A model generated the notes under the pieces. It had not been told where the DNA came from and did not search any database. It was given only the letters and a program-made list of their open reading frames with translations. From Afipia sp. (GTDB lineage Bacteria; Pseudomonadota; Alphaproteobacteria; Rhizobiales; Xanthobacteraceae), in NCBI GenBank assembly GCA_016201045.1, contig JACQDM010000001.1, positions 605,617 through 669,616 on the forward strand: DNA of 64,000 nucleotides. The letters are read 5' to 3'. Shown here piece by piece: positions 1 to 64,000 of this stretch. The position numbers were made by a program, and so were the translations under genes. The number at the start of each line of letters is the position of its first letter. The stretch's first letter is position 1.

Positions 1-2
1 AG

Positions 3-506
3 GGCTGGCAATTCGGCTGGCTCGACGTGCCGGGCCTCATTCGCAATTGCCCTCACTCTTACGAGTATCCGCTGGTAGACCGCGATCCGGTCGATCGCTG
101 GACTTTCGGCAATGTCACGCTGATGGGCGATGCGGCGCACCCGATGTACCCGATCGGCTCCAATGGCGCGTCGCAGGCCATTCTCGATGCGCGCGTCATC
201 ACCCGCGAAATTCTCAACCACGGCGAAACACCGGCGGCGTTGCTGGCCTACGAGGCCGAGCGCCGTCCCGCCACCACCGAACTTGTGATGCTGAACCGCC
301 GCAACGGGCCCGAACAAGTCATGCAGATGGTTGAGGAGCGCGCGCCTGACGGCTTCAAGGTTGTGACCGATGTGCTGTCGCAGAAGGAACTCGAAGACAT
401 CGCCAACAACTACAAACGTGTCGCCGGATTTCAGGTCGACGCGCTCAACGCCAAACCGCCGATTGTGCCGACGCTGGAAACCCCAACGCTGTCGAGCGCG
501 GGTTAA
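3..506 (+). CDS. FAD-dependent monooxygenase, C-terminal part (5' end outside the window)
   Basis: Open frame from the window edge; contains VTLMGDAAHPMYPIGSNGASQAILDA, the GDAAH..P..G.G motif of class A flavoprotein monooxygenases. Confidence 0.85.
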   Translation, partial: GWQFGWLDVPGLIRNCPHSYEYPLVDRDPVDRWTFGNVTLMGDAAHPMYPIGSNGASQAILDARVITREILNHGETPAALLAYEAERRPATTELVMLNRRNGPEQVMQMVEERAPDGFKVVTDVLSQKELEDIANNYKRVAGFQVDALNAKPPIVPTLETPTLSSAG

Positions 507-1600
507 TTGTCAAGCCCGCGCACGATGACTTTGCGCATGACATTCGGAAACGCCTCGTCCTTCAATGTTGCAATCTTCACCCAGCGCATGTTGTCCGGCG
601 CGCGGGTTCGCGCAGAGACGCGCGTTGTGTAAACGACAAGCTCGAGCGGAAAATGCGTAAAGACGTGAGTCACCACGCCCGCCTTGCGATGCCAGCGTGA
701 CACCGTCTTGAGCGCGGGAGCTTGCTTCAACGCGATCCTGTCACTCTGATCCGCGAGCCAATCTGAATTCGGCACTTCGGTCATGCCGCCGAGCAATCCC
801 TTTTCGGGCCGCGTGCGGACCAGCAATTCGTTGCCCCGCGTGACGACGAACGCCGCTCCGCGACGCAGAGCGCCGGTCTTTTTGGGTGCCTTGCGCGGAA
901 ACGTCTCCTGATCGCCCCGCGCCTGCGCCACACAACCGTCGTTCAGCGGGCACAACACGCATGCCGGCTTCTTCGGGGTGCAGATGCTTGAACCCAGATC
1001 CATCAGCGCCTGTGCGCTGTCGCCCGCGCGCGATGGTCCAAGCAGCGTGGCGGCCAGTTCCTGAATGCGCGGCTTTGCCTTGGGCAGCGCTTCTTCCACC
1101 GCAAACAAACGCGACACCACGCGCTCAACGTTTCCATCCACCGGCATGGCGCGGCGGCCGAATGCAATCGCCGCAATTGCCGCTGCGGTATACGGCCCGA
1201 CACCGGGCAGTGCCCGCAGCGCTTCCTCGGTATTCGGGAAAGCTCCGCCATGATCGCGCAGCACACTCACCGCGCAGGCGTGAAGGTTGCGCGCACGCGA
1301 ATAGTAGCCGAGACCCGCCCACATCCGCAGCACATCGTCGAGCGACGCAGCGCCCAAATCCGCAACACTCGGCCAGCGCGCGATGAATTTCTCGAAATAT
1401 GGACCGACCGCTTTGACGGTCGTCTGCTGCAGCATGATTTCCGATAACCACACACGATACGGGTCGGATTGCTCGCCCGGTAAAGCGCGCCACGACAAGC
1501 GGCGGCGATGGCGGTCGTACCAGTCGAGCAGCAACTCCGCGCGATTGGTCCCGTTATCCTTCGCTGTTTCGGGCTTGGCTTTGTTTCGCCGCGCGAGCAT
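503..1600 (-). CDS. mutY: A/G-specific adenine glycosylase MutY
   Basis: LLDWYDRHRR, VWLSEIMLQQT, WAGLGYYSRARNLH, HhH motif LPGVGPYTA, 4Fe-4S motif CTPKKPACVLCPLNDGC; start uncertain (1600 or 1615). Confidence 0.95.
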   Translation of the reverse strand: MLARRNKAKPETAKDNGTNRAELLLDWYDRHRRRLSWRALPGEQSDPYRVWLSEIMLQQTTVKAVGPYFEKFIARWPSVADLGAASLDDVLRMWAGLGYYSRARNLHACAVSVLRDHGGAFPNTEEALRALPGVGPYTAAAIAAIAFGRRAMPVDGNVERVVSRLFAVEEALPKAKPRIQELAATLLGPSRAGDSAQALMDLGSSICTPKKPACVLCPLNDGCVAQARGDQETFPRKAPKKTGALRRGAAFVVTRGNELLVRTRPEKGLLGGMTEVPNSDWLADQSDRIALKQAPALKTVSRWHRKAGVVTHVFTHFPLELVVYTTRVSARTRAPDNMRWVKIATLKDEAFPNVMRKVIVRGLDN

Positions 1601-1643
1601 GCCTGATAAGGTCATGCATCTGTTGTACGCAAAGCCGCTTCCG

Positions 1644-2123
1644 ATGAACAAGCCCGGCCGCATCACTGCCAAACCGTTGTCCATGCTTCTTGGCAAGGTG
1701 TTCGCCGATGCTTTCGAAAAGCAGGGCTTTGCCTCGCGCGAATTGGTGACGCGTTGGCCGGAAATCGCCGGTTCGGACGTAGCGGCCCATTCGGAACCGT
1801 TGAAGATTCAGTGGCCAAGGGCGGTCGAAGGCCAGCCGCAGGAACCAGCGACACTTATTCTGCGTGTCGAAGGGCCGATGGCGCTGGAAATTCAGCATAC
1901 CTCGGACGTCATCCTGGAACGGGTGAACCGCTTTTTCGGCTGGAACGCGGTGGGCCGCATTGCGCTTCGCCAGGCACCTCTGACGCGAAAATCCGCCTCC
2001 AGCACGCCCACAGGACCGGACGCCGCCGAGATCGAAAAGGCGGCGGCCAATCTCACATCGATTGAAGACGATGGGCTGCGCGGCGCGCTGGCGCGGCTTG
2101 GGGCTTCGATCAAGCGAAATTGA
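1644..2123 (+). CDS. DUF721 / DciA-family protein
   Basis: RWPEIAG...ALEIQH...ILERVNRFFG..AV.RI pattern; divergent from mutY as usual in Rhizobiales; start trimmed from the long track ORF to the ATG at 1644. Confidence 0.8.
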   Translation: MNKPGRITAKPLSMLLGKVFADAFEKQGFASRELVTRWPEIAGSDVAAHSEPLKIQWPRAVEGQPQEPATLILRVEGPMALEIQHTSDVILERVNRFFGWNAVGRIALRQAPLTRKSASSTPTGPDAAEIEKAAANLTSIEDDGLRGALARLGASIKRN

Positions 2124-2226
2124 CGCCGTGGCGCGGCCAGCGTGCCATTGCCACATTTGTGGTTTCACGTTAGCGAACCCACGTGGCGCGGACAAAGCGC
2201 CCAAAAATTGATTTTGGAGCAGTCCC

Positions 2227-2883
2227 TTGACCATCACCCGCCGCGCATTTTCCGCCATTCTGTCGCTGACCGGCATCGCCGCCGCACTCGGCGTGTCGCC
2301 CTGGCGCCTGTTCGGCGAAGCACACGCGCAAACGGTGGAAGAGATTTCCAAGCCGGTGATGCTCGGCGATATGGCGCTCGGCCCAAAGGACGCGCCGGTG
2401 ACGATCGTCGAGTATGCGTCGATGACCTGCCCGCATTGCGCGGCTTTCACGAAGGATGTTTTCCCGAAACTGAAAGCCGACTACATCGATACCGGCAAGG
2501 TGCGTTTCATTTTCCGCGAGTTCCCGCTCGATAAAATCGCGCTCGCTGCGTCCGCCGCCGCGCGCTGCATCGCCAAGGACGACGCATCGAAATATTTTGC
2601 TCTGGTCGACATCATCTTCAAGCAGCAGATCGACCTCGCCAACGACCCGCTGCCGACGATCAACCGGATCGGCAAGCAAGCCGGATTCAGCGAGGCTCAG
2701 ATCAAGGCGTGTGTCGATGACGATCCATCGACCAAGCAGAAGATCATCGACGATCTGAAATACGCAAACGAGACGTTGAAGGTGAATTCGACGCCGTTCT
2801 TCTTCGTCAACGGAACGCCGGTGAAGGGCGAAACGTCGTTCGATGCGTTCGAGAAGATCATCAAGCCGCTCTTGAAGAGCTGA
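2227..2883 (+). CDS. DsbA-family thiol:disulfide oxidoreductase
   Basis: EYASMTCPHC active site, cis-Pro motif STPFFFVNG, N-terminal TRRAF twin-arginine-like signal; TTG start. Confidence 0.9.
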   Translation: MTITRRAFSAILSLTGIAAALGVSPWRLFGEAHAQTVEEISKPVMLGDMALGPKDAPVTIVEYASMTCPHCAAFTKDVFPKLKADYIDTGKVRFIFREFPLDKIALAASAAARCIAKDDASKYFALVDIIFKQQIDLANDPLPTINRIGKQAGFSEAQIKACVDDDPSTKQKIIDDLKYANETLKVNSTPFFFVNGTPVKGETSFDAFEKIIKPLLKS

Positions 2884-3154
2884 CGAAACTTTTCGGCACG
2901 TTTCGAGGGACGTAGAGCTGGTATTTTACGCCCACGGTCGCCACATTGATCCTACTGAAATGGCTTGAGAAAACGCTCCCCCTTCCGTCGTATTTCCCTT
3001 GGGGAAACCACCGGACGCAGGTTGCCCTCCACCGCCTGTCTCGCCATTGTCGGGCAGTTCGAGGCGCATCCCGCGACTCAGTTAGGATGGATGAGCGCGC
3101 TATAGCCTTGTCCCGGCGAGAGAAGTTGACCTTCGCCTAAAGAGCAAAATTCGC

Positions 3155-6100
3155 ATGAAACTGACGCGTCTTCGCCTCCACGGATTCAAGTCCTTTGTCG
3201 AACCGACGGATTTCCTGATTGAACCGGGCCTCACGGGCGTCGTCGGACCAAACGGGTGCGGCAAATCCAATCTCGTCGAGGCGTTGCGGTGGGCGATGGG
3301 CGAGACCTCGCACAAATCGCTGCGCGCGGCCGACATGGACTCGGTCATTTTCTCGGGCTCCGGCAATCGCCCCGCACGCAACCATGCCGAAGTCGCGATG
3401 ACCATCGATAATTCCGACCGTTCCGCGCCCTCTGCGATAAACGATCAGGAGACGCTGGAAGTATCGCGCCGGATCGAGCGCGAAGCGGGCTCCGTCTATC
3501 GCATCAATGGCAAGGACGTGCGTGCGCGCGACGTGCAGATTTTGTTTGCGGACGCTGCGACCGGCGCGCGTTCGCCCGCCCTGGTGCACCAAGGCAAGAT
3601 CGGCGAGATTATTCAGGCGCGGCCCGATCAGCGCCGCCGCGTGCTTGAAGACGCAGCCGGCGTCGCGGGGCTTCATGCCCGCCGTCATGAAGCCGAATTG
3701 CGGTTGAAGGCGGCCGAAACCAATCTCACCCGCGTCGAAGACGTCATCGGCCAGTTGGCCGGGCAAATCGACGGACTGAAGAAACAGGCGCGGCAAGCGA
3801 TCCGCTATCGCGACGTCGCAGCCAAGGTCCGCAAGGCCGAGGCGATGCTGTTTCATCTGCGCTGGGTGCAGGCGAATGCCGACGTCGGCGAAGCCGGCAA
3901 GACCCACGATCTGAACGTCCGCGGGCAAGCCGAGCGTGTTCGCGAACAGGCCGAAGCCGCGCGCATTCAAGCCGTGAGAGCGTCCGAGTTGCCGCCGCTT
4001 CGCGAGAACGAGGCCAAGGCCGCGGCGGGACTGCAACGGTTGACGAGCGCGCGCGAACTGCTCGATCGCGAAGAAGAGCGTGCCAAAGAGCGCGTCAATG
4101 AACTCAACCGCCGTCTCACGCAATTTACTGCCGATATCGAACGCGAACAGCGCCAATTGTCGGATGCCGACGTAGCAATAGGTCGCCTCGATTCAGAAGA
4201 CGCCTCGTTGAAGGAAGATATCAAAGGCCGCGTCGAAAAGCACAGCGGCATGGATGCGCGCGTTGCTGAAGCGGAAGCTACACTTGGCGCAGCGGAGCGC
4301 ACCTTCTCCGAACTGACCACCGCGTTGGCCGATCTCGCCGCGAAACGCACGCAACTCGAGACCAGCATCCAGACGCACAAAGGTCGTATCGCAAAACTCG
4401 ATCAGGAGATTGCGGGCGTTCAGGGCGATATTCAGAGGCTGGCTGCCGAAACCTCCAGCCTCGGCGATCTGCCTGCATTGACCAAGACGGCCGAAGCGAC
4501 GCAGCAGGCTCTGGCGCGGGCGCAGACCGGCGCACAATCGGCTGAGGCAACACATGTCGCCGCACGGGCCAAGCTCGAAGCGGCGCGCGCGCCCTTGTCC
4601 GAGGCCGACAAGCGCCTGCAGCGTTTGGAGACCGAAGCGAAAACCATTTCCAAACTGGTTCACGGCGAGACCAAGAATTTGTGGCCGCCGATTATCGACG
4701 GAGTCAGTGTCGGCAAGGGTTATGAGAAGGCACTCGGCGCGGCACTGGGCGACGATCTCGATGCACCTGTCGAACCGACAGCCCCGATGCGCTGGTCCAG
4801 CATCGGCATTGTCGATGGCGATCCGTCGCTGCCGGAAGGCGCGGATTCCCTTTCGGCTCACGTCAAGGCGCCGCCCGAACTGGCGCGCCGTCTCGCACAG
4901 ATCGGCGTCGTAGCTCGTGAGCGCGGCCAGCAGCTGGCCGCCAAACTCAAGGCCGGCCAGCGGCTGGTGTCGAAGGAAGGCGATCTCTGGCGCTGGGATG
5001 GATTTGTCGCAGCGGCTCACGCCCCGACTGGTGCAGCGCGCCGGCTGGCGGAGCGCGCGCGCCTCAGCGATATCGAAACCGAGATCGAACAGGCCCGCAA
5101 GGACGCGGCCACCAAGCGCCAGGCGCTTGAAACGGCTGAAGCCGATCTTAAGACCGCTGCAGCCAATGAAGCTGCCGTGCGCGAGGCCGCCAGAACCGCT
5201 CAGGGCGAGGCCGATGCGGCCCGCGAAAGCCACGTCGCGGCCGAGCGCGAGATCAGCCGCCACGCCGCAAAGCGTTCCGCGCTCGATGAAGCTCATGCCC
5301 GGTTGACTGCAGACCGCGGCGAAGCCGATGCCGCGCACCGAGGTCTGATCGCATCGCTCGCCGGATTGCCCGCAAGCAACGCAACCGAAACGCAACTCGG
5401 CACTTCACGCGGCGATATGGAAAGCCGCCGCAAGAGCGCGGCGGATGTTCGCGCCGAAGCGCAGGCGCTTGCGCGCGAAGCCGAACTCGCCGACCGGCGC
5501 GTTCAGGCCGTCGCTGCGGAACGCAAGGAATGGCAGTCCCGTAAGGAAAACGCTTCCGCACAGATCGCGACTGTCGAAGCGCGAATTCAGGAAGTCAAAG
5601 CCGAGCGCGCCGGACTCGATGACGCACCGGCGGCCTTCGCCCAGAAACGCCGCGCGCTCATCACCGAGATCGAAACGGCGGAAGGCAATCGAAAACAAGC
5701 CGCCGACGCGCTGGCCGCTGCCGAGACGGCAATGGCGGAAACCGACAAGGCTGCCCGCGCCTCGCTCGACGCTCTGTCGGCCGCGCGCGAAGCCTGCGCG
5801 CGATCCGAAGAACGCATGGAGGGCACGAAGCGCCGCCTCGAGGATATCGACCGCGAAATTCGCGACATGCTCGAAGTCGAACCGCAGGGCGTCGCAGCAC
5901 TCGCTGAGATTGCGCCGGGTGCGGACCTTCCGCCGCTTGCCGATATTGAAGCCGATCTCGAAAAGATGCGCCGCGACCGCGAACGGCTGGGTGCGGTCAA
6001 TCTGCGCGCCGAGGAAGAACTGCGCGAGGTCGAAGCCCAGCATCTGACGCTCACCACCGAGCGCGACGATCTTGTAGAGGCGATCAAGAAGCTGCGGATG

Positions 6101-6619
6101 GGCATCCAGAGCCTCAACAAGGAAGCTCGTGAGCGTCTGCTATCGTCGTTCGAGGTCGTCAACAACCACTTCAAGCGGCTGTTCAAGGAACTGTTCGGCG
6201 GCGGCGAAGCCGAGCTTCATCTGATCGAAAGCGACGATCCGCTCGAAGCTGGCCTCGAGATCATCGCCAAGCCGCCCGGCAAGAAGCCGCAGACGTTGTC
6301 GCTACTCTCCGGCGGCGAACAGGCTTTGACCGCGCTAGCCCTGATCTTCGCAGTGTTCCTGACCAACCCCGCACCGATCTGCGTGCTGGACGAGGTCGAC
6401 GCACCGCTCGACGACCACAACGTCGAGCGCTTCTGCAACCTGCTGCATGAGATGACGCGATCGACCGAAACGCGCTTCATCATCATCACCCATAATCCGA
6501 TCACGATGGCGCGCATGAACCGGCTGTTCGGCGTCACCATGGCGGAACGCGGCGTATCACAGCTTGTGTCCGTCGATCTGGAAAGCGCCGTTAAAATCCT
6601 CGACCAGAACGTGGCATAG
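3155..6619 (+). CDS. smc: Chromosome segregation protein SMC
   Basis: Walker A GPNGCGKSN, long coiled coils with central hinge, signature LSGGE, Walker B ICVLDEVDAPLD. Confidence 0.97.
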   Translation: MKLTRLRLHGFKSFVEPTDFLIEPGLTGVVGPNGCGKSNLVEALRWAMGETSHKSLRAADMDSVIFSGSGNRPARNHAEVAMTIDNSDRSAPSAINDQETLEVSRRIEREAGSVYRINGKDVRARDVQILFADAATGARSPALVHQGKIGEIIQARPDQRRRVLEDAAGVAGLHARRHEAELRLKAAETNLTRVEDVIGQLAGQIDGLKKQARQAIRYRDVAAKVRKAEAMLFHLRWVQANADVGEAGKTHDLNVRGQAERVREQAEAARIQAVRASELPPLRENEAKAAAGLQRLTSARELLDREEERAKERVNELNRRLTQFTADIEREQRQLSDADVAIGRLDSEDASLKEDIKGRVEKHSGMDARVAEAEATLGAAERTFSELTTALADLAAKRTQLETSIQTHKGRIAKLDQEIAGVQGDIQRLAAETSSLGDLPALTKTAEATQQALARAQTGAQSAEATHVAARAKLEAARAPLSEADKRLQRLETEAKTISKLVHGETKNLWPPIIDGVSVGKGYEKALGAALGDDLDAPVEPTAPMRWSSIGIVDGDPSLPEGADSLSAHVKAPPELARRLAQIGVVARERGQQLAAKLKAGQRLVSKEGDLWRWDGFVAAAHAPTGAARRLAERARLSDIETEIEQARKDAATKRQALETAEADLKTAAANEAAVREAARTAQGEADAARESHVAAEREISRHAAKRSALDEAHARLTADRGEADAAHRGLIASLAGLPASNATETQLGTSRGDMESRRKSAADVRAEAQALAREAELADRRVQAVAAERKEWQSRKENASAQIATVEARIQEVKAERAGLDDAPAAFAQKRRALITEIETAEGNRKQAADALAAAETAMAETDKAARASLDALSAAREACARSEERMEGTKRRLEDIDREIRDMLEVEPQGVAALAEIAPGADLPPLADIEADLEKMRRDRERLGAVNLRAEEELREVEAQHLTLTTERDDLVEAIKKLRMGIQSLNKEARERLLSSFEVVNNHFKRLFKELFGGGEAELHLIESDDPLEAGLEIIAKPPGKKPQTLSLLSGGEQALTALALIFAVFLTNPAPICVLDEVDAPLDDHNVERFCNLLHEMTRSTETRFIIITHNPITMARMNRLFGVTMAERGVSQLVSVDLESAVKILDQNVA

Positions 6620-6649
6620 TCGCCTCAGGCCCTCTGGCCCGAGGACTTC

Positions 6650-7636
6650 ATGACGCCCGATCTTCCCGCCGAACTCCGAGTTGCCCTCGAACGCAAAGCG
6701 GATGGCCTGTCGCGCAACGACGCCGCGCGGCGTGCGCGGACCATTTCCGACAGCTATCGCAGCGGCGGCAATTCCAAAACCATCTCGACGGACGAGGACG
6801 CGATCGCCTATGCGCTCGCGCGGATGCCGGCGACCTACGCGGCGGTCGCAAATTGTCTTGGCGCACTAATGGAGGCGAAGCCTGACTTCACGCCGGAAAC
6901 CTTTCTCGATGTCGGAGCCGGACCGGGAACCGCGAGCTGGGCGGCCATGCAGACATTTCCGTCCTTGCGAGAACTGACCCTGCTCGATTCCAACGAATCC
7001 TTGCGTAACCTCGCGATGGATCTGGCGGCGGATAACGCGAGTCTGCAAAAATCTTCGTATCATCGAGGCAATGCCGGAACACGCCTCGCTGAAACGCCTT
7101 CCGCCGATCTCATCATCGCGAGCTATTTCATCGGCGAACTTGCCGACGGCGAACACAGCACTATTGCCGACGTCATGTGGTCGAAGACGAAGGACACTTT
7201 ACTCGTGGTAGAGCCCGGCACGCCTGCCGGGTACAAACGCATCGTCGAATTGCGTGCGCGGCTGATCGCACAAGGTGCACATGTCGTTGCGCCCTGCCCT
7301 CATGACGATACCTGCCCGCTGACGGCACCCGACTGGTGTCATTTTACCCAGCGCCTCGCGCGGTCGCGCGCGCACAAGCAGTTGAAGGATGCCGCTCTCG
7401 GCTTCGAGGACGAGAAATTCAGCTATGTCGTGCTGTCGCGAAAGCCTGTCGCGCACCGCAAGGCGCGGGTACTGGCACAGCCCAAGACAACCAAGATCGC
7501 CGTAACATTGAAACTCTGCACGAGCAGAGGACTCCAGATCGCGAATATTCCGCATCGGGACAAGCGGAATTATTCCATCGTGCGAAAATTAAATTGGGGC
7601 AATGTCGCGCCAGAGAAAATTTTCGCGCCGGAATAA
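6650..7636 (+). CDS. Rsm22/METTL17-like SAM-dependent methyltransferase
   Basis: AYALARMPATY, SAM motif LDVGAGPGTA, VVEPGTPAG, APCPH...C...WCHF motif typical of the Rsm22 family. Confidence 0.85.
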   Translation: MTPDLPAELRVALERKADGLSRNDAARRARTISDSYRSGGNSKTISTDEDAIAYALARMPATYAAVANCLGALMEAKPDFTPETFLDVGAGPGTASWAAMQTFPSLRELTLLDSNESLRNLAMDLAADNASLQKSSYHRGNAGTRLAETPSADLIIASYFIGELADGEHSTIADVMWSKTKDTLLVVEPGTPAGYKRIVELRARLIAQGAHVVAPCPHDDTCPLTAPDWCHFTQRLARSRAHKQLKDAALGFEDEKFSYVVLSRKPVAHRKARVLAQPKTTKIAVTLKLCTSRGLQIANIPHRDKRNYSIVRKLNWGNVAPEKIFAPE

Positions 7637-7707
7637 TTTTTACATCGCGGGTTTGATTCAGTGACGCGCTCGCGTCCATGAAATCATCCATCAGGAGTAG
7701 AACTGCG

Positions 7708-8085
7708 ATGTCCCGTACATTCGCCGCGGTAGCGGCTTTGACTCTCATTCTGACCACCGCCGCATCGGCTCAGATGCTAAAAACCGCAGACTCGTCAAAA
7801 GGCAAAATCTTCGTCGATGCGAAGGGCATGTCGCTCTATACGTTCGACAAGGATGCGGGCGGCAAATCGATGTGCAACGGCCCGTGTGCGGAAAACTGGC
7901 CCGCACTCGCTGCCGCCGACGATGCCAAACCCGCGGGCGACATGACGATCGTCGTTCGCGACGACGGCAAGAAGATGTGGGCCTATAAAGGCAAGCCGCT
8001 TTACACATTCAAAAAGGACAGCGCAGCCGGTGACGTCAACGGTGACGGTTTCCTGAACGGCGCTTGGCATCTCGCCAAGCCTTGA
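7708..8085 (+). CDS. Secreted protein with two repeats of the COG4315 (secreted repeat of unknown function) type
   Basis: Signal peptide; G(M/K)xLYTFxKD repeated twice; CNGPCAENWP; SD AGGAG at 7693-7697. Confidence 0.8.
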   Translation: MSRTFAAVAALTLILTTAASAQMLKTADSSKGKIFVDAKGMSLYTFDKDAGGKSMCNGPCAENWPALAAADDAKPAGDMTIVVRDDGKKMWAYKGKPLYTFKKDSAAGDVNGDGFLNGAWHLAKP

Positions 8086-8108
8086 TCGGCTGACACGCCA
8101 TCATTACG

Positions 8109-8139
8109 AAATCCCGCCTCTTCCAGAGGCGGGATTTTT
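8109..8139 (+). terminator. Rho-independent terminator
   Basis: AAATCCCGCCTC-ttcca-GAGGCGGGATTT perfect stem followed by a T-tract. Confidence 0.85.
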
Positions 8140-8424
8140 GTTGGACGCCAGACCAGCCGCCAATCGGCGAACTTGCCTCCAGACGATTTCTTCAAAGAAA
8201 GCGCTGGAAAACGCCCATCATTGCGGCTTGCGGCGTTAACGAAACCCGCAGGATTAACCCTAACCCGCGCCTAAGGAATTGAATTATCCGTTGTTTCTGC
8301 CATGTTCCGGCTGAAAGCAGTGATGCAAGATCGCCATGCAGGGCGATTTTCGGGCAACATCAGGCTTCAATAGTGTCGTATCGTTCGCGTCAGGCGTGGT
8401 GTGCGTAGCGCGTTAGGAAGTTTC

Positions 8425-9186
8425 ATGGCGAAGCCGGCAGTCATCGTAGTTGGCGCGGACAAGGGCGGGGTCGGCAAGACAACCGTTTCGCGCACCGTTC
8501 TCGATTATTTCACCGCGAACAACATCCCGGCTCGCGCATTCGACACCGAATCGCCGCGCGGAACGCTGAAGCGCTTTCATCCGGACGTCACCGAGATCGT
8601 CGATATGAATTCGACGTCCGACCAGATGAAGATTTTCGATACGCTCAACACATCGGGCAACGCGGTCACTGTCATCGACGTCCGCGCGGGACTGCTGTCG
8701 CCGACGCTCGCCGCACTGCGCGATATCGGATTCCTCGATGCTGCGAAGTCTGGACAGATCACCTTCGCAGTCTTCCATATTCTCGGTCCGTCGATCGCCT
8801 CATTGGACGAAATCGCCGAGACCGCGAACTTCATGGACGGCGCAAAGTATTTCCTTGTGAAGAACTTCATCAACAACACCAGCTTCTTCGAGTGGGATCA
8901 GGCGACCTACAATTCGTATTTCCGCCGCATCAAGAATGCGAGCGAGATCACAATTCCGAAGCTCAATGAAATGGCCTACGAGCAGGTGGAAGTCGCCTCC
9001 GTGCCGTTCCTGAAGTTCGTCGCCAACAAAGGCACGCGTGACGAGCCTGCGAACTATTCTTTCGTGCTGCGCGGCTACGTTCGTCATTGGCTCGGCAATG
9101 TCTGGGCCGAATTCGACCGCATCAAGCTGCCAGAGATCATCGGCACGAAAGAAAAGAGCATTCCGCGCATCATTGGCGAGAACTGA
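8425..9186 (+). CDS. ParA/MinD (SIMIBI)-like P-loop NTPase, function unknown
   Basis: Deviant Walker A ADKGGVGKT, switch I AFDTE, Walker B-like VIDV. Confidence 0.75.
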   Translation: MAKPAVIVVGADKGGVGKTTVSRTVLDYFTANNIPARAFDTESPRGTLKRFHPDVTEIVDMNSTSDQMKIFDTLNTSGNAVTVIDVRAGLLSPTLAALRDIGFLDAAKSGQITFAVFHILGPSIASLDEIAETANFMDGAKYFLVKNFINNTSFFEWDQATYNSYFRRIKNASEITIPKLNEMAYEQVEVASVPFLKFVANKGTRDEPANYSFVLRGYVRHWLGNVWAEFDRIKLPEIIGTKEKSIPRIIGEN

Positions 9187-9204
9187 TCGCCGGACAAAGC
9201 GCCG

Positions 9205-9873
9205 ATGCGCCGCACGCCCGTCTACATCGTCTGCTCGCCCCGGCCGGATGCCGGTAAAACCATTCTCGCGCGGCTGCTGACCGAGTTTCTGCTGCTGCAG
9301 AACGGCTCGGTGACGGCTTTCGACATCAACCTGCGCGAACCGTCGCTACTCGATTATCTGCCCGAACTGACCGAGACAGCGATTATCAGCGACACCGGCG
9401 GCCAAATGGCGCTGATGGATCGGCTAATTTTGAACGACGGCGTGGCCAAAGTGGTCGATCTCGGCTTCCACGCCTTCGACGATTTTTTCAGGATCGTATC
9501 CGAGATCGGCTACATGAAGGAAGCCGCGCGTAAAGGCACCGAGCCGATCATATTGTTCATGGCCGGGTCGGACCGCGCGTCGACACGCGCCTGGTCGATG
9601 CTTCACAAAAATTTTCCGCGCATTCCCATCGTGCCCGTGGACAACGAGCATGTGTTGCGCGGCGCGCTACCGGAAATCTACGAGAATTCACGTCCGCTCG
9701 AGATTGCGGCCCTTCCCGCCTTTCTGAAATCCGTCATCGGACGAACGAATTTTTCGTTCACAGAATATCTGCGATCCACACAGGATCAGTCGTCCGAATT
9801 GCACAAATGGATCCGCGCAAACTACACGAGTTTTCGTGAACTCGAACTGACGCTGATCCTGCACAAAATGTGA
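9205..9873 (+). CDS. Degenerate ParA/MinD-like P-loop protein, paralog of the upstream gene
   Basis: SPRPDAGKT (no signature Lys), AFDIN, VVDL; aligns by eye with the upstream protein over the N-terminal ~85 aa. Confidence 0.65.
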   Translation: MRRTPVYIVCSPRPDAGKTILARLLTEFLLLQNGSVTAFDINLREPSLLDYLPELTETAIISDTGGQMALMDRLILNDGVAKVVDLGFHAFDDFFRIVSEIGYMKEAARKGTEPIILFMAGSDRASTRAWSMLHKNFPRIPIVPVDNEHVLRGALPEIYENSRPLEIAALPAFLKSVIGRTNFSFTEYLRSTQDQSSELHKWIRANYTSFRELELTLILHKM

Positions 9874-9877
9874 AGGG

Positions 9878-10417
9878 TCAATGCCCCCCGAACGTCATCA
9901 GCGTTCGCACCGGCACATCCATCGCGCGCAGCTTCGCCGCACCGCCAAGTTCCGGAAGATCGACGATGAAGCAGGCAGCGATCACGTCCGCCCCGATTTG
10001 ACGCAGTAGTTTCACTGCGCCTTCCGCCGTACCGCCCGTGGCAATCAGATCGTCGATCAGAATGACACGCTCGCCTTTCTGAATGGCGTCGGCATGGACT
10101 TCCATTTCATCAATGCCGTATTCCAGCGAGTAGGCAATCTTCACGGTCGTGTGCGGCAGCTTGCCTTTCTTACGGATCGGCACGAAGCCGGCCGACACCT
10201 GATGCGCAACTGCGCCGCCGAGAATGAAGCCGCGCGCTTCCATACCCGCGACCTTGTCAATTTTAGAACCTGCCCACGGCTGTACGAGTTCATCGACGGC
10301 ACGGCGAAACGCACGCGCGTTGCCGAGCAGCGTGGTGATGTCGCGGAACATGATGCCGGGCTTTGGATAATCCGGAATGGTCCGGATCGAGGCTTTCAGA
10401 TCGTTTTCGAGATTCAT
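9878..10417 (-). CDS. apt: Adenine phosphoribosyltransferase
   Basis: [37 protein letters not shown] motif [11 protein letters not shown]. Confidence 0.97.
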
Positions 10418-10454
10418 CGTCTTCGCTTTCAAAAACCGGCGGAAATTCTATAGC

Positions 10455-12620
10455 TCAATTATTGGCGGGCTGCCCGAGACGGAACGCATTCTCCACAATC
10501 CGCAGGCCGACATCGCCTTCGAGCGACATCAGGGACTCCGGGTGAAACTGTACGCCGCCGACTGGCAGCGTCTTGTGTTCGATCGCCATAGCGATGCCGT
10601 CCTCGGTGCTTGCCGTTACCTGAAGCACATCCGGCATCCCATCGCGTTCGACATAAAGCGAGTGATAGCGGCCGATTACCACCTCGTTCGGAAGATTGCC
10701 CATCAGTGTGCCGCCGCGCACCTGAATGCGTGACGGACGCCCGTGTGCGGGCAACGGCAGCTGTCCGAGCTTGCCGCCGAAATATTCGCCGATAGATTGC
10801 ACGCCGAGACAGACGCCAAATATTGGCAGCTTCTTCTTCAATGCCGCATCGATAAAGCGCGACACGCCGAAATCCTCCGGACGGCCCGGACCCGGCGAGA
10901 GCACCAGCAGATCGTACTTCTGCTTCTCGAGCAATTCGAGTGCGTGCGTGTGGCGCGTCACGCTGACCTCCGCGCCGACCTGCCGGAAATAATCGGCAAG
11001 CATATGCACGAAGGAGTCGTCGTGATCGATCAGCAGAACCTTTTTACCCGAACCTGTCGCGTCCGGCGCGAACGCCGACAGCGGCTTCGGCGGATCGCCG
11101 CGCAGCGCCTGAAACAGCGCCGCCGCCTTGGTCTGACATTCCTTTTCTTCGGCGACCGGGTCGCTGTCGAACAATAGCGTCGCGCCGACGCGCACTTCGG
11201 CCAGACCGTCCTTCATGCGAATGGTACGGATCGTCAGCCCCGTGTTGATGCTGCCGTCGAACCCGATGAAGCCGAGCGCGCCGGCGTACCAGCGCCGCGA
11301 CGAACGCTCGTGATCCTCGACGAACTGCATCGCCCACAATTTCGGCGCGCCGGTTACCGTCACGGCCCAGCAATGCGTGAGAAACGCATCGATGGAATCG
11401 AAACCGGGACGCAGCATGCCTTCGACGTGATCGACGGTGTGAAACAATTTCGAATAAGTCTCGATCTGCCGCCGCGCGAGAACCTTGATCGAACCCGGCA
11501 CGCAAACGCGCGCCTTGTCGTTGCGGTCGACGTCGGTGCACATGTTGAGCTCGAATTCGTCTTTCTCCGAATTCAGCAATTCCTGAATCTGCTTGGCGTC
11601 GCCAATGGCGTCAGCGCCGCGGGCGATGGTGCCCGAGATCGGACAGGTCTCGATGCGCTTGCCGTCGGACCGCACAAACATCTCGGGTGAGGCTGCGACC
11701 AGAAATTCGCCCTCGCCAAGATTGATCAATGCACCATAGGGCGATGGATTGATCCTGCAAAGCCGCTGAAACACTTCCGCAGGCGTGCGTTCGCAAGGCT
11801 CTGCGAACAACTGTCCGGGCACGGCCTCGAACAGATCGCCGCGCGCAAAAGCCTTGCGCGCAGTCTCGACTGTCGCCTGATAAACGCCCGGCGCGTGATC
11901 GGCGAAACCCTGGCGACCGGATTTCGCGTAAACGCTCTGCGGCGTTTCGCGGTCCAGCCCCTTTGTGGATTTACCCTTCCACGAAAACTCGTAACTCAGA
12001 ACGACGCCACGGCCCGTCGCGCGGTCGTAAGCCAGAATGCGATCCGGAATGTAAAGAACGATGTCGCGCTGGTCGGCTTCGCGCGCACGTTTCTGCACAA
12101 TATCTTCCATCTGGAACACGAGATCGTAGGCGAACGCGCCGAACAGGCCGAGCAGCGGATCGCTTTGAGAAGAACAAGCCGCGATGATGTCGCGCACCAG
12201 CGACATGATCGACGCGCGGCGGGTGCGCTGGTCTTCATCGACCGGAGCGTCGCCCCGCAGGATTGTCCCTTTCAGTTGCGTGTCGGATTTTTTCCCGATC
12301 TTGGCGCATGGCTCCTTGAGCGTCTCGGCAAGAAACGCAACGAGCACTTTGCCGCGCTCGTTCAATGCCTCGATGGTGAAATTGACGCCCGAAGATTCAA
12401 GTTTGAGTGGCGGATCGGAAAAGCCGAGATCGAAACTTTCGTAGCGTCCCGGCACGGTCGTACCGGACGACAACACGACGCCACGCCGGCTGTCGAGCCG
12501 CTCGATCAGCTTGTCGAGTGCAGCGCCGCCGGTAAACGTCTCGACGGAGCGCGATACATCGAGGCCGCGCTCGGTGCGGTATGTGCTCTGTGCGGGGAGC
12601 GAAAAAACGGTCCTGTTCAT
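10455..12620 (-). CDS. trpE: Fused anthranilate synthase components I+II, TrpE(G)
   Basis: Chorismate-binding domain (ASPEMFV, PISGT, TVTGAPK) fused to a GATase domain (LIDHDDSF, SPGPG, GVCLG, QFHPES). Confidence 0.95.
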   Translation of the reverse strand: MNRTVFSLPAQSTYRTERGLDVSRSVETFTGGAALDKLIERLDSRRGVVLSSGTTVPGRYESFDLGFSDPPLKLESSGVNFTIEALNERGKVLVAFLAETLKEPCAKIGKKSDTQLKGTILRGDAPVDEDQRTRRASIMSLVRDIIAACSSQSDPLLGLFGAFAYDLVFQMEDIVQKRAREADQRDIVLYIPDRILAYDRATGRGVVLSYEFSWKGKSTKGLDRETPQSVYAKSGRQGFADHAPGVYQATVETARKAFARGDLFEAVPGQLFAEPCERTPAEVFQRLCRINPSPYGALINLGEGEFLVAASPEMFVRSDGKRIETCPISGTIARGADAIGDAKQIQELLNSEKDEFELNMCTDVDRNDKARVCVPGSIKVLARRQIETYSKLFHTVDHVEGMLRPGFDSIDAFLTHCWAVTVTGAPKLWAMQFVEDHERSSRRWYAGALGFIGFDGSINTGLTIRTIRMKDGLAEVRVGATLLFDSDPVAEEKECQTKAAALFQALRGDPPKPLSAFAPDATGSGKKVLLIDHDDSFVHMLADYFRQVGAEVSVTRHTHALELLEKQKYDLLVLSPGPGRPEDFGVSRFIDAALKKKLPIFGVCLGVQSIGEYFGGKLGQLPLPAHGRPSRIQVRGGTLMGNLPNEVVIGRYHSLYVERDGMPDVLQVTASTEDGIAMAIEHKTLPVGGVQFHPESLMSLEGDVGLRIVENAFRLGQPANN

Positions 12621-12662
12621 CTGGTCCTCTTAAGCAACTTGATCGAGGAACGCCATACAGGA

Positions 12663-12693
12663 CAAACAAAAGGCCGCCTCTGCATGGCGGCCT
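12663..12693 (-). terminator. trp attenuator terminator
   Basis: Minus strand AGGCCGCC-atgcaga-GGCGGCCT followed by TTTGTTTG, between trpL and trpE(G). Confidence 0.9.
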
Positions 12694-12728
12694 CACGATT
12701 ATTCACGCAAAATCGTCCGGCCACCTCT

Positions 12729-12776
12729 TTAAGAGGTGCGCCACCAAAGACGGGCTGGACGGGACGGCTTGTTCAT
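12729..12776 (-). CDS. trpL: trp operon leader peptide TrpL (MNKPSRPARLWWRTS)
   Basis: 15-codon ORF read by hand with tandem TGG TGG codons, upstream of the attenuator and trpE(G); the stop codon lies in the loop of the hairpin CACCTCT-tta-AGAGGTG. Confidence 0.92.
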   Translation of the reverse strand: MNKPSRPARLWWRTS

Positions 12777-12783
12777 GCCGGGC

Positions 12784-12812
12784 AAAACAACATTCGCAAG
12801 GGGGGATGTCAA
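12784..12812 (-). promoter_or_regulatory. sigma70-type promoter of trpL (probably leaderless transcript)
   Basis: TTGACA (12812-12807), 17-nt spacer, degenerate -10 TGTTTT; the ATG is 7 nt downstream. Confidence 0.65.
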
Positions 12813-12879
12813 GGGGACTTCATTCGCCGACGCGTGTTGGTTGCAGATTCAAATTTCAAACAGCCACGTTGATTTGCTC

Positions 12880-13347
12880 CCGCGCCCGAAGCGCAGGTTG
12901 AGCTTTTGGTCTCGCCCCTGAAAACGAGGGGCATTGCAGTTAGCCCCTCAAAAGAAGAGGGGCATTGCGCGCCGGAAGGCGCAACTTGCATCGTCTCGCT
13001 TCCCGCATGCAGCCTGCGAAAGCCACGTCCGGAAAGCGCGTCGCCTTGCGGCGCGCCAAGCGCACACAAGTTTACGCCGTTTGCGCAAACCTGAATGCTG
13101 CGGGACTTTTGGCGAAGGGATCGCTCTTCCGGGTGCGGGATCCGAACACCTTTTGGATGTTCGTTCATCCCGGCGGATTTCGCCGCCGTTCGCCCGCACC
13201 GCGTGCAGCCACCGAAGGCAGGGCCACGTAGTTGGCCCGGTCGGTGACCCTTCGCCTCACGGACGTGAGTTTGCGAAACTCACGCGCGCGCACCGCATCC
13301 TGCTCCACTTCACGACGCCTCTAGAAGCGCCCCTCGTGAGCAGGGTG
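12880..13347 (-). ncRNA. Candidate large structured non-coding RNA or non-autonomous repeat element
   Basis: More than 10 stems found by eye, including nested long-range helices; no credible ORF; strong promoter directly upstream. Boundaries approximate. Confidence 0.5.
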
Positions 13348-13352
13348 ATAGG

Positions 13353-13381
13353 AATATAATCATATTACGAAAGAAGTCAAG
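13353..13381 (-). promoter_or_regulatory. Strong sigma70-type promoter pointing into the structured element
   Basis: CTTGACT ... TATATT with a 16-nt spacer, close to the rhizobial consensus CTTGAC-N17-CTATAT; AATAT-N4-ATATT palindrome overlaps the -10. Confidence 0.7.
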
Positions 13382-13400
13382 CCGGCCCACAAATTTTTTG

Positions 13401-13524
13401 GTCGTCCCCGCGAAGGCGGGGATCCATAACCACCGAACTCGAAGATAGATTCGAAATGACGCTCCGGTTTATCGGCAAAACAAGTAACTCAGGGACTATG
13501 GGTCCCCGCCTTCGCGGGGACGAC
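13401..13524. repeat. REP/RIME-like inverted doublet (GTCGTCCCCGCGAAGGCGGGGA type)
   Basis: 28-bp terminal inverted repeats 13401-13428 and 13497-13524 with 1 mismatch; each arm is itself a hairpin. Confidence 0.9.
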
Positions 13525-13558
13525 ATCGGCGGTGTTGATGCGTTCTGTATCAATTTAC

Positions 13559-13596
13559 ATTTGTCATCACCGGGCTTGTCCCGGTGATGACAAATG
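13559..13596. repeat. Single REP-like hairpin (GTCATCACCGGGCTTGTCCCGGTGATGAC)
   Basis: Perfect stem with a 5-nt loop; same sequence family as 14731-14853 and 38914-38995. Confidence 0.8.
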
Positions 13597-13618
13597 AGTT
13601 TGCGGCAAAATGCGATTG

Positions 13619-14014
13619 CTACTTTCCTGTTGGCCAGATCGAAACAACTCCTAAGATTAAGCCGATCACGCCCAGACCCAACGAAATAAAGCTTAGATGC
13701 GCTGCAACTCGGTTGGTTGGGTTAGAGACGCTCCAAAGCCAAACGAAGTTCTCCCACCAATGTATGGCCTTGAAAGTAAACTCCTCTTTCTCGCCATCCG
13801 TCACCTGTAGCCGACGGCGCATTTCATCATCCATCCAAATTCCGCTGCGATCATTCTTTGGCGTATTGCGGGCAACGGCGAGTGTGGTGCCGTTGCTCGA
13901 AGTCACTCTAAAAATTTTCCCAGCTAAGATCGGAGAGCGGTGCGAGGTATGAACTCGCACCATGTCTTCAAAAATATCTTCTTTGTTAGCTTGATGAACG
14001 AGTAGACGAACCAT
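13619..14014 (-). CDS. Low-GC orphan membrane-anchored protein (131 aa)
   Basis: ATG 5 nt after the stop of the upstream hydrolase; C-terminal hydrophobic helix FISLGLGVIGLILGVVSIW; about 50% GC in ~180 nt counted by hand. Confidence 0.7.
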   Translation of the reverse strand: MVRLLVHQANKEDIFEDMVRVHTSHRSPILAGKIFRVTSSNGTTLAVARNTPKNDRSGIWMDDEMRRRLQVTDGEKEEFTFKAIHWWENFVWLWSVSNPTNRVAAHLSFISLGLGVIGLILGVVSIWPTGK

Positions 14015-14019
14015 CTCGT

Positions 14020-14694
14020 CTACCCCAAATGCTTCTTGAAGAAGTCCGTGGCGCGGCCCCATGCCAGCTCGGCGGCGGCGCGGTCGTGCACTGACATGCG
14101 CTGTTCGTTGACGAAGGCATGATCGGCGTCGTAGCGGAAAATCTCGGCGGTCTTGCCGGCCGCCTTCAAACCTTTCTCGAACGCATCCACCACCGCAGGC
14201 GTGCACCAGTCATCCTTGGTGGCGAAATGACACTGCAGCGGAATCTTCACGTCGGCGGGTTTTGCCGCAGCCTCCGGCGGAATTCCATAGAACACCACGC
14301 CTGCCGTCAGCTCGGAAATTTTCGTGGAGCCAATGACCGTTACCGCGCCGCCAAGGCAAAATCCCGTCAAGCCGACTTTCGCGCCGTTGCGCGCGAGATA
14401 CTGCGCCGCGCCCCGCACCGTCTGCGTGGTCGCGTCCATGAAATCGAGCGAGTTCATTTCTTTCCCCGCAGCATCGGTGTCGTGATAGGGCACGACGACG
14501 CCGTTATAGAGATCGGGTGCCAGCGCATCGAAGCCTGCAACCGCGAAACGGTCGCACAGGCCCTTGATCTGGTCCTGCAATCCCCACCATTCCTGAATGA
14601 CGACGACGCCCGGCGCGTTGCCGCGCGCGGCATTGGCGAGATAACCCCTGGCGTCCTTGCCGTCGGGGCGCTTGAACGTGACGGATGTGCCCAT
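14020..14694 (-). CDS. Dienelactone hydrolase family protein
   Basis: VVVIQEWWGL, APDLY, nucleophile motif GFCLGG, YDADHAF; SD AAGGAGG. Confidence 0.93.
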   Translation of the reverse strand: MGTSVTFKRPDGKDARGYLANAARGNAPGVVVIQEWWGLQDQIKGLCDRFAVAGFDALAPDLYNGVVVPYHDTDAAGKEMNSLDFMDATTQTVRGAAQYLARNGAKVGLTGFCLGGAVTVIGSTKISELTAGVVFYGIPPEAAAKPADVKIPLQCHFATKDDWCTPAVVDAFEKGLKAAGKTAEIFRYDADHAFVNEQRMSVHDRAAAELAWGRATDFFKKHLG

Positions 14695-14730
14695 TTGATT
14701 TCCTCCTTGAATTTATTTGCTCTCTCAATT

Positions 14731-14853
14731 GTCATGCCCGGACATAGCCGTCTGAAGGACGGCGTCGCTTCGCTCGCCTATGTGCCGGGCATCCCGATAA
14801 CTTGAATACAGTGTTCTCTTGGTCGGGATCGCCGGGACAAGCCCGGCGATGAC
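14731..14853. repeat. REP/RIME-like doublet with an internal hairpin insert
   Basis: GTCATGCCCGGACATAGCCGTCTGAAGGACGGC...ATGTGCCGGGCATCCCGA ... TCGGGATCGCCGGGACAAGCCCGGCGATGAC. Confidence 0.8.
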
Positions 14854-14874
14854 ATAACGGTTGTAGCGCGGACC

Positions 14875-16167
14875 TTATCGCGCGGATGTTGTCTTGCTCA
14901 AGCGCGCAATCGCCCGTTTCAGATCGCGTTTGTATTGCAGGAAGTCGACGAAAATTCCGTGACCGCCGCGATCCTTGTCGGGCGCGTGAGAATGCCACGC
15001 TTCAATTCGATGTCTGAAATCCGCCGCCGCATCGGCATTATTCGTCTTCGCTTTCAGATAGGCGGCGATCAGATCGGATTGCAGCGCACGCCCCGGCCAG
15101 CCAACACCTGCGCCTTCCAGTAAGCCAGCAACGAAAAGTCCGTTATCGTCTTTCGGAAAGACGTTGAGAAATAGCCTCGGCGCGCCCGCACCCGTTTGCC
15201 AATTCAGAGTCGACAAATCCTGCAGAAACGGGAACGTGATTTCATAGCCGGTCGCCAGCAGAACGAGATCGACCTCATCCTCGGCGCCGTCCGAAAAGGT
15301 TACCCTGCTGCCGCGAAATTCCTTGATCGGCTTGCGCAAGCTCACATCGCCCTGCCCCAGATGCTGGAGAACAAGCGAATTGACGATCGGCGTCCTGTCG
15401 TAGAGACGATGTTCCGGCTTGGGCAATCCGAAGCGTTCCGGCGGGCCGACCAGAAACCTTAAAATGGGTTCGTGCAGCCGGGAACGCAGCCATTTCGGAA
15501 TAACGAACTTGGCCTTGTGGTTACCCTCGTCGGCGGGCTTGCCCGCGAGGAATTTCGGTGTGAAGTGATTGCCGCCGCGCACGCTCCACAGCACTTTCTT
15601 GGCGCGATGAATAGCATCGACGACAATATCGCAGCCGGTGTTGCCCATGCCGACGACAAGCACGCGCTTGCCCTCGAAAATCTCGGGCGTCTTGTAGTCC
15701 TTCGCATGCATTACCTTGCCATCGAACTTTCCCGCGATCTTAGGCATCAGGGGATCGCTGAGATGTCCGTTGGCGATAATGACGTTGGTGTAATCATGCT
15801 CGCCGCCGTCGCTGAACGTCGCACGCCATCCGCTGCTGCGCTGTTCGAGCGTGCGGACTTCGCGATTGAACTCGATCGATGAATACAAATCGAAATGTCT
15901 GGCGAAGGACTTGAAATAATCGCAGACCAGCGATTGATGCGGATACGCAGGCCAATCCTCCGGCATCGGGAAATCTTCGTAAGCAGTCGTGCCTTTCGAG
16001 GAAATCAGATGCGTCGAGGCATAAACCGCGCTCGGCGGCGCGCCGTAAAGCCACTGTCCGCCGACATCGCTGTTCTTCTCCACGCCCTCAACCGGCAAAC
16101 CCGCTGCCTTCAGACTTTTGACAGCGGCCAATCCTGCAGGACCTGCGCCGATCACGAGCGTGGTCAT
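14875..16167 (-). CDS. Flavin-containing monooxygenase (FMO class B)
   Basis: GAGPAG FAD motif, FMO fingerprint FDGKVMHAKDY, NADPH motif GMGNTG, LATGY. Confidence 0.92.
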   Translation of the reverse strand: MTTLVIGAGPAGLAAVKSLKAAGLPVEGVEKNSDVGGQWLYGAPPSAVYASTHLISSKGTTAYEDFPMPEDWPAYPHQSLVCDYFKSFARHFDLYSSIEFNREVRTLEQRSSGWRATFSDGGEHDYTNVIIANGHLSDPLMPKIAGKFDGKVMHAKDYKTPEIFEGKRVLVVGMGNTGCDIVVDAIHRAKKVLWSVRGGNHFTPKFLAGKPADEGNHKAKFVIPKWLRSRLHEPILRFLVGPPERFGLPKPEHRLYDRTPIVNSLVLQHLGQGDVSLRKPIKEFRGSRVTFSDGAEDEVDLVLLATGYEITFPFLQDLSTLNWQTGAGAPRLFLNVFPKDDNGLFVAGLLEGAGVGWPGRALQSDLIAAYLKAKTNNADAAADFRHRIEAWHSHAPDKDRGGHGIFVDFLQYKRDLKRAIARLSKTTSAR

Positions 16168-17144
16168 TTCACAAGCTCCGCACGTCCCGCACGATAACGT
16201 TCGAAAACTTCGGTCGCGGTATGCTGCGGCGAGAAACCGAATACGGATTTGAGTTTGTCGTTCGCCAGCACAGGACGGTACTGAATGAACTTGACGTTGC
16301 CGGGGCCAAGCTCAGTGAGACGCAACGCATGCAGCAGCCACAGCGCGGATTTCAGAATCGCAGGAGGAATCGCGACGTAGGGTTTATGATTGAGCCTGGC
16401 GATCTCGCGCAAACTCAACATTCCATCTCCCGCCAGATTGTAAATTCCCGGTTTCGGCCGCTTCACAGCCTGCACCAGCGCATCGACGACATCCATATCG
16501 GCGATCAGCGAGAACGGCGTCGCCGTACCGCTCAATCCCATCACCACCGGCCGCTCGAACATCGCAGTGATCTGGTTGTTCGTTGTCGGACCCAAGACCG
16601 TGCATGGGCGAAATACAGTCTGTGCGAGATCGGGGTATAGCTCGCGCCACTCCACCAGCATTTCCTCCACCTCGCGCTTGTTGCGCGCGTAGGGGAAATC
16701 CTCATTGCCTCGCAGCGGATCGTCTTCATGCAGCGGCACCGGATTGTCGGCGTGATAGCCATAGGCCGCGCCGCTGGACGTTACGACAAGATGCTCCACG
16801 CCGGCGTTGAGCGAAGCCAGCAGCACGTTCTTGGTGCCAAGCACGTCGATTTCCCAGTCTCGTCGCGGATCGCCGCCGACGGCAACGACGGATGCAAGGT
16901 GCACAACGGTGCGCGGACTGTGCCGCTCGAAAATTTCCTTCAAGGACAGATCGCGGATGTCGCCCGTCACATAGGTCACATTGGCAAGCCGATCAGAAGG
17001 CGCGACTTCCCGCACATCCAGAGCCACGATTTCAGAATTGGTGCTTTTTTCGCTCGCGAGTCTTTCGATCAGCGAATGCCCGATAAATCCCGCTGCACCA
17101 GTGACGAGAACGCCGCCGTGCATACCCTGCGCCTGCATGCTCAT
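16164..17144 (-). CDS. Extended SDR / NAD-dependent epimerase-dehydratase
   Basis: TGAAGFIG, TSSGAAYG, catalytic YARNK; ATGA overlaps with both neighbours. Confidence 0.88.
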   Translation of the reverse strand: MSMQAQGMHGGVLVTGAAGFIGHSLIERLASEKSTNSEIVALDVREVAPSDRLANVTYVTGDIRDLSLKEIFERHSPRTVVHLASVVAVGGDPRRDWEIDVLGTKNVLLASLNAGVEHLVVTSSGAAYGYHADNPVPLHEDDPLRGNEDFPYARNKREVEEMLVEWRELYPDLAQTVFRPCTVLGPTTNNQITAMFERPVVMGLSGTATPFSLIADMDVVDALVQAVKRPKPGIYNLAGDGMLSLREIARLNHKPYVAIPPAILKSALWLLHALRLTELGPGNVKFIQYRPVLANDKLKSVFGFSPQHTATEVFERYRAGRAELVK

Positions 17145-18067
17145 GCTGCGCCCTTGTGCGACGGGTGAGGATCGCGACGCTTCCACCATGCAGCCAGCGC
17201 CCAGCCGGAAATCAGATGCCATACCCCCCAACCGGCAGCGACCAAAGCCGCTCCGCCGACTCCGTCGAACTGATTCAGGATCAGCGCGAGGCCAAGTCCC
17301 GAATTATGCATGCTCACCTCGATGGTCAGCGCGCGCCTGTCGTAATCGCTCAGCCGCAGAGCCGTCGCGGTGCCCCATCCCAGACCGACCGCGATCGAGT
17401 TGTGTAGAACGACGAACGGCAGAATCGAGAACACGAAGGTCGAGAGATACTTCATGTTGCCCAGCATCGCGCCGCCGATGAATGCGATCAAAAACAGAAA
17501 CGACAGAATCTGAAGCGGCCTCCGCAGAAAATCGGCGAGCTTCGGCAGATGCGCCACCGTCAGCATGCCAAGCGCCATCGGGATGCCGAGGATCGCCATC
17601 GTCTGGCCGAGAAACGACAGCGGCTCGATGCTGACCTGCCGCAGCAGCGCGTTGGTCTCGGGATTCAATCCAGCCCAGAACAAAATGTTGAGTGGGGTCG
17701 TTACGATTGCGAGTACGCTGGACACGCCCGTCATCGAAATCGACAGCGCCGTGTTGCCGCGCGCCATATGCGTGATGAGATTTGAAATATTTCCACCGGG
17801 GCAAGCGGCCACCACCATCATGCCGAGCGCGATGCTCGGCTGCGGCTTCAGCAGCATGGTGATTGCCCACGTTACAGCGGGAAGCAGCGCGAGTTGCGCC
17901 AGCAAACCCGCAATAGGTGCGACAGGCTTGCGGAAGACCTCGATGAAATCCGACAGCTTCAGATCGAGCGCCACGCCATAGATGATCAGCGCAAGTACAC
18001 CGCCAAGCACAAGCTGGCCGGTCGGATTGATGTTCAGCAGAATGTCGTCGATTGCCCCGCCCGCCAT
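17141..18067 (-). CDS. Bile acid:sodium symporter (BASS) family transporter
   Basis: Multiple TM helices, CPGGNISN, RGNTALS, EVSMHNSGL motifs. Confidence 0.9.
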   Translation of the reverse strand: MAGGAIDDILLNINPTGQLVLGGVLALIIYGVALDLKLSDFIEVFRKPVAPIAGLLAQLALLPAVTWAITMLLKPQPSIALGMMVVAACPGGNISNLITHMARGNTALSISMTGVSSVLAIVTTPLNILFWAGLNPETNALLRQVSIEPLSFLGQTMAILGIPMALGMLTVAHLPKLADFLRRPLQILSFLFLIAFIGGAMLGNMKYLSTFVFSILPFVVLHNSIAVGLGWGTATALRLSDYDRRALTIEVSMHNSGLGLALILNQFDGVGGAALVAAGWGVWHLISGWALAAWWKRRDPHPSHKGAA

Positions 18068-18162
18068 GTGCCCCCGATCCCGGCTGTCAGCGCCGGTTCG
18101 GACGGACGTTAAATGACCGGCTCACACGATGCCAGAGCGGCAGGTGCGATACGGTAGCGCGC

Positions 18163-18196
18163 AAGAAAAAAGGCTCCCGCGAGAGAGCCTTCTTTT
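18163..18196 (-). terminator. Terminator after fbcH (possibly bidirectional)
   Basis: AAGGCTC-N8-GAGCCTT with A/T tracts on both sides. Confidence 0.75.
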
Positions 18197-18216
18197 CGTA
18201 ACGCAGCGCAACTCGC

Positions 18217-20286
18217 TCAATGCGCGTTGGCCCAGACTTTCTTCTTCGTGAAATACAATAGGCCCGAAAGCAGGATCAGGAACACCATCACCTGCAGACC
18301 GAGGCGCTTGCGTGCCTCGAGCTTCGGCTCCGCTGTCCACATCAGGAACGCGGAGACGTCCTTGGCATATTGCTGGATCGTTGCAGGCGAACCGTCGTCA
18401 AACGTCACCTGGCCATCGCTCAAAGGCTTCGGCATCTTGATCGCGTGACCGGGGAAGATGTGATTATAGTACGAGCCGTCGGGCAGCGTGAAACCGGCCG
18501 GCGCCTTTTCCTCATAGCCCTGGAGCAACGCGTCGACATAGTTCGGGCCTTTCTCCTGAAACTGGATGAAGGCATCGAACAGAAATTGCGGGAAGCCGCG
18601 CTCATAACCACGCGCCTTCGCGATCAGCGAGAGGTCCGGCGGATAGGCTCCGCCATTCGAGGCGCGCGCTGCCTGTTCGTTCGCAAACGGGGCCGGGAAG
18701 TAATCCGCAGGGCGGCCGGGGCGTTCGAACATCTCGCCCTTATCGTTCGGCCCGTCCTGAATCTTGTAGTCCGATGCGAAAGCGGCAGCCTGCGCCACCG
18801 AATAGCCCGGACCGCCGGGATCGGCGAGATTGCGGAAGGCCACATAAGACAGCGCGTGACAGGCCGAGCAGACTTCCTTGTAAATCTTCAAACCGCGCTG
18901 AAGCTGCGCCTGATCGAATTTGCCGAGCGGGCCAGAAAACGACCATTTCAGCGAAGGCGGCACCGCACCGTGCGAGTCATCTGCGGCACTTGCCGTCCTG
19001 ACGTTGCCGAGCAGCAAACCACCGGCAACGAACGCAACGAGCAGCGATGCAAGAACCTTCTTGCCGGATTTCGCAAGAACGTCGTCTGCAATCGAATTCG
19101 GCAACGCACGCGGCTTTTCAATTCGGCTCAAAAGCGGCAGCACGATCAGGAAATACGCGAAGTAGCAGAAGGTCAGGATGCGACCGGCGATCACATAGAT
19201 GCCTTCCGGCGGCTTGGCACCGAGATAACCGAGGCCGATGCAGACCACGACGAAGAACCAGAAGAACTGCTTGGCCAGCGGGCGATAACGCGAGGAGCGC
19301 GTCTTTGCGTTGTCGAGCCACGGCAGGAACGCCAGCACGATGATTGCCGAGAACATCGCGATCACGCCTGCGAGTTTGTTCGGGATCGAACGCAGGATCG
19401 CGTAGAACGGCAGGTAATACCACTCAGGCACGATGTGCGCCGGCGTCACTGCCGGATTGGCCGGAATGTAGTTGTCCGGATCGCCGAGATAGTTCGGGAT
19501 GTAGAACACGAACCACGCAAAGAACAGCAGGAAGCACGCCATGCCGAACCCGTCCTTGATGGTCGCGTAAGGTGTGAATGCCACGGTGTCCTTTTCCGTC
19601 TTTGGCTCGACGCCAGCCGGATTGTTCTGACCGGCGACATGCAATGCCCAGACGTGCAGTACGACAACGCCTGCAATCACGAACGGCAGCAGGTAATGCA
19701 GCGAGAAAAAGCGATTCAGCGTCGGGTTACCGACCGAGTAGCCGCCCCACAGCAAGGTGACGATGCTGTCGCCGACATAAGGGATCGCGCCGAAAAGATT
19801 GGTGATGACGGTCGCGCCCCAGAAACTCATCTGGCCCCACGGCAGCACGTAACCCATGAAACCCGTTGCCATCATCAGCAGGTAGATGATGACGCCGAGA
19901 ATCCAGAGAACCTCGCGCGGCTCCTTGTATGAGCCGTAGTAGAGACCACGGAACATATGAATGTAGACGGCGATGAAGAACATCGACGCGCCATTGGAAT
20001 GTACGTAGCGCAGCAGCCAGCCGTAATTGACATCGCGCACAATCAGTTCGACAGATTTGAACGCGAAATCGACATGCGGTGTGTAGTGCATCGCCAGCAC
20101 AACGCCGGTCACGATCTGCACGCCGAGCATCAGCGACAGGATGCCGCCGAACGTCCACCAGTAATTCAAATTGCGCGGCGTCGGATACGCGACGAAGGAA
20201 GAATGAACCAGCCCGAAAATCGGAAGACGCTTTTCAATCCACTTCAAGGCTGGATTGGTCGGCTGGTAGTCGGATGGTCCGCTCAT
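18217..20286 (-). CDS. fbcH: Fused cytochrome b / cytochrome c1 precursor
   Basis: Cyt b motifs ([28 protein letters not shown]) continuous in frame with c1 (heme motif CSACH, C-terminal anchor). Confidence 0.96.
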
Positions 20287-20334
20287 GATGCGATCCTGAA
20301 AAAGAAGAAGCGAGGCAATCGGTCAGGTGGAAGG

Positions 20335-20862
20335 TCAGCCGATCTTGATTTTGGTGTCGGAGATGAAAGCGTAAGGCGGCACGGCCAGATTCAGCGGCGC
20401 CGGTCCCTGGCGGATGCGGCCTGAGGAATCGTACTGCGAGCCGTGGCACGGGCAGAAGAAGCCGTCGTAGCTGCCTTCATGCGCGATCGGGATACAACCG
20501 AGATGCGTGCAGATGCCGATCACGACGAGCCACTGATCGTGGCCCTCCTTGGTGCGCGACTGATCGCTCTGCGGATCGGGCAGGCTCGATACCGGCACCG
20601 CGCGGGCTTCTTCAACCTGCTTCTTGGTGCGGTTCATGATGTAGATCGGCTTGCCGCGCCAAAACACCTTGATGTCCTGCCCCTCCGCGATCGGCGACAG
20701 ATCGACTTCGATCGGCGCGCCCGCGGCGATAGTAGATGCGTCCGGATTCATCTGCGAGATGAGCGGCCAGGCGGCGGCGACACCTGCGACTGCGCCCACG
20801 GCTCCGGTTGCGACAAAGAGGAAATCTCGGCGTGTCGGCTCGGCCGAAGAGGAAGACGTCAC
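20335..20862 (-). CDS. petA: Ubiquinol-cytochrome c reductase Rieske Fe-S subunit (FbcF/PetA)
   Basis: Tat motif TRRDFL, CTHLGC and CPCHGS boxes. Confidence 0.97.
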
Positions 20863-21137
20863 GATTGCAAACCCTTTCCGAACTGCGGTGCGGAACCGCT
20901 AGCGATTTCTCGCGGCGGACGGGCCGGCAGGAGGTGCCGGTACCCGCTGGATCCGCGGTTGCAGAATGACCACTTATCCCACTCAACCGGGCGGAACATG
21001 CGGTCTAGAATCGATCTATTGGCACCCTTGCCGAAAGAGCGCAAGCCCGCTATCGGCACACTTTAGTGCGATGCACTAAAACTTCCAGAAGCCGATAAAA
21101 ATTCAGACTTTCCCAACGGGCCGAGAAGCTTATCGAA

Positions 21138-21596
21138 ATGCACATCGCCCTCTATCAGCCCGACATTCCGCAGAACACCGGAACGATTCTACGGCTCTGT
21201 GCGTGCCTGAATGTGGAAGCCCATATCATCGAACCGGCGGGATTTCCGGTGACCGACCGCCATTTCCGGCGCGCCGGCATGGACTATCTGGATCAGGTGA
21301 CGATCATGCGTCATGAGTCATGGACAAAGTTCGAGGAATGGCGCCGCGACGCCTCCTGCCGCCTGATCCTGTTTACGACGAAGGCCGCGCGACCCTATCT
21401 GGATCAGGATTTTGGAAACGACGACGTGCTGCTGTTCGGCCGGGAATCTGCCGGCGTACCCGACGATGTCCATAGTGCCGCCGATGAGCGGGTGGTGATT
21501 CCGATTGCTACCGGCATGCGCTCGCTCAACGTTGCGGTCGCAGCAGCAATGGCGCTTGGCGAAGCGCTAAGGCAAACGCAAAAGGTGCGAGCGTGA
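21138..21596 (+). CDS. trmL: tRNA (cytidine/uridine34-2'-O)-methyltransferase
   Basis: LYQPDIPQNTG, RRAGMDY, FGRESAG, RSLNVAVA SPOUT motifs. Confidence 0.93.
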   Translation: MHIALYQPDIPQNTGTILRLCACLNVEAHIIEPAGFPVTDRHFRRAGMDYLDQVTIMRHESWTKFEEWRRDASCRLILFTTKAARPYLDQDFGNDDVLLFGRESAGVPDDVHSAADERVVIPIATGMRSLNVAVAAAMALGEALRQTQKVRA

Positions 21597-22225
21597 GTTA
21601 CGCGGTCAAGGAGATCTTCCTGACTCTGCAGGGTGAAGGCGCCCACGCCGGGCGCACAGCCGTGTTCTGCCGCTTCAGCGGCTGCAATTTGTGGAGCGGT
21701 CGCGAGGAAGACCGCGCCAGTGCGGTTTGTAATTTTTGCGACACCGATTTCGTCGGCACCGACGGCACGCTCGGCGGGCGCTATGCCACCGCCGACGAGT
21801 TGGCAGACACGATCGACAAGGAATGGCGCGGCCCGCCCGATCATCGCTTTGCGGTCCTGACCGGCGGCGAGCCCCTGCTGCAGGTGGACGAAGCGTTTAT
21901 CGACGCACTCCACGCGCGCGGATTTGAGATCGCGGTCGAAACCAACGGCACGATCGCCGTTCCGCCCGGCCTGGACTGGGTCTGCGTCAGTCCGAAAGCG
22001 CGGGCCGAATTAATCGTCCGCGAAGGCCATGAACTGAAATTGGTCTATCCGCAGGCGGAGAACACACCCGATGAATTCGCCGATCTGGCCTTCGAGCGGT
22101 TCTCATTGCAGCCGCTGGATGGACCTGACATAGCGCAAAGCACAAAGGCGGCGATTGACTACTGCCTGCAACATCCGCAATGGCGTCTTAGCGTACAAAC
22201 GCATAAATCACTGGGTATCAGGTAA
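21593..22225 (+). CDS. queE: 7-carboxy-7-deazaguanine synthase
   Basis: EIFLTLQGEG, radical-SAM motif CX14CX2C, LTGGEP, ETNG, RLSVQTHK. Confidence 0.93.
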   Translation: MSYAVKEIFLTLQGEGAHAGRTAVFCRFSGCNLWSGREEDRASAVCNFCDTDFVGTDGTLGGRYATADELADTIDKEWRGPPDHRFAVLTGGEPLLQVDEAFIDALHARGFEIAVETNGTIAVPPGLDWVCVSPKARAELIVREGHELKLVYPQAENTPDEFADLAFERFSLQPLDGPDIAQSTKAAIDYCLQHPQWRLSVQTHKSLGIR

Positions 22226-22240
22226 TCGGACAACGGGCTT

Positions 22241-22615
22241 ATGTGGGAATTGACCAAATCATTTCGTTTCGAGGCTGCGCATTCGCTGCGCGGGACCACG
22301 CTCGGCGAAATCAGCGAGGAAATTCACGGCCACTCCTACCGTGCCGAGGTGACGCTTCGCGGCAAACCTGACGTCGAGACCGGGATGCTGGTCGATGTCG
22401 GGATTTTTGAGCAGCGCTTGTCTGAACTTCAGAAAAGGCTCGATCACAAGTTGCTCGATCGCATTCAGGCGATTGGCCCGGCGACGCTGGAAAATCTTTC
22501 GCGCTTCATCTGGGACAACGTCCAGCACACCGGCCATGTCGTGCGCGTGAGCGTTCATCGCGACAGTTGCGGAGAAAGCTGTACCTATTTCGGACCCCAG
22601 TCCGATGGCCGATAG
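22241..22615 (+). CDS. queD: 6-carboxytetrahydropterin synthase
   Basis: FEAAH, HGHSY, LDH, TLENL T-fold motifs; follows queE. Confidence 0.88.
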
Positions 22616-23492
22616 CGTCCTCGATCAGCGCAAGCAAACAGCGCGCGCTTGGTTCGAGAAACTTCGCGACGGTATCTGTATCAGCCTCGAAAAACTGGAA
22701 ATCGATGCACCCTCCTCGCTCTATCCGGGCGAGGCGGCAAAATTCGTGCGCACGCCGTGGGAGCGCACCGATCACACTGGCAAGCCCGGCGGCGGCGGCG
22801 TCATGTCGGTTTTGCGCGGACGGCTATTCGAGAAGGCCGGTGTCCATTGCTCGACCGTGCACGGCGAATTCGCTCCCGAATTCAGGGCGCAAATTCCCGG
22901 AGCGGCCGACGATCCGCGGTTTTGGGCGTCGGGAATCTCGCTGATCGTTCACCCGCGCAATCCGAATATCCCCGCCGTTCACATGAACACACGTTTTGTG
23001 GTGACGACCAAGGCATGGTTCGGCGGCGGCGCGGACCTGACGCCGGTTCTGGATCGCAGACGAACGCAGGATGATGCCGACACCAAGGATTTCCACGCGG
23101 CACTGAAAGAAGCATGCGACGCGCACCTAGCCGTCGCGCCCTACGAGAAGTTCAAGACGTGGTGCGACGAGTATTTCCATCTCGCCCATCGCAAGGAGCC
23201 GCGCGGCGTCGGCGGCATTTTTTACGACTGGCTCGATACCGGGAGTTGGGACGCCGACTTCGCCTTCACGCAGGATGTCGGCCGTGCGTTTGCCCGCATC
23301 TACCCCGCGCTCGTGCAACGTAATTTCAAATCGAAATGGAGTGCGAAAGATCGCGAGGAACAGCTCGTGCGGCGCGGACGCTATGTGGAATTCAATCTGC
23401 TCTACGATCGCGGGACGATTTTCGGCCTCAAGACCGGCGGCAACGTGGAGTCGATACTCTCGTCCATGCCGCCCGAGGTGAAATGGCCCTAG
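22605..23492 (+). CDS. hemF: Oxygen-dependent coproporphyrinogen III oxidase
   Basis: [47 protein letters not shown]. Confidence 0.97.
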
Positions 23493-23550
23493 GTGGCCCG
23501 ATTTTCCGGTAATGCCTTGAAAAACAAGAAGTTCGGGCGGCTGATGCATT

Positions 23551-23580
23551 GTTACCTATACAACACACTCGCGAGATAAC
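23551..23580 (+). promoter_or_regulatory. Conserved upstream motif of OMP gene 1
   Basis: 23/30 identical to 24569-24598 and at the same distance (116-117 nt) from the ATG. Confidence 0.6.
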
Positions 23581-23696
23581 GCTCCCGGTACTTCGCCACT
23601 TGGCTTGATTCGATTTGAGCTCCCTTCCGTACCCCGGTACTTTTTGAAGGAGCATAAACGGTGGAATCGCACCGGCTAAAAGTTATGGGGGCTTCA

Positions 23697-24473
23697 ATGC
23701 GTAAGGTTTCTCTTCTTGTCGTTGCGGCAGCAAGTTTCGCGTTCGCCGGAGCTGCGTCGGCCGCCGACATGGCGGCCAAGCCGGTCTACACCAAGGCTCC
23801 GGTCGCTCCGGTTTGGTCCTGGACCGGATCGTATATCGGCGGTTACGTCGGCGGTGCGTGGGCGGATCCGTGCACGAGCGTTCCAGTCAACGGTGGCGGC
23901 GTTCCTTTGTTCGGCGGCGGACCTGCTTGCTACAACATGGGCTCGAGCGTCATCGGCGGTTACACCGGCGGTTACAACTGGCAGTTCGCACCGAACTGGC
24001 TGGTCGGTTACGAAGGTGAAACCGGCTATATGAAATTGAAGGGCACCGGATTCTATCCCGGCGCTCCGACCGTTTTCTCGACGACCGAAACCGGAAGTCT
24101 CTACAGCGTGTGGGCCGCACGCTTCGGTTACGTGATGGACAAGTCGCTGATCTACGTGAAGGGCGGCGCCGCGCTCGCGCAGTTTGAAAACACCGTGTTC
24201 AACGGTGCAGGAACGGTGTTCCTTAACGCCAAGAAATATGAGTGGACCTACGCGGTCGGCGGCGGCTGGGAATACGCCTTCGATCCGAAGTGGAGCCTGA
24301 AAGCCGAATATCTGTATCTCGGTTTCGACAGCAATACGCTCAACCAGACTGGCATCTCGAATGGCTTGCGCGTTGGCGTGGTTCAGGAGTTCGCTGGCAC
24401 GACGCTTCCTGGCATCCACACGGTCAAGGTCGGCCTGAACTACAAGTGGGACTGGTTCAGCCTGCTGCGTTAA
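23697..24473 (+). CDS. Outer membrane beta-barrel protein (Omp25/Omp31/RopB-like), copy 1
   Basis: Signal peptide ending ASA-AD, YTKAP..WSWTGSYIG, GGGWEYAF, KAEYLY. Confidence 0.9.
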   Translation: MRKVSLLVVAAASFAFAGAASAADMAAKPVYTKAPVAPVWSWTGSYIGGYVGGAWADPCTSVPVNGGGVPLFGGGPACYNMGSSVIGGYTGGYNWQFAPNWLVGYEGETGYMKLKGTGFYPGAPTVFSTTETGSLYSVWAARFGYVMDKSLIYVKGGAALAQFENTVFNGAGTVFLNAKKYEWTYAVGGGWEYAFDPKWSLKAEYLYLGFDSNTLNQTGISNGLRVGVVQEFAGTTLPGIHTVKVGLNYKWDWFSLLR

Positions 24474-24499
24474 GCGCTGTTCAGCTCCTTCGATCATTG

Positions 24500-24533
24500 A
24501 AAGCCCCCGGACCCTGTTCCGGGGGTTTTTGTT
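24500..24533 (+). terminator. Rho-independent terminator
   Basis: CCCCGGA-N-TCCGGGG followed by TTTTT. Confidence 0.85.
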
Positions 24534-24568
24534 GAAGGTATCCAGATACTTAAATCTTGAGCCTCGCT

Positions 24569-24598
24569 GTTACCGATACAGCACACCGTCTGGATAAC
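24569..24598 (+). promoter_or_regulatory. Conserved upstream motif of OMP gene 2
   Basis: GTTACCgATACAgCACAC....GATAAC, paralogous to 23551-23580. Confidence 0.6.
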
Positions 24599-24713
24599 GG
24601 GGCGCCCGCTCCGGGATTATCGGGGAATCGGTTGAGCTTGCAGGAAGGGGCAAGTATTTCTGGTGCCATAGATGCGGCGGAATCGCGCCGCCAAGGAATT
24701 TTGGGGGCTTCCG

Positions 24714-25460
24714 ATGCGTAAGATTTCACTCCTCGTTGCTGCCGCGGCGAGCCTTGCTTTCGCGGGTGCCGCGTCCGCAGCCGACATGGCTCGGCCCGTT
24801 TACACGAAGGCTGCTCCAATGGTCCCGGTCTGGTCCTGGACCGGCTCATACATCGGCGGCTACGTCGGCGGTGCGTTCAGCACGAAAAACTACACCAACA
24901 CTGACCCCTTCAACGTGAGCGCCACGCCCGGCTACAGCATGAGCTCGAGCTTCATCGGCGGCTACACCGGCGGCTACAACTACCAGTTCTCACCGAACTG
25001 GCTGATCGGTTACGAAGGTGAAACCGGCTACATCCACATGAAGGGTACGGGTCTCTCGGCTGTTGCCCCCGCCTTCGGTACCGCCGAAATCGGCAACTAT
25101 TATTCCACTTGGACGGCGCGCCTTGGCTACGTGATGGACAAGTCGCTGATCTACGCAAAGGGCGGCGTTGTCTTGGCTCGCTTCGACACCGGCATCTACT
25201 CGGGCGTGCCTGCTGCCGGCGGCTGGACCGGAGCATTCACCAGTCACAAGTACGAGTTCGGCTATGCAGTCGGCGGCGGCTGGGAATATGCCTTCGATCC
25301 GAAGTGGAGCGTCAAGGCCGAATACGAGTACCTCGGCTTCGATCGCGACTTCACCTACAACAATGGTGCGGGCGTTGCTTCGACCACCCATTTCGGCGGC
25401 ATCCACACCGGCAAGGTCGGCCTGAACTACAAGTGGGATTGGTTCAGCATGCTGCGCTAA
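24714..25460 (+). CDS. Outer membrane beta-barrel protein (Omp25/Omp31/RopB-like), copy 2
   Basis: Tandem paralog of 23697-24473 with the same strand motifs and C-terminus. Confidence 0.9.
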   Translation: MRKISLLVAAAASLAFAGAASAADMARPVYTKAAPMVPVWSWTGSYIGGYVGGAFSTKNYTNTDPFNVSATPGYSMSSSFIGGYTGGYNYQFSPNWLIGYEGETGYIHMKGTGLSAVAPAFGTAEIGNYYSTWTARLGYVMDKSLIYAKGGVVLARFDTGIYSGVPAAGGWTGAFTSHKYEFGYAVGGGWEYAFDPKWSVKAEYEYLGFDRDFTYNNGAGVASTTHFGGIHTGKVGLNYKWDWFSMLR

Positions 25461-25486
25461 GCGCTGCTGAATTTCTCAGATCGTCG

Positions 25487-25519
25487 AAACCCCGGACCCT
25501 CGGTCCGGGGTTTTTGTTT
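25487..25519 (+). terminator. Rho-independent terminator
   Basis: AAACCCCGGACC-ctc-GGTCCGGGGTTT followed by a T-tract. Confidence 0.85.
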
Positions 25520-25523
25520 GCAC

Positions 25524-26777
25524 TTACAATCGATGGTCGTGCTTGAAGCGGGACACCGTTTCATCCGCAAGACTATTGAGGGAGCTTGAATCGAGCGGGA
25601 AATTCGCGGCAAGCCAAGCGTCCTCCGCCAGAGCCAGGACATGACCGAGCGCATGCCCCTCGGGGATTCCGCGTGACATGAAATCTGACGCCTTCAGCGG
25701 GAAAGCGGGAGGCGTCCAGCGGTCCGGCAGCGTGGCATGCTCCAGCCAACCCGCATCCCCCTGATGCCCGGAACGCGCCCATGCCAGCATGATACGGTCG
25801 CGATAGCGTGCCGCACCCAGCCGGTAGAGTCTGCGCCGGGCGACAGCGTCATCCATTGCAGCAAGCCGCCACCAGCGGTGCCCCATCGAATCCAGCCGTT
25901 TGGCTTCGGCATTGGAAAGCCGCAACCTTCGTGTAATGCGCCGCGCATCCTCGGTAACTGCAACTGTCAGCGCGCCGAGACGCAAAATTGAATCGGACGG
26001 CAGGCCGAGCTTGGCTTCGATATGCATCATCCGCGCGAACGCGCCGCGATAGCCAATTCCCGCAGTCAAACGCAGAAGGAGGCCGCCATCGTCCATCGCA
26101 ACGAGCGCCGGCAGCGCATTCTTGGCAACGACGAGCTTGAGCATTTCCGCCCGGATGCGCTCCGCCGACAACCCTGCCAAACCATCCCGTCCGGCGATGC
26201 ATGCGGCATAACCGGCAGGATCGGGCGCTCCTTCGCCATAGGCCGCATGAATGCGGAAGAATCTCAGGATGCGCAGATAATCTTCCGCAATGCGTTGCGA
26301 CGCATCTCCAATGAATCGCACACGCCTTGTGTCGATGTCGGCGATCCCTCCGACCTCGTCATGAATTTGTCCGTCGGGGGTTAGAGAAAGGCCGTTCATG
26401 GTGAAATCGCGCCGCATCGCGTCGCGTGCCCAGTCGCGGCCGAAAGCAACCTTGGCCTTGCGTCCGAATGTTTCGATATCTTCGCGCAGCGTCGTGACTT
26501 CAAAAGGCTTACTATCGATGATGAGAGTGACGGTGCCGTGTTCGACACCTGTCGGGACGCTCTTGATGTGAGCAAGCCTTGCGCGACGGATCACCTCATC
26601 CGGCAACGCCGTCGTCGCGATGTCGATTTCGCCGACCGGAAGACCCATAAGCGCATTGCGCACCGCCCCGCCGACAACCCGCGCCTCCTCGCCGTCAGCA
26701 TTGAGCAGCGCCAGCACGCGGGCAGCCGGCCCCGAAGTCAGCCACGAAGCATCACGCAGAGAGCGCGCGGCGATCAT
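25524..26777 (-). CDS. CCA tRNA nucleotidyltransferase / poly(A) polymerase family
   Basis: VVGGAVRN, EIDIAT, EVTTLRED, RRDFTMNGL, EDYLRILRFFR; start trimmed to 26777. Confidence 0.92.
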   Translation of the reverse strand: MIAARSLRDASWLTSGPAARVLALLNADGEEARVVGGAVRNALMGLPVGEIDIATTALPDEVIRRARLAHIKSVPTGVEHGTVTLIIDSKPFEVTTLREDIETFGRKAKVAFGRDWARDAMRRDFTMNGLSLTPDGQIHDEVGGIADIDTRRVRFIGDASQRIAEDYLRILRFFRIHAAYGEGAPDPAGYAACIAGRDGLAGLSAERIRAEMLKLVVAKNALPALVAMDDGGLLLRLTAGIGYRGAFARMMHIEAKLGLPSDSILRLGALTVAVTEDARRITRRLRLSNAEAKRLDSMGHRWWRLAAMDDAVARRRLYRLGAARYRDRIMLAWARSGHQGDAGWLEHATLPDRWTPPAFPLKASDFMSRGIPEGHALGHVLALAEDAWLAANFPLDSSSLNSLADETVSRFKHDHRL

Positions 26778-27037
26778 TTCTCGAAGCCTTGGATAAGTTT
26801 TCCGTTTTCGAGATGCGCCGGAACATAGGTCTTGCCCGGGGGCTCGCCGGAGAAGTTGGCGAGCAGTACGAGACTGAGGATGACAAGAGCAAGCGCAGCA
26901 AATGTCAGCTTGGCGATCAGATGGAGCGGCCAATGCATCTGATCGAAGGCACCAGAGCGGGTCGCGAACAGATAAACCGCATACACCGCAAACGGGATCA
27001 GAAAAATTCCGATTTCGGTGAGAACCGGGCGGATCAT
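26774..27037 (-). CDS. Small membrane protein (DUF6111-like)
   Basis: Two hydrophobic helices, C-terminal YVPAHLENGKL; overlaps both neighbours by 4 nt. Confidence 0.75.
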   Translation of the reverse strand: MIRPVLTEIGIFLIPFAVYAVYLFATRSGAFDQMHWPLHLIAKLTFAALALVILSLVLLANFSGEPPGKTYVPAHLENGKLIQGFEK

Positions 27038-27720
27038 AGGTAGATCCGCTCATACAGCGCACGAAGCATGCCCGCCGTCGCACCCCAAATGTAACGCTGC
27101 TCGAACGGCATTTCGTAGAATGATCGCTGCATGCCCCGGAATTCCTTGGTCCCCAGCTTGTGATTGACAGGATCCATCAGAAAAGCGAGCGGTACCTCGA
27201 ACACGTCGTCGACTTCGTCCTGGCTGATGGTCAACTCAAAGCCCGGCTCGACACGAGCGAGAACGGGCATGATGCGAAATCCGAAACCTGTCGCATAGAC
27301 ATCGAGATAGCCGACCGGATCGACAAATCTGCGCTTCAACCCGATTTCTTCATCGGCCTCACGGAGCGCGGCGTCGAGCGGCGAGCCGTCGCTTTGCTCA
27401 ATCTTGCCTCCGGGAAATGAAATCTGTCCCGCGTGCTCATTGAGATGAGCCGCTCGCGTCGTCAGAAGCACCGTCGGCATTTCGCGCTCGACAACCGGGA
27501 CCAGAACCGCAGCGGGCCGCACGGGCTTCTCTTGGGCGATGATCTTGAGCATGGCGTCGGTACCGAGATCGCCGGTCGGCGCGAGAATTCTCGGATCCGT
27601 TAACCCCGGCGGCACCGAGAAGCTGAGGCGCTCGCGCGCGCGGCGGAAAAATTCCTGCGAATCCATATTGAGAGGCGTGTTGAGCTTCGCTACGGCACGA
27701 TGCAGATTGCTATCGATCAA
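27034..27720 (-). CDS. CoA pyrophosphatase (Nudix, NudL-like)
   Basis: AAVLVP, HAGQISFPGG, Nudix box ALREADEEIGL, IWGATAGML; start may be further downstream. Confidence 0.9.
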   Translation of the reverse strand: MIDSNLHRAVAKLNTPLNMDSQEFFRRARERLSFSVPPGLTDPRILAPTGDLGTDAMLKIIAQEKPVRPAAVLVPVVEREMPTVLLTTRAAHLNEHAGQISFPGGKIEQSDGSPLDAALREADEEIGLKRRFVDPVGYLDVYATGFGFRIMPVLARVEPGFELTISQDEVDDVFEVPLAFLMDPVNHKLGTKEFRGMQRSFYEMPFEQRYIWGATAGMLRALYERIYL

Positions 27721-28325
27721 GTCGCAGCCCTCACATGCACGGCGTCCGCCATTGCGAAAAATTCTCCATTGGAAACCACGCCGAACATCTCGCGCCCATC
27801 CACAATCCGCTCCTCGCCCATTTCAACAAGGTCATAGTAGAGCGCGCGTGTAACCTTTGCCCAGAGGTCAGAACGCACGTGAAGGTAAGGCGTAATCCCG
27901 CCGTCGGACGCCATCTCAAATCTCAAGCGGTGCTCCGGGTTGCAAGGTACCCAGTCATCCATGTTGGTACGGAAGGTGAGTTTGCGCGAAGCGCCTTCGC
28001 CCTCCTCTGCCATCTCCACTGCCATGAACGGCGCGTCATCGACCCGGATGCCGACTTTTTCGACCGGCGTGACGAGAAAATATTTGCCGTCTTCATGCTT
28101 GAGGATGGTGGAGAACAGCTTCACCAGTGCATGGCGGCCAATCGGCGTGCCGAGATAGAACCATGTTCCATCGGTCGCGATGCGCATATCGAGATCGCCG
28201 CAGAATGGCGGATTCCACAGATGAACCGGCGGCAGGCCCTTGGCCGCGGCGCCTCGCGCGGCCTGCGTCAGATTGTCGAGACGGTGCGCGGGATTGGCGG
28301 TCTGTTTCTGCCCTTCGTTCGCCAT
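27717..28325 (-). CDS. DUF1285 family protein
   Basis: PPVHLWNPPFCGDLDMRI..DGTWFY.G.PI.R, LVTPVEK..I.VDDAPF. Confidence 0.85.
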   Translation of the reverse strand: MANEGQKQTANPAHRLDNLTQAARGAAAKGLPPVHLWNPPFCGDLDMRIATDGTWFYLGTPIGRHALVKLFSTILKHEDGKYFLVTPVEKVGIRVDDAPFMAVEMAEEGEGASRKLTFRTNMDDWVPCNPEHRLRFEMASDGGITPYLHVRSDLWAKVTRALYYDLVEMGEERIVDGREMFGVVSNGEFFAMADAVHVRAAT

Positions 28326-28582
28326 TCTTTGCCCTGACGTTGGAGACGTTATTTGGCACGATCGGTGCACGTCGAAAACAGTGAATTCGCTGTAAAACAG
28401 CACGAATAAATCGCCACAATTTGATCGGGTCGGCCCCTGTCAAACGCTAATGTGGGGACGACGAAAGCGTTGCGGAATACTTGGCCTTTGCACGAGCTTA
28501 GCATGGGCGGGACGCGAATCGAATTGCGGGAATATCTCGCAGAATTGGCGCCTGTGGGCGCACCAGCGCAAGGAGCGACTTC

Positions 28583-29587
28583 ATGGCCGGCAGCGACAGT
28601 GTCGAGAAACTTGAGGACGTCATCGTCCGTTCCGCCGAGCAGATCGCGAGCAACATTCGCGCCGTCAAGGAGGCGATTTCGACGGTGATCTTCGGTCAGG
28701 AACGTGTGGTCGAAAACGCACTCGTGACGATCCTTTCCGGCGGGCACGCGCTACTGATCGGCGTGCCGGGCCTCGCGAAGACGAAGCTCGTCGAAACGCT
28801 CGGCGTCACGCTAGGGCTGGACGCCAAGCGCGTGCAGTTCACTCCCGATCTGATGCCGTCGGATATTCTCGGCGCCGAAGTGCTCGACGAGAGCGCCGCA
28901 GGCAAGCGCTCGTTCCGCTTCATAGCGGGGCCGGTTTTTACACAGTTGCTGATGGCCGATGAAATTAACCGCGCCAGCCCGCGCACGCAATCGGCGCTGC
29001 TGCAGGCGATGCAGGAGCAGCACATTACGGTAGCTGGAGCGCGGCACGACCTGCCGAAGCCGTTTCACGTTCTGGCGACGCAAAATCCGCTGGAGCAGGA
29101 AGGCACCTATCCGCTTCCGGAAGCACAGCTTGATCGCTTTCTGATGGAGATCGACGTTGAATATCCGGATCGCGACACCGAACGTCGCATTCTGTTCGAG
29201 ACCACCGGCGCCGAACAGACGTCGGCGAAAGCCGCGATGACCGCAGACACGCTTATGACCGCGCAGCGTCTGGTCCGGCGGCTGCCTGTCGGCGACTCCG
29301 TCGTTGAGGCTATTCTCTCGCTCGTCCGCGCCGCGCGACCGGGTGACGAGGGCGGCGCAACCGGCAAGCTGATCGCATGGGGACCGGGGCCGCGTGCCAG
29401 TCAGGCGCTGATGCTCGCGGTCCGGGCCCGCGCGCTGCTTGACGGGCGGCTGGCGCCTTCCGTCGATGACGTGATCGATCTCGCCGAGCCTGTCTTGAAG
29501 CATCGCATGGCCCTTACGTTTGCCGCACGCGCGGAAGGCGAAACCATCGGGAACGTGATTTCCCAACTCAAGGCGCGGATCGGATAA
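28583..29587 (+). CDS. MoxR-family AAA+ ATPase
   Basis: GVPGLAKT, RVQFTPDLMPSDILG, ADEINRASPRTQSALL, ATQNPLEQEGTYPLPEAQLDRF. Confidence 0.95.
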   Translation: MAGSDSVEKLEDVIVRSAEQIASNIRAVKEAISTVIFGQERVVENALVTILSGGHALLIGVPGLAKTKLVETLGVTLGLDAKRVQFTPDLMPSDILGAEVLDESAAGKRSFRFIAGPVFTQLLMADEINRASPRTQSALLQAMQEQHITVAGARHDLPKPFHVLATQNPLEQEGTYPLPEAQLDRFLMEIDVEYPDRDTERRILFETTGAEQTSAKAAMTADTLMTAQRLVRRLPVGDSVVEAILSLVRAARPGDEGGATGKLIAWGPGPRASQALMLAVRARALLDGRLAPSVDDVIDLAEPVLKHRMALTFAARAEGETIGNVISQLKARIG

Positions 29588-29590
29588 TTG

Positions 29591-30544
29591 ATGGTTGAGG
29601 TGCGCCTCGGCAATTCACAGAACGGCGCGGTTCAGGCAGCGGTCGGAAAAAGCCGCAAGCTGGCTGCGCGCGTACCGCGGCTCATTCTGGAGGCGAGGCG
29701 CGTTGCCGCGACCGTGATCCACGGTCTTCACGGGAGGAGGCGCGCGGGAACGGGCGAAAATTTTTGGCAATACCGGCGCTTCGTCAATGGCGAACCGTCC
29801 CACAATGTCGATTGGCGGCGATCCGCCCGCGACGACCATCTCTATGTTCGCGAGCGCGAATGGGAATCGTCGCACACGATATGGCTTTGGGTCGACCGTT
29901 CGCCGTCGATGGATTTCAATTCGCATCTCACCGAATGGAGCAAGCTCGACCGCTCGCTGGTTGTTGCATTTGCTCTGGCAGAAGTGCTGGTGCAAGGCGG
30001 TGAACGCGTCGGGATCCCGGGACTGATGAGACCGACCGCCAATCGCAACGTCATCGAAACGATGGCGCAGGTAATCGTGCACGATACCGGCGAACAACCA
30101 AGTCTGCCGCCGAACTTTGCTCCGGCTCCATTCTCCGAGGTTCTGCTGTTGTCGGATTTCTGGAGTCCGATACCGGAATTTCGGCGTTCGATCGGAAAAC
30201 TTGCCGCAAACGGCGCGCGCGGCCACGTTGTTCAGGTTGTCGATCCCGCGGAAGAGAGCTTTCCCTATTCGGGACGAGTCGAATTTGTCGAGCCGGAAGG
30301 ATTTGGCAGCATAACCGCCGGGCGCGCCGAGCGATGGCGGACGGACTATCAGAACCTGGTTGCCAACCACCGCACGACACTGCGTGAAGAAGCTGAGCAG
30401 TTTGGCTGGAGCTTCACCGTTCACCGGACTGACCGGGGACCGACGGAACTATTGTTCGCCGTTCACGGACGGATGGGTGCCGGCGCTCACGCCATTCTCA
30501 ACAACCGCCGGACCGCGCGAACCGATGCGAGCAAGCGCGCATGA
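29591..30544 (+). CDS. DUF58 family protein
   Basis: GENFWQYR, VDWRRSA, VREREWE, VDRSPSM, LLSDF. Confidence 0.9.
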   Translation: MVEVRLGNSQNGAVQAAVGKSRKLAARVPRLILEARRVAATVIHGLHGRRRAGTGENFWQYRRFVNGEPSHNVDWRRSARDDHLYVREREWESSHTIWLWVDRSPSMDFNSHLTEWSKLDRSLVVAFALAEVLVQGGERVGIPGLMRPTANRNVIETMAQVIVHDTGEQPSLPPNFAPAPFSEVLLLSDFWSPIPEFRRSIGKLAANGARGHVVQVVDPAEESFPYSGRVEFVEPEGFGSITAGRAERWRTDYQNLVANHRTTLREEAEQFGWSFTVHRTDRGPTELLFAVHGRMGAGAHAILNNRRTARTDASKRA

Positions 30545-33384
30545 TCGCCGGCTTGCCGCTGACATTCGCAGAGCCCCTGCTTCTGATCGGATTGCTGAGC
30601 CTTCCGGCATTGTGGTGGCTGTTACGCGTGATGCCGCCGAGGCCGAGGCGTATCGACTTTCCGCCGACACGTTTGCTGTTCGACATTTCGCCAAAGGAAG
30701 AAACGCCGTCGCGCACACCGTGGTGGCTGACGGCCTTGCGTTTACTCGCAGCGGCACTCGTGATCTTCGCCGCTGCAGGACCGATCTGGAATCCGGCCGA
30801 AGGCGTCGGTCGCGCCAATGGTCCGCTCGTTCTGCTTGTCGATGATGGATGGAGTGCGGCCGCGAGCTGGGACACTCGCGTCCGCGCCGCGGATGAGTTG
30901 ATCGCCAACGCAGACTCCGACCGCCGCGCCGTTGCGATCGTGCCGCTGTCCGAGACTGCGAAGGACATCACGCTGATGCCTGCGGGTACGGCGCGCGTGG
31001 CACTTCGTCAGCTTTCGCCCAAGCCATATTCGGTGGACCGGGTCGATGCCTTGCCATCCCTGGCGAATTTTCTGGCGGCGACTAAAGACACCGACATCGT
31101 CTGGCTGAGCGACGGCGTCGATACCGGACGCGGTAGCGAGTTTGTCGAGGATCTGGCCAAGACGGTTGGAGATCGGTCGCTGACCGTTCTGGAAGGCGGC
31201 ACGCCATCCGCGCATGCGCTCGCCGCCGCCGAAAACGCTGCGGCCAAGATGACGGTGAAGGTCTTGCGTGCCGCTGGCGGCGCGACAGATATCGGCATCG
31301 TGCGTGCGCTCGATCAGAAAGGCTCACCGATCGGCGAGGCCAATTTCAGCTTCGGCGTGCAGGACACAGACACCGACGCAAACTTCGAGTTACCCGTCGA
31401 ACTGCGCAACGACATCGCGCGGCTGGAAATTGCCGGCGAGCGCTCGGCGGGCGCTGTGCAACTGCTCGACAAGCGCTGGCGACGCCGCGCCATCGGGATC
31501 GTCTCCGGCTCATCGTCCGACACCGCACAACCGCTACTCGCTTCGACGTTCTATTTGACACGTGCGCTCGCGCCATTCGCGGACGTTCGCCTCGCCGAAC
31601 GCGGCGCGCCCGCTACGGCCATCGGTCAATTCCTCGATCAGAAACTGCCGATGATCATTCTTGCGGATGTCGGCACGTTGTCGCCGGAAATTCGCGACCG
31701 GCTCAACGCATGGATCGATCAGGGCGGGGTTCTCGTTCGCTTCGCAGGGCCACGCCTCGCGGCTGGCGACGACGATCTGGTGCCGGTTCGCCTTCGCCGC
31801 GGCGGCCGAAGCCTTGGCGGCACGCTCACATGGGAAAAGCCGCAGCCGCTTGCAAACTTCGCCGGAGACGGTCCGTTTGCCGGTCTTGCGGTGCCAAAGG
31901 AAATCACCGTCACCCGACAGGTCCTGGCTGAGCCGGACCCAACATTAGCGTCGCGAAGCTGGGCGTCGCTCGCCGACGGCACGCCGCTGGTCACCGGCGA
32001 ACATCGGAACAAAGGCGTCGTTGTGCTGTTCCACGTCAGCGCCGATATGCGCTGGTCGAATTTGCCGTTGTCTGGCACCTTTGTCGAAATGCTGCGGCGA
32101 GTCGTCGACATGTCCGGCTACACAGCAAAGGAAGGTGCGGGCGTTGCCGTAAATTCGGCAGTTGATACGGTTGCGCCGGTGCGGACCCTCGACGGGTTCG
32201 GCGCATTCGTTCCACCGCCTTCGACCGCGAAGCCGATCCTCGCAGATTATCGCGATCGCGCGTCGCCCGATCATCCTCCCGGATTTTACGGACCTGCAGA
32301 CGGACCGCTGGCAGTTAATACGCTCGCTGCAGCCGACCGTCTTGCGTCGCTCGATACGTCGGCGCTGAACGCCCGGCGCGCGACCTACACAAATTCCGAG
32401 CCACGCGATCTGCGCGGCATTCTGCTCTCGGTTGCGCTTATTCTTTTTCTTGCAGATGCGGTCATTGTCGCCATTCTTGGCGGCGGGCTATTGGCACTGC
32501 TGCGACGACGCAGCGTTGCTGTCGCGGTCACGCTGGCGTTGGCTTTGTCGTCGATCATTGCCCCACCCTCATCCCTCCGCGCGCAGACCGCAAAACCCGC
32601 TGCGAAAACAACAACCCAATCGCCTTCGGACGACTTCGCCATCAAGGCTGTTGCGCAAACGCGTCTTGCCTACGTCGTCACCGGCAACACCGACGTCGAT
32701 TCCATCGTGAAGGCCGGTATGTCGGGACTGACATTGTTTCTTGCACAGCGTACTGCGCTCGAAGCGGGCGAACCCATCGGCGTCGATCCGGCACGCGATG
32801 AACTTGCATTCTTCCCGCTGATTTACTGGCCGGTTATTTCAGGCGCAGCGAAACCGTCGCAAGAAGCCATCAACCGCCTTGACGCCTACATGAAACAGGG
32901 CGGAACCGTGCTGTTCGACACGCGCGATGCAGTCGAAGCATCGCCGGGCGGTGAATCGCAGACACCCGGAATGCTGACCTTGCGCAACATTTTATCGTCG
33001 CTCGATATTCCGGAGCTCGAGCCGGTGCCGCGCGATCACGTGCTGACGAAGACGTTCTATCTTTTGCGCGACTTCCCCGGCCGCTTCGAATCCGGACAGA
33101 CCTGGGTGGAAGCGCTTCCGCGCAACGAAGACGACGACAACGCCGATCGCCCGGTACGCGGCGGCGATGGTGTCTCGCCGATCATCATCACGTCGAACGA
33201 TCTTGCGGGAGCATGGGCGATGCGCCCGGACGGTCAACCCATGCTGCCGTTGACGCCGGGTGAACCGCGACAGCGCGAATTCGCGTTTCGCGCGGGCGTC
33301 AACATCGTGATGTACACGTTGACCGGAAACTACAAGGCCGATCAGGTTCACGCACCCGCCCTCATCGAACGCTTGGGCCAATAA
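30541..33384 (+). CDS. Membrane protein with N-terminal BatA motif, vWA-like region and C-terminal DUF4159
   Basis: FPPTRLL (BatA-like), LLVDDGWSAAAS, C-terminal YWP...GG.VLFDT...NDLAGAW...GVNIVMY.LTGNYK.DQ. Confidence 0.8.
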   Translation: MIAGLPLTFAEPLLLIGLLSLPALWWLLRVMPPRPRRIDFPPTRLLFDISPKEETPSRTPWWLTALRLLAAALVIFAAAGPIWNPAEGVGRANGPLVLLVDDGWSAAASWDTRVRAADELIANADSDRRAVAIVPLSETAKDITLMPAGTARVALRQLSPKPYSVDRVDALPSLANFLAATKDTDIVWLSDGVDTGRGSEFVEDLAKTVGDRSLTVLEGGTPSAHALAAAENAAAKMTVKVLRAAGGATDIGIVRALDQKGSPIGEANFSFGVQDTDTDANFELPVELRNDIARLEIAGERSAGAVQLLDKRWRRRAIGIVSGSSSDTAQPLLASTFYLTRALAPFADVRLAERGAPATAIGQFLDQKLPMIILADVGTLSPEIRDRLNAWIDQGGVLVRFAGPRLAAGDDDLVPVRLRRGGRSLGGTLTWEKPQPLANFAGDGPFAGLAVPKEITVTRQVLAEPDPTLASRSWASLADGTPLVTGEHRNKGVVVLFHVSADMRWSNLPLSGTFVEMLRRVVDMSGYTAKEGAGVAVNSAVDTVAPVRTLDGFGAFVPPPSTAKPILADYRDRASPDHPPGFYGPADGPLAVNTLAAADRLASLDTSALNARRATYTNSEPRDLRGILLSVALILFLADAVIVAILGGGLLALLRRRSVAVAVTLALALSSIIAPPSSLRAQTAKPAAKTTTQSPSDDFAIKAVAQTRLAYVVTGNTDVDSIVKAGMSGLTLFLAQRTALEAGEPIGVDPARDELAFFPLIYWPVISGAAKPSQEAINRLDAYMKQGGTVLFDTRDAVEASPGGESQTPGMLTLRNILSSLDIPELEPVPRDHVLTKTFYLLRDFPGRFESGQTWVEALPRNEDDDNADRPVRGGDGVSPIIITSNDLAGAWAMRPDGQPMLPLTPGEPRQREFAFRAGVNIVMYTLTGNYKADQVHAPALIERLGQ

Positions 33385-33385
33385 A

Positions 33386-35449
33386 ATGCAATACGGTATC
33401 GCGTTTGCACCTCTCGTCCCCGCGGTGGCGCTATGGCTCGCGCTGGCGGCAATCGTCGTTATCGCTGCAGCCTTGTTCGCCGCCCGCGCACGAGGTGCCG
33501 CGGTGCGCGCCGGGGCGCTTGCGCTATTCCTGCTGGCGCTCGCGAATCCATCCTTCACGCGCGAGGAACGCGAACCGCTAACGTCTGTCGCGGCGGTTAT
33601 CGTCGATCGTAGCCCCAGTCAGAATTTCGGAGACCGCACGCGTGAAACCGACGCAGCGCGCGACGCACTTGTTGCCAAGCTCAAAGACATCAAAGGTTTG
33701 GAGGTTCGCGTCGTCGAAGCCGGTTTAGCTGACGGCGAAACCGACGGAACGAAACTCTTTTCGGCCGTCACCGCGACATTGTCGGACGTGCCGACGGATC
33801 GAGTTGCAGGCGCGTTCCTCATTACCGACGGACGCGTCCACGACATTCCCGCCAGTGCATCTGCCGTCGGATTCAACGCGCCAGTGCACGCGCTGATCAC
33901 AGGACGCAGCGACGAGCGTGACCGGCGCATTGCGATAGTCGCGGCACCTCGTTTCGGAATCGTTGGGCGCCCGCAGACCCTCACCTATCGGCTCGACGAT
34001 CAGGGCGTGACTGGAGAATCTGCGCGCGTGACGGTGCGGCGCGACGGCGATGTTCTCAGCGAACGGGCGGTCGCAAGCGGCGAGCAAGTCAATGTCACCA
34101 TCGATATTCCGCACGCCGGGCCGAACATCGTTGAAATCGAGGCATCGAAACTCGATGGTGAGTTGACGCCGGTGAACAACCGCGCAGTTGTTTCCATCGA
34201 CGGCGTGCGCGACAAGCTCCGCGTGCTGCTGGTATCCGGCGAACCCCACGCCGGCGAACGCACATGGCGCAACCTTCTGAAATCCGACGCCAGCGTCGAT
34301 CTTGTACATTTCACGATTCTACGGCCGCCCGAAAAGCAGGACGGAACGCCGATCAACGAATTGTCGCTGATCGCCTTTCCCACGCGCGAATTGTTTCAAC
34401 AAAAGATCGACGAGTTTCAGCTCATCATCTTCGATCGCTATGCGCGCCAGGGCGTTTTGCCGATCTCCTATTTCGACAATATCACCCGGTACGTCCGGAA
34501 CGGAGGCGCCGTTCTCGTATCAGCAGGACCCGATTACGCCAGCTCGACAAGCATCTGGCGCACACCGCTCGACTCTGTGCTGCCTGCCGAACCCGTTGGT
34601 GTAACCGAGCAGGCTTTCACCGCACGGCTCTCAGATATCGGCAAACGCCATCCGGTCACGCGCGGTCTCGAAGGCTCCGCCAGCGAACCGCCTCATTGGA
34701 GCCGTTTCTTTCGCCTTGTCGATACGCGAAATCCGACCGTTCCTCCGGTGATGGAGGGTGCCGACGGCAAGCCCCTCTTACTATTGTCGCGGCAAGGTGA
34801 AGGCCGCGTCGCGCTGTTGCTCTCCGATCAGATCTGGCTCTGGGCGCGCGGCTACGAAGGCGGCGGGCCGCACCTCGATCTGCTGCGGCGGATATCGCAC
34901 TGGCTCATGAAGCAGCCGGACCTCGACGAAGAAGCATTGCGATTGAAGGTCGAGGGCCGCGACCTCGTTGTGGTGCGCCAGACGATGTCGGACACTGCCG
35001 CGCCGGTGACAATTACTTCTCCTTCCGGCGCTACGCGCCAACTCGATCTCAAATCTGGCGATAGCGGAGAATGGCGCGCATCCACCGTTGCGGATGAACT
35101 CGGTCTGTGGCAAGCGACGGACGGCACACTGAAAGCTCTCATCAATGTCGGACCGATCAACCCGAAGGAATTTTCAGAAGTCACTTCGACGACGGAAACG
35201 CTGAAGCCACTGCTGCAGGCAACCGGCGGCGACGTGCGGCGCGTTGCGGAAAGCGGAAAAATCGAACTTCCGAGCATTCTGCCGGTTCGCGCGTCGTCAG
35301 TCTTTCGCGGCGAAGGCTGGTTCGGCGTGAAAATGCGCGATGTCAGCGTCGTGCGAGGTATCGGCGTGCTGCCGATTTTTGCCGGGCTTTTTGGACTGCT
35401 TCTTCTGCTCGGCGCGTTCGCTTCAACGTGGCTACGCGAGGGACGCTAG
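33386..35449 (+). CDS. Membrane protein with vWA-like and glutamine-amidotransferase-like domains
   Basis: N- and C-terminal TM helices, VDRSPSQ, LITDG, VLLVSGEPH...RNLLKSD..VDLVHFTILRPP; last gene of the MoxR operon. Confidence 0.75.
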   Translation: MQYGIAFAPLVPAVALWLALAAIVVIAAALFAARARGAAVRAGALALFLLALANPSFTREEREPLTSVAAVIVDRSPSQNFGDRTRETDAARDALVAKLKDIKGLEVRVVEAGLADGETDGTKLFSAVTATLSDVPTDRVAGAFLITDGRVHDIPASASAVGFNAPVHALITGRSDERDRRIAIVAAPRFGIVGRPQTLTYRLDDQGVTGESARVTVRRDGDVLSERAVASGEQVNVTIDIPHAGPNIVEIEASKLDGELTPVNNRAVVSIDGVRDKLRVLLVSGEPHAGERTWRNLLKSDASVDLVHFTILRPPEKQDGTPINELSLIAFPTRELFQQKIDEFQLIIFDRYARQGVLPISYFDNITRYVRNGGAVLVSAGPDYASSTSIWRTPLDSVLPAEPVGVTEQAFTARLSDIGKRHPVTRGLEGSASEPPHWSRFFRLVDTRNPTVPPVMEGADGKPLLLLSRQGEGRVALLLSDQIWLWARGYEGGGPHLDLLRRISHWLMKQPDLDEEALRLKVEGRDLVVVRQTMSDTAAPVTITSPSGATRQLDLKSGDSGEWRASTVADELGLWQATDGTLKALINVGPINPKEFSEVTSTTETLKPLLQATGGDVRRVAESGKIELPSILPVRASSVFRGEGWFGVKMRDVSVVRGIGVLPIFAGLFGLLLLLGAFASTWLREGR

Positions 35450-35502
35450 GCGTCACGCGTCCGCCAATTCGCAGCCTTGACTCCGATGTACATGAACGGC
35501 AG

Positions 35503-35517
35503 TGTTATATTGTAACG
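35503..35517. promoter_or_regulatory. Zur-box-like palindrome
   Basis: TGTTATATTGTAACG versus Zur consensus TGTTATANTATAACA (2 mismatches); overlaps a TATATT -10-like hexamer. Confidence 0.6.
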
Positions 35518-35563
35518 TTTGGAACCCGCCGACGGGTCTATCCAAATGAGGCGGGCGCTTTTT

Positions 35564-35926
35564 ATGACGTGGTTGCGTGCGAGGACGAGAAAGTTATCTC
35601 TGCTGGCGCTGTTTGCGCTGGCAATTCAGTTCGGCCTGTCGTTCGGTCACGTTCATCATGAGCGAGCGCTGTTTGGCAAATCGGCGATCTTCGCAAGCGT
35701 TGCTTCTCCTGTATCCCCTGACTCCGGCAACGACACTGACAATCGCACCGATCAGTGCGCGATTTGCGCCACTATTGCGATCGCCAACGCGCTCATCGGC
35801 TCGCTGCCTCCCGTTCTGCAGCTTCCGGCGATTGTTGCAGCGACGGAAATCCTGCCAGTAGCCGTAACGCACGACGCGACAGTGTATTCGCTCGGCTTTA
35901 GGTCGCGCGCGCCTCCTCAATCCTGA
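35564..35926 (+). CDS. DUF2946 (CruR-like) protein with CXXC and C-terminal RAPP motif
   Basis: Signal-like N-terminus, HVHH, CAIC, Pro-rich spacer, ends FRSRAPPQS; upstream of a TonB receptor; alternative ATG at 35546. Confidence 0.82.
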   Translation: MTWLRARTRKLSLLALFALAIQFGLSFGHVHHERALFGKSAIFASVASPVSPDSGNDTDNRTDQCAICATIAIANALIGSLPPVLQLPAIVAATEILPVAVTHDATVYSLGFRSRAPPQS

Positions 35927-36036
35927 CTCGAGAATAGATTCATCCAGCCAATCGCATCGCGATAGGCCGGAATTTTCGGGACCAAGACCGCCAATGCCGG
36001 CGGCGAGCTGCGCCAAGCGCATCGGGATGAAGGGTA

Positions 36037-38334
36037 ATGTCGTACAGATCAAATAGAGCCTTGCGGTTGAGCGGTTCGCTCGCCGTGCTCGCGTTCGGAA
36101 TGAGCGGCGGCGCATATGCGCAGTCGCCTGCGCCTGAATCGCCAAGCGCAAACGAGTTGCCGGAAATCGTCGTCCGCGCGCCGCCTCCTCCCGTGCATCG
36201 GCGGCGGCCGCCAGCCGCGCCTTCCGCAGACGCTTCGTCCGGCGCGCCTCCTTCGCCTGCTGACAATGGCGCGGCCCAGCCCGGCGTTCTGCCGATCGTC
36301 ACCGATCAATATGCGACTATAACGACCGTTACCAACGATGAAATCCGGCGCAGCGCCGCTTCTACGTTGGGCGATCTTCTCAACAACAAACCCGGTGTAA
36401 CAGGATCATCGTTTGCGCCCGGCGCTTCGAGCAGACCGATTATCCGCGGTCTCGACGCCAACAGGGTCGGCATCGTCGAAAACGGGACCAGCAGCAACGG
36501 CGCATCGGACTTGGGAGAAGATCATTTCGTTCCGATCGACCCGCTTTCAACCAATCAGGTCGAAGTCATTCGCGGACCCGCAGCGCTGCGCTACGGTTCG
36601 CAAGCCGTCGGTGGCGTGGTCAGCGCCACCAATAACCGGATTCCAGACGCGCTGACATGCGGCGGAACCAGTTCGGGACAAAATCCCTGCACGGCATTCG
36701 AGACACGAAGCGCACTGTCGAGCGTCGATCTCGGCCGTGAAGGCGGCGCACTTCTGGACGCAGCCGGCAACAGCGTCGCGATCCACGCCGACGCGTTCGA
36801 CCGAAAAACAGAAAACTACAGCATTCCGAGCTATCCCTATCGGTTCGATCCGACCCGCGCGTTCAACGGTCAGCAGCCGAACTCAGCGACGCAAAGCAGC
36901 GGCGCTTCGATCGGCGGCTCCTATTTCTTTATGGGCGGATTTGTCGGTGCAGCGATCACGCAGAATAACTCGCTCTATCACATCCCCGGGATCGACGGCG
37001 AAGACCACAACACACGCATCGATGCCAAACAGACCAAGATTACGGCGAAAGGCGAATACAGGCCGGATTCGCCCGCCATCGACACGATTAAATTCTGGGC
37101 CGGCGCGACCGACTACAAACACAATGAAATCGGTCTGCTCGATCCGGCGAATTTTGCTTCCGACGGTGTGCGTCAGACCTTTACCAACAAGGAACAGGAA
37201 GGCCGCGTCGAGGTCCAGCTTACGCCGTTCAACCTTCGCTTTGCCGCGCTGACCACGGCACTTGGAGTTCAGGCCTCGCACCAGGAATTGACAGCACCGA
37301 GCCCGGACGATCCCGGTACGCAATTCAACGGCCTGTGGGATCCAAACCACAACACAAAGATTGCGGGTTATGCCTTCAACGAGTTCAAGTTCAGCGATTC
37401 CACGAAGGCACAATTGGCCGGGCGCATCGAACATGTCGATCTGAGCGGAATGACGCCGCAATTTCCGGCGAGCTTCAACGGAGCCGATCCTGTCGGACCG
37501 ACTGTGTCGCGCAATCCGAATTTCACACCGAAAAGCGGTAGCGTCGGCGTGATCCAGAATTTACCGCATGCCCTGTCGGCGAGCCTGACCGCGCAATACG
37601 TCGAACGCGCACCCAAACCAGCCGAACTCTTTTCACGCGGCGGCCACGATGCGACCGGCACTTTCGATATCGGCGATCCCAATCTGAAAATCGAAACCGC
37701 AAAGACCGTTGAAGCCGGGCTACGGCGAGCAACCGGACCGATCCGCTTTGAACTCACAGGCTACTACACGCGCTTCGACGGCTTTATCTTCCGCCGATTG
37801 ACAGGGCTCATGTGCGACGGCGATTTCGCGTCATGCGGTACGACAGGCACGGAGCTGAAACAGGCGATCTACTCGCAGCGCGATGCGATATTCCGCGGCG
37901 GCGAATTCCAGTTTCAATACGACGTCATGCCGATATGGTCAGGCACCTTCGGCATTGAAGGGCAGTACGACATCGTCCGCGCCACATTCACCGACGGCAC
38001 CAACGTTCCGCGCATCCCCCCGCAGCGAGTCGGCGGCGGACTTTTCTACCGCGACGCCCATTGGCTCGCGCGAGTCAATCTGCTCCATGCTTTCGCGCAA
38101 AACGATACTAGCGCGGCGGAGACGTCGACTCCGGGTTACAATCGTCTGAAAGCCGAAGTCAGCTATACGACAAAGCTCGCGAAAGACAGTTGGCTAGGAC
38201 CGCGCGAATTCACGTTCGGTCTTGCCGGTGACAATCTGCTCAACGAAGATATCCGCAATTCCGTCTCCTACAGCAAAGACGAGGTTCTGCTACCCGGCAT
38301 CGGCGTGCGTATGTTTGCAAATGTGAAGTACTGA
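36037..38334 (+). CDS. TonB-dependent receptor, ZnuD-like
   Basis: Signal peptide, TonB box PEIVVRA, plug motifs RPIIRGLD, DLGEDHFV, VEVIRGPAALRYGS; C-terminal barrel NLLNE...PG. Confidence 0.9.
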   Translation: MSYRSNRALRLSGSLAVLAFGMSGGAYAQSPAPESPSANELPEIVVRAPPPPVHRRRPPAAPSADASSGAPPSPADNGAAQPGVLPIVTDQYATITTVTNDEIRRSAASTLGDLLNNKPGVTGSSFAPGASSRPIIRGLDANRVGIVENGTSSNGASDLGEDHFVPIDPLSTNQVEVIRGPAALRYGSQAVGGVVSATNNRIPDALTCGGTSSGQNPCTAFETRSALSSVDLGREGGALLDAAGNSVAIHADAFDRKTENYSIPSYPYRFDPTRAFNGQQPNSATQSSGASIGGSYFFMGGFVGAAITQNNSLYHIPGIDGEDHNTRIDAKQTKITAKGEYRPDSPAIDTIKFWAGATDYKHNEIGLLDPANFASDGVRQTFTNKEQEGRVEVQLTPFNLRFAALTTALGVQASHQELTAPSPDDPGTQFNGLWDPNHNTKIAGYAFNEFKFSDSTKAQLAGRIEHVDLSGMTPQFPASFNGADPVGPTVSRNPNFTPKSGSVGVIQNLPHALSASLTAQYVERAPKPAELFSRGGHDATGTFDIGDPNLKIETAKTVEAGLRRATGPIRFELTGYYTRFDGFIFRRLTGLMCDGDFASCGTTGTELKQAIYSQRDAIFRGGEFQFQYDVMPIWSGTFGIEGQYDIVRATFTDGTNVPRIPPQRVGGGLFYRDAHWLARVNLLHAFAQNDTSAAETSTPGYNRLKAEVSYTTKLAKDSWLGPREFTFGLAGDNLLNEDIRNSVSYSKDEVLLPGIGVRMFANVKY

Positions 38335-38350
38335 GTGTGTGGAGATCGAA

Positions 38351-38863
38351 CTAACTTGCAGTCGCCCAATCGGGACGGATGGCACCTTTGATCCCGTCAG
38401 CCGCGCCGCTCTGCAGTTCGCACGCGAGCAGTCGCGCCGGGTCGACTGGACCTGGCATCGACACAGCGCCTTTTGGAATCTGTTTGAAACCGGCGCGGCC
38501 GTAATACGGCTCATCACCGACGAGGACGACGAGGCGATGACCCTTCGCCTTGGCGCCTTTCAATGCGCGTTCGATCAGCGCCTTCGCAATACCTCGGCCG
38601 CGAAACGGCGGCTCGACAGTCAGCGGGCCGAGCAAAAGTGCCGGCGTATCGCCGATGCAAATCGGCAGCAGGCGGACCGAGCCGACCAAAAGCGTACCGA
38701 TGCGCGCCGTGAATGACAGATCCAGAATATGTTCGATCTGTTCACGCAATCGGTAAGCACTAAGCACATAGCGTCCTGGCCCGAACGTGCGCTCGTGCAG
38801 GCGTTCGATGGCCTGCGCATCGTTTACGGATTCAGTCGAGATCGTGAGAGATAGATCGGTCAT
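38351..38863 (-). CDS. GNAT family N-acetyltransferase
   Basis: LLGPLTVEPPFRGRGIAKALI, LVGDEPYYGRAGF. Confidence 0.9.
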   Translation of the reverse strand: MTDLSLTISTESVNDAQAIERLHERTFGPGRYVLSAYRLREQIEHILDLSFTARIGTLLVGSVRLLPICIGDTPALLLGPLTVEPPFRGRGIAKALIERALKGAKAKGHRLVVLVGDEPYYGRAGFKQIPKGAVSMPGPVDPARLLACELQSGAADGIKGAIRPDWATAS

Positions 38864-38913
38864 GCTGGAGCGCGAATTAGCATTTGAGAGGGTGGGGGTC
38901 CACATCACTAATC

Positions 38914-38995
38914 GTCATCGCCGGGCTTGACCCGGTGATCCATCTAAAAAGAGGCTATTAAGAAGATGGATTGCCGGGTCAAGCCCGGCAATGAC
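38914..38995. repeat. REP/RIME-like inverted doublet
   Basis: GTCATCGCCGGGCTTGACCCGGTGATCCATCT ... AGATGGATTGCCGGGTCAAGCCCGGCAATGAC terminal inverted repeats. Confidence 0.9.
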
Positions 38996-39015
38996 AACGG
39001 GTTTATCGTCCAGCC

Positions 39016-40071
39016 TCAGCTTTTGCCGACAGCCGGTTGCGACAGATAAGCCAGCAATTTGACCTCGCGACGCCCGCGCGTCACCGTGTCCAGCACGAGG
39101 CCGGACGACACGCTGAGGACTGCAAGAATCATCAGGCCCATCGACAGAACAGCCGTCGGCAGGCGCGGCACGATGCCGAGTTCGAGGTAGGTCAATACAA
39201 TCGGGACCGCCAGGCCAACCGACATCGCTACGAAACAAGCGCCTATCAGACTGAAAAACCGGAGCGGCTTTTCGGAGCGATACAGTTTGAGAATGGTGCC
39301 GAGAATCCGCAAACCGTCCCGCCAGGTATTGAGCTTGCTGAACGACCCCTCCGGACGCGCATAGTATGGCGTCTCGATTTCCGCGACCGGCAGAGCCAAC
39401 TCAAGCGCATGAACGGTCAACTCGGTCTCGATCTCGAAACCATCCGATAACACCGGAAACGATTTGACGAAGCGCCGCGAGAAGACGCGGTACCCGGACA
39501 GAATATCCGTGAATGCCTGACCGAAAACCGACGCAAGAAAATTCGTCAGCATCCAGTTGCCGGTGCGGTGACCCGGACGGTACGCGGCCTGTTCCTGATC
39601 GACGCGGAAACCGACCACCATGTCGAGATGATCGTCCATCAATCGCGCGATCATCTTCGGCGCACTCGGCGCATCGTAAGTCGCGTCGCCATCGACCAGC
39701 ACGTAAATGTCGGCATCGATGTCCGCGAACATGCGGCGCACGACGTGGCCCTTGCCCTGACGGCGCTCGCTGCGGACTTCGGCACCGGCGTCGCGCGCCA
39801 CGGCGGTTGTGCGGTCCGAAGAATTGTTGTCGTAGACGTAGATCGCCGCGGTGGGCAGCGCCGCCTGAAAATCCGTGATGACTTTGCCGACCGCCGCTTC
39901 CTCGTTGTAGCAAGGTACCAAAACCGCGACTCGCGGCATCGCCGGGTCCGGCGCGGTGCGCCCGGATTCGACGAAGCGATTGAGCGCCTCGGCAAGTCCG
40001 GCCAGATCGCCGCGCATGCCGCCGGGACGCATGTCGGACAGCTGGCGTTTCAAATCGGATGCGACGCTCAT
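39016..40071 (-). CDS. Glycosyltransferase family 2 (polyprenol-phosphate glycosyltransferase-like)
   Basis: VLVPCYNE, YDNNSSD, GKG, VDGDATY, two C-terminal TM helices. Confidence 0.9.
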   Translation of the reverse strand: MSVASDLKRQLSDMRPGGMRGDLAGLAEALNRFVESGRTAPDPAMPRVAVLVPCYNEEAAVGKVITDFQAALPTAAIYVYDNNSSDRTTAVARDAGAEVRSERRQGKGHVVRRMFADIDADIYVLVDGDATYDAPSAPKMIARLMDDHLDMVVGFRVDQEQAAYRPGHRTGNWMLTNFLASVFGQAFTDILSGYRVFSRRFVKSFPVLSDGFEIETELTVHALELALPVAEIETPYYARPEGSFSKLNTWRDGLRILGTILKLYRSEKPLRFFSLIGACFVAMSVGLAVPIVLTYLELGIVPRLPTAVLSMGLMILAVLSVSSGLVLDTVTRGRREVKLLAYLSQPAVGKS

Positions 40072-40131
40072 GAATGGCCCTGAATCGATGGTTCTCAGGC
40101 CCGAACCATAGGGGCCGAAAACTAACGATCT

Positions 40132-40617
40132 CTAACTCCAGTCCTCCATTCGAGGCTGGTTTTGCAGGACTTCAGCGAGCCTTAACCGTGTGCCTCGCGT
40201 CGTGTCGGGGGGCAGATCGGCTGGATCGAAAAACCCGCAGGCCACGATCTCCCGGTTCGATTCCGGCACCTCAGCCTGCATGAACTCCCGGACAACATAG
40301 ACCGCAACATGGTCGCGCCGCGAAACCTTGCGGTTGAAGAACAGGCCATGCAACTGCGGCTCGCCGGTCATTTCAATGTTCCCCTCCTCCTTCAATTCGC
40401 GGGTCAGCGAATCGAGAAAGGTTTCGCCGGTCTCGACGCCTCCGCCGGGCAGATGCCAGCCGGAAACGTAGCTGTGCTGGACCAGAAACACGCGATTCTT
40501 TCCGTCGAGGACCACGCCGCGAACGCCGAGCGTCATGCCGCGTGAAAAGCGCCAATAGAAATGAAACACCCGGCGGATCAGCGGCTCGAATTTCCGCCGA
40601 AGCGATTGCAAGTTCAC
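40132..40617 (-). CDS. Nudix hydrolase
   Basis: WHLPGGGVETGE...RELKEEG Nudix box. Confidence 0.9.
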   Translation of the reverse strand: MNLQSLRRKFEPLIRRVFHFYWRFSRGMTLGVRGVVLDGKNRVFLVQHSYVSGWHLPGGGVETGETFLDSLTRELKEEGNIEMTGEPQLHGLFFNRKVSRRDHVAVYVVREFMQAEVPESNREIVACGFFDPADLPPDTTRGTRLRLAEVLQNQPRMEDWS

Positions 40618-40695
40618 GTCAGACAGCTCCGTTCGGCCTCAGACTCCTCGCGGCCGGTCTTGCATAGCATCAATCATCTTGCCAAACAGCAAGTC

Positions 40696-41595
40696 ATGAC
40701 GGCTTTCACGCTGGCACATCTCTCCGACCCGCATCTCGGCCCCATGCCGCAGGCGCTGTTGCGCGAACTCGCGAACAAGCGCGCCATCGGCTACCTGAAT
40801 TGGAAGCGAAAGCGGCACGCCGTCCATCGCAGCGAAGTTTTGGATGAGCTTGTTGCCGATATGCACGCGCAGACGCCCGGCCACATCGCGATCACAGGCG
40901 ATCTCGTCAACATCGCGCTGCCATTGGAATTTGCAGCGGCAAGGCAATGGCTGGAATCTGTCGGGTCACCGCAAGACATTTCATTGGTACCGGGCAATCA
41001 CGATGCCTATGTGAGCGGAATTCGCGAGCACTTTCCGACCGTGTGGGCCGACTACATGCGCGGCGACCGCGCAACGGCTACAGCGCCCGCGACTTTCCCG
41101 TTTTTGAGACGGCGCGGGCCGCTGGCATTGATCGGCGTTTCCACCGCTGTTCCTACAGCGCCTTTCATGGCCACGGGACGATTGGGGCGCGAGCAGCGGG
41201 AGGTGCTGGAACGGCAGCTTTCGCAGATCGCGGCTGAAGATGTTTTTTGCGTTCTCCTTATCCATCACCCGCCGGTTACATCGAAAGGCCGCTGGGCAGC
41301 GCGATTGCAGGACTCTAACGAGCTGCTATCGCTGATCGCGAAATATGGCGTCGATCTCGTGTTGCACGGTCACGATCATCGTCATGCCACCGTATGGCTC
41401 GACGGGCCGGACAAGAAAATTCCCGCGATCGGCGTGCCGTCAGCGTCCGCCATCGCGCGTGGACACAATCATCCGGCGGCATACAATCTTTTTTCAATAG
41501 AGAAAGAAGGAAACGGCTGGCGCTGCGATCATCGCGTGCGTGGATTCACCGGCAACATGGCGTTCGGCGAGATCAAGAACGAACGATTGATCTAG
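40696..41595 (+). CDS. Metallophosphoesterase (calcineurin-like)
   Basis: SDPH, TGDLVN, PGNHD, HHPP, LHGHDH. Confidence 0.92.
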   Translation: MTAFTLAHLSDPHLGPMPQALLRELANKRAIGYLNWKRKRHAVHRSEVLDELVADMHAQTPGHIAITGDLVNIALPLEFAAARQWLESVGSPQDISLVPGNHDAYVSGIREHFPTVWADYMRGDRATATAPATFPFLRRRGPLALIGVSTAVPTAPFMATGRLGREQREVLERQLSQIAAEDVFCVLLIHHPPVTSKGRWAARLQDSNELLSLIAKYGVDLVLHGHDHRHATVWLDGPDKKIPAIGVPSASAIARGHNHPAAYNLFSIEKEGNGWRCDHRVRGFTGNMAFGEIKNERLI

Positions 41596-42146
41596 AGTCC
41601 GCGCATCGACATTAGCATCGCCGCACCGAACAGGCCGGCAACGCCGACGAGTACGCCGAGGACGAACAACCAGAATCCGCCGCGGCGCTTGACCGGAGCG
41701 GCAACCGGCTGCTTCGGAGCCGTCGGGACGACCAGCGCATGCTCACGCTCGATCATGCGGCGGGCGATGTAGTCGGTCACAGCATCGACCATCACCGGCA
41801 CGTCGTGAGATTCGGCCAGTACGGTGCGGCCGAAACGGGTGTCCTGCACAAAGCGATAAATCCGCTTGTCGCGACCCATCGAAATGTGGGCAACCGCGTC
41901 GATCCAGAGCCGCGGCGTGTCGCCCTGGCTGATACCGCGATCGAAAAGGTCGACGTCGGCCGGAATTTCGGTGAACAGCGGATCAAGCGCTTCCGACATA
42001 ATTTCAAGCCGCGCGACTTCGGCGTCGCGCAGGTCCACGACCACACCCGTGCGGTCGGCAGCCTCGATGCGGGCCTTGCGCAGGGCATCGCGCAGCCGGG
42101 GGGTTTCCCCGGTGGCCGGATTGCTCTCTGCGTTCTGATCGGACAT
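41592..42146 (-). CDS. Conserved hypothetical protein with a C-terminal TM helix
   Basis: PRLWIDAVAH...YRFVQDTR.GR pattern; typical codon usage. Confidence 0.75.
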   Translation of the reverse strand: MSDQNAESNPATGETPRLRDALRKARIEAADRTGVVVDLRDAEVARLEIMSEALDPLFTEIPADVDLFDRGISQGDTPRLWIDAVAHISMGRDKRIYRFVQDTRFGRTVLAESHDVPVMVDAVTDYIARRMIEREHALVVPTAPKQPVAAPVKRRGGFWLFVLGVLVGVAGLFGAAMLMSMRGL

Positions 42147-42173
42147 CGCTTGCGTGCCTTTGTTCCTATCCCC

Positions 42174-42189
42174 TTAACCTATCAGTAAC
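42174..42189. promoter_or_regulatory. CtrA-box-like site
   Basis: TTAA-cctatca-GTAAC versus TTAA-N7-TTAAC (1 mismatch), 28 nt upstream of the 42146 ATG. Confidence 0.5.
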
Positions 42190-42228
42190 TTTTCGGCCCG
42201 CAAGGGCGGGGAAACACGGCCGAAGGCC

Positions 42229-42264
42229 AAAAAAGAGCCCCATCCGGGGGTCCGGACGGGGCTT
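42229..42264 (-). terminator. Rho-independent terminator of aceA-DUF4170
   Basis: Minus strand AGCCCCGTCCGG-accc-CCGGATGGGGCT followed by CTTTTTT. Confidence 0.75.
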
Positions 42265-42311
42265 GAGAGTTTAGGGCGGAGCGACGAACTCCGCCCGGGA
42301 GCTGAATGCGA

Positions 42312-42518
42312 TCAGGCGATGGCGCGCTGGGGCTCTTCGACGATCGAGAAGCGCACGCCGGCACGGTGACGGTTTTTCTCCGACACTTCCTTCCAGCAGT
42401 CTTCGGCTTCCTTGCGGGTCTTGAACGGACCCTGGACCTGCGCCGAGCCTTCCACGAGCTTGTGGAAGTTCATCGAGCCGAACTCGCCGCCAATCACCCA
42501 GAAATTGCTGCCGCTCAT
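42312..42518 (-). CDS. DUF4170 family small protein
   Basis: WVIGGEF.S..F, GPF, R..I pattern; SD AAGGAGG. Confidence 0.75.
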   Translation of the reverse strand: MSGSNFWVIGGEFGSMNFHKLVEGSAQVQGPFKTRKEAEDCWKEVSEKNRHRAGVRFSIVEEPQRAIA

Positions 42519-42547
42519 GTGAGCCTCCTTCAGTTGAAAGTCGGTCG

Positions 42548-44185
42548 TTAGCCGAACTGGTTCATCGTATTGTGAGCGCCGCCCGCCTTGAGAGCCGCTT
42601 CACCCGCGAAGTATTCCTTGTGGTCGTCACCGATGTCGGAGCCGGCCATGTTCTGGTGCTTCGCGCAGGCGATGCCTTGGCGAATTTCCGCACGCTGAAC
42701 GTTCTTGACGTATCCGAGCATGCCCTGGTCGCCGAAATATTCCTTCGAGAGGTTGTCGGTCGACAGCGCAGCCGTGTGATAGGTCGGCAACGTAATCAGG
42801 TGGTGGAAGATGCCGGCGCGCTTGGACGCGTCCGCCTGGAAGGTGCGGATGCGTTCGTCGGCTTCCTTAGCCAGCGGCGTGTCGTCATATTCGACCTTCA
42901 TCAGGTCGGCGCGATTGTACTTGCTGACGTCCTTACCCTCTGCCTTCCACGCGTCGTAAACCTGCCAGCGGAAGTTCAGCGTCCAGTTGAACGACGGCGA
43001 GTTGTTGTAAGCGAGCTTTGCATTCGGAATGACCTTGCGGATGCGATCGACCATTCCAGCAACCTGTTCGATATGCGGCTTCTCGGTTTCGATCCACAGC
43101 AGGTCAGCACCGTTCTGCAGCGAGGTGATGCTGTCGAGCACACAGCGATCTTCGCCCGTGCCGGCACGGAATTGATACAGATTGCTCGGCAGACGCTTTG
43201 GACGAAGCAGCTTGCCGTTGCGGCTGATGATGACATCGCCGTTGCCGACCTTCGATGCGTCGACTTCGTCGCAATCGAGGAAGCTGTTGTACTGATCGCC
43301 AAGATCGCCCGGCTTCTGGCTGACAGCGATCTGCTGCGTCAAACCAGCGCCCAGTGAGTCGGTGCGGGTGACGATGATGCCGTCTTCGACGCCGAGTTCG
43401 AGGAATGCGTGGCGGCATGCACGTATCTTCGCAAGGAAGACGTCATGCGGAACGGTCACCTTGCCGTCCTGATGGCCGCACTGCTTCTCGTCCGACACTT
43501 GATTTTCGATCTGAAGCGCACCTGCGCCCGCTTCGATCATCTTCTTGGCGAGCAGATAGGTTGCCTCGGCATTGCCGAAGCCCGCGTCGATGTCGGCGAT
43601 GACCGGAACAACATGGGTCTGGAAGTTGTCGATCTTTTCGATCGCCTTTGCTTCCTTCGCCTTGTCGCCAGCCTCACGCGCAGCGTCGAGCTCGCGGAAG
43701 ATGTCGTTGAGTTCACGCGAGTCGGCCTGACGCAGGAACGTATAAAGTTCCTCGATCAAAGCTGGCACCGAGGTCTTCTCATGCATCGACTGATCGGGTA
43801 GCGGCCCGAACTGCGAGCGCAGCGCCGCGATCATCCAGCCCGACAGATACAGATAGCGGCGGTCGGTCTTGCCGCCGAAATGCTTCTTGATCGAGATCAG
43901 CTTCTGCTGGGCAATAAAGCCGTGCCAGCAGCCGAGCGACTGGGTGTACTTGGTCGGGTCCGCGTCGTAGGCGGCCATATCCGCGCGCATCAGCGCAGCG
44001 GTGTAACGCGCAACGTCCAGACCCGTCTTGAAACGGTTCTGCAGGCGCATGCGTGCGACCGCCTCGGCGGTGACGCCATTCCAAGTCGGCTTGTCCTTGA
44101 GCAGGGCTTCGGCAGCCTTGATCTCGCTCTGATAGGACGACGGGCCTTGGATTGCGTATTCGGTGTTGCGCGTCTGGTAATTCAT
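42548..44185 (-). CDS. aceA: Isocitrate lyase (long form)
   Basis: LYLSGWM, PVIADIDAGFG, QIENQVSDEKQCGHQDGK, LWIET, YNNSPSFNW. Confidence 0.96.
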   Translation of the reverse strand: MNYQTRNTEYAIQGPSSYQSEIKAAEALLKDKPTWNGVTAEAVARMRLQNRFKTGLDVARYTAALMRADMAAYDADPTKYTQSLGCWHGFIAQQKLISIKKHFGGKTDRRYLYLSGWMIAALRSQFGPLPDQSMHEKTSVPALIEELYTFLRQADSRELNDIFRELDAAREAGDKAKEAKAIEKIDNFQTHVVPVIADIDAGFGNAEATYLLAKKMIEAGAGALQIENQVSDEKQCGHQDGKVTVPHDVFLAKIRACRHAFLELGVEDGIIVTRTDSLGAGLTQQIAVSQKPGDLGDQYNSFLDCDEVDASKVGNGDVIISRNGKLLRPKRLPSNLYQFRAGTGEDRCVLDSITSLQNGADLLWIETEKPHIEQVAGMVDRIRKVIPNAKLAYNNSPSFNWTLNFRWQVYDAWKAEGKDVSKYNRADLMKVEYDDTPLAKEADERIRTFQADASKRAGIFHHLITLPTYHTAALSTDNLSKEYFGDQGMLGYVKNVQRAEIRQGIACAKHQNMAGSDIGDDHKEYFAGEAALKAGGAHNTMNQFG

Positions 44186-44343
44186 TTGTCCCTCACATTC
44201 GTGACACTGCGTCTGCGAAACGTGACGGAAGATAAACGCCGGAATCAGTTATTCGTACAGATAGCTTGTAATTGAATGGTGATATGTTGTATCATCACGA
44301 CATGTCACAGATGTTATTTTGTAATTTTTGTCACAAATAGCCT

Positions 44344-45792
44344 ATGGCCGACACAGGAAAAAAGCTGTTTGTGGGTCCCCGCTTCCGGCGGATACGGCAG
44401 CAGCTGGGTGTGTCGCAGACCCAGATGGCCGAGGCGCTGGGGATTTCCCCAAGCTATATCAACCTCATAGAACGCAATCAGCGCCCGGTTACGGCGCAGA
44501 TATTGCTGCGGCTGGCCGAGACCTACGACCTCGATTTACGCGATCTTGCGACCGCCGACGAAGATCGCTTCTTCGCCGAGCTCAATGAAATCTTCTCCGA
44601 CCCCCTGTTCCGGCAGATCGACCTGCCCAAGCAGGAGCTGCGCGACCTCGCCGAACTTTGCCCCGGCGTCACCCATTCCCTGCAACGGCTTTACGCGGCC
44701 TATACCGAAGCCCGCCGCAGCGAGACGATGGTCGCAGCGCAATTCGCGGACCGCGATGAGGGCGTAGGCGCGCGCTACGAGGGCAATCCGATCGAGCGGG
44801 TGCGCGACCTGATCGAAGCCAATCGCAATTATTTTCCCGAACTGGAAACAGCAGCCGAGAAGCTGTGCGACGGCATCGATCTTTCCTCGCAGGATCTGTT
44901 TACGGCGCTCTCCACGCGGTTGCGCGAGAAGCATTCGACCGTCGTGCGGATCATGCCTGTCGATGTCATGCGCGAGACGTTGCGCCGCTGGGACCGCCAT
45001 CGCCGGCAGCTGCTGATCTCCGAACTGGTCGATGCGCCCGGCCGCGCCTTCCAGCTCGCGATCCAGATCGCGCTTTCGGAGAACGGTACCGTCATCGACA
45101 GCATTGTCGCGCGCGGCGGCCCGCTCGACGATACGCCGCGCAGGCTTTACCGCATCACACTGGCAAACTATTTCGCGGCGGCCGTGATGATGCCCTATCA
45201 GGCGTTTCATTCTGCCGCCGAAGCACTCGGTTACGACCTGCAGGTGCTGGGACAGCGCTTCAATGTCGGCCTCGAGCAGATTTGCCACCGGCTGACCACG
45301 CTGCAACGGCCGAACGCGCGCGGTGTGCCGTTCTTCATGCTGCGTGTCGACAACGCCGGTAACGTCTCCAAGCGATTTTCGTCGGGCACGTTTCCGTTCT
45401 CGAAATTCGGCGGGACATGCCCGTTGTGGAACGTGCACTCGACGTTCGACACACCAGACCGGATGCTGCAGCAGGTTGTCGAATTGCCGGATGGCAGCCG
45501 TTACTTCTCGATTGCGCAGATGCTGCGGCGTCCTGCCGCGCCTTATCCGCAGCCGCAGCCGCGCTTTGCGATCGGGCTTGGCTGCGAAATACGCCATGCT
45601 TCGAAGCTCGTTTACGCCAGCGGTCTCGATCTCGAAAAGGTTCAGGGAACGCCGATTGGCGTGAATTGCCGTCTGTGCGAGCGGGAGAACTGCAGCCAGC
45701 GGGCCGAGCCGCCGTTGACCCGCACCTTGATCCTCGACGAGAATACGCGCCGCGTGTCGTCGTTCTCGTTCAGCAATGCGCGGGAATTGTAG
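44344..45792 (+). CDS. XRE-family short-chain fatty acyl-CoA regulator (RamB/ScfR type)
   Basis: HTH (GISPSYINLIERNQRP), IrrE-like middle domain, RVDNAGNVSKRFS, GGTCPLWNVH, IGVNCRLCERENCSQRA; divergent from aceA. Confidence 0.9.
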   Translation: MADTGKKLFVGPRFRRIRQQLGVSQTQMAEALGISPSYINLIERNQRPVTAQILLRLAETYDLDLRDLATADEDRFFAELNEIFSDPLFRQIDLPKQELRDLAELCPGVTHSLQRLYAAYTEARRSETMVAAQFADRDEGVGARYEGNPIERVRDLIEANRNYFPELETAAEKLCDGIDLSSQDLFTALSTRLREKHSTVVRIMPVDVMRETLRRWDRHRRQLLISELVDAPGRAFQLAIQIALSENGTVIDSIVARGGPLDDTPRRLYRITLANYFAAAVMMPYQAFHSAAEALGYDLQVLGQRFNVGLEQICHRLTTLQRPNARGVPFFMLRVDNAGNVSKRFSSGTFPFSKFGGTCPLWNVHSTFDTPDRMLQQVVELPDGSRYFSIAQMLRRPAAPYPQPQPRFAIGLGCEIRHASKLVYASGLDLEKVQGTPIGVNCRLCERENCSQRAEPPLTRTLILDENTRRVSSFSFSNAREL

Positions 45793-45829
45793 ATCGCACG
45801 CCATCGAATTTCCCTCAAGCCGGTGAACC

Positions 45830-47053
45830 ATGCTGTCACGCGCCTTCAGATTGTTACTTGCTGCCGCATCGGCTTCATTCCTTGTCACCGACGCATTTGC
45901 GCAAACTCAGGCCTGCCGCGCGGGAACGAGCTTCGACCGCTTTCTTGCTGAGCTGAAGCAGGATGCCGCCAAGGAAGGCGTGTCGCAACGTGCCATCGCG
46001 AGCGCCTCCCCATTCCTCGTCTACGATCCCTCCATCGTCAATCGCGACCGCGGCCAGCGCGTTTTCGGCCAGATCTTCACTGAGTTTTCCGGCCGTATGG
46101 CGTCCGAAGGCCGCCGCGTGAAGGGGCAGCAGCTGATCCAGCAGTACGGGCAGTATTTCTCGCGCGCGGAAAAAGAATACGGCGTGCCTGCTCCGGTCAT
46201 CACTGCGTTCTGGGCACTGGAAAGTGACTTCGGTGCCGTGCAAGGCAAGCTGTCGACTCTGCGCTCACTTGTGACCCTCGCTTATGATTGTCGCCGCTCG
46301 CAGATGTTTCATGACGAGACCATCGCGGCCTTGAAGATCGTGGATCGCGGCGATCTCGCGCCGGATCAGATGATCGGCTCATGGGCCGGCGAACTCGGTC
46401 AGACACAGTTTCTGCCCGGACATTATTTCAACTACGCGGTCGACTATGACGGCGATGGGCGCCGCGATCTGCTGCACAGCGCCCCGGACGTGATCGGCTC
46501 GACGGCCAACTACATCGCAACGGGTCTGAAGTGGCGGCGCGGCGAACCGTGGCTGCAGGAAATCCGCGTGCCTCCGAATTTGCCGTGGGAAAAAGCCGAT
46601 CTCACCGTCAAGCTGCCGCGCTCGCAATGGGCGCAGTATGGTGTAACGCTCGCCGACGGACGACCCTTGCCGAAGGACGACATGCCGACATCGGTTTTGC
46701 TGCCGATGGGACGCACCGGCCCGGCATTTCTCGCCTATTCAAATTTCGGCGCATACACCGAATGGAACAATTCGCTGATCTACGCGACGACTGCCGCCTA
46801 TCTCGCGACCCGCATTGCGGGTGCAAAACCGATGACCAAGCCCGTGACGCCGGTCGTGCAGTTGCCGTTCGAGCAGATCAAGGAACTGCAACAGCTTCTC
46901 GCGCGTCAGGGCTTTAATGTCGGTAAGATCGACGGCGTGCTCGGCCAGCAAAGCCGCATCGCGGTGAAGACCGTGCAGGTCAAATACGGCCTGCCCGCCG
47001 ATTCGTGGCCGACGGAAGAGCTGCTGTCGCGGATGCGCGGTACGCCACGCTGA
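45830..47053 (+). CDS. Lytic murein transglycosylase (MltB family) with a C-terminal PG-binding domain
   Basis: WALESDFG, GSWAGELGQTQFLP, DYDGDGRRDL, C-terminal LQQLL..GF..GKIDG. Confidence 0.92.
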   Translation: MLSRAFRLLLAAASASFLVTDAFAQTQACRAGTSFDRFLAELKQDAAKEGVSQRAIASASPFLVYDPSIVNRDRGQRVFGQIFTEFSGRMASEGRRVKGQQLIQQYGQYFSRAEKEYGVPAPVITAFWALESDFGAVQGKLSTLRSLVTLAYDCRRSQMFHDETIAALKIVDRGDLAPDQMIGSWAGELGQTQFLPGHYFNYAVDYDGDGRRDLLHSAPDVIGSTANYIATGLKWRRGEPWLQEIRVPPNLPWEKADLTVKLPRSQWAQYGVTLADGRPLPKDDMPTSVLLPMGRTGPAFLAYSNFGAYTEWNNSLIYATTAAYLATRIAGAKPMTKPVTPVVQLPFEQIKELQQLLARQGFNVGKIDGVLGQQSRIAVKTVQVKYGLPADSWPTEELLSRMRGTPR

Positions 47054-47147
47054 TTGTCAATCGTTTCCTGCGGGTTGCGGCCTTAACCTCGGCTTCCTAC
47101 GTTTGCGGTCCTGTATTTGAAAGACCCCGCATCACGAGGAAACATCC

Positions 47148-47651
47148 ATGTCGTTTTACGAAGGTTCTGCGCCGGTTTTCGAGCGCCAGCTGACGGCGTT
47201 GTCCGCCATTCTCGACAAGGCCGAGGCCTACGCCAAAGAGAAGAATATCGACCCGAGCGTGCTTCTGAACGCACGGCTGCATCCGTCGATGTATCCGCTC
47301 ACCCGCCAAATCCAGCTCGCTTGTGACTTCTCCGGCAAAGCGTGCGCGCGTTTCACGCAGACCGAACTGCCTTCGATGCCGGACACCGAAACGACGTTCG
47401 AGCAACTGCAAACGCGGATCAAGAAAGTGCTTGGCAACATCAAGGCACTGCCCGCCGCGAAGTATCAAGGCGCGGAAAAACGTGACATTACGTTTCCGGT
47501 CGGGCCCGACAAGACGATGACGCTCACGGGCCAACAGTTTCTCAACCACTCCGTCTTTCCGAATTTCTTCTTCCATTGCGCCACCGCCTACGACATTCTT
47601 CGGCACAATGGCGTCGAATTGGGCAAACGCGATTTTCTCGGCGTCGCATAA
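47148..47651 (+). CDS. DUF1993 family protein
   Basis: RLHPSMYPL..QIQ.ACD, PNFFFH.ATAYDILRHNGVELGKRDF. Confidence 0.9.
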   Translation: MSFYEGSAPVFERQLTALSAILDKAEAYAKEKNIDPSVLLNARLHPSMYPLTRQIQLACDFSGKACARFTQTELPSMPDTETTFEQLQTRIKKVLGNIKALPAAKYQGAEKRDITFPVGPDKTMTLTGQQFLNHSVFPNFFFHCATAYDILRHNGVELGKRDFLGVA

Positions 47652-47827
47652 AGCTGCCGGATGCGGCCGGAAGAGAAATCATCTCTTTCGGTTGCCGTTT
47701 GGCGAATGTTGTTTTCGCCCGATAGCACTTCGCTGCATGACTGCTCTGTTCAACGTCGTGTGACTTGAAGCCATCGCAGCAGGCCTTTACATGCAGTTGC
47801 ATCGACATCGACTGCACTGGAAAGACC

Positions 47828-48928
47828 ATGACAGCTTCAAAACTTTTTGAATCCTACAAGCTCGGCCCGATCACTCTTGCAAATCGCGCGGTGATGGCGC
47901 CGCTGACGCGCAATCGAGCGGTCGCAGGCCTCGTTCCCAATCCTCTCGCGGTCGACTACTACGGCCAGCGTGCATCGGCAGGGCTCCTCATCACCGAAGC
48001 CAGTCAGGTGTCGCAGCAGGGCCAGGGCTATCAGGACACGCCCGGCATCTACTCGAAGGAACAGATCGCGGGCTGGCGCAAGGTCACTGGCCGCGTGCAT
48101 GAACGCGGCGGCAAGATTTTTCTCCAGCTCTGGCATGTCGGACGGATTTCTCACGTCGATTTGCAGGAAAACGGACAAGCGCCGGTTGCACCGTCTGCCA
48201 TTCGAGCCAAGGGCAAGACATTCGTCGGCGGTACGTTTGCCGATGTTTCGGAGCCGCGCGCGCTCGAACTGAGCGAAATTCCCGGCATCGTCGATTCGTT
48301 CAAGCGCGGTGCATCGAACGCGATCGAGGCGGGATTTGACGGCGTCGAAATTCACGGCGCGAACGGTTACCTGCTCGATCAGTTCGCGAAGGACGGTTCG
48401 AACAAGCGCACGGATGCTTACGGCGGCTCGATTGAGAATCGCGCCAAGCTGATGCTGGAAGTCTCGAAGGCCGTTTCTTCGGCAGTCGGGGCCGAGCGAA
48501 CCGGCATCCGCATTTCCCCGGTTACGCCAGCGAACGACGTATCCGACAGCAATCCCCAGCCGCTGTTCGACCACATCGTCGATGGATTGAACGCGCTGAA
48601 GCTCGTCTACATCCATGTCATCGAAGGTGCGACCGGCGGTCCGCGCGACATCGCTCCGTTCGATTACGACAGCCTGCGCAAGCGCTTCAAAGGCACTTAC
48701 ATCGCCAACAATGGCTACGATTTCAAATTGGCGAATGAGCAGTTGAACGCGAACAAGGCCGACCTGATTGCGTTCGGCAAGCTGTTCATCTCCAATCCAG
48801 ATCTCGTCGAACGCCTGAAGCTCGGCGCGTCGCTGAACGAGCCCGACAAGGCGACGTTCTATGGCGGCGGCGCGAAGGGCTATACCGATTATCCCAAGCT
48901 CGCCGAAGCCAAGGCTCCGGCGGCCTAA
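47828..48928 (+). CDS. Old yellow enzyme / NemA-like alkene reductase
   Basis: MAPLTR, YYGQRASAG, QLWHVGR, EIHGANGYLLDQF, FISNPDL, YTDYP. Confidence 0.93.
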   Translation: MTASKLFESYKLGPITLANRAVMAPLTRNRAVAGLVPNPLAVDYYGQRASAGLLITEASQVSQQGQGYQDTPGIYSKEQIAGWRKVTGRVHERGGKIFLQLWHVGRISHVDLQENGQAPVAPSAIRAKGKTFVGGTFADVSEPRALELSEIPGIVDSFKRGASNAIEAGFDGVEIHGANGYLLDQFAKDGSNKRTDAYGGSIENRAKLMLEVSKAVSSAVGAERTGIRISPVTPANDVSDSNPQPLFDHIVDGLNALKLVYIHVIEGATGGPRDIAPFDYDSLRKRFKGTYIANNGYDFKLANEQLNANKADLIAFGKLFISNPDLVERLKLGASLNEPDKATFYGGGAKGYTDYPKLAEAKAPAA

Positions 48929-48945
48929 GACGGGCGACCAAAGCA

Positions 48946-48975
48946 AAAAGGCCGGGATCAGGTCCCGGCCTTCTT
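48946..48975. terminator. Bidirectional terminator
   Basis: AAGGCCGGGA-N5-TCCCGGCCTT between convergent genes. Confidence 0.8.
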
Positions 48976-48997
48976 CGCATCTGAGTTCCCGGATGAT

Positions 48998-49192
48998 TTA
49001 AGCGACGACCGCTTCGTGACCGACGGCCAAAAATCGCGTCGCGGCGCGTTCCGCCTCGCGCGCGCTGGAAAAGACGCGGCCGTCGAGCGGATTAAAGCGG
49101 TGAGACGCCGCGAAAAAACGAAAGCCCTTTTTCTCTCGTACCACAATACCCGCCGCTTCTGAGCTGACTTCGATGATGTAGGTGTCCGACAT
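48998..49192 (-). CDS. Small conserved hypothetical protein (64 aa)
   Basis: YIIEV...AGIVVR....FRFFA...F..L.G..F....AE.AA pattern; converges on the terminator. Confidence 0.7.
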   Translation of the reverse strand: MSDTYIIEVSSEAAGIVVREKKGFRFFAASHRFNPLDGRVFSSAREAERAATRFLAVGHEAVVA

Positions 49193-49493
49193 TCTATTTG
49201 TCCGTTGCCCAACCCGTTACGATTTCTCCGGCGCGACAACGCCGGATGACACAAAAGGTTTCGTCCATTTCCGGACGCCTATTTTCCTACTCAGGCGGCA
49301 TTCCAATCGATCCTCTCCCCGTTCTCTATGCATGTCGCGGGCCAAACCGAAACCAACAGTAATCCACGGCAATTTGACCGGGCCGAGGGCAAATCGTGAC
49401 TCGCGGCTGTGCAACGCGCCGAAGCTCTAGGCGCTTCGTGCGACAGGCCGATAACGGATCGATGGACCGAATGCGACGCGGTGGCGGCGAGAA

Positions 49494-49922
49494 TCAGGCA
49501 GAGACCGGCGCCGGATTCTGGTTGATGGGCGTCGGATGTCCCTGCTCGTCGACCGCAACATAAGTGTAGTTGCCGTCGGTAACGAGAATGGATTTCTCCA
49601 CATTGCGCCGCTGCACCCACGCTTCGAGATGCACGCAGATCGACGTGCGGCCGACGCGCACCGTGTTGGCATAAACCGACACCACATCGCCGACAAATAC
49701 CGGCTTGCGGAAAGTCATCGCCTCGACGGCAACCGTGACGTTGCGCGTCTTGGTCGTCTTGTAGGCAAAAATGCTGCCCGCCAAATCCATCTGGCTCATC
49801 AGCCAGCCGCCGAAAATATCGCCGTTCTGGTTGGTATCGGCCGGCATCGCAAGATTGCGCGTCGATAGTTCGCCGCTCGGTGCATCGGGTGCAGGCGCGG
49901 CATGAATGGGCGTGTCGGGCAT
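49494..49922 (-). CDS. Acyl-CoA thioesterase (YciA-like hotdog fold)
   Basis: MPADTNQNGDIFGGWLMSQMDLAG, VGRTSI, TYVAVD. Confidence 0.92.
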   Translation of the reverse strand: MPDTPIHAAPAPDAPSGELSTRNLAMPADTNQNGDIFGGWLMSQMDLAGSIFAYKTTKTRNVTVAVEAMTFRKPVFVGDVVSVYANTVRVGRTSICVHLEAWVQRRNVEKSILVTDGNYTYVAVDEQGHPTPINQNPAPVSA

Positions 49923-49948
49923 TCAACAAATTCCATCAATCGAGAAAA

Positions 49949-52036
49949 TTACTTGTATTGGCTCCAGCCGGCGTCCGGCTTGAAGCGTTCGCCGAACTTG
50001 GCGCGGAGATTTTCCAGCGTCGCAATAATATCGGCCGCGCCGCGCTTTTTGGCGTAGTTCACCGGGCCGCCCCGGAACGGCGCATAGCCGGTGCCGAAAA
50101 TCATCGCACCGTCGACGAGATCGCCATTGTCCACGATGCCCTCGCGCAGGCAGGCGACGCAGACATTCGACATCGGCAGCACAAGCCGGTCGATCATTTC
50201 CTGTGTCGGCTTCTCTGAGGACGGCGTCTTCACTGCGTGGCCGTCTTTCCAAACGTAAAATCCCTTGCCGGTCTTGCGGCCGAGGTCGCCGTTCTTGACC
50301 TTGTCCCGCAGCCAGTCCGGCGCAGGCGGCAGCGCCTGATCGCCGAATTTCGAGCGCAGCATGTCGCCGACGGCAAGACAGATGTCGAGGCCGACCTGAT
50401 CGGCCAACTCAATCGGTCCCATCGGCATGCCGAATTTTTCCGCCGCAGCGTCGATGGTTTCCTTCGGTATTTTCTCGTCGAGCATCACCATCGCTTCCAG
50501 CATGTACGGCGTGAGTGCGCGGTTGACGAGGAAGCCCGGCGAACTTTTCACCGGCAGCGGCAGACGATCGATGCCGCCAACGAAGTTGATCGCCTTCTTG
50601 AGAGACCCCGGGTCGACGCCGTCATGGCTGACGACTTCAACCAGTTGCAGCCGCGATACCGGATTGAAAAAATGCAGCCCGAGCAGATGCTGCGGGTTTT
50701 TCAATGTCGTGCGCAAATCCTGCAATGGAATGCTGGATGTGTTGGTCGCGAGAATCGCGCCTTCCTTCATATTCGGCTCGATGCCGGCATAGACCTTCTG
50801 CTTGAGGCCGAGATTCTCCGGCACCGCTTCGATGATGAGATCGGCGTTGCGCACGCCCTGCCCGTTCATGTCCGGAATCAGGCGATCGAGCGCGTCGCGC
50901 TGATCGGTCTTCTTCTTGATGATCTTGCCGAACAGATCGGCCGCGCGCTTGATCGCGCCTGCAATCGGCTCCGGCTTCATGTCAGCGAGGGTAACGCGCA
51001 ATCCCTCGTTCGCGCACCACGCCGCGATATCGCCGCCCATCGCACCCGCGCCGATCACATGAACATGTTCGACGGCGTTCTTGCCGTCGGTGAGCTTCTT
51101 CATCTGCTCGCGCAGGAAGAATACCCGAATGAGATTCTGCGCGGTCGGCGTCACCATGAGGTTAGCGAACGACGGCTTCTCGGCAGCAAGCATCGCCGAG
51201 CGGCTGCCGCCGTGCTTTTCCCACAGATCGATCAGCGCGTATGGCGCGGGATAATGTTCCTGCGGCGCGGACTTTTGCGCTTCCGCCCGCATGCGATTGC
51301 CGAGAATGCCGCGCACCGGGCCGAAATTCATCAGATGGCCAAGCAGGCTCTGCTTGTGCGGCTTCAGGCGACCGAAGATCGCGTCCTTCACGGCATTGCG
51401 GACATGGCGTTCCTGCGTCACCGCATCGACCAAGCCGAGCGACTTCGCCCTGCGCGCATCGATGGTCTTGCCGGTCAGCATCATCGTCATGGATTCAAGC
51501 GGGCTGACGAGATGGGTAAACCGCGCCGTGCCGCCGAGACCCGGATGCAGGCCGAGCATCACTTCGGGGAAGCCAAAGCGCGCATTGTCGATGGCGATGC
51601 GCGAATTGCACGCGAGCGCGATTTCCAGACCGCCGCCGAGGCAGAATCCGTGAACGACGGCGACGCTCGGAATTTTCAGCGCCTCCAGCCGGTCGACGAC
51701 GGCATGCGCCTTGTTCATTTCATTTTCGACCTGGCGCGGATCGGTCGCACCGCGAAATTCATTGACGTCTGCGCCGGCGATGAAACCCGATGGCTTCGCA
51801 GACCTTATCACGAGTCCTGCCGGGCGTTCATTCTCGAGTGCAGCGACGATCTGCCCAAGCTCTTCGATCACATCGCCCGAAAGCGTGTTGGCGCTGGCAT
51901 TGGCGCGGTCGAACAGGAGCCACGCGACGCCGTCCCCGTCGCGCGTCAGTTTGAAATTCTTGTAGGCACCTATAACTGCCGTCGGGCCGAGTTCAAGCAC
52001 CCGGTCCTTGAGAGCGTCCATGATCCGTGAATCCAT
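49949..52036 (-). CDS. Enoyl-CoA hydratase / 3-hydroxyacyl-CoA dehydrogenase (FadB/FadJ-like)
   Basis: FIAGAD, CLGGGLE, PEVMLG, GAGAMG, EAVPE, ATNTSS, HFFNP. Confidence 0.93.
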   Translation of the reverse strand: MDSRIMDALKDRVLELGPTAVIGAYKNFKLTRDGDGVAWLLFDRANASANTLSGDVIEELGQIVAALENERPAGLVIRSAKPSGFIAGADVNEFRGATDPRQVENEMNKAHAVVDRLEALKIPSVAVVHGFCLGGGLEIALACNSRIAIDNARFGFPEVMLGLHPGLGGTARFTHLVSPLESMTMMLTGKTIDARRAKSLGLVDAVTQERHVRNAVKDAIFGRLKPHKQSLLGHLMNFGPVRGILGNRMRAEAQKSAPQEHYPAPYALIDLWEKHGGSRSAMLAAEKPSFANLMVTPTAQNLIRVFFLREQMKKLTDGKNAVEHVHVIGAGAMGGDIAAWCANEGLRVTLADMKPEPIAGAIKRAADLFGKIIKKKTDQRDALDRLIPDMNGQGVRNADLIIEAVPENLGLKQKVYAGIEPNMKEGAILATNTSSIPLQDLRTTLKNPQHLLGLHFFNPVSRLQLVEVVSHDGVDPGSLKKAINFVGGIDRLPLPVKSSPGFLVNRALTPYMLEAMVMLDEKIPKETIDAAAEKFGMPMGPIELADQVGLDICLAVGDMLRSKFGDQALPPAPDWLRDKVKNGDLGRKTGKGFYVWKDGHAVKTPSSEKPTQEMIDRLVLPMSNVCVACLREGIVDNGDLVDGAMIFGTGYAPFRGGPVNYAKKRGAADIIATLENLRAKFGERFKPDAGWSQYK

Positions 52037-52046
52037 GATCGTTCCC

Positions 52047-53330
52047 TTACACTGTCTCGATGAGCATCGCGCCGCCGAGGCCGCCGCCGATGCATTCGGT
52101 GGCAATACCGCGCTTGGTGCCGAGCCGCTTCATCGCATTGACGAGATGCAGCACGATGCGGTTACCGCTGGTGCCGACCGGATGACCGAGACTGATTGCC
52201 CCGCCGTCGACATTCAGCTTCGATTGATCGAGCGTACCAGCGGCGCCGTCGAGGCCGAGAATCTCGCGGCAGAACGTGTCGTCGTTCCAGGCCTTAAGAC
52301 ATGCGAGAAGCTGCGAAGCGAATGCCTCGTTGATCTCCCACGTTTCGATGTCCTGCAATTTGAGATTGTTGCGCTTCATCAGATCGGTCGACGACAGCAC
52401 CGGGCCGAAACCCATGATGCCGGGATCGAGACCCGCCCATTGGCTGTCGACGATCTTCGCTTTCGGCTTGAGGCCGTGTTTGCTGACCGCATCCTCCGAC
52501 GCCAGAATCGTCCAGCATGCGCCGTCAGTGATCTGCGATGAATTTCCCGGCGTCACCTGTCCCCACGGGCGCTCGAACGCAGGTTTGAGTTTTGCGAGCT
52601 TGTCCATCGAGGAGTCGGGCCGCACGCCGTCATCGTGGTCGTAGAACTTGCCGTCCTTCGCAAAAGCTGTTTCGACCTCGCCTTTCAGAAATCCTTGCGC
52701 CTGCGCATTCGCGAGCCGCTTGTGACTTTCCACCGAATAAGCGTCGGCTTCCTCGCGCGTCACACCCATCAGATGCGCGATGACCTCGGCGGTCTGTCCC
52801 ATGTTCAGATCGGTAACGGGGTCGGTCAATCCGCGTTCCAACCCGATGATCGGATTGAAATAGGATGGACGCACTTTCAGAAACGTTGCGATCCTTTGCA
52901 GCGGCGTTTTGGCGGTTGCGAATTTCGCAAACCAGCGCACGCCGGATTGCGGAAAAACCAGCGGGGCATAGCTCAACGCCTCCGCTCCGCCCGCAAGAAT
53001 CATGTCGGCCTTTCCGGCTTCGATGTAGCGGTAGGCCGTGTCGATCGACTGCATGCCCGAGCCGCAGTTGATCTGTACGGTAAACGCAACCATGCGCTCG
53101 CCCATGCCGAGCCGAAGCGCTGCAACGCGCGCGGGATTCATTTCATCCGCGATGACGTTGACGCAACCGAGGATGACCTGATCAAACGCGTCGGGCGCGA
53201 ACGGCTGACGCGCAAGCAAGGGACGGCCAGCCTGCACGGCAAGATCGACCGGCGTGAACGGACCGGGTCCGCCCTGCGCTTTCAGAAACGGCGTCCGCGC
53301 GCCGTCGATAATATAGACCGGACGCGCCAT
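52047..53330 (-). CDS. Acetyl-CoA C-acyltransferase (thiolase, FadA/FadI-like)
   Basis: RTPF, INCGSG, NEAFA, GHPVG, CIGGGLG. Confidence 0.94.
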   Translation of the reverse strand: MARPVYIIDGARTPFLKAQGGPGPFTPVDLAVQAGRPLLARQPFAPDAFDQVILGCVNVIADEMNPARVAALRLGMGERMVAFTVQINCGSGMQSIDTAYRYIEAGKADMILAGGAEALSYAPLVFPQSGVRWFAKFATAKTPLQRIATFLKVRPSYFNPIIGLERGLTDPVTDLNMGQTAEVIAHLMGVTREEADAYSVESHKRLANAQAQGFLKGEVETAFAKDGKFYDHDDGVRPDSSMDKLAKLKPAFERPWGQVTPGNSSQITDGACWTILASEDAVSKHGLKPKAKIVDSQWAGLDPGIMGFGPVLSSTDLMKRNNLKLQDIETWEINEAFASQLLACLKAWNDDTFCREILGLDGAAGTLDQSKLNVDGGAISLGHPVGTSGNRIVLHLVNAMKRLGTKRGIATECIGGGLGGAMLIETV

Positions 53331-55588
53331 CAGCTTGCCGCCCGGTCAGGCGCCTGCTTGGAGTCGGCGCGCTTCTTGTAGATCGGCGACAGCACCTCTG
53401 GCGCGAAGTCGTCGACCTCGATCACCTTGCCGACGGCTTCATGTGCCGATTTCAGCTTCGCAGCTTCGTCGGCCGTGATGACGCCCTGCTTCAAGGCTTC
53501 ATCCGGATCGCGCAAATGGGCTGCATGCATTTTCTTCTCGACCGGCTCGTTGGCGACGACGGCAAGAAAAGCGCGCTCCAGCCGTCCGAGCGGTCCGTCG
53601 TCGTCGATATGATAAAGTCCCGCGGTCAGCCGATCTCGTGCAGCCGAAGGGACAAGGATCAGCTGCGAACAGCGATGCACGACATCGTCGGACGGCCCGA
53701 GCGGATTTGCGCCGAGCGGCTGGACGATGAATTTCAGGATCGTCGCAACGAAGCGGTTCGGCATGTTGGCCAAAACCTCCGCCAGCCTGTTTTCCATGGT
53801 GCGGATGCCGTCTGCCATCACCCACTGAAGTGCAGCGAAGTCCGCATCCTGACGTCCCTCGTCTTCCCAGCGCTTCAAGGCGGCGGAGAGCAGATAGAGT
53901 TCGGAGAGAATGTCGCCGAACCGTGCCGACAGCATTTCGCGGCGCTTCAGCGCGCCGCCCAATGTCAGAAGTGCCATGTCTGCACACAATGCAAACGAGG
54001 TCGAGTAGCGCGAGAGCTGGCGATAGTAGCCGGTCGCGGCTCCCGCCTCGGGTGCGGACGCAAACATGCCGCCGGTCCAGCTTCGGCCCCATGCCCGGAA
54101 GAAATTCACGACGGCGTGGCCTGCATGCTTCCAGAAATATTTGTCGAAGTCGGCCAAGCCCTGCGTCTGGTCCGGGTTGCCGATGGCGTTGATTTCATCG
54201 AGCAAATAGGGATGCGCCCGCGTCGCGCCCTGCCCGAACACAATGAGATTGCGCGTCAGGATGTTTGCGCCCTCAACCGTAATCGCAACCGGCACAGACC
54301 GATAAAGTCCGCCCATGTAGTTTTGCGGGCCGTCGATCACGGCCTTGCCGCCATGCACGTCCATCGCATCGTCAACGACGATGCGCAGCCGCTCGGTGGC
54401 ATGCAGTTTCATGATCCCGGAAATCACCGCCGGATGTTTGCCCTGATTGAGCGCGGCACACGTTAGACGCCGGGCCGCGTCGACCTGATACGCCGTGCCC
54501 GCGATGCGCGCGAGACGCTCCTCGATGCCTTCGAATTTTCCGATCGGCACATGGAACTGTTCGCGGATGCGCGCATAGGCACCTGTCACGCGCGCGCAAT
54601 AAGCGGCACCTGCCGCCGACTGCGACGGCAGTGAAATGCCGCGCCCTGCCGCCAGCGCACTCATCAGCATTTTCCAGCCTTGGCCGATGCGTTCCTGCCC
54701 ACCGATGATGTGATCCATCGGAATGAAAACGTCCTTGCCCCAGTTCGGGCCGTTCTGGAAAACCTGCATCGCCGGAAGATGGCGATGACCGATGGTGACG
54801 CCGGGCAAATTCGTCGGGATCAGTGCGACCGTAATCCCGAGGTCTTCCTCGCTGCCGATCAGATGATCGGGATCGTGCGCCTTGAACGCGAGGCCAAGCA
54901 ACGTCGCGACGGGACCGAGCGTGATGTAACGCTTGTGCCAGTTCAGGCGCAGGCCGAGCGTTTCTTTGCCGTTGAACGTGCCTTTGCAAATGACGCCGGT
55001 ATCGATCATCGATGCGGCATCCGAGCCGGCTTCAGGGCTGGTCAGACCGAAACATGGAATTTCGCGGCCGTCCGCAAGACCGGGCAGCCATTTCTGCTGC
55101 TGCTCCTTGGTGCCGAAGCGCATCAGCAATTCGCCCGGTCCGAGCGAATTCGGCACCATCACAGTGACAGCCGCCGCAACCGAACGCGACGAGATCTTCC
55201 GCACCACTTCGGAATGCGCGTAGGGAGAAAATCCGAGACCGCCGAATTCTTTCGGAATAATCATGCCGAAGAATTTGTTGCGCTTGATGAAGTCCCAGAC
55301 TTCGGGCGGCAGATCGCGCCACTCCCAGTTGACCTTCCAATCGTCGATCATGCTGCAAAGCTGCTCGACAGGACCGCTGAGAAAAGCCGTTTCCTCAGCC
55401 GTGAGAGTCGCGGGCGCATTGGCAAGCAGCTTCGGCCAATCCGGATTGCCGGTGAAGAGGTCGGCGTCCCACCACACGTCGCCGGCCTCGAGCGCCTCGC
55501 GCTCGGTATCAGACATCGGCGGCAATGCTTTGTGCGCCCAGGCGTAGATCGGTTTGGTAATGAGATCGCGGCGAAGGGAGAAGCTCAT
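53330..55588 (-). CDS. fadE: Long acyl-CoA dehydrogenase FadE
   Basis: ALEAG.VWWD..LF.G.PDW, MVPNSLGPGELL, FGLTSPEAGSDA, TVEGANILTR, C-terminal DUF1974-like tail. Confidence 0.92.
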   Translation of the reverse strand: MSFSLRRDLITKPIYAWAHKALPPMSDTEREALEAGDVWWDADLFTGNPDWPKLLANAPATLTAEETAFLSGPVEQLCSMIDDWKVNWEWRDLPPEVWDFIKRNKFFGMIIPKEFGGLGFSPYAHSEVVRKISSRSVAAAVTVMVPNSLGPGELLMRFGTKEQQQKWLPGLADGREIPCFGLTSPEAGSDAASMIDTGVICKGTFNGKETLGLRLNWHKRYITLGPVATLLGLAFKAHDPDHLIGSEEDLGITVALIPTNLPGVTIGHRHLPAMQVFQNGPNWGKDVFIPMDHIIGGQERIGQGWKMLMSALAAGRGISLPSQSAAGAAYCARVTGAYARIREQFHVPIGKFEGIEERLARIAGTAYQVDAARRLTCAALNQGKHPAVISGIMKLHATERLRIVVDDAMDVHGGKAVIDGPQNYMGGLYRSVPVAITVEGANILTRNLIVFGQGATRAHPYLLDEINAIGNPDQTQGLADFDKYFWKHAGHAVVNFFRAWGRSWTGGMFASAPEAGAATGYYRQLSRYSTSFALCADMALLTLGGALKRREMLSARFGDILSELYLLSAALKRWEDEGRQDADFAALQWVMADGIRTMENRLAEVLANMPNRFVATILKFIVQPLGANPLGPSDDVVHRCSQLILVPSAARDRLTAGLYHIDDDGPLGRLERAFLAVVANEPVEKKMHAAHLRDPDEALKQGVITADEAAKLKSAHEAVGKVIEVDDFAPEVLSPIYKKRADSKQAPDRAAS

Positions 55589-55819
55589 GGGACGATCCTT
55601 TTTGACCGAGGTCGCACAGCAATCGGATTCGCAATCGGCTGATCGATTCTAGCGCCATTGGCAGGCGGCGGAAACAGGCTCTGTGCCATTCGGAAATTGC
55701 AGCCAAATCAGTCAAAACAACAGGCGCGCCAATAACCTGCACGATAGCCTAACGTTCCGGAAACGCTGCATAAACAATCGGACACAAAATCAAGTCTTGT
55801 TGACCCAAAGACGCTTAGC

Positions 55820-56437
55820 CTAGCGCGGCCGCACCATCTCGAACATCATGTCGGGGCGGATTTCGGCGTAGTCGCCCATGCGACCGGCTCGCAAGATCGG
55901 GTGCGCTTCGGCGGTCTGATAAACGCCGTCCTTGATCAACCGCTTGTCGATATAGACAGCAACGACTTCGCCGAACACCATCCAGGCGTCGGCCTTGGCG
56001 CCGTCAGCCCCCTGAAGCTGAATGAGTTGCGTCAGCTTGCATTCGAACGACGCGAGACTCTCGCCGACGCGCGGCACCTTCACCTTGCGGCTCGATACCT
56101 TGGTCAGGCCGGAAATCGTGAACTCGTCGGTTTCGTGCGGTACGCTTGCCGAGGTCATGTTCATCTGCTCGCCGATGTGTTTGGTGGCGAGATTCCAGCA
56201 AAACTCCTTGGTCTCCTGAACGTTCGCAACCGTGTCCTTCCATCCGACGCTGGAGAAGCCGATGATCGGCGGATGGTAATTGAACGCATTGAAAAAACTG
56301 TAGGGCGCGAGATTTACGTGTCCCTTTGAGTCCTGCGACGAAATCCAGCCGATCGGGCGCGGTCCGACGATGGCATTGAACGGATCGTGACGAAGGCCGT
56401 GACCGTCTTTCGGTTCGTAAAAATGAAAATCGCTCAT
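55820..56437 (-). CDS. Flavin reductase family protein
   Basis: PRPIGWISS, NLAPYSFFN, KDT..N, FECK; start trimmed to 56437. Confidence 0.88.
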   Translation of the reverse strand: MSDFHFYEPKDGHGLRHDPFNAIVGPRPIGWISSQDSKGHVNLAPYSFFNAFNYHPPIIGFSSVGWKDTVANVQETKEFCWNLATKHIGEQMNMTSASVPHETDEFTISGLTKVSSRKVKVPRVGESLASFECKLTQLIQLQGADGAKADAWMVFGEVVAVYIDKRLIKDGVYQTAEAHPILRAGRMGDYAEIRPDMMFEMVRPR

Positions 56438-56444
56438 CAGAAAT

Positions 56445-56936
56445 CTACCGTCCATTTTCCGCCGGGTCGCGGTGAATCGGATCGACCCACAGCACCGTCT
56501 CCGGCTTCTCGGCCGGCTCGATGTCGAGATTGATCGCAATCGCCTCGCCATCGCTGCGCACCAGTACGCATTCGAGGACTTCATCGCGGCTGGCATTGAT
56601 TTCCTGATGCGGCACGTAAGGCGGAATGAAAATGAAATCGCCAGAGTTCGCTTCGGCGGTGAATTGCAGGTGCTCGCCCCATCGCATGCGCGCCTTGCCG
56701 CGCACGACGTAAATGATGCTTTCGAGATGGCCGTGATGATGCGCGCCGGTTTTCGCGTCGGGCTTGATCGTCACCGTGCCGGCCCACAATTTCTGCGCGC
56801 CGACGCGCGCGAAATTGATCGCGGCCTTGCGATCCATACCGGCGGTCGATGGAACATTCGGATCGAGCTGATTGCCGGGAATGATGCGCACGCCGTCATG
56901 TTTCCAGCGTAAATCGTGATTGTGCGGCATGGACAT
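56445..56936 (-). CDS. Cupin domain protein
   Basis: TGAHHHGHLESIIYVV.G, GDFIFIPPYVPHQEIN; start trimmed to 56936. Confidence 0.88.
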   Translation of the reverse strand: MSMPHNHDLRWKHDGVRIIPGNQLDPNVPSTAGMDRKAAINFARVGAQKLWAGTVTIKPDAKTGAHHHGHLESIIYVVRGKARMRWGEHLQFTAEANSGDFIFIPPYVPHQEINASRDEVLECVLVRSDGEAIAINLDIEPAEKPETVLWVDPIHRDPAENGR

Positions 56937-56962
56937 TTTTCTTCTCTCGCCAGTGTTTCCAG

Positions 56963-58129
56963 TCAATATGATTTCGGAAGGCCCAAAACTTTCTCGGCAA
57001 TGAAGCTGAGAATGAGCTGCGGGCTGATCGGTGCGATGCGCGGGATCATCACTTCGCGCAGATAGCGCTCGACATGATATTCCTTGGCATAACCGAATCC
57101 GCCATGCGTCATCACCGCCTGCTGGCATGCATCGAAACCTGCTTCACCGGCCAGATATTTCGCGGCATTCGCAGCAGGCCCGCACGGCAGGCTGTGATCG
57201 TATTGCCAGGCCGCCGATAGCGTCATCAGCCATGCGGCTTCAAGGTCCATCCAGTTTTTCGCCAGCGGATGCTGGATCGCCTGATTCTGTCCGATGGGCC
57301 AATTGAAAACGACGCGTTGCTTCGCATAAGCCGCCGCGCGAGATAACGCGAGCTTCCCAAGGCCGATGGCCTCGGCCGCGATCAGTACGCGTTCGGGATT
57401 CATCCCGTGCAAAATGTATTCGAAACCGCGCCCCTCCTCGCCGATGCGATCTTCGACCGGAACGGCAAAGTCCGAAATGAACAGCTCATTGGAGTCGACG
57501 GCCTTGCGCCCCATCTTTTCGATTTCGTGGACCGCTATGCGCGAACGATCGAAGTCGGTATAGAACAAACTCAATCCGTGCGTTGGCGTCTTGACGTCTT
57601 CCAGCGGTGTCGTGCGCGCGAGCAGCAGAATTTTATGCGCGACCTGCGCCGTCGAAATCCAGACCTTCTGACCGTTGACGATGTATTTGCCCCCCTGCCG
57701 GATAGCGCGCGTCTTCAACTGCGTGGTGTTGAGCCCCGTATTCGGCTCTGTCACCGCAAAGCACGCCTTCTCGCGGCCTTCGACAATGCCCGGCAACATT
57801 CGCCTGCGCTGCTCGTCCGTGCCGAACACGACGACGGGATTAAGCCCAAACACATTCATATGGACCGACGACGCACCGGCCATGCCCGCGCCGGACTCCG
57901 AAATCTCGCGCATCATGATTGCGGCTTCGGACACGCCGAGGCCCGCACCGCCGAATGCTTCAGGAATGCAGATGCCGAGCCAGCCTCCCTTCGCGATGGC
58001 ATCGTAGAACTCGTGAGGAAAACCGCCGTCACGGTCCCTGGTCAGCCAATAGGCGCCGTCGAAGCGGGCACAGATTTTCGCGATCGCATCGCGAATGGAC
58101 TCCTGCTGTGCCGTGAGTGCAAAGTCCAT
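56963..58129 (-). CDS. Acyl-CoA dehydrogenase
   Basis: FAVTEPNTG, VNGQKVWIS, GMNPERV, QAIQH, HGGFGY. Confidence 0.93.
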   Translation of the reverse strand: MDFALTAQQESIRDAIAKICARFDGAYWLTRDRDGGFPHEFYDAIAKGGWLGICIPEAFGGAGLGVSEAAIMMREISESGAGMAGASSVHMNVFGLNPVVVFGTDEQRRRMLPGIVEGREKACFAVTEPNTGLNTTQLKTRAIRQGGKYIVNGQKVWISTAQVAHKILLLARTTPLEDVKTPTHGLSLFYTDFDRSRIAVHEIEKMGRKAVDSNELFISDFAVPVEDRIGEEGRGFEYILHGMNPERVLIAAEAIGLGKLALSRAAAYAKQRVVFNWPIGQNQAIQHPLAKNWMDLEAAWLMTLSAAWQYDHSLPCGPAANAAKYLAGEAGFDACQQAVMTHGGFGYAKEYHVERYLREVMIPRIAPISPQLILSFIAEKVLGLPKSY

Positions 58130-58209
58130 TGAGAACGATCCCGCAAATCGCTAAAGATTGAGACCAATCCGCATACTAGAACGGATCGTATCGAAGGGAG
58201 CAAGATCAT

Positions 58210-58563
58210 ATGGCAACGGATCACGACACGCTGGTTGCGCTGAACCGCGACTATATCGATTCCGTCCAGAATTCCGACGTGACGCGGTTCGACGAAATCC
58301 TCAGCCCCGAATTCTACTGCTCGAACCCCGATCGCTCACTCGTCGATCGCGCGCAGTTTCTGAAGCAGACCGAAAAGCCCGTTGCAATCAAGAATCTGAA
58401 GGCCGAGGACGTGATCATCCGCATCTTGGGAGATGTTGCGATCATCCACGCGCGAACGAGTTACCTCATGCCTGACGGCAACGCAGGCGCGGGACGCTAT
58501 ACAGATGTCTGGGCGAAGCAGAACGGCCAATGGCTTGCCGTCTCAGCTCACGTCACGCGATAG
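58210..58563 (+). CDS. NTF2-like / DUF4440 protein
   Basis: GDVAIIHART, RYTDVWAK..G.W..VSAH. Confidence 0.82.
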   Translation: MATDHDTLVALNRDYIDSVQNSDVTRFDEILSPEFYCSNPDRSLVDRAQFLKQTEKPVAIKNLKAEDVIIRILGDVAIIHARTSYLMPDGNAGAGRYTDVWAKQNGQWLAVSAHVTR

Positions 58564-58595
58564 ATTCCTTCAGAGCCGCGCAAGACGCGCACTGC

Positions 58596-59024
58596 CTATT
58601 TTGCCGATCCGTCGCAAAGCACGCTTCCGTCGCCATCGAGTTGACAGGACTTCCCCGTTCCATGTCTGCTGTCGTTACACTGCGCGATGGCGCGCTGGGT
58701 CGCTGTCGCCGAGTCCGGTGCGATCGCCCATCCCGCACCAGTGACCGGATCGCTGCCTTCAGCGTTTGCAGCGACTGCCACGCATTGATCGCTGAACGTG
58801 CCGATCAGGATGCAGGCCTTGCCGGTCGCCGGATTGCGGGCCGCACGGCAATCCTTCATCGCCTTTGATGACGCATCCGGATCATTGATCTGGATGCTCC
58901 ACCTGAAACCCTTGTTCGGATCGCCCTGCGGGATACCCACCGCGAGCGCGCCTTCGGCGAAGCTCGAACTTGAAAATGCCGCGGCTATGCAGGCTGCCAT
59001 CATAGCCAGAATATATTTCCTCAT
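58596..59024 (-). CDS. Secreted Cys-rich protein, DUF4189-like
   Basis: Signal peptide, GALA, A...A...C...C, C.A.A pattern, 6 Cys. Confidence 0.7.
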   Translation of the reverse strand: MRKYILAMMAACIAAAFSSSSFAEGALAVGIPQGDPNKGFRWSIQINDPDASSKAMKDCRAARNPATGKACILIGTFSDQCVAVAANAEGSDPVTGAGWAIAPDSATATQRAIAQCNDSRHGTGKSCQLDGDGSVLCDGSAK

Positions 59025-59117
59025 TGTGTTGCCCCCCCAACTCTGCCCGAACGAAGTTCAGCAGGCTCGAAAGAGCCTGTCGAGAATGATTGGTCGCGAT
59101 GGTGAGGAAAAAAGTTT

Positions 59118-59194
59118 TGGTAGCGAGAGAGGGACTCGAACCCCCGACCCCAGGATTATGATTCCCGTGCTCTAACCAGCTGAGCTACCTCGCC
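59118..59194 (-). tRNA. tRNA-Met (CAT), elongator type
   Basis: GGCGAGGTAGCTCAGCTGGTTAGAGCACGGGAATCATAATCCTGGGGTCGGGGGTTCGAGTCCCTCTCTCGCTACCA: 77-nt cloverleaf, CAT anticodon, encoded CCA, paired position 1-72. Confidence 0.95.
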
Positions 59195-59294
59195 AAATGC
59201 CCGATGCCCTTTTGCGAAAAAGCGGCTGCGAACCGGCGGCATATAAGGAGCCGTGCAAATGCCTGTCAAGCAACGGCAGGCGTCCGCCAGGCGC

Positions 59295-59666
59295 TCATTT
59301 CGGCCGGATTGTCGGATCGCCGCCGGGGCTTCCTGGCGGAGGAATGACAGGCATTTTCCCGACATTCGGCGCAGGCGCATGCATCTGCGGATCGACATTC
59401 GGCGGCGGGCAGAGAACCCCGTCGGACTTCGCCAATTTATCGCCGAGCGGCTCGGTGGCCTGACCCGTCGTTGTGTCGCGGGGCGCGATGGTGCCGTCAT
59501 CTGGCATGGCCCGCGTCGGTGCGCAATTCTGTGCTCCGCTGCGCTCGATATTCGGCGGCGCTGTTTCAGGCGCCGGCGTCTTCAGCGTGGGAGGCGCCTG
59601 TGCGAACGCACTGCCAGCACTGGTCAGCAGCAAAGCCATCGCCACGAATTTCAGTTTCATCTGCAT
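59295..59666 (-). CDS. Secreted Pro-rich hypothetical protein
   Basis: Signal peptide ending AFA-Q, L...L.KSDGVLCPP..VDP.M, C-terminal PGSPGG. Confidence 0.75.
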   Translation of the reverse strand: MQMKLKFVAMALLLTSAGSAFAQAPPTLKTPAPETAPPNIERSGAQNCAPTRAMPDDGTIAPRDTTTGQATEPLGDKLAKSDGVLCPPPNVDPQMHAPAPNVGKMPVIPPPGSPGGDPTIRPK

Positions 59667-59674
59667 GGGAACTT

Positions 59675-59699
59675 AACGGCTTGAAAGCACCGATGTTCC
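59675..59699 (-). promoter_or_regulatory. sigma-EcfG (general stress) promoter
   Basis: GGAAC-N17-GTT on the minus strand, ending 9 nt before the 59666 ATG. Confidence 0.6.
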
Positions 59700-59715
59700 C
59701 TGCGGCCAAATCGCG

Positions 59716-60354
59716 CTAGCTCTTGCGATAACGGATCAGCGAGAAATGCCCCATCGGCGGCATCGGGCGGCGTTCGACCAGCGTTGCTCCGCCGTGTTTT
59801 GCGGCCCAGTTCACAAGCCGATCCCATGGAAATTCCGGCCGCCAGCCGAGCCTGCGTGCAAGCGGCGCGAAACCGAGTTCGAAAATTTTCCGCGGGCCGC
59901 TTTCCGCGCCGATGTGATTGACGAGGATCAATTCGCCGCCGGGTTTCAGCACGCGCATGAAATCGTCGAGCGTCGCTTCGGGATCTGGAACCGCGGTGAT
60001 GACATATTGCGCAACAACCGCATCGAACGAATGGTCGGGGAACGCGAGATTCTTCGCATCCATCACCGAGAGCGTTTCGACATTGGTCAGATTGAGCGCC
60101 CGGACCCGCTCCTGCGCTTTGCGCAGCATCGGTTCGGAAATATCGACGCCGTGCAATTTCGTTGCACGCGAATAGTCCGACAGCGACAGTCCGGTACCTA
60201 CGCCGACATCGAGAATGCGCCCGCCGATGGCGTCTGCGACCGCGATAGTCGACTTTCGGCCTTCGTCGAAGACCTTGCCGAAGACCATGTCGTAGATCGG
60301 AGCCCACGCGGCATAAGCCTTCGCCACCCCGGCGCGGTTGATGTCCTCTGCCAT
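59716..60354 (-). CDS. Phospholipid (phosphatidylethanolamine) N-methyltransferase, Rhodobacter-type
   Basis: Y..WAPIYD.VFG, ILDVGVGTG, GVDISEPML, MDA..L.FPD..FD.V, RVLKPGG. Confidence 0.8.
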   Translation of the reverse strand: MAEDINRAGVAKAYAAWAPIYDMVFGKVFDEGRKSTIAVADAIGGRILDVGVGTGLSLSDYSRATKLHGVDISEPMLRKAQERVRALNLTNVETLSVMDAKNLAFPDHSFDAVVAQYVITAVPDPEATLDDFMRVLKPGGELILVNHIGAESGPRKIFELGFAPLARRLGWRPEFPWDRLVNWAAKHGGATLVERRPMPPMGHFSLIRYRKS

Positions 60355-60358
60355 GCTG

Positions 60359-61537
60359 CTAACCGGCGACGGTCTCGCGAGCAGCCAACGGCGAGCGCTC
60401 GGCCTTTGGCGATGCACTCTTGATAAAGCCGCCGCCAAGCACGCGCGCCTGCCCTGATGGCGCGTCGTAGAATACGCAAGCCTGACCGGGTGATACGCCC
60501 TCTTCGCCATCGACAAATTCGACAACATACTCGCCGCCGATCTTGCGCAGCCATGCTGGCCGCTGAGGCCGGGTCGAGCGGACCTTGACGAAAATTTCCA
60601 GACCGTTCGCGATCGCTTTGTCGAGCGCCCCGTCTCCGATCCAGTTGATGTCGCGCAGTTCGATGGTCCTGACGCTCAGCGCCTCTCGCGGTCCAACCAC
60701 CACGCGGCGCGTGTCCGCATCGAGGCGCACAACGTAGAGCGGCGCACTCGCAGCGATACCGATACCGCGCCGCTGGCCGATGGTGAAATTGACGATGCCG
60801 TGGTGCTGGCCGAGAATCTTGCCGTCGAGATCGACGATGTCGCCGGGCGCAAGCGCGTTCGGCTTCAGACGCTCGATCACTTCGGTGTAGCGCCCGGTCG
60901 GCACAAAGCAGATGTCCTGACTGTCATGCTTATCCGCTACCGACAGTCCGAAGCGGCGCGCAAGTTCGCGGGTCTGCGCCTTGGTCATGTCGCCCAACGG
61001 AAAGCGAACGTCGGCAAGTTGATCCTGCGTCGTCGCGAACAGGAAGTAACTCTGATCCCTGTCGGCGTCGGCTGCACACAGCAGCGACCGGGATCCATCG
61101 CTCAGACGGCGCGATGCAACGTAGTGCCCGGTCGCCAATGCCTTGGCGCCGAGTTCGCGCGCAGTCGACAAGAGATCGCGAAACTTGATCGAGCGGTTGC
61201 ATTCGATGCACGGCACCGGCGTTTCACCGTGAACATAACTCTCGGCAAAGCTCTCGATGACGGATTCGCGGAAGCGGTCTTCGTAATCCAGTACGTAGTG
61301 AGGAATGCCGATGCGGGCGGCGACGTCGCGCGCGTCGTGAATGTCCTGTCCCGCGCAGCAGGCACCCTTGCGGTGCGTCGCTTCGCCGTGATCGTACAAT
61401 TGCAGCGTCACGCCGACGACGTCGTAGCCTTCGGACTTCAGAAGCGCAGCCGTCGTCGAGGAATCGACGCCGCCGGACATGGCGACGACGACCCGCGTAT
61501 CTTCCGGCCGGCCCTCAAGATCGAGGCTGTTGAGCAT
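60359..61537 (-). CDS. mnmA: tRNA 2-thiouridine(34) synthase
   Basis: [49 protein letters not shown]. Confidence 0.97.
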
Positions 61538-61658
61538 GGTTCGGACAATCCCAGTTGTGGCGGCATGACGCCGCCTCCAACCGCTACGCTTGAATGATGG
61601 CCTTTATTATAGAGCCGCTCCCCGTGAAGCAATCGACCCCTGAGGGCCGGGAAACAGG

Positions 61659-61691
61659 GGGAAAATCTTGCCGCCGGGCAGAAACACGCCG
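61659..61691. promoter_or_regulatory. Two ftr-like (FlbD enhancer) elements
   Basis: GGGAAAATCTTGCCG and GGGCAGAAACACGCCG, partial matches to the GGCA-N-TTGCCG dyad, ~100-130 nt upstream of the sigma54 start. Confidence 0.4.
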
Positions 61692-61723
61692 GCCGAAAAC
61701 GCCCAAAATCATCCTCATCGCTC

Positions 61724-61736
61724 AATCAAGACATTG
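61724..61736 (+). promoter_or_regulatory. IHF binding site
   Basis: AATCAAGACATTG, exact match to WATCAANNNNTTR, between the enhancer and the sigma54 site. Confidence 0.65.
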
Positions 61737-61766
61737 AAATTACTTATCTTTTCTGAGTACAGGCGA

Positions 61767-61782
61767 TGGCCCGGTCCTTGCT
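61767..61782 (+). promoter_or_regulatory. sigma54 (-24/-12) promoter of fliK-flgD
   Basis: TGGCCCGGTCCTTGCT versus TGGCACGNNNNTTGCW (1 mismatch). Confidence 0.75.
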
Positions 61783-61817
61783 GAAGTCTTGGTGCGTATC
61801 ACCGTGAAAGGCCACCC

Positions 61818-63656
61818 GTGTTCCGAGTCAGCCCAGAAACAGCCGCCTCCGCAGCCTCCCTCAACGCGCGGACCAAACAGACCCGTTCGCAGCCGTCGGA
61901 TTCCGATGGCTTTTCGGCACTTGTCGACAGCAACGCGCCGAACAATTCGCGCGATGCGGCACCGGCAACCGATGCGCAGCCGCAACGGCTGGACGGCGGC
62001 GATACCCCTTCAAAAGCCGACAACCGCCCCGATACGCGCACCGACAGCCAAGCCGATGGCAGCGGCAAGCGGACACTGAAATCGTCCAAGGCCGACTCAA
62101 AGGCCGCCCCGAAGGACGGTACGCAGACCGGCGTGAAAACCAATTCAAAGACCGTTTCCAAGGCCGGAGCCAAAACTGAAATCAGCGCTGCGACCGCTGT
62201 CTCCGCGGACACGACCGACTTGCAGACGGCAACCGACATTACCACAACCGCGACGCTTCCAGATCAAACGGCTCAGGCTGTCACCGGCGACGTCAAGCTG
62301 ACCGCCGATGCAACGGCTGCGATCGCGCAGGTCGTCGGCGTTTCTAAGGACGGGGCGGGTTCGACGACCGACGACAAATCCAAGGACTCCAATTCGACGG
62401 ATGCGGCAGCGCCAGAAGTTGCCGTTGTCGCCGATGCGACCGCGATCGTTGCAGTCATCGTTCCTGTCGTAGCAGTTCCAAACGGCCAGACTGCGGCGAT
62501 CAAGCCTGCGACCGATGACGCAATCAGCGGCATCAAGCCCGCGACAATTCAGGCCCCAGCGACGACCGCTGCCGCAGCAGATTTCGTGTCCGCGACTGAC
62601 GGCGTCCAAACCAAAGCGGACGCAAAGACCGATACGTCGGCTACAGCTTTGAATACGGCTGTTCAGAACGATGCTCCGGCCACGGCATCGGACGCAACGA
62701 CTCTTGCAGCCAAGGTAACGGCCCCAACGACCAATGCGGAAGCCGCAACGGCGGTGCAAGCGTCCGCCCAAACGGTCGTGACCGATGAAGCGATTCCGGC
62801 AGACACGACGGATGCGCCCGTTGATTTCGCCAAGCCAGCTTCCACCGTCAAGCCGAAGGCCGCTCCTATCGCAACGGCGACCGAAAAAACGGCGCTTACC
62901 GACTCCGATGCCAAGACTGACGCTGTTCAGACTTCATCATTCACGGGTCAAACTGCCGAGACGGCGAAGCCGCATGGTACGGAACACGCCAAGGCGGACA
63001 CCGACAAGGTTTCGGCGCAGCCCGACAAGGCCGATGCCACACCGTCCGACACAAAGCCGGCAACTGCGCATGCAGCTGCCGCACCGGCACCTGCCGATCA
63101 CCGCGCCCCCGCGGTCCGTTCGACCGACATCAATCTTCCGCCGGTGCAGACCCAGCAGACGCAGCCTCTACAGAACCCGCAACCGAATCTCACCGTCACT
63201 CCCGCTCAGATCAATACGACGCTGGCAAACACGCCCGTGCCGGTCAGCGGCCTTGCCGTCGATATCGCACTCAAAGCTGCAGGCGGTTCGAGCCGTTTCG
63301 ACATTCGTCTGGATCCGGCAGAACTCGGCCGCATCGATGTCCGTCTCGATGTCGACAAGCACGGCAACGTGACCTCGCATCTGACGGTCGAGAAGCCGGC
63401 CACGCTCGACATGTTGCGGCAGGACGCGCCGAAGCTGCAGCAGGCGCTTGAAGATGCGGGTCTCAAAACCGGAGATAGCGGGTTGCAGTTCAGCCTGCGC
63501 GACCAGTCATCCGGCCGCAACGACAACAACGACGGATCGGGCCGCAATTCGCATCGCCTGATCGTTTCGGAAGACGACACCGTGCCCGCGCAGATCGCCG
63601 GGCAAACCTACGGACGCGGGCTCGCATCGAGCAGCGGCGTCGACATCAGGGTTTGA
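61818..63656 (+). CDS. fliK: Flagellar hook-length control protein
   Basis: Long Ala/Thr/Asp-rich low-complexity N-terminus, C-terminal T3S4 domain RLDPAELGRIDVRL...LQQALEDAGL...LQFSL; precedes flgD. Confidence 0.9.
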   Translation: MFRVSPETAASAASLNARTKQTRSQPSDSDGFSALVDSNAPNNSRDAAPATDAQPQRLDGGDTPSKADNRPDTRTDSQADGSGKRTLKSSKADSKAAPKDGTQTGVKTNSKTVSKAGAKTEISAATAVSADTTDLQTATDITTTATLPDQTAQAVTGDVKLTADATAAIAQVVGVSKDGAGSTTDDKSKDSNSTDAAAPEVAVVADATAIVAVIVPVVAVPNGQTAAIKPATDDAISGIKPATIQAPATTAAAADFVSATDGVQTKADAKTDTSATALNTAVQNDAPATASDATTLAAKVTAPTTNAEAATAVQASAQTVVTDEAIPADTTDAPVDFAKPASTVKPKAAPIATATEKTALTDSDAKTDAVQTSSFTGQTAETAKPHGTEHAKADTDKVSAQPDKADATPSDTKPATAHAAAAPAPADHRAPAVRSTDINLPPVQTQQTQPLQNPQPNLTVTPAQINTTLANTPVPVSGLAVDIALKAAGGSSRFDIRLDPAELGRIDVRLDVDKHGNVTSHLTVEKPATLDMLRQDAPKLQQALEDAGLKTGDSGLQFSLRDQSSGRNDNNDGSGRNSHRLIVSEDDTVPAQIAGQTYGRGLASSSGVDIRV

Positions 63657-63666
63657 GGAGACAGTC

Positions 63667-64000
63667 ATGGCGATAGATGCAACCATGCCGACGGCGGTTA
63701 CGTCCGCAGCAGCGGCGGCGACCAGCAGCACCAGCACGACCAGCACCACGAGTTCGAACTCGACCACGGGTCTTGCGAATAACTTCCAGACCTTTCTGAC
63801 GCTGCTGACCACGCAGCTGCAGAATCAGAACCCGCTCGACCCGCTCGATACCAATCAATTCACCGCGCAGCTCGTGCAGTTCGCGCAGGTCGAACAGCAA
63901 TTAAAGGCGAACGACCAGCTCACTTCGCTCGTTGCGCTGCAAAAGACCGCGCAATCGACGCAGGCGCTCAATTTCGTGGGCTCGACCGTCGCTGTCGATG
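63667..64000 (+). CDS. flgD: Flagellar hook assembly protein FlgD (runs off the window)
   Basis: FLTLLTTQLQNQNPLDPLDTNQFTAQLVQFAQVEQ read by hand; SD GAGGAG; absent from the track because it has no stop in the window. Confidence 0.95.
   Translation, partial: MAIDATMPTAVTSAAAAATSSTSTTSTTSSNSTTGLANNFQTFLTLLTTQLQNQNPLDPLDTNQFTAQLVQFAQVEQQLKANDQLTSLVALQKTAQSTQALNFVGSTVAVD

Follow-up and report, generated by a model that had tools for sequence, protein, structure and literature searches.

The stretch of DNA analysed here (the window) comprises 64,000 nt of Afipia sp. (assembly GCA_016201045.1, contig JACQDM010000001.1, positions 605,617–669,616). On its minus strand, upstream of trpL-trpE(G), lies a repeat unit that starts with a promoter and ends with a conserved AU-rich tail. 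The predicted RNA body of about 500 nt runs from 13346 to 12846, as delimited by nhmmer/HMM boundaries, the conservation profile, end alignments and the z-score of the fold. Its 5' end is placed about 7 nt past the −10 box, where helix P1 begins. The 3' limit given is the last base conserved throughout the family (..UUGAAUC), and the predicted RNA may end elsewhere. In the window copy the tail is followed by the trp promoter (TTGACA, 12812-12807) instead of the REP hairpin that most other copies have after some 45 nt (~40 of 62 copies). The Trp leader (RF00513) is a separate feature at 12776-12665, recognized by a weak match of 27.8 bits, a WW peptide and a terminator at 12694-12670; the element, located on the upstream side of the trp promoter, does not itself qualify as a Trp leader.

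The type-A promoter of the window copy (13353-13380, minus strand) was located by a consensus scan and consists of a −35 box TTGACT (13380-13375), a 16-nt spacer and a −10 box TATATT (13358-13353). It agrees with the consensus at 10 of 12 positions and is the sole such site in 2 kb. A preliminary description, made from the letters of the window, had already pointed to this promoter, and it turned out to be a conserved component of the repeat unit. The family has two promoter modules, type A and type B. The type-A motif, TTGAC(A/T/G)-16..18-TAnnnT, is present in 46 copies, with a perfect TTGACA in 41 of them, and in these copies the −35 box marks the exact start of the homology shared by the family. 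GAGGGG follows the −10 box at a constant interval of 16–18 nt, and the spacing to P1 is fixed. The −10 box itself sits within a near-palindrome with the consensus GGAATATATTCC, which reads GATTATATTCC in the window copy. Type-B copies possess a subterminal GGGG-loop-CCCC hairpin, the loop of which is variable. Across 1.3 Mb of loci, the promoter motifs adjoin the element only.

The family was retrieved with a 21-mer from an invariant core hairpin, nhmmer/HMM being used for the boundaries. It comprises about 110 identified homologues. Every one comes from an Afipia or Afipia-like genome, an Afipia genome having at least 5–10 dispersed copies, and in the source metagenome the depth of the core is ~10–13 times that of the flanks. 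The copy number asked about in the preliminary description is thus high, and its suggestion of a dispersed ~0.5-kb intergenic repeat is borne out; the proposed spread in Bradyrhizobiaceae is not, as about 55 trpE loci of Bradyrhizobium, Rhodopseudomonas or Nitrobacter contain no copy. The true hits of the 21-mer scan, among the matches listed, are all Afipia-like. A single IMG/VR match and those in Oscillospiraceae, Clostridiales and Streptomyces were set aside as coincidences in coding sequence. No plasmid or phage matches were obtained with blastn, and the copies show no association with prophages or tRNA arrays. The narrow range (one genus) speaks against a host function, since host functions are usually kept more widely.

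The typical site of a copy is a gap between convergent genes, next to REP hairpins and opposite the 3' end of the neighbouring gene. The upstream gene is co-oriented in a ratio of 61:24 and the downstream gene opposed in a ratio of 58:22. Several loci are syntenic across 5–8 species. The nearest neighbours of a copy are its genome-mates (identity 0.87 within genomes vs. 0.78 between genomes), which indicates concerted evolution or slow spread. Some 94%-identical pairs reveal sharp unit boundaries; the similarity often continues into flanking REP arrays. In several genomes the assemblies break inside the element, which points to near-identical copies in some of them.

The RNA from 13350 to 12880 has a minimum free energy of −243.3 kcal/mol vs. 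−200.9 ± 6.5 kcal/mol for 100 dinucleotide shuffles, none of which is as good (z = −6.48). RNAalifold, applied to an alignment of 47 homologues, yielded a consensus fold of 99 predicted pairs in 17 helices. Canonical pairs fill 97.9% of the cells, as opposed to 40–52% in slid controls, and 33 pairs show compensatory (double) changes, as opposed to 5–15. None of 500 shuffles matched the observed pairing values. The pairs with the highest mutual information sit inside the consensus structure, and the mutual-information screen revealed no convincing extra pseudoknots. Both the energy and the covariation comparison suggested in the preliminary description therefore speak for the structure, and nearly all of the helices that it listed recur in the consensus with the backing of pair counts. 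G-U cells outnumber A-C cells by 566 to 40 (~14:1). Judging from the aligned copies, the selected fold therefore belongs to the RNA of the minus strand of the window.

These figures bear on the idea that the element is a DNA-level repeat, a mosaic of the REP/BIME/ERIC kind that is functionless as RNA and owes its structure to palindromic DNA. The element is indeed embedded among REPs, shares their preference for gaps between convergent genes and, as noted, often merges with REP arrays in its copy-to-copy similarity. However, the strand bias of G-U over A-C shows selection on one strand only, the nested long-range helices carry compensatory changes, a conserved near-consensus promoter keeps a fixed spacing to the first helix, and the size and branched architecture are unlike those of any REP/BIME. 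A REP/BIME is an imperfect palindrome of 20–40 nt that may be read on either strand, whereas the element has ~500 nt, 17 helices and one-strand selection. We consider the DNA-level explanation improbable. The REPs beside the element are separate flanking units: of the features found there, the paper on Bradyrhizobium REPs describes only the flanking Br-REP2-type repeats (PMC5082802).

The 5' domain of the predicted RNA (13344-13299, minus strand as for all helices below; helices 1 and 2) consists of P1 (13344-13338/13305-13299) around hairpin H2. Double changes affect 6 of the 11 pairs of P1, including a complete swap from CCUGUUC/GGAGCAGG to CUUCAUUC/GGAAUGAAG. H2 holds an invariant GAGGGGCGC (13335-13327), and its apex in the window is the 6-nt palindrome UCUAGA (13325-13320). 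The apex is palindromic in ~94 of ~95 copies (CUCGAG in 60, UCUAGA in 20, UCAUGA in 11 and UCCGGA in 2), with one exception. The idea of a kissing loop rests on these four loop variants, and the palindromes may have another cause. The whole molecule is closed by helix 3, missed in the preliminary description, in which the 5' strand GCGGU (13296-13292) pairs with the 3' strand GCUGU (12864-12860). It is paired in 100% of 47 copies; its variation is confined to C-G/U-G and G-U/A-U, with no compensatory changes, so that covariation is no test of this helix.

The hairpin domain P4-P5 (13290-13257; helices 4 and 5; ..GUGAGUUUCGCAAACUCAC..) displays the highest mutual information in the alignment, pair 84-92 being UA in 22 copies, GC in 23 and CG in 2. 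The perfect hairpin seen earlier at 13284-64 belongs to this 47-copy consensus and agrees with the pair counts. The same is true of the long-range helix 13256-48/13119-11 and the helices nested inside it, which make up the multi-branch core P6-P13 (13256-13111; helices 6–13). The core contains an invariant hairpin GGGCCA-ACUACG-UGGCCC (13238-13221), a UUCG-type hairpin and an invariant junction CCCGGAAG.

The 3' half is less uniform. According to the alignment, the segment at 13095-13062 (CAUUCAGGUUUGCGCAAACGGCGUAAACUUGUGUGCGCU) is an optional inserted hairpin: the pairing 13090-83/13077-70 exists in the window copy as described but is no family trait, being found in 6 of the 47 aligned copies (the window, L004, L095, L109, L186 and L110). 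Two folds are available for domain P14-P15 (13057-12967; helices 14 and 15). Fold A is a 15-bp long-range helix (GGCGCGCCGCAAGGCG.. with ..CGCCUUCCGGCGCGC) bearing an internal hairpin, and fold B is a four-way junction with one GNRA-capped and one UNNC-capped hairpin. The previously described GNRA hairpin keeps a GNRA loop in every copy; at the same time, the variable bases of this loop show covariation with the 3' strand of the 15-bp helix (e.g., GAAA with UUUC). The domain is a near-palindrome, which accounts for reverse-strand HMM self-matches. The two tandem GCCCCUC..GAGGGGC hairpins (12963-12914, i.e., 12963-12943 and 12932-12914; alignment columns 530–590) were correctly ascribed to duplication in the window copy; most copies have one such hairpin, and the second, a local duplication, is limited to the window copy and L084. 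A contig of a paralogue from the source metagenome skips 12877-12957. It had also been proposed that the 5' GAGGGGC could alternatively pair with the 3' GCCCCUC. This 5'-3' pseudoknot finds no support: a compensatory change in the 3' hairpin of L109 (GCCACUC/GAGUGGGC) backs the local pairing, while the 5' motif is unchanged. Hairpin P17 (CCUGCGC-UUCG-GGCGCGG, 12897-12879; helix 17) has double changes in 3 of 7 pairs. End alignments place the conserved single-stranded AU-rich 3' tail UUGAAAUUUGAAUC at 12859-12846, with GCTGTTTGAAAATTGAATC nearly invariant.

No reading frame is conserved in the 47-copy alignment, because indels of 1–3 nt occur within and between the conserved helices; the earlier impression that no ORF here is coding-like is consistent with this. 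The suggestion that such repeats are often mis-annotated as ORFs fared worse, as the translation of a spurious ORF of the element matches only 3 database proteins. The element could nevertheless be imagined as a small-protein gene or a type I toxin-antitoxin-like locus, a folded mRNA with a 5'-3' helix hiding a short ORF. It is multi-copy, chromosomal and equipped with a strong promoter, and an RNA of ~400–500 nt shut by a 5'-3' interaction recalls the hok-type mRNAs. Yet the frame-breaking indels and the near absence of protein matches weigh against this, the ORFs of the window copy encode non-hydrophobic peptides, and we regard the proposal as scarcely credible.

In the window, Rfam 15 at gathering thresholds finds nothing but a tRNA. 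A search of 1.5 kb at E ≤ 10 gave no match inside 13381-12846 apart from a chance one to mir-76, which lies on the opposite (plus) strand at 13121-13181 (16 bits, E = 5.8). In eight other copies, searched at E ≤ 5, bacterial RNA families are absent; the sole match overlapping the element is a chance one in L007 to the lncRNA-type family Six3os1_1 (26.8 bits vs. a gathering threshold of 50, E = 0.096). The element does not qualify as HEARO, IS605-orfB, group II intron, ROOL, GOLLD, OLE, raiA, 6S, RNase P, SRP, tmRNA or one of the Bradyrhizobium sRNAs of Rfam, and ARAGORN finds no tRNA or tmRNA in it. The failure of the preliminary description to see landmarks of RNase P, tmRNA, SRP, 6S or riboswitches is therefore not an oversight. 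Two further candidates were tried and discarded. A tmRNA-like reading of the invariant hairpin as ANYVAL has no stop codon, lies in a conserved stem-loop and is negative in ARAGORN. A CsrA sponge was dismissed on inspection of the alignment, in which the hairpin loops are without GGA motifs.

As for public transcription data, contigs from RNA-labelled and metatranscriptome runs hold family members, with a depth pattern explainable by multi-copy DNA. One metatranscriptome contig extends past the predicted start.

The position of the window copy led to the proposal that it acts in cis on the trp operon, by read-through into trpL-trpE(G) or by sensing a signal. The window, L002, L004, L007 and L010 each have a copy that precedes trpL-trpE(G) and is oriented like it. 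Read-through into the trp leader may occur in the window, because there is no terminator-like site between 12846 and 12812, ahead of the trp promoter and leader. However, the trp operon is itself equipped with a promoter, an attenuator and a leader peptide that contains tandem Trp codons. The element is missing at the trpE locus of many close relatives, and over 95% of copies occupy other loci, with the 3' end of a convergent gene opposite most of them. The trpE-locus copies do not agree in promoter type or in how they are arranged with respect to REPs. An action on trpL-trpE(G) is accordingly very improbable. The link of the element to trpL/trpE is incidental, and read-through in the window would be a local side effect.

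A weightier alternative is a non-autonomous mobile element that depends on its RNA in order to propagate. In one form, it would be an orphan omega-RNA-like scaffold with the variable 3' flank as guide for a TnpB-, IscB-type or other effector encoded elsewhere; in another, a reverse transcriptase supplied in trans would turn the RNA into DNA again. Consistent with mobility are the dispersed copies with genome-specific sequence clusters, the sharp common boundaries of some pairs, the assembly breaks and the variable presence at the trpE locus, where 5 genomes have a copy and others none, the boundaries being blurred by REP clutter. The conserved scaffold closes with a constant sequence (..GAAUC), beyond which the DNA varies, often reading GGAA.. 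and continuing with a REP unit; the type-B hairpin has a variable loop; and selection on RNA structure combined with lineage restriction is reminiscent of HEARO/omega RNAs and group II introns. Against this, ORF clustering and Pfam searches within 3 kb of the ~110 copies revealed no recurrent nuclease, transposase, reverse transcriptase or effector, with TnpB, IscB and integrase likewise absent near the copies. The only non-syntenic recurrent neighbour family is ABC_tran (ABC ATPases), the remainder being syntenic genes. No conserved motif precedes the 5' end, terminal inverted repeats and target duplications were not seen, and no empty-site allele was found in metagenomes. The exact start of type-A homology at the −35 box, the positional conservation of many loci in 5–8 species and the lack of HEARO, IS605-orfB or group II matches in Rfam also argue against it. 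The mobility suspected in the preliminary description thus finds no confirmation in neighbours or termini, and we rate the mobile-element explanation as unlikely, although it deserves to be kept in mind.

The candidate large ncRNA of the preliminary description, structured and equipped with a promoter, stands; it is backed by covariation, strand-specific G-U pairs and the conservation of the promoter within the unit. That there is a real multi-copy structured RNA family appears to us very probable. We prefer to read the element as one gene of an uncatalogued family of the Afipia lineage, the unit being a promoter plus a highly structured predicted ncRNA of ~450–520 nt, and give this fuller reading about an even chance. 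No description of such an Afipia RNA family was found in the literature searched. RNA polymerase would start at ~13346, burying the 5' end in helix P1, and the compact multi-helix body, shut by the 5'-GCGGY/3'-GCUGU helix, would make a stable RNA, the 3' end of which may be formed at the AU-rich tail or at a downstream REP hairpin. The predicted RNA is most likely stable and trans-acting, perhaps as a scaffold or a ribonucleoprotein component, and it possibly pairs with itself, the always-palindromic apical loop of H2 giving a kissing dimer. A mechanism that is both trans-acting and self-associating is put forward tentatively, with somewhat less than even confidence. Copy number and similarity may be kept up by exchange between REP-rich intergenic regions, through recombination or gene conversion, so that the family would consist of slowly spreading, partly selfish genes. 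The trp operon would not be regulated by the element, read-through into trpL being at most a by-product in the window copy.

A bolder proposal, which we rate as unlikely, is a new class of large bacterial RNA made from several dispersed, separately promoted genes, either as a self-associating particle that dimerises via the H2 loop or as an orphan scaffold for an RNA-guided effector with its gene elsewhere. If true, either version would be an RNA-centred system with no described relative. Structured bacterial RNAs of more than 400 nt are rare, and nearly every studied class has given surprises (ribozymes, RNA-guided nucleases, RNA cages). About 100 diverse members with strong covariation provide a ready structural model, and the family is present in cultivable Afipia species. 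Several promoter-bearing paralogues per genome and two promoter modules raise questions of dosage, regulation and concerted evolution. Since Afipia often contaminates water and reagents, the RNA may be an overlooked component of many sequencing data sets. In annotation, the 0.5-kb 'empty' intergenic blocks should be entered as an RNA gene, and the same applies to any hypothetical ORFs predicted there.

Among known systems, REP/BIME and ERIC repeats (including Br-REP1/Br-REP2, PMC5082802) are likewise dispersed, intergenic, biased to gene 3' ends and convergent regions, and partly conserved in position between species, and the Afipia element adjoins REP units. It is, however, ten times longer, with branched, covarying long-range helices, strand-specific selection and its own promoter. 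The hok/Sok-type type I toxin mRNAs are similar as multi-copy chromosomal loci encoding an RNA of ~400 nt locked by a 5'-3' long-distance helix, but they differ in that the Afipia element has neither a conserved small ORF nor an evident antisense RNA gene.

HEARO/omega RNAs (IscB-IsrB, TnpB) are also large and ornate, with many dispersed, lineage-patchy copies that often have no adjacent ORF, and a structure maintained by covariation, the conserved scaffold abutting a variable flank. In contrast, the Afipia element matches neither HEARO nor IS605-orfB at a threshold as loose as E ≤ 10, its copies have no adjoining IscB, TnpB or TnpA gene, the unit includes a sigma-70-type promoter, the 5' flank lacks a target-adjacent motif, and many copies are positionally stable across species. 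Group II introns and HYER-type RNAs share with it a multi-copy structured RNA of several hundred nucleotides near hairpins or terminators, and HYER RNAs are reported to act as homodimers. Unlike group II introns, which are spliced from a host transcript, the Afipia element has its own promoter and no nearby intron-encoded protein; Rfam matches neither domain V/VI nor D1-D4 in it, and a 5' GUGYG is missing.

ROOL, GOLLD, OLE and raiA differ from the Afipia element in sequence and structure, as it matches none of these Rfam families. ROOL-type RNAs occur once or a few times per genome, whereas the Afipia element has at least 5–10 paralogues, is confined to one alphaproteobacterial genus-level lineage and has no tie to prophages or tRNA arrays. 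Like these four, it exceeds 400 nt, has a multi-branch fold with many invariant junction and loop nucleotides and forms stand-alone genes. ROOL, GOLLD and OLE are reported to assemble into multimers, which the possible self-association of the Afipia RNA through its palindromic loop would resemble.

The preliminary description had pointed to a fold of about 470 nt behind a strong minus-strand promoter, and this observation holds. The promoter, TTGACT-16-TATATT (13380-13353), forms the 5′ start of the element in the window and is the only sigma-70-like site within 2 kb. The 471 nt after it have an MFE of -243 kcal/mol vs. -201 ± 6.5 kcal/mol for shuffled sequences (z = -6.5). From 47 aligned copies (A2), RNAalifold derived a consensus with 17 helices and 99 pairs. 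Canonical pairs fill 97.9% of the consensus-pair cells, as compared to 40-52% after the partners are shifted by 1-3 columns, and compensatory double changes occur at 33 pairs (199 cells) vs. 5-15 pairs (no more than 30 cells) in these shifted controls. Of 500 column shuffles, none matched any observed pairing measure, and the top mutual-information pairs turned out to be those within the consensus model. G-U pairs outnumber A-C mismatches by 566 to 40. This excess indicates that the fold is selected on the minus (element) strand only, as expected of an RNA and not of a DNA palindrome. A pure DNA repeat is contradicted by specific tests. The same applies to a hidden toxin gene, and 1-3-nt indels fall within conserved helices, so that conservation of a reading frame is excluded.

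Rfam 15, searched at the gathering threshold and at E ≤ 10, provided no match that would identify the window element, and ARAGORN found no tRNA or tmRNA in it. No Rfam 15 family describes the RNA, and no description was found in the literature searched.

Family-wide conservation ends 3′ at ..GGCTGTTTGAAAATTGAATC (window 12865-12846). The 5′ side consists of one of two modules, both of which, across 1.3 Mb of loci, occur solely beside the element. Type A copies, including that of the window, start exactly at the -35 box; the motif TTGAC(A/T/G)-16..18-TAnnnT is found in 46 copies, with a perfect TTGACA in 41 of them, and the -10 box lies within the palindrome GGAATATATTCC. A sub-family (the relatives' loci L083, L098, L114, and L157) carries a second palindrome, GGAATAAATTCC, directly 5′ of the -35 box, and the two palindromes may be paired regulator binding sites. 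Type B, with about 40 copies, reads AACATTTCGTGAT-GGGG(8-nt variable loop)CCCC-GCGCTCTGAACC..TTATGTTCGG. It keeps a TAnnnT -10 box without a -35 match, which suggests dependence on an activator or an alternative sigma factor. The distance from the -10 box to the invariant GAGGGG is a constant 16-18 nt, hence the transcription start is predicted at the first base of P1, the first 5′ helix. Transcription itself is predicted from the conserved promoter and the strand-specific structural selection. Family members are present in assembled contigs of metatranscriptome and RNA-labelled runs, at depths explainable by copy number in contaminating DNA.

Comparison of the trpE(G) locus with those of relatives (TrpE identity up to 92%) identifies the source as an Afipia-like organism. 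The suspicion that the element belongs to a dispersed intergenic repeat family proved correct. The 21-mer CGGGCCAACTAYGTGGCYCTG from the invariant hairpin has >117 matches in species-representative genomes, and about 110 copies are HMM-confirmed, every one in Afipia or Afipia-like MAGs. Two more copies, on 0.6-kb contigs of unrelated assemblies, look like contamination. These contigs, L096 (618 nt, Colwellia assembly) and L175 (668 nt, Maribellus assembly), come from marine assemblies and contain little besides the Afipia element; a contaminant origin is probable and fits the common occurrence of Afipia as a contaminant of reagents or water. Counted as exact 21-mer matches only, and thus as lower bounds, there are at least nine copies in A. 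massiliensis, six in A. broomeae, five in A. birgiae, and three in A. clevelandensis. The window has one. In the source groundwater metagenome the element core is covered 74-95x and its flanks about 7x, and contigs of diverged paralogues occur as well. A search of plasmid and phage collections revealed no copy, the single IMG/VR match of the 21-mer being a coding-sequence coincidence.

In the window, the element (body about 13346-12846) lies between genes for a dienelactone hydrolase (14694-14020, minus strand; Pfam DLH) and trpE(G) (12620-10455, minus; 721 aa). Between them follow, on the minus strand, a low-GC ORF, REP palindromes, the element, and a classical trp attenuator region (12665-12812) with promoter (TTGACA, 12812-12807), leader peptide MNKPSRPARLWWRTS (12776-12729; two tandem Trp codons), and terminator hairpin (12694-12670); the Rfam Trp_leader match there scores 27.8 bits, below threshold. 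The proposed tie to trpL and trpE(G) is incidental. The element stands upstream of trpE in just four other genomes (L002, L004, L007, L010; identity 75-80%), and other close relatives have a small gene followed directly by the trp promoter in its place. A role as trp regulator is contradicted by specific tests. The low-GC ORF (13619-14017, minus; 132 aa, GC about 0.50, hydrophobic C-terminus, only a weak CDC48_N match) replaces a gene of about 150 aa found 3′ of the dienelactone hydrolase in L007, L009, L010, L012, L015, and L023, and is possibly a foreign insertion. The REP palindromes belong to two families, GTCGTCCCCGCGAAGGCGGGGA and GTCATCACCGGGCTTGTCCCGGTGATGAC, similar to Br-REP-type repeats described for Bradyrhizobium. 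They are located between this ORF and the element (13562-13588; inverted pair 13401-13428/13497-13524), at 14826-14854, and at 38914-38995, and they flank most copies in other genomes. Elsewhere in the window (23776-25518), there is a tandem pair of paralogous genes of about 1 kb (DNA identity 82-86%), and similar terminator-like hairpins (CCCCGGACCC..GGGGTTTTTGTT) stand behind both.

The copies are intergenic. Where orientation could be scored, the gene upstream runs in the same direction as the element at 61 of 85 sites and the gene downstream runs against it at 58 of 80, so that a copy typically stands between convergent genes. A REP hairpin follows the tail at about 45 nt in roughly two thirds of the copies and may form the RNA 3′ end; the window copy has none and abuts the trp promoter. 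Several loci are syntenic over 5-8 species, yet copies most resemble those of their own genome (mean identity 0.87 within a genome vs. 0.78 between genomes), and promoter type can differ among orthologous loci. Together, these data indicate old, positionally stable paralogues that would be homogenised by gene conversion, by slow replacement or spread, or by both. Among pairs of 94% identity, some have just the unit in common and nothing beyond it; in others the similarity extends into flanking REP arrays. In one Afipia MAG, three copies without their 5′ part (L165, L171, L177; starts near model position 140-148) are followed by one and the same repeat of >120 nt (GAAGAATCTGCC..GTTACGAATGCGGTTTATGTTACGG..), which suggests duplication within a larger repeated block. 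In L094 (445-556) and L174 (5023-5134) the Rhizobiales sRNA Atu_At1 (RF02496; 91-92 bits) has a strong match about 200 nt from a long element variant, on the opposite strand.

The main rival reading, possible but less likely, takes the copies for a non-autonomous mobile element with an omega-RNA-like product that would serve an effector encoded in trans, but neither an effector nor defined transposon ends gave any positive sign. No recurrent transposase, nuclease, reverse transcriptase, or integrase was found near copies, where ABC ATPases are the only recurrent non-syntenic neighbours, and the search for terminal inverted repeats, target duplications, and empty alleles was negative. The core of the preliminary description, a large and structured RNA behind a promoter of its own, is confirmed. 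In the best-supported reading, the copies would be a lineage-specific family of stand-alone genes, each encoding a structured RNA that is stable, acts in trans, and may self-associate, and as a repeat the family would spread or homogenise slowly. As to self-association, of about 95 copies all but one have a 6-nt palindrome (CUCGAG 60, UCUAGA 20, UCAUGA 11, UCCGGA 2) at the apex of H2, the hairpin enclosed by P1, and the four inner bases of this palindrome are unable to pair inside a hairpin. Such self-complementarity, albeit in few independent variants, would be the pattern expected for kissing (loop-loop) pairing of two identical RNAs.

The predicted RNA begins with this 5′ domain of P1 and H2. 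A closing helix (5′-GCGGY with GCUGU-3′) brackets everything else. Inside it is a covarying hairpin; then come a multi-branch core with the invariant hairpin GGGCCA-ACUAYG-UGGCYC and the invariant junction CCCGGAAG, a near-palindromic domain able to form either a 15-bp helix or a GNRA-looped four-way junction, one or two GCCCCUC hairpins, a CUCGCGC hairpin, variable hairpins, and the AU-rich single-stranded tail UUGAAAAUUGAAUC. The peripheral hairpins are variably present among copies, as is likewise the case in other large RNAs.

Follow-up and report, generated by a model that had tools for sequence, protein, structure and literature searches.

CruR (Bp2923) of Bordetella pertussis is a DUF2946-family peptide with an N-terminal export signal, encoded by the first gene of an operon in which a long structured spacer of 162 nt leads to the gene for the TonB-dependent receptor BfrG (PMC9426467). 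Experimentally, its C-terminal RAPP motif, its CXXC motif and the spacing between them are needed for copper control, the CXXC motif mediates the copper response, and CruR works only in cis, the mature protein being undetectable (PMC9426467); in the arrested ribosome, one of the two Pro codons occupies the P site and the other the A site (PMC12992588). CutF, the DUF2946-like leader of the Rhodobacter capsulatus cutFOG operon, is likewise a leader exported as a nascent chain; it carries a metal motif and, at its C-terminus, a Pro-rich stalling sequence (PMC9973294; bioRxiv 10.1101/2025.02.05.636593). CutF needs its signal peptide and EF-P, and it stalls in the copper-bound state, thereby turning on a detoxifying oxidase, whereas an importer needs the opposite logic, a stall without metal. 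CruR-type leaders have so far been described as copper devices and the only family members tested respond to copper; one paper suggests nickel or cobalt for some relatives, and DUF2946 proteins have been argued not all to be copper-specific (PMC9973294). In SecM-secA and MifM-yidC2, arrest also occurs at R-A-(G/P)-P near the C-terminus and is released by force, and the stalled ribosome is thought to remodel an mRNA structure hiding the next ribosome-binding site; these leaders, however, monitor the export machinery rather than a metal, and their homology to the leader described here is limited to the arrest motif. Among zinc systems, the Zur regulon of Caulobacter crescentus includes the TonB-dependent receptor genes znuK and znuL, whose boxes (GATGTTATATCATAACAAT) overlap the -10 element, as well as the DUF2946 gene CC2720, which has a Zur-binding site and heads a zinc operon (PMC4176598). 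No DUF2946 leader has been reported for the Zur-repressed receptors of this species, and CC2720 heads the Zur-activated efflux operon czrCBA-zntA, its role as an upstream ORF not having been considered (PMC4176598). The Zur-regulated znuD of Neisseria meningitidis has no known leader peptide.

We analysed a 64,000-nucleotide stretch of Afipia sp. DNA (referred to as the window in the rest of the text) in which a 120-aa leader ORF (35564-35926) precedes a gene for a 765-aa TonB-dependent receptor of a ZnuD-like subfamily (class A; 36037-38334; Pfam Plug and TonB_dep_Rec_b-barrel). All features given here lie on the forward strand, except the operator palindrome, to which no strand is assigned. 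As the first-pass annotation had noted, a spacer of exactly 110 nt separates the leader stop codon from the receptor ATG at 36037. The same layout of leader, long spacer and TonB-dependent receptor occurs in 52 related loci. Because the next gene is convergent, the operon comprises two genes and, unlike that of CruR, contains no PepSY or other third gene; no copper-homeostasis genes were found within the operon or adjoining it. The public sequencing runs containing the window sequence are DNA contigs only, from groundwater and plastic metagenomes.

The first-pass annotation had read the ORF as a CruR-like leader from its export-like N-terminus, an HVHH and a CAIC motif, and RAPP two codons before the stop, each of which we found in place. 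The Pfam model PF11162 (DUF2946) aligns with the leader over model positions 4-117 of 117 at 25.9 bits, above the gathering score of 23.7, and more than 3000 homologues were found, the leader start being set by the MxW[LF]R N-termini of orthologues. The N-terminus, MTWLRARTRK, contributes R5, R7, R9 and K10 ahead of a hydrophobic segment of 17 residues (LSLLALFALAIQFGLSF; 35594-35644), which was read from sequence as a putative export signal or signal anchor and shows the strongest conservation of any block in the family (alignment A1). The HVHH motif (residues 29-32; 35648-35659), in which H29 and H31 are invariant in the same alignment, belongs to an FGHxH motif present in about 137 of 147 representatives. 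The cysteines C65 and C68 of CAIC, a CXXC metal-binding motif (residues 65-68; 35756-35767), are invariant in 30 homologues. The putative arrest site RAPP (CGC GCG CCT CCT; residues 115-118; 35906-35917) is also invariant, and is followed by Gln, Ser and TGA, which places it 2 residues from the C-terminus compared to 3 in CruR.

The geometry of the two distal motifs is that of the family: RAPP follows CXXC by 46 residues in the window leader and by 45 in CruR, about 50 orthologues share both the spacing of 46 and the tail of two residues, the spacing is 45-47 in all 134 representatives (of 147) that carry both motifs, and the tail is two residues long in 117 of the 136 carrying the arrest motif. 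While the roughly 40 residues between CXXC and RAPP vary freely, RAPP keeps an almost invariant distance from the stop codon and from CXXC. Synonymous codon use at RAPP is skewed, synonymous sites at the leader 3′ end are strongly constrained, and the final codon is TCC in 32/32 Ser-ending leaders. Among the ORFs of the 64-kb window, an R[AG]PP ending is unique to the leader. By these sequence criteria, the leader is a member of the DUF2946/CruR family of arrest-peptide upstream ORFs. Its subfamily differs from CruR by an invariant FGHxH and an Asp/His-rich stretch, and the invariant H-x-H and C-x-x-C make up a predicted Cys2His2 ligand set. The 20 residues preceding CXXC hold more His, Asp and Glu in leaders behind Zur boxes than in the others (5.8 compared to 4.3, P = 1e-4, with kinship ignored); the window's own leader has no His in this stretch, and leaders lacking Zur boxes have FGHxH as well.

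Comparison of about 100 related alphaproteobacterial loci by phylogenetic footprinting revealed a conserved TTGACA and a 19-bp palindrome, GATGTTATA-N-TATAACATC, upstream of the leader. In the window, the corresponding Zur-box-like palindrome, AGTGTTATATTGTAACGTT (35501-35519; core GTTA-N5-TAAC at 35504-35516), ends 44 nt before the leader ATG and lies 18 nt downstream of a -35-like hexamer, TTGACT (35477-35482), which is TTGACA in orthologues and stands 17 nt from the palindrome in nearly all related loci. The core GTTA-N5-TAAC occurs only once within the 64 kb. The window palindrome has a single mismatch to the 15-mer TGTTAYANTRTAACA and departs from the 19-bp consensus at 5/19 positions, all of them outside the GTTA/TAAC half-sites. 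The 15-mer, with at most two mismatches and at the fixed position, was found in 52/58 leader upstream regions of a first set and in 24/44 of a wider set, against a background of at most 2% per 160 nt; distant loci were searched with a profile from a narrow alignment (A4). Conversely, of the 80 loci read that carry the palindrome, at least 31 have a DUF2946-type leader immediately downstream of it. Since 19-mers identical to those of orthologues stand elsewhere at znuA/znuC, zur (zur-znuA), zinT and COG0523 (cobW-type) genes, the orthologues' palindrome is a canonical Zur operator. A Zur layer at the leader promoter, as the first-pass annotation had supposed, is thus strongly supported by comparative sequence evidence, and the window carries a weaker copy of this putative operator, a canonical-type element that distinguishes the locus from that of CruR. 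A generic sigma-70 scan of 35300-38600 called no promoter at the leader and found no standard -10 hexamer, and a scan of the same interval found no intrinsic terminator. Two further Zur-like 15-mers, at 44280 and 44312 (3 mismatches each), are located between an isocitrate-lyase-like gene and an XRE-type regulator, in an AT-rich intergenic stretch, and were judged not to be Zur sites.

The description of the receptor as a ZnuD-like importer holds in part. Its best match is ZnuD, and the alignment with the N. meningitidis structure (PDB 4rdr) extends over plug and barrel (E = 2.6e-39, residues 94-748 aligned); the NCBIfam ZnuD model (NF038289), however, gives 222.5 bits against a cutoff of 950. 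Residues 260-318 of the ZnuD chain, which we take to be its His-rich surface loop (His/Asp-rich, extracellular and zinc-capturing), are unaligned, the window receptor having only a short GIDGEDHNTRID there. Judged by these scores, the receptor is ZnuD-like at the subfamily level only and not a ZnuD equivalog. The copper receptor model for OprC/NosA (TIGR01778) scores 53.3 bits against a cutoff of 472. In close relatives, the same leader clade stands before two unrelated receptor classes, both under Zur boxes.

The locus differs from that of Bordetella in that the leader's stop region is complementary to the receptor ribosome-binding site. Alignment of orthologues places the receptor Shine-Dalgarno zone, UCGGGAUGAA (AUCAGGAUCA in orthologues), at 36022-36031, with GGGA (36023-36026) as the probable Shine-Dalgarno sequence 10 nt before the ATG, where orthologues have a conserved CAGGAT. 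Of 88 distinct loci, 53 have TCAGGA or TCAGGG ahead of the receptor start and 59 match the broader UYRGG. The predicted main partner of this zone is AUCCUGA (35920-35926), which consists of the last two bases of the Gln codon, the final Ser codon and the stop codon; in the predicted minimum-free-energy fold of the free mRNA, it pairs with 36022-36028 with a probability of about 1. The helix is present in the RNAalifold consensus of 16 orthologues (92% of cells pair) and has a mean pairing probability of 0.53 across 46 loci, in which masking of the ribosome footprint is predicted to lift mean Shine-Dalgarno accessibility from 0.20 to 0.36. Both sides of the helix are invariant and show no covariation, for which reason a covariation test is uninformative. 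Pairing with UCAGG was also considered as the sole reason for the conserved CCUGA at the leader stop, an explanation weakened by the retention of CCUGA in relatives with a different receptor ribosome-binding site; termination or arrest may be what the constraint serves instead.

The first-pass annotation had assigned the pairing to another segment, UUCAUCC (35939-35945), whose DNA is indeed the exact reverse complement of GGATGAA (36025-36031) in the Shine-Dalgarno zone. This 7-bp helix exists, but it is not the best-supported Shine-Dalgarno partner, a place taken by the leader's last codon and stop. A perfect 7-nt complement to the zone arises in about 4% of shuffled spacers, and the complementarity taken alone is weak evidence. 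The helix is reduced to a 4-5 bp core in the 16 aligned orthologues, with one compensatory change (68% of cells pair), the segment takes only 0.06 of pairing compared to 0.53 for the stop region in the 46 loci, and in the window the helix is predicted (probability 0.85-0.93) only under a mask over 35898-35928 that represents the ribosome footprint. Because the Shine-Dalgarno sequence would re-pair with UUCAUCC under this mask, translational unmasking is not predicted at the window locus itself.

Elsewhere in the spacer, minimum-free-energy helices form a stem-loop directly 3′ of the stop codon (35927-35980), CUCGAGAAU::AUUUUCGGG closing an inner hairpin, and two small hairpins (CCGCC::GGCGG and UGCGC::GCGCA; 35988-36021) are predicted just upstream of the Shine-Dalgarno zone. 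An equivalent CTCGAAT...ATTCGAG stem is kept in Afipia-type orthologues, and a GCCGCC...GGCGGC hairpin is kept in orthologues. The 161-nt region folds modestly better than shuffles (z = -1.87). In consensus folds the covariation term was near zero, Bradyrhizobium-type spacers gave local hairpins only, and consensus folding of the poor alignments of class-B spacers gave no structure. The spacer is not a known riboswitch, since none of the Rfam 15 covariance models matched 35300-36300 at E values up to 1. Over the 3′ part of the leader, from about 35690 to about 35960 (78-nt sliding window), lies a C>G bubble that constitutes, by composition, a candidate Rho-utilisation region like the rut region at the equivalent position in Bordetella (PMC9426467); C exceeds G by up to 15 points, and the peak in orthologues lies from -60 to +15 around the leader stop.

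We propose that the locus is a two-gene operon on which two metal checks are stacked, a Zur gate on transcription and a leader stall relieved by metal, a reading that we consider probable though well short of certain. Most likely, Zur gates transcription and the metal-relieved stall keeps receptor expression on. Comparison with related loci suggests for the first layer a Zur operator overlapping the -10 region, which would allow transcription only at low cytoplasmic zinc. In the second layer, modelled on Bordetella CruR, the ribosome translating the leader would stall at RAPP, its P site occupied by Pro117 and its A site by Pro118, and would cover the mRNA to about 35927-35928, including the C-rich leader end and the AUCCUGA that in naked mRNA would pair with the receptor Shine-Dalgarno sequence. 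For as long as the stall lasted, Rho would be kept off the C>G tract and the receptor would be transcribed and translated; for most orthologues, a gain in Shine-Dalgarno accessibility during the stall is predicted as well. Metal binding to the emerged part of the nascent chain (H29, H31, the acidic stretch, C65 and C68, the last being 49 residues from the P site) would compact the chain and exert a pull that releases the stall, whereupon the leader would terminate, the ribosome-binding site would be re-sequestered, Rho would terminate transcription and receptor synthesis would stop. The ligand, the least certain step, would most likely be the transported metal zinc, perhaps with promiscuity towards copper; in favour of zinc stand the Zur boxes ahead of both receptor classes, the His, Asp and Glu enrichment in leaders behind such boxes, and the Cys2His2 set. 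The site would form just outside the exit tunnel, with sensing in the cytoplasm, or in the periplasm after Sec export. More tentatively, at less than even confidence, we suggest that the leader is a natural zinc-responsive arrest peptide with a Cys2His2-type site (H29, H31, C65, C68 and acidic residues) at which zinc releases the RAPP stall, and that it is part of a portable module combining a cytoplasmic reading of zinc by Zur with a co-translational, possibly periplasmic one. In such a module, one promoter and leader head would drive two unrelated receptor classes, with leader tail, spacer and receptor exchanged as a cassette.

The same architecture could also house a strict copper sensor like CruR: Zur would open transcription under zinc starvation, and copper bound to the nascent CXXC would veto the receptor and so stop copper import through a promiscuous receptor. 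By the Irving-Williams series, the affinity of any Cys/His site is higher for copper than for zinc, CXXC is among the classical motifs for Cu(I), and FGHxH and CAIC are equally frequent in leaders with and without Zur boxes; therefore, the ligand set does not track Zur context. Moreover, CruR is the only experimentally dissected member linked to a TonB-dependent receptor, and it responds to copper via CXXC (PMC9426467). We nonetheless regard a strict copper sensor as doubtful, as the receptor is nearest to ZnuD and not to the OprC copper family, the operon and its neighbourhood lack copper-homeostasis genes, His and Asp are enriched in leaders behind Zur boxes, and copper specificity has been argued not to extend to all DUF2946 proteins (PMC9973294). 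Decay of the Zur-like site in this genome, which would leave the leader layer to operate alone, is unlikely: the five departures from the 19-bp consensus, TTGACT in place of TTGACA and the spacing one nucleotide longer speak for it, but the half-sites are intact with one mismatch to the 15-mer core, the position is conserved, and experimentally supported Zur sites of Caulobacter, such as CCTGTTACAGAATAACAGG, are at least as divergent (PMC4176598).

With respect to the RNA, the regulated switch could be the stem 35939-35945/36025-36031, masking the ribosome-binding site by default and melted by a stalled or terminating ribosome, as in SecM-secA or CutF-cutO. Its exact 7 bp, rare among shuffles, the core with one compensatory change in orthologues, and cognate pairs that are slightly more stable than non-cognate ones (permutation P = 0.012) favour such a role, which we nevertheless hold to be improbable: a ribosome stalled at RAPP would reach about 35928, leaving 11 nt between its edge and the stem; the Shine-Dalgarno sequence of free mRNA is predicted to pair instead with the stop region, which also has the far larger share of pairing across loci; and the stem is predicted in the stalled state, the opposite of what an on-switch needs. 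Finally, the small protein could be an exported metal-binding partner or chaperone of the receptor and no regulator, its RAPP being incidental, in agreement with its export signal and conserved His and Cys, and with the cofitness of DUF2946 genes with their copper receptor in Pseudomonas fitness screens (bioRxiv 10.1101/072470). The nearly fixed position of RAPP next to 40 freely varying residues, the constraint on 3′-end synonymous sites, the occurrence of one leader clade before two unrelated receptor classes, and the cis-only action of CruR without detectable mature protein (PMC9426467) make this role very improbable.

Under the preferred reading, in which a Zur gate and a metal-relieved stall act in series, the receptor probably has two stacked metal checks, and a Zur operator combined with an arrest leader before a metal receptor is a combination not described in the literature searched: we found no paper joining CruR, Zur and a TonB-dependent receptor, and a search on Bradyrhizobium and Zur returned nothing relevant. 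The leader stands behind a Zur operator, and before ZnuD-like or other receptors, in a large conserved clade of soil and water alphaproteobacteria that includes Afipia, Bradyrhizobium, Nitrobacter, Tardiphaga and Xanthobacteraceae. Constraints on synonymous codons, seen both at RAPP and at the stop codon, refine at the sequence level the picture of how an arrest site is built. If the proposal is true, arrest-peptide control would extend to zinc acquisition, and the locus would be a case from nature of a single importer under two stacked metal checks, one transcriptional and one co-translational; if the ligand is copper, the module would be a veto that keeps zinc-starved cells from importing copper.

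Direct reading of the sequence and a script check agree on a 120-aa leader ORF (MTWLRARTRKLSLLALFALAIQFGLSFGHVHHERALF...DQCAICATIAIANALIGSLPPVLQLPAIVAATEILPVAVTHDATVYSLGFRSRAPPQS*) at 35564-35926 on the forward strand, carrying HVHH (residues 29-32), CAIC (65-68) and RAPP (115-118) and ending in TGA two codons after RAPP, all as the first-pass annotation had read them. An in-frame ATG is also found upstream, at 35546; the start originally proposed, at 35564, is correct since all orthologues begin MxW[LF]R. By its sequence, the leader is a member of the DUF2946/CruR family, as had been proposed: it scores 25.9 bits against Pfam DUF2946 (gathering score, 23.7 bits) and has every sequence-level feature of the family. 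Roy et al. list as hallmarks of CruR, the copper-responsive arrest leader of Bordetella pertussis, a CXXC motif and RAPP three residues from the end, at a 45-residue spacing that can vary by no more than ±2, together with an export signal, a location at the head of the operon and a long spacer (PMC9426467). Toeprinting later showed the ribosome arrested on CruR with one of the two Pro codons in the P site and the other in the A site (PMC12992588). The CXXC-RAPP distance in the window leader is 46 residues, and no other ORF ending in R[AG]PP occurs in the 64 kb. A search for homologues of the leader returned 3337 sequences (E≤0.001). Alignment of 30 of them revealed conserved blocks, namely a hydrophobic N-terminus with FGHxH, D-x-CAIC, PP-x-L-x-LP and F-x-SRAPP, separated by freely varying stretches. 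Among 147 representatives (50% identity), 117 carry RAPP and 19 RGPP; a two-residue tail follows the motif in 117 of these RAPP/RGPP representatives, and the spacing is always 45-47.

The promoter was compared over 59 related loci from Afipia, Bradyrhizobium and relatives, aligned on leader starts. The orthologues share a conserved TTGACA and, after 17 nt of unconserved sequence, GATGTTATA-N-TATAACATC, a palindrome lying 40-55 nt upstream of the leader ATG. The counterparts in the window are a −35-like TTGACT at 35477-82 and the Zur-box-like palindrome AGTGTTATATTGTAACGTT at 35501-19, which holds the only GTTA-N5-TAAC core of the window. A scan of public genomes with the 19-mer recovered divergent znuA/znuC promoters of Photobacterium, Vibrio and Xenorhabdus, a zur-znuA pair, a COG0523 (cobW-type) gene of Bradyrhizobium and zinT of Enterobacter, with gene identities confirmed by Pfam. 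Judged by this company, the palindrome is therefore a canonical Zur operator, the predicted binding site of the zinc repressor; the znuK site of Caulobacter (GATGTTATATCATAACAAT; PMC4176598) is almost equal to it. In at least 31 of the 80 palindrome loci that we read, a DUF2946 leader lies directly downstream. Conversely, the 15-mer TGTTAYANTRTAACA with at most two mismatches lies upstream of 52/58 leaders of the first set and of 24/44 in a more distant second set (Xanthobacteraceae, Pseudolabrys and others), against a background of at most 2% per 160 nt. The first-pass annotation had postulated a Zur layer and proposed co-occurrence of Zur boxes with pairs of DUF2946 leader and TonB-dependent receptor as a check; the palindrome at a fixed position upstream of the leaders strongly supports such a layer.

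The 5′ UTR (35520-35563, and its 40-55-nt equivalents in the 59 loci L001-L059) contains the conserved pieces ATCTGGAAC..., CCGGATGGG... and GGGGCG. Short upstream ATGs are frequent in this stretch, which follows the Zur box, that at 35546 being the in-frame example in the window. Elsewhere, an AT-rich spacer at 44260-44340 separates an isocitrate-lyase-like gene on the minus strand (42548-44185) from the gene of an XRE-type regulator of 482 aa (44344-45792) and contains repeated palindromic elements (TGATATGTTGTATCA; TGTCACA...TGTCACAAA). Two of these match the Zur 15-mer with three mismatches; they are more likely the operator of the XRE-type regulator itself.

The receptor gene starts at 36037, 110 nt from the leader, and encodes a TonB-dependent receptor with Plug and β-barrel domains (Pfam). 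Since the next gene, coding for a GNAT acetyltransferase, is convergent, the operon comprises two genes. The module also occurs in cultivable relatives, namely Afipia broomeae ATCC 49717 (L012) and Afipia massiliensis (L033). The description of the receptor as ZnuD-like stands as far as its best matches go, which are the ZnuD family NF038289 (222 bits, compared with 53 bits for the copper-receptor family) and the ZnuD structure 4rdr (E = 2.6e-39, residues 94-748); however, 222 bits is far below the equivalog cutoff of 950, and the structural alignment omits ZnuD chain residues 260-318, which we take to be the His-rich surface loop. Upstream of the operon (30541-35449) is an aerotolerance-type cluster encoding a BatA/DUF4159 protein of 947 aa and a protein of 687 aa that has no significant Pfam match. 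Its gene order is kept in the related loci examined, and it is apparently unrelated to metal uptake. The window sequence was almost complete (0.86-0.95 of sampled words) in only three groundwater-metagenome DNA runs, all from one study, and comes from an uncultured member of the Nitrobacteraceae related to Afipia.

Comparison with loci L001-L004 shows the same neighbour genes on both sides, the upstream 687-aa protein being 92% and the GNAT protein 84-88% identical, around a receptor unrelated to that of the window (27% identity, plug only). DNA similarity to these loci extends across promoter and leader as far as 35828 (around codon 88, in the variable 3′ half of the leader) and resumes at 38361, inside the GNAT gene; loci with a receptor of the window's own ZnuD-like type resemble the window at 35901-35931 and 36271-38335. 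Given these breakpoints, the leader tail, spacer and receptor form a cassette that is exchanged as a unit, while the promoter and leader head in front of it stay in place. A receptor swap within conserved synteny (window 35828-38361) is seen in L001, L002, L004 and L180-L182, to which the window is most closely related by its flanking genes.

Codon counts at the leader end, taken over 76 distinct leaders, are uncorrected for shared ancestry yet extreme. The final codon is TCC in 32/32 Ser-ending leaders (17% of Ser codons in neighbouring receptor genes) and GCC in 29/32 Ala-ending ones (background 39%), and the stop is TGA in 71/76. Of 69 leaders, 66 use CGC for the Arg of RAPP, 41 use GCT or GCA for its Ala (background 20%) and 52 use the rare CCT or CCA for its first Pro (background 18%). 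This bias fits an RNA role of the C-rich leader end, a mimic of the anti-Shine-Dalgarno sequence. CCUGA is also retained where the downstream ribosome-binding site differs from UCAGG, and a role in termination or arrest is therefore an equally good reading; CCUGA may serve in pairing, as termination context or in tRNA choice at the arrest.

Folding of about 190 nt, with the usual uncertainty of such predictions, gave a minimum-free-energy structure in which AUCCUGA (35920-26; the last two bases of a Gln codon, the final Ser codon and the stop) pairs with UCGGGAU (36022-28) in the Shine-Dalgarno zone, enclosing a CUCGAGAAU::AUUUUCGGG helix and two small hairpins. The equivalent CCUGA::UCAGG helix is present in the RNAalifold consensus of 16 Afipia-type orthologues, where 92% of cells pair compared to 17-44% in slid registers; it shows no covariation in these 16 sequences because both sides are invariant. 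Over 46 phylogenetically non-independent loci, pairing of the Shine-Dalgarno core reaches 80%, mainly with the stop region (mean probability 0.53). The first-pass annotation had instead paired it with TTCATCC (35939-45), an exact complement of GGATGAA (36025-31). This hairpin is real and mildly unexpected (4% of shuffles). Orthologues keep a 4-5-bp core of it, with a single compensatory change, and the helix is slightly more stable for cognate than for non-cognate pairs (p = 0.012). At a probability of 0.06 for its zone, the hairpin behaves in the predicted folds as an alternative rather than the primary partner. A stalled ribosome protects mRNA to about +15 from the P site. A stall with the Pro117 codon (35912-14) in the P site would protect to about 35927-28 and would therefore cover AUCCUGA completely. 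With this footprint masked, the Shine-Dalgarno sequence becomes more accessible across loci, the mean being 0.36 instead of 0.20; in the window itself, it then re-pairs with UUCAUCC (probability 0.85-0.93). The spacer region matched no Rfam family and no intrinsic terminator was predicted there. C exceeds G from about 35690 to 35960, and in orthologues this surplus is greatest between −60 and +15 relative to the leader stop, resembling the C>G bubble of cruR, which contains a Rho-utilisation (rut) site.

The ligand of the leader may be zinc, as Zur boxes precede both receptor classes, the metal handled by an operon is normally the one that its leader senses, and H-x-H plus C-x-x-C make a Cys2His2 set. 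The 20 residues before CXXC are also richer in His, Asp and Glu behind Zur boxes (5.8 versus 4.3, p = 1e-4, uncorrected for phylogeny), although the acidic stretch of the window leader itself has no His. That stretch, and ligand motifs that are identical with and without Zur boxes, speak for copper, which may also be the ligand given that the tested family members, CruR and the Rhodobacter capsulatus leader CutF, respond to it. Some DUF2946 proteins have been proposed to bind nickel or cobalt (PMC9973294). Sensing may be cytoplasmic, as in CruR, or periplasmic after export, as in CutF.

Sequence and comparison together show that the leader belongs to the family, that a canonical Zur operator occupies a constant place in the promoter, that the operon has a two-gene layout with a C>G bubble, that the leader end is complementary to the ribosome-binding site, and that synonymous sites are constrained. 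By homology, ribosomes would arrest at RAPP, metal binding to the nascent chain would release them, and Rho-dependent termination or re-sequestration of the ribosome-binding site would follow. Stalling would thus mean on, as in CruR, a logic that would suit an importer. Relative to the searchable literature, the systematic coupling of a DUF2946 leader to a Zur operator and ZnuD-like receptors appears to be new; our search found no paper that brings CruR and Zur together with TonB-dependent receptors. What comes closest is CC2720 of Caulobacter, a DUF2946 gene that has a Zur site and heads a zinc-efflux operon, with no uORF interpretation in that study (PMC4176598). In Pseudomonas aeruginosa, N-acetylcysteine raises the DUF2946-receptor pair PA0433-PA0434 together with the Zur regulon, but the table reporting this does not mark the pair in the way it marks the Zur-regulon genes.

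RAPP is lost or shifted relative to the stop in natural variants (L032, L051, L054, L055 and L057; protein P0079) through frameshifted or extended C-termini, the tail of L055 being 5; at L032, L054 and L057, ORF calling gave no more than a shortened receptor. Such loci could be natural experiments on leader loss. Among outgroup leaders devoid of a Zur box, two RGPP leaders precede an ExbB-family gene (L036, 5001-6362) and a NicO nickel transporter gene (L053, 5001-7391), and others have receptors downstream. These two cases suggest that other metals, or the TonB energising complex, have also come under control of the arrest-leader design.
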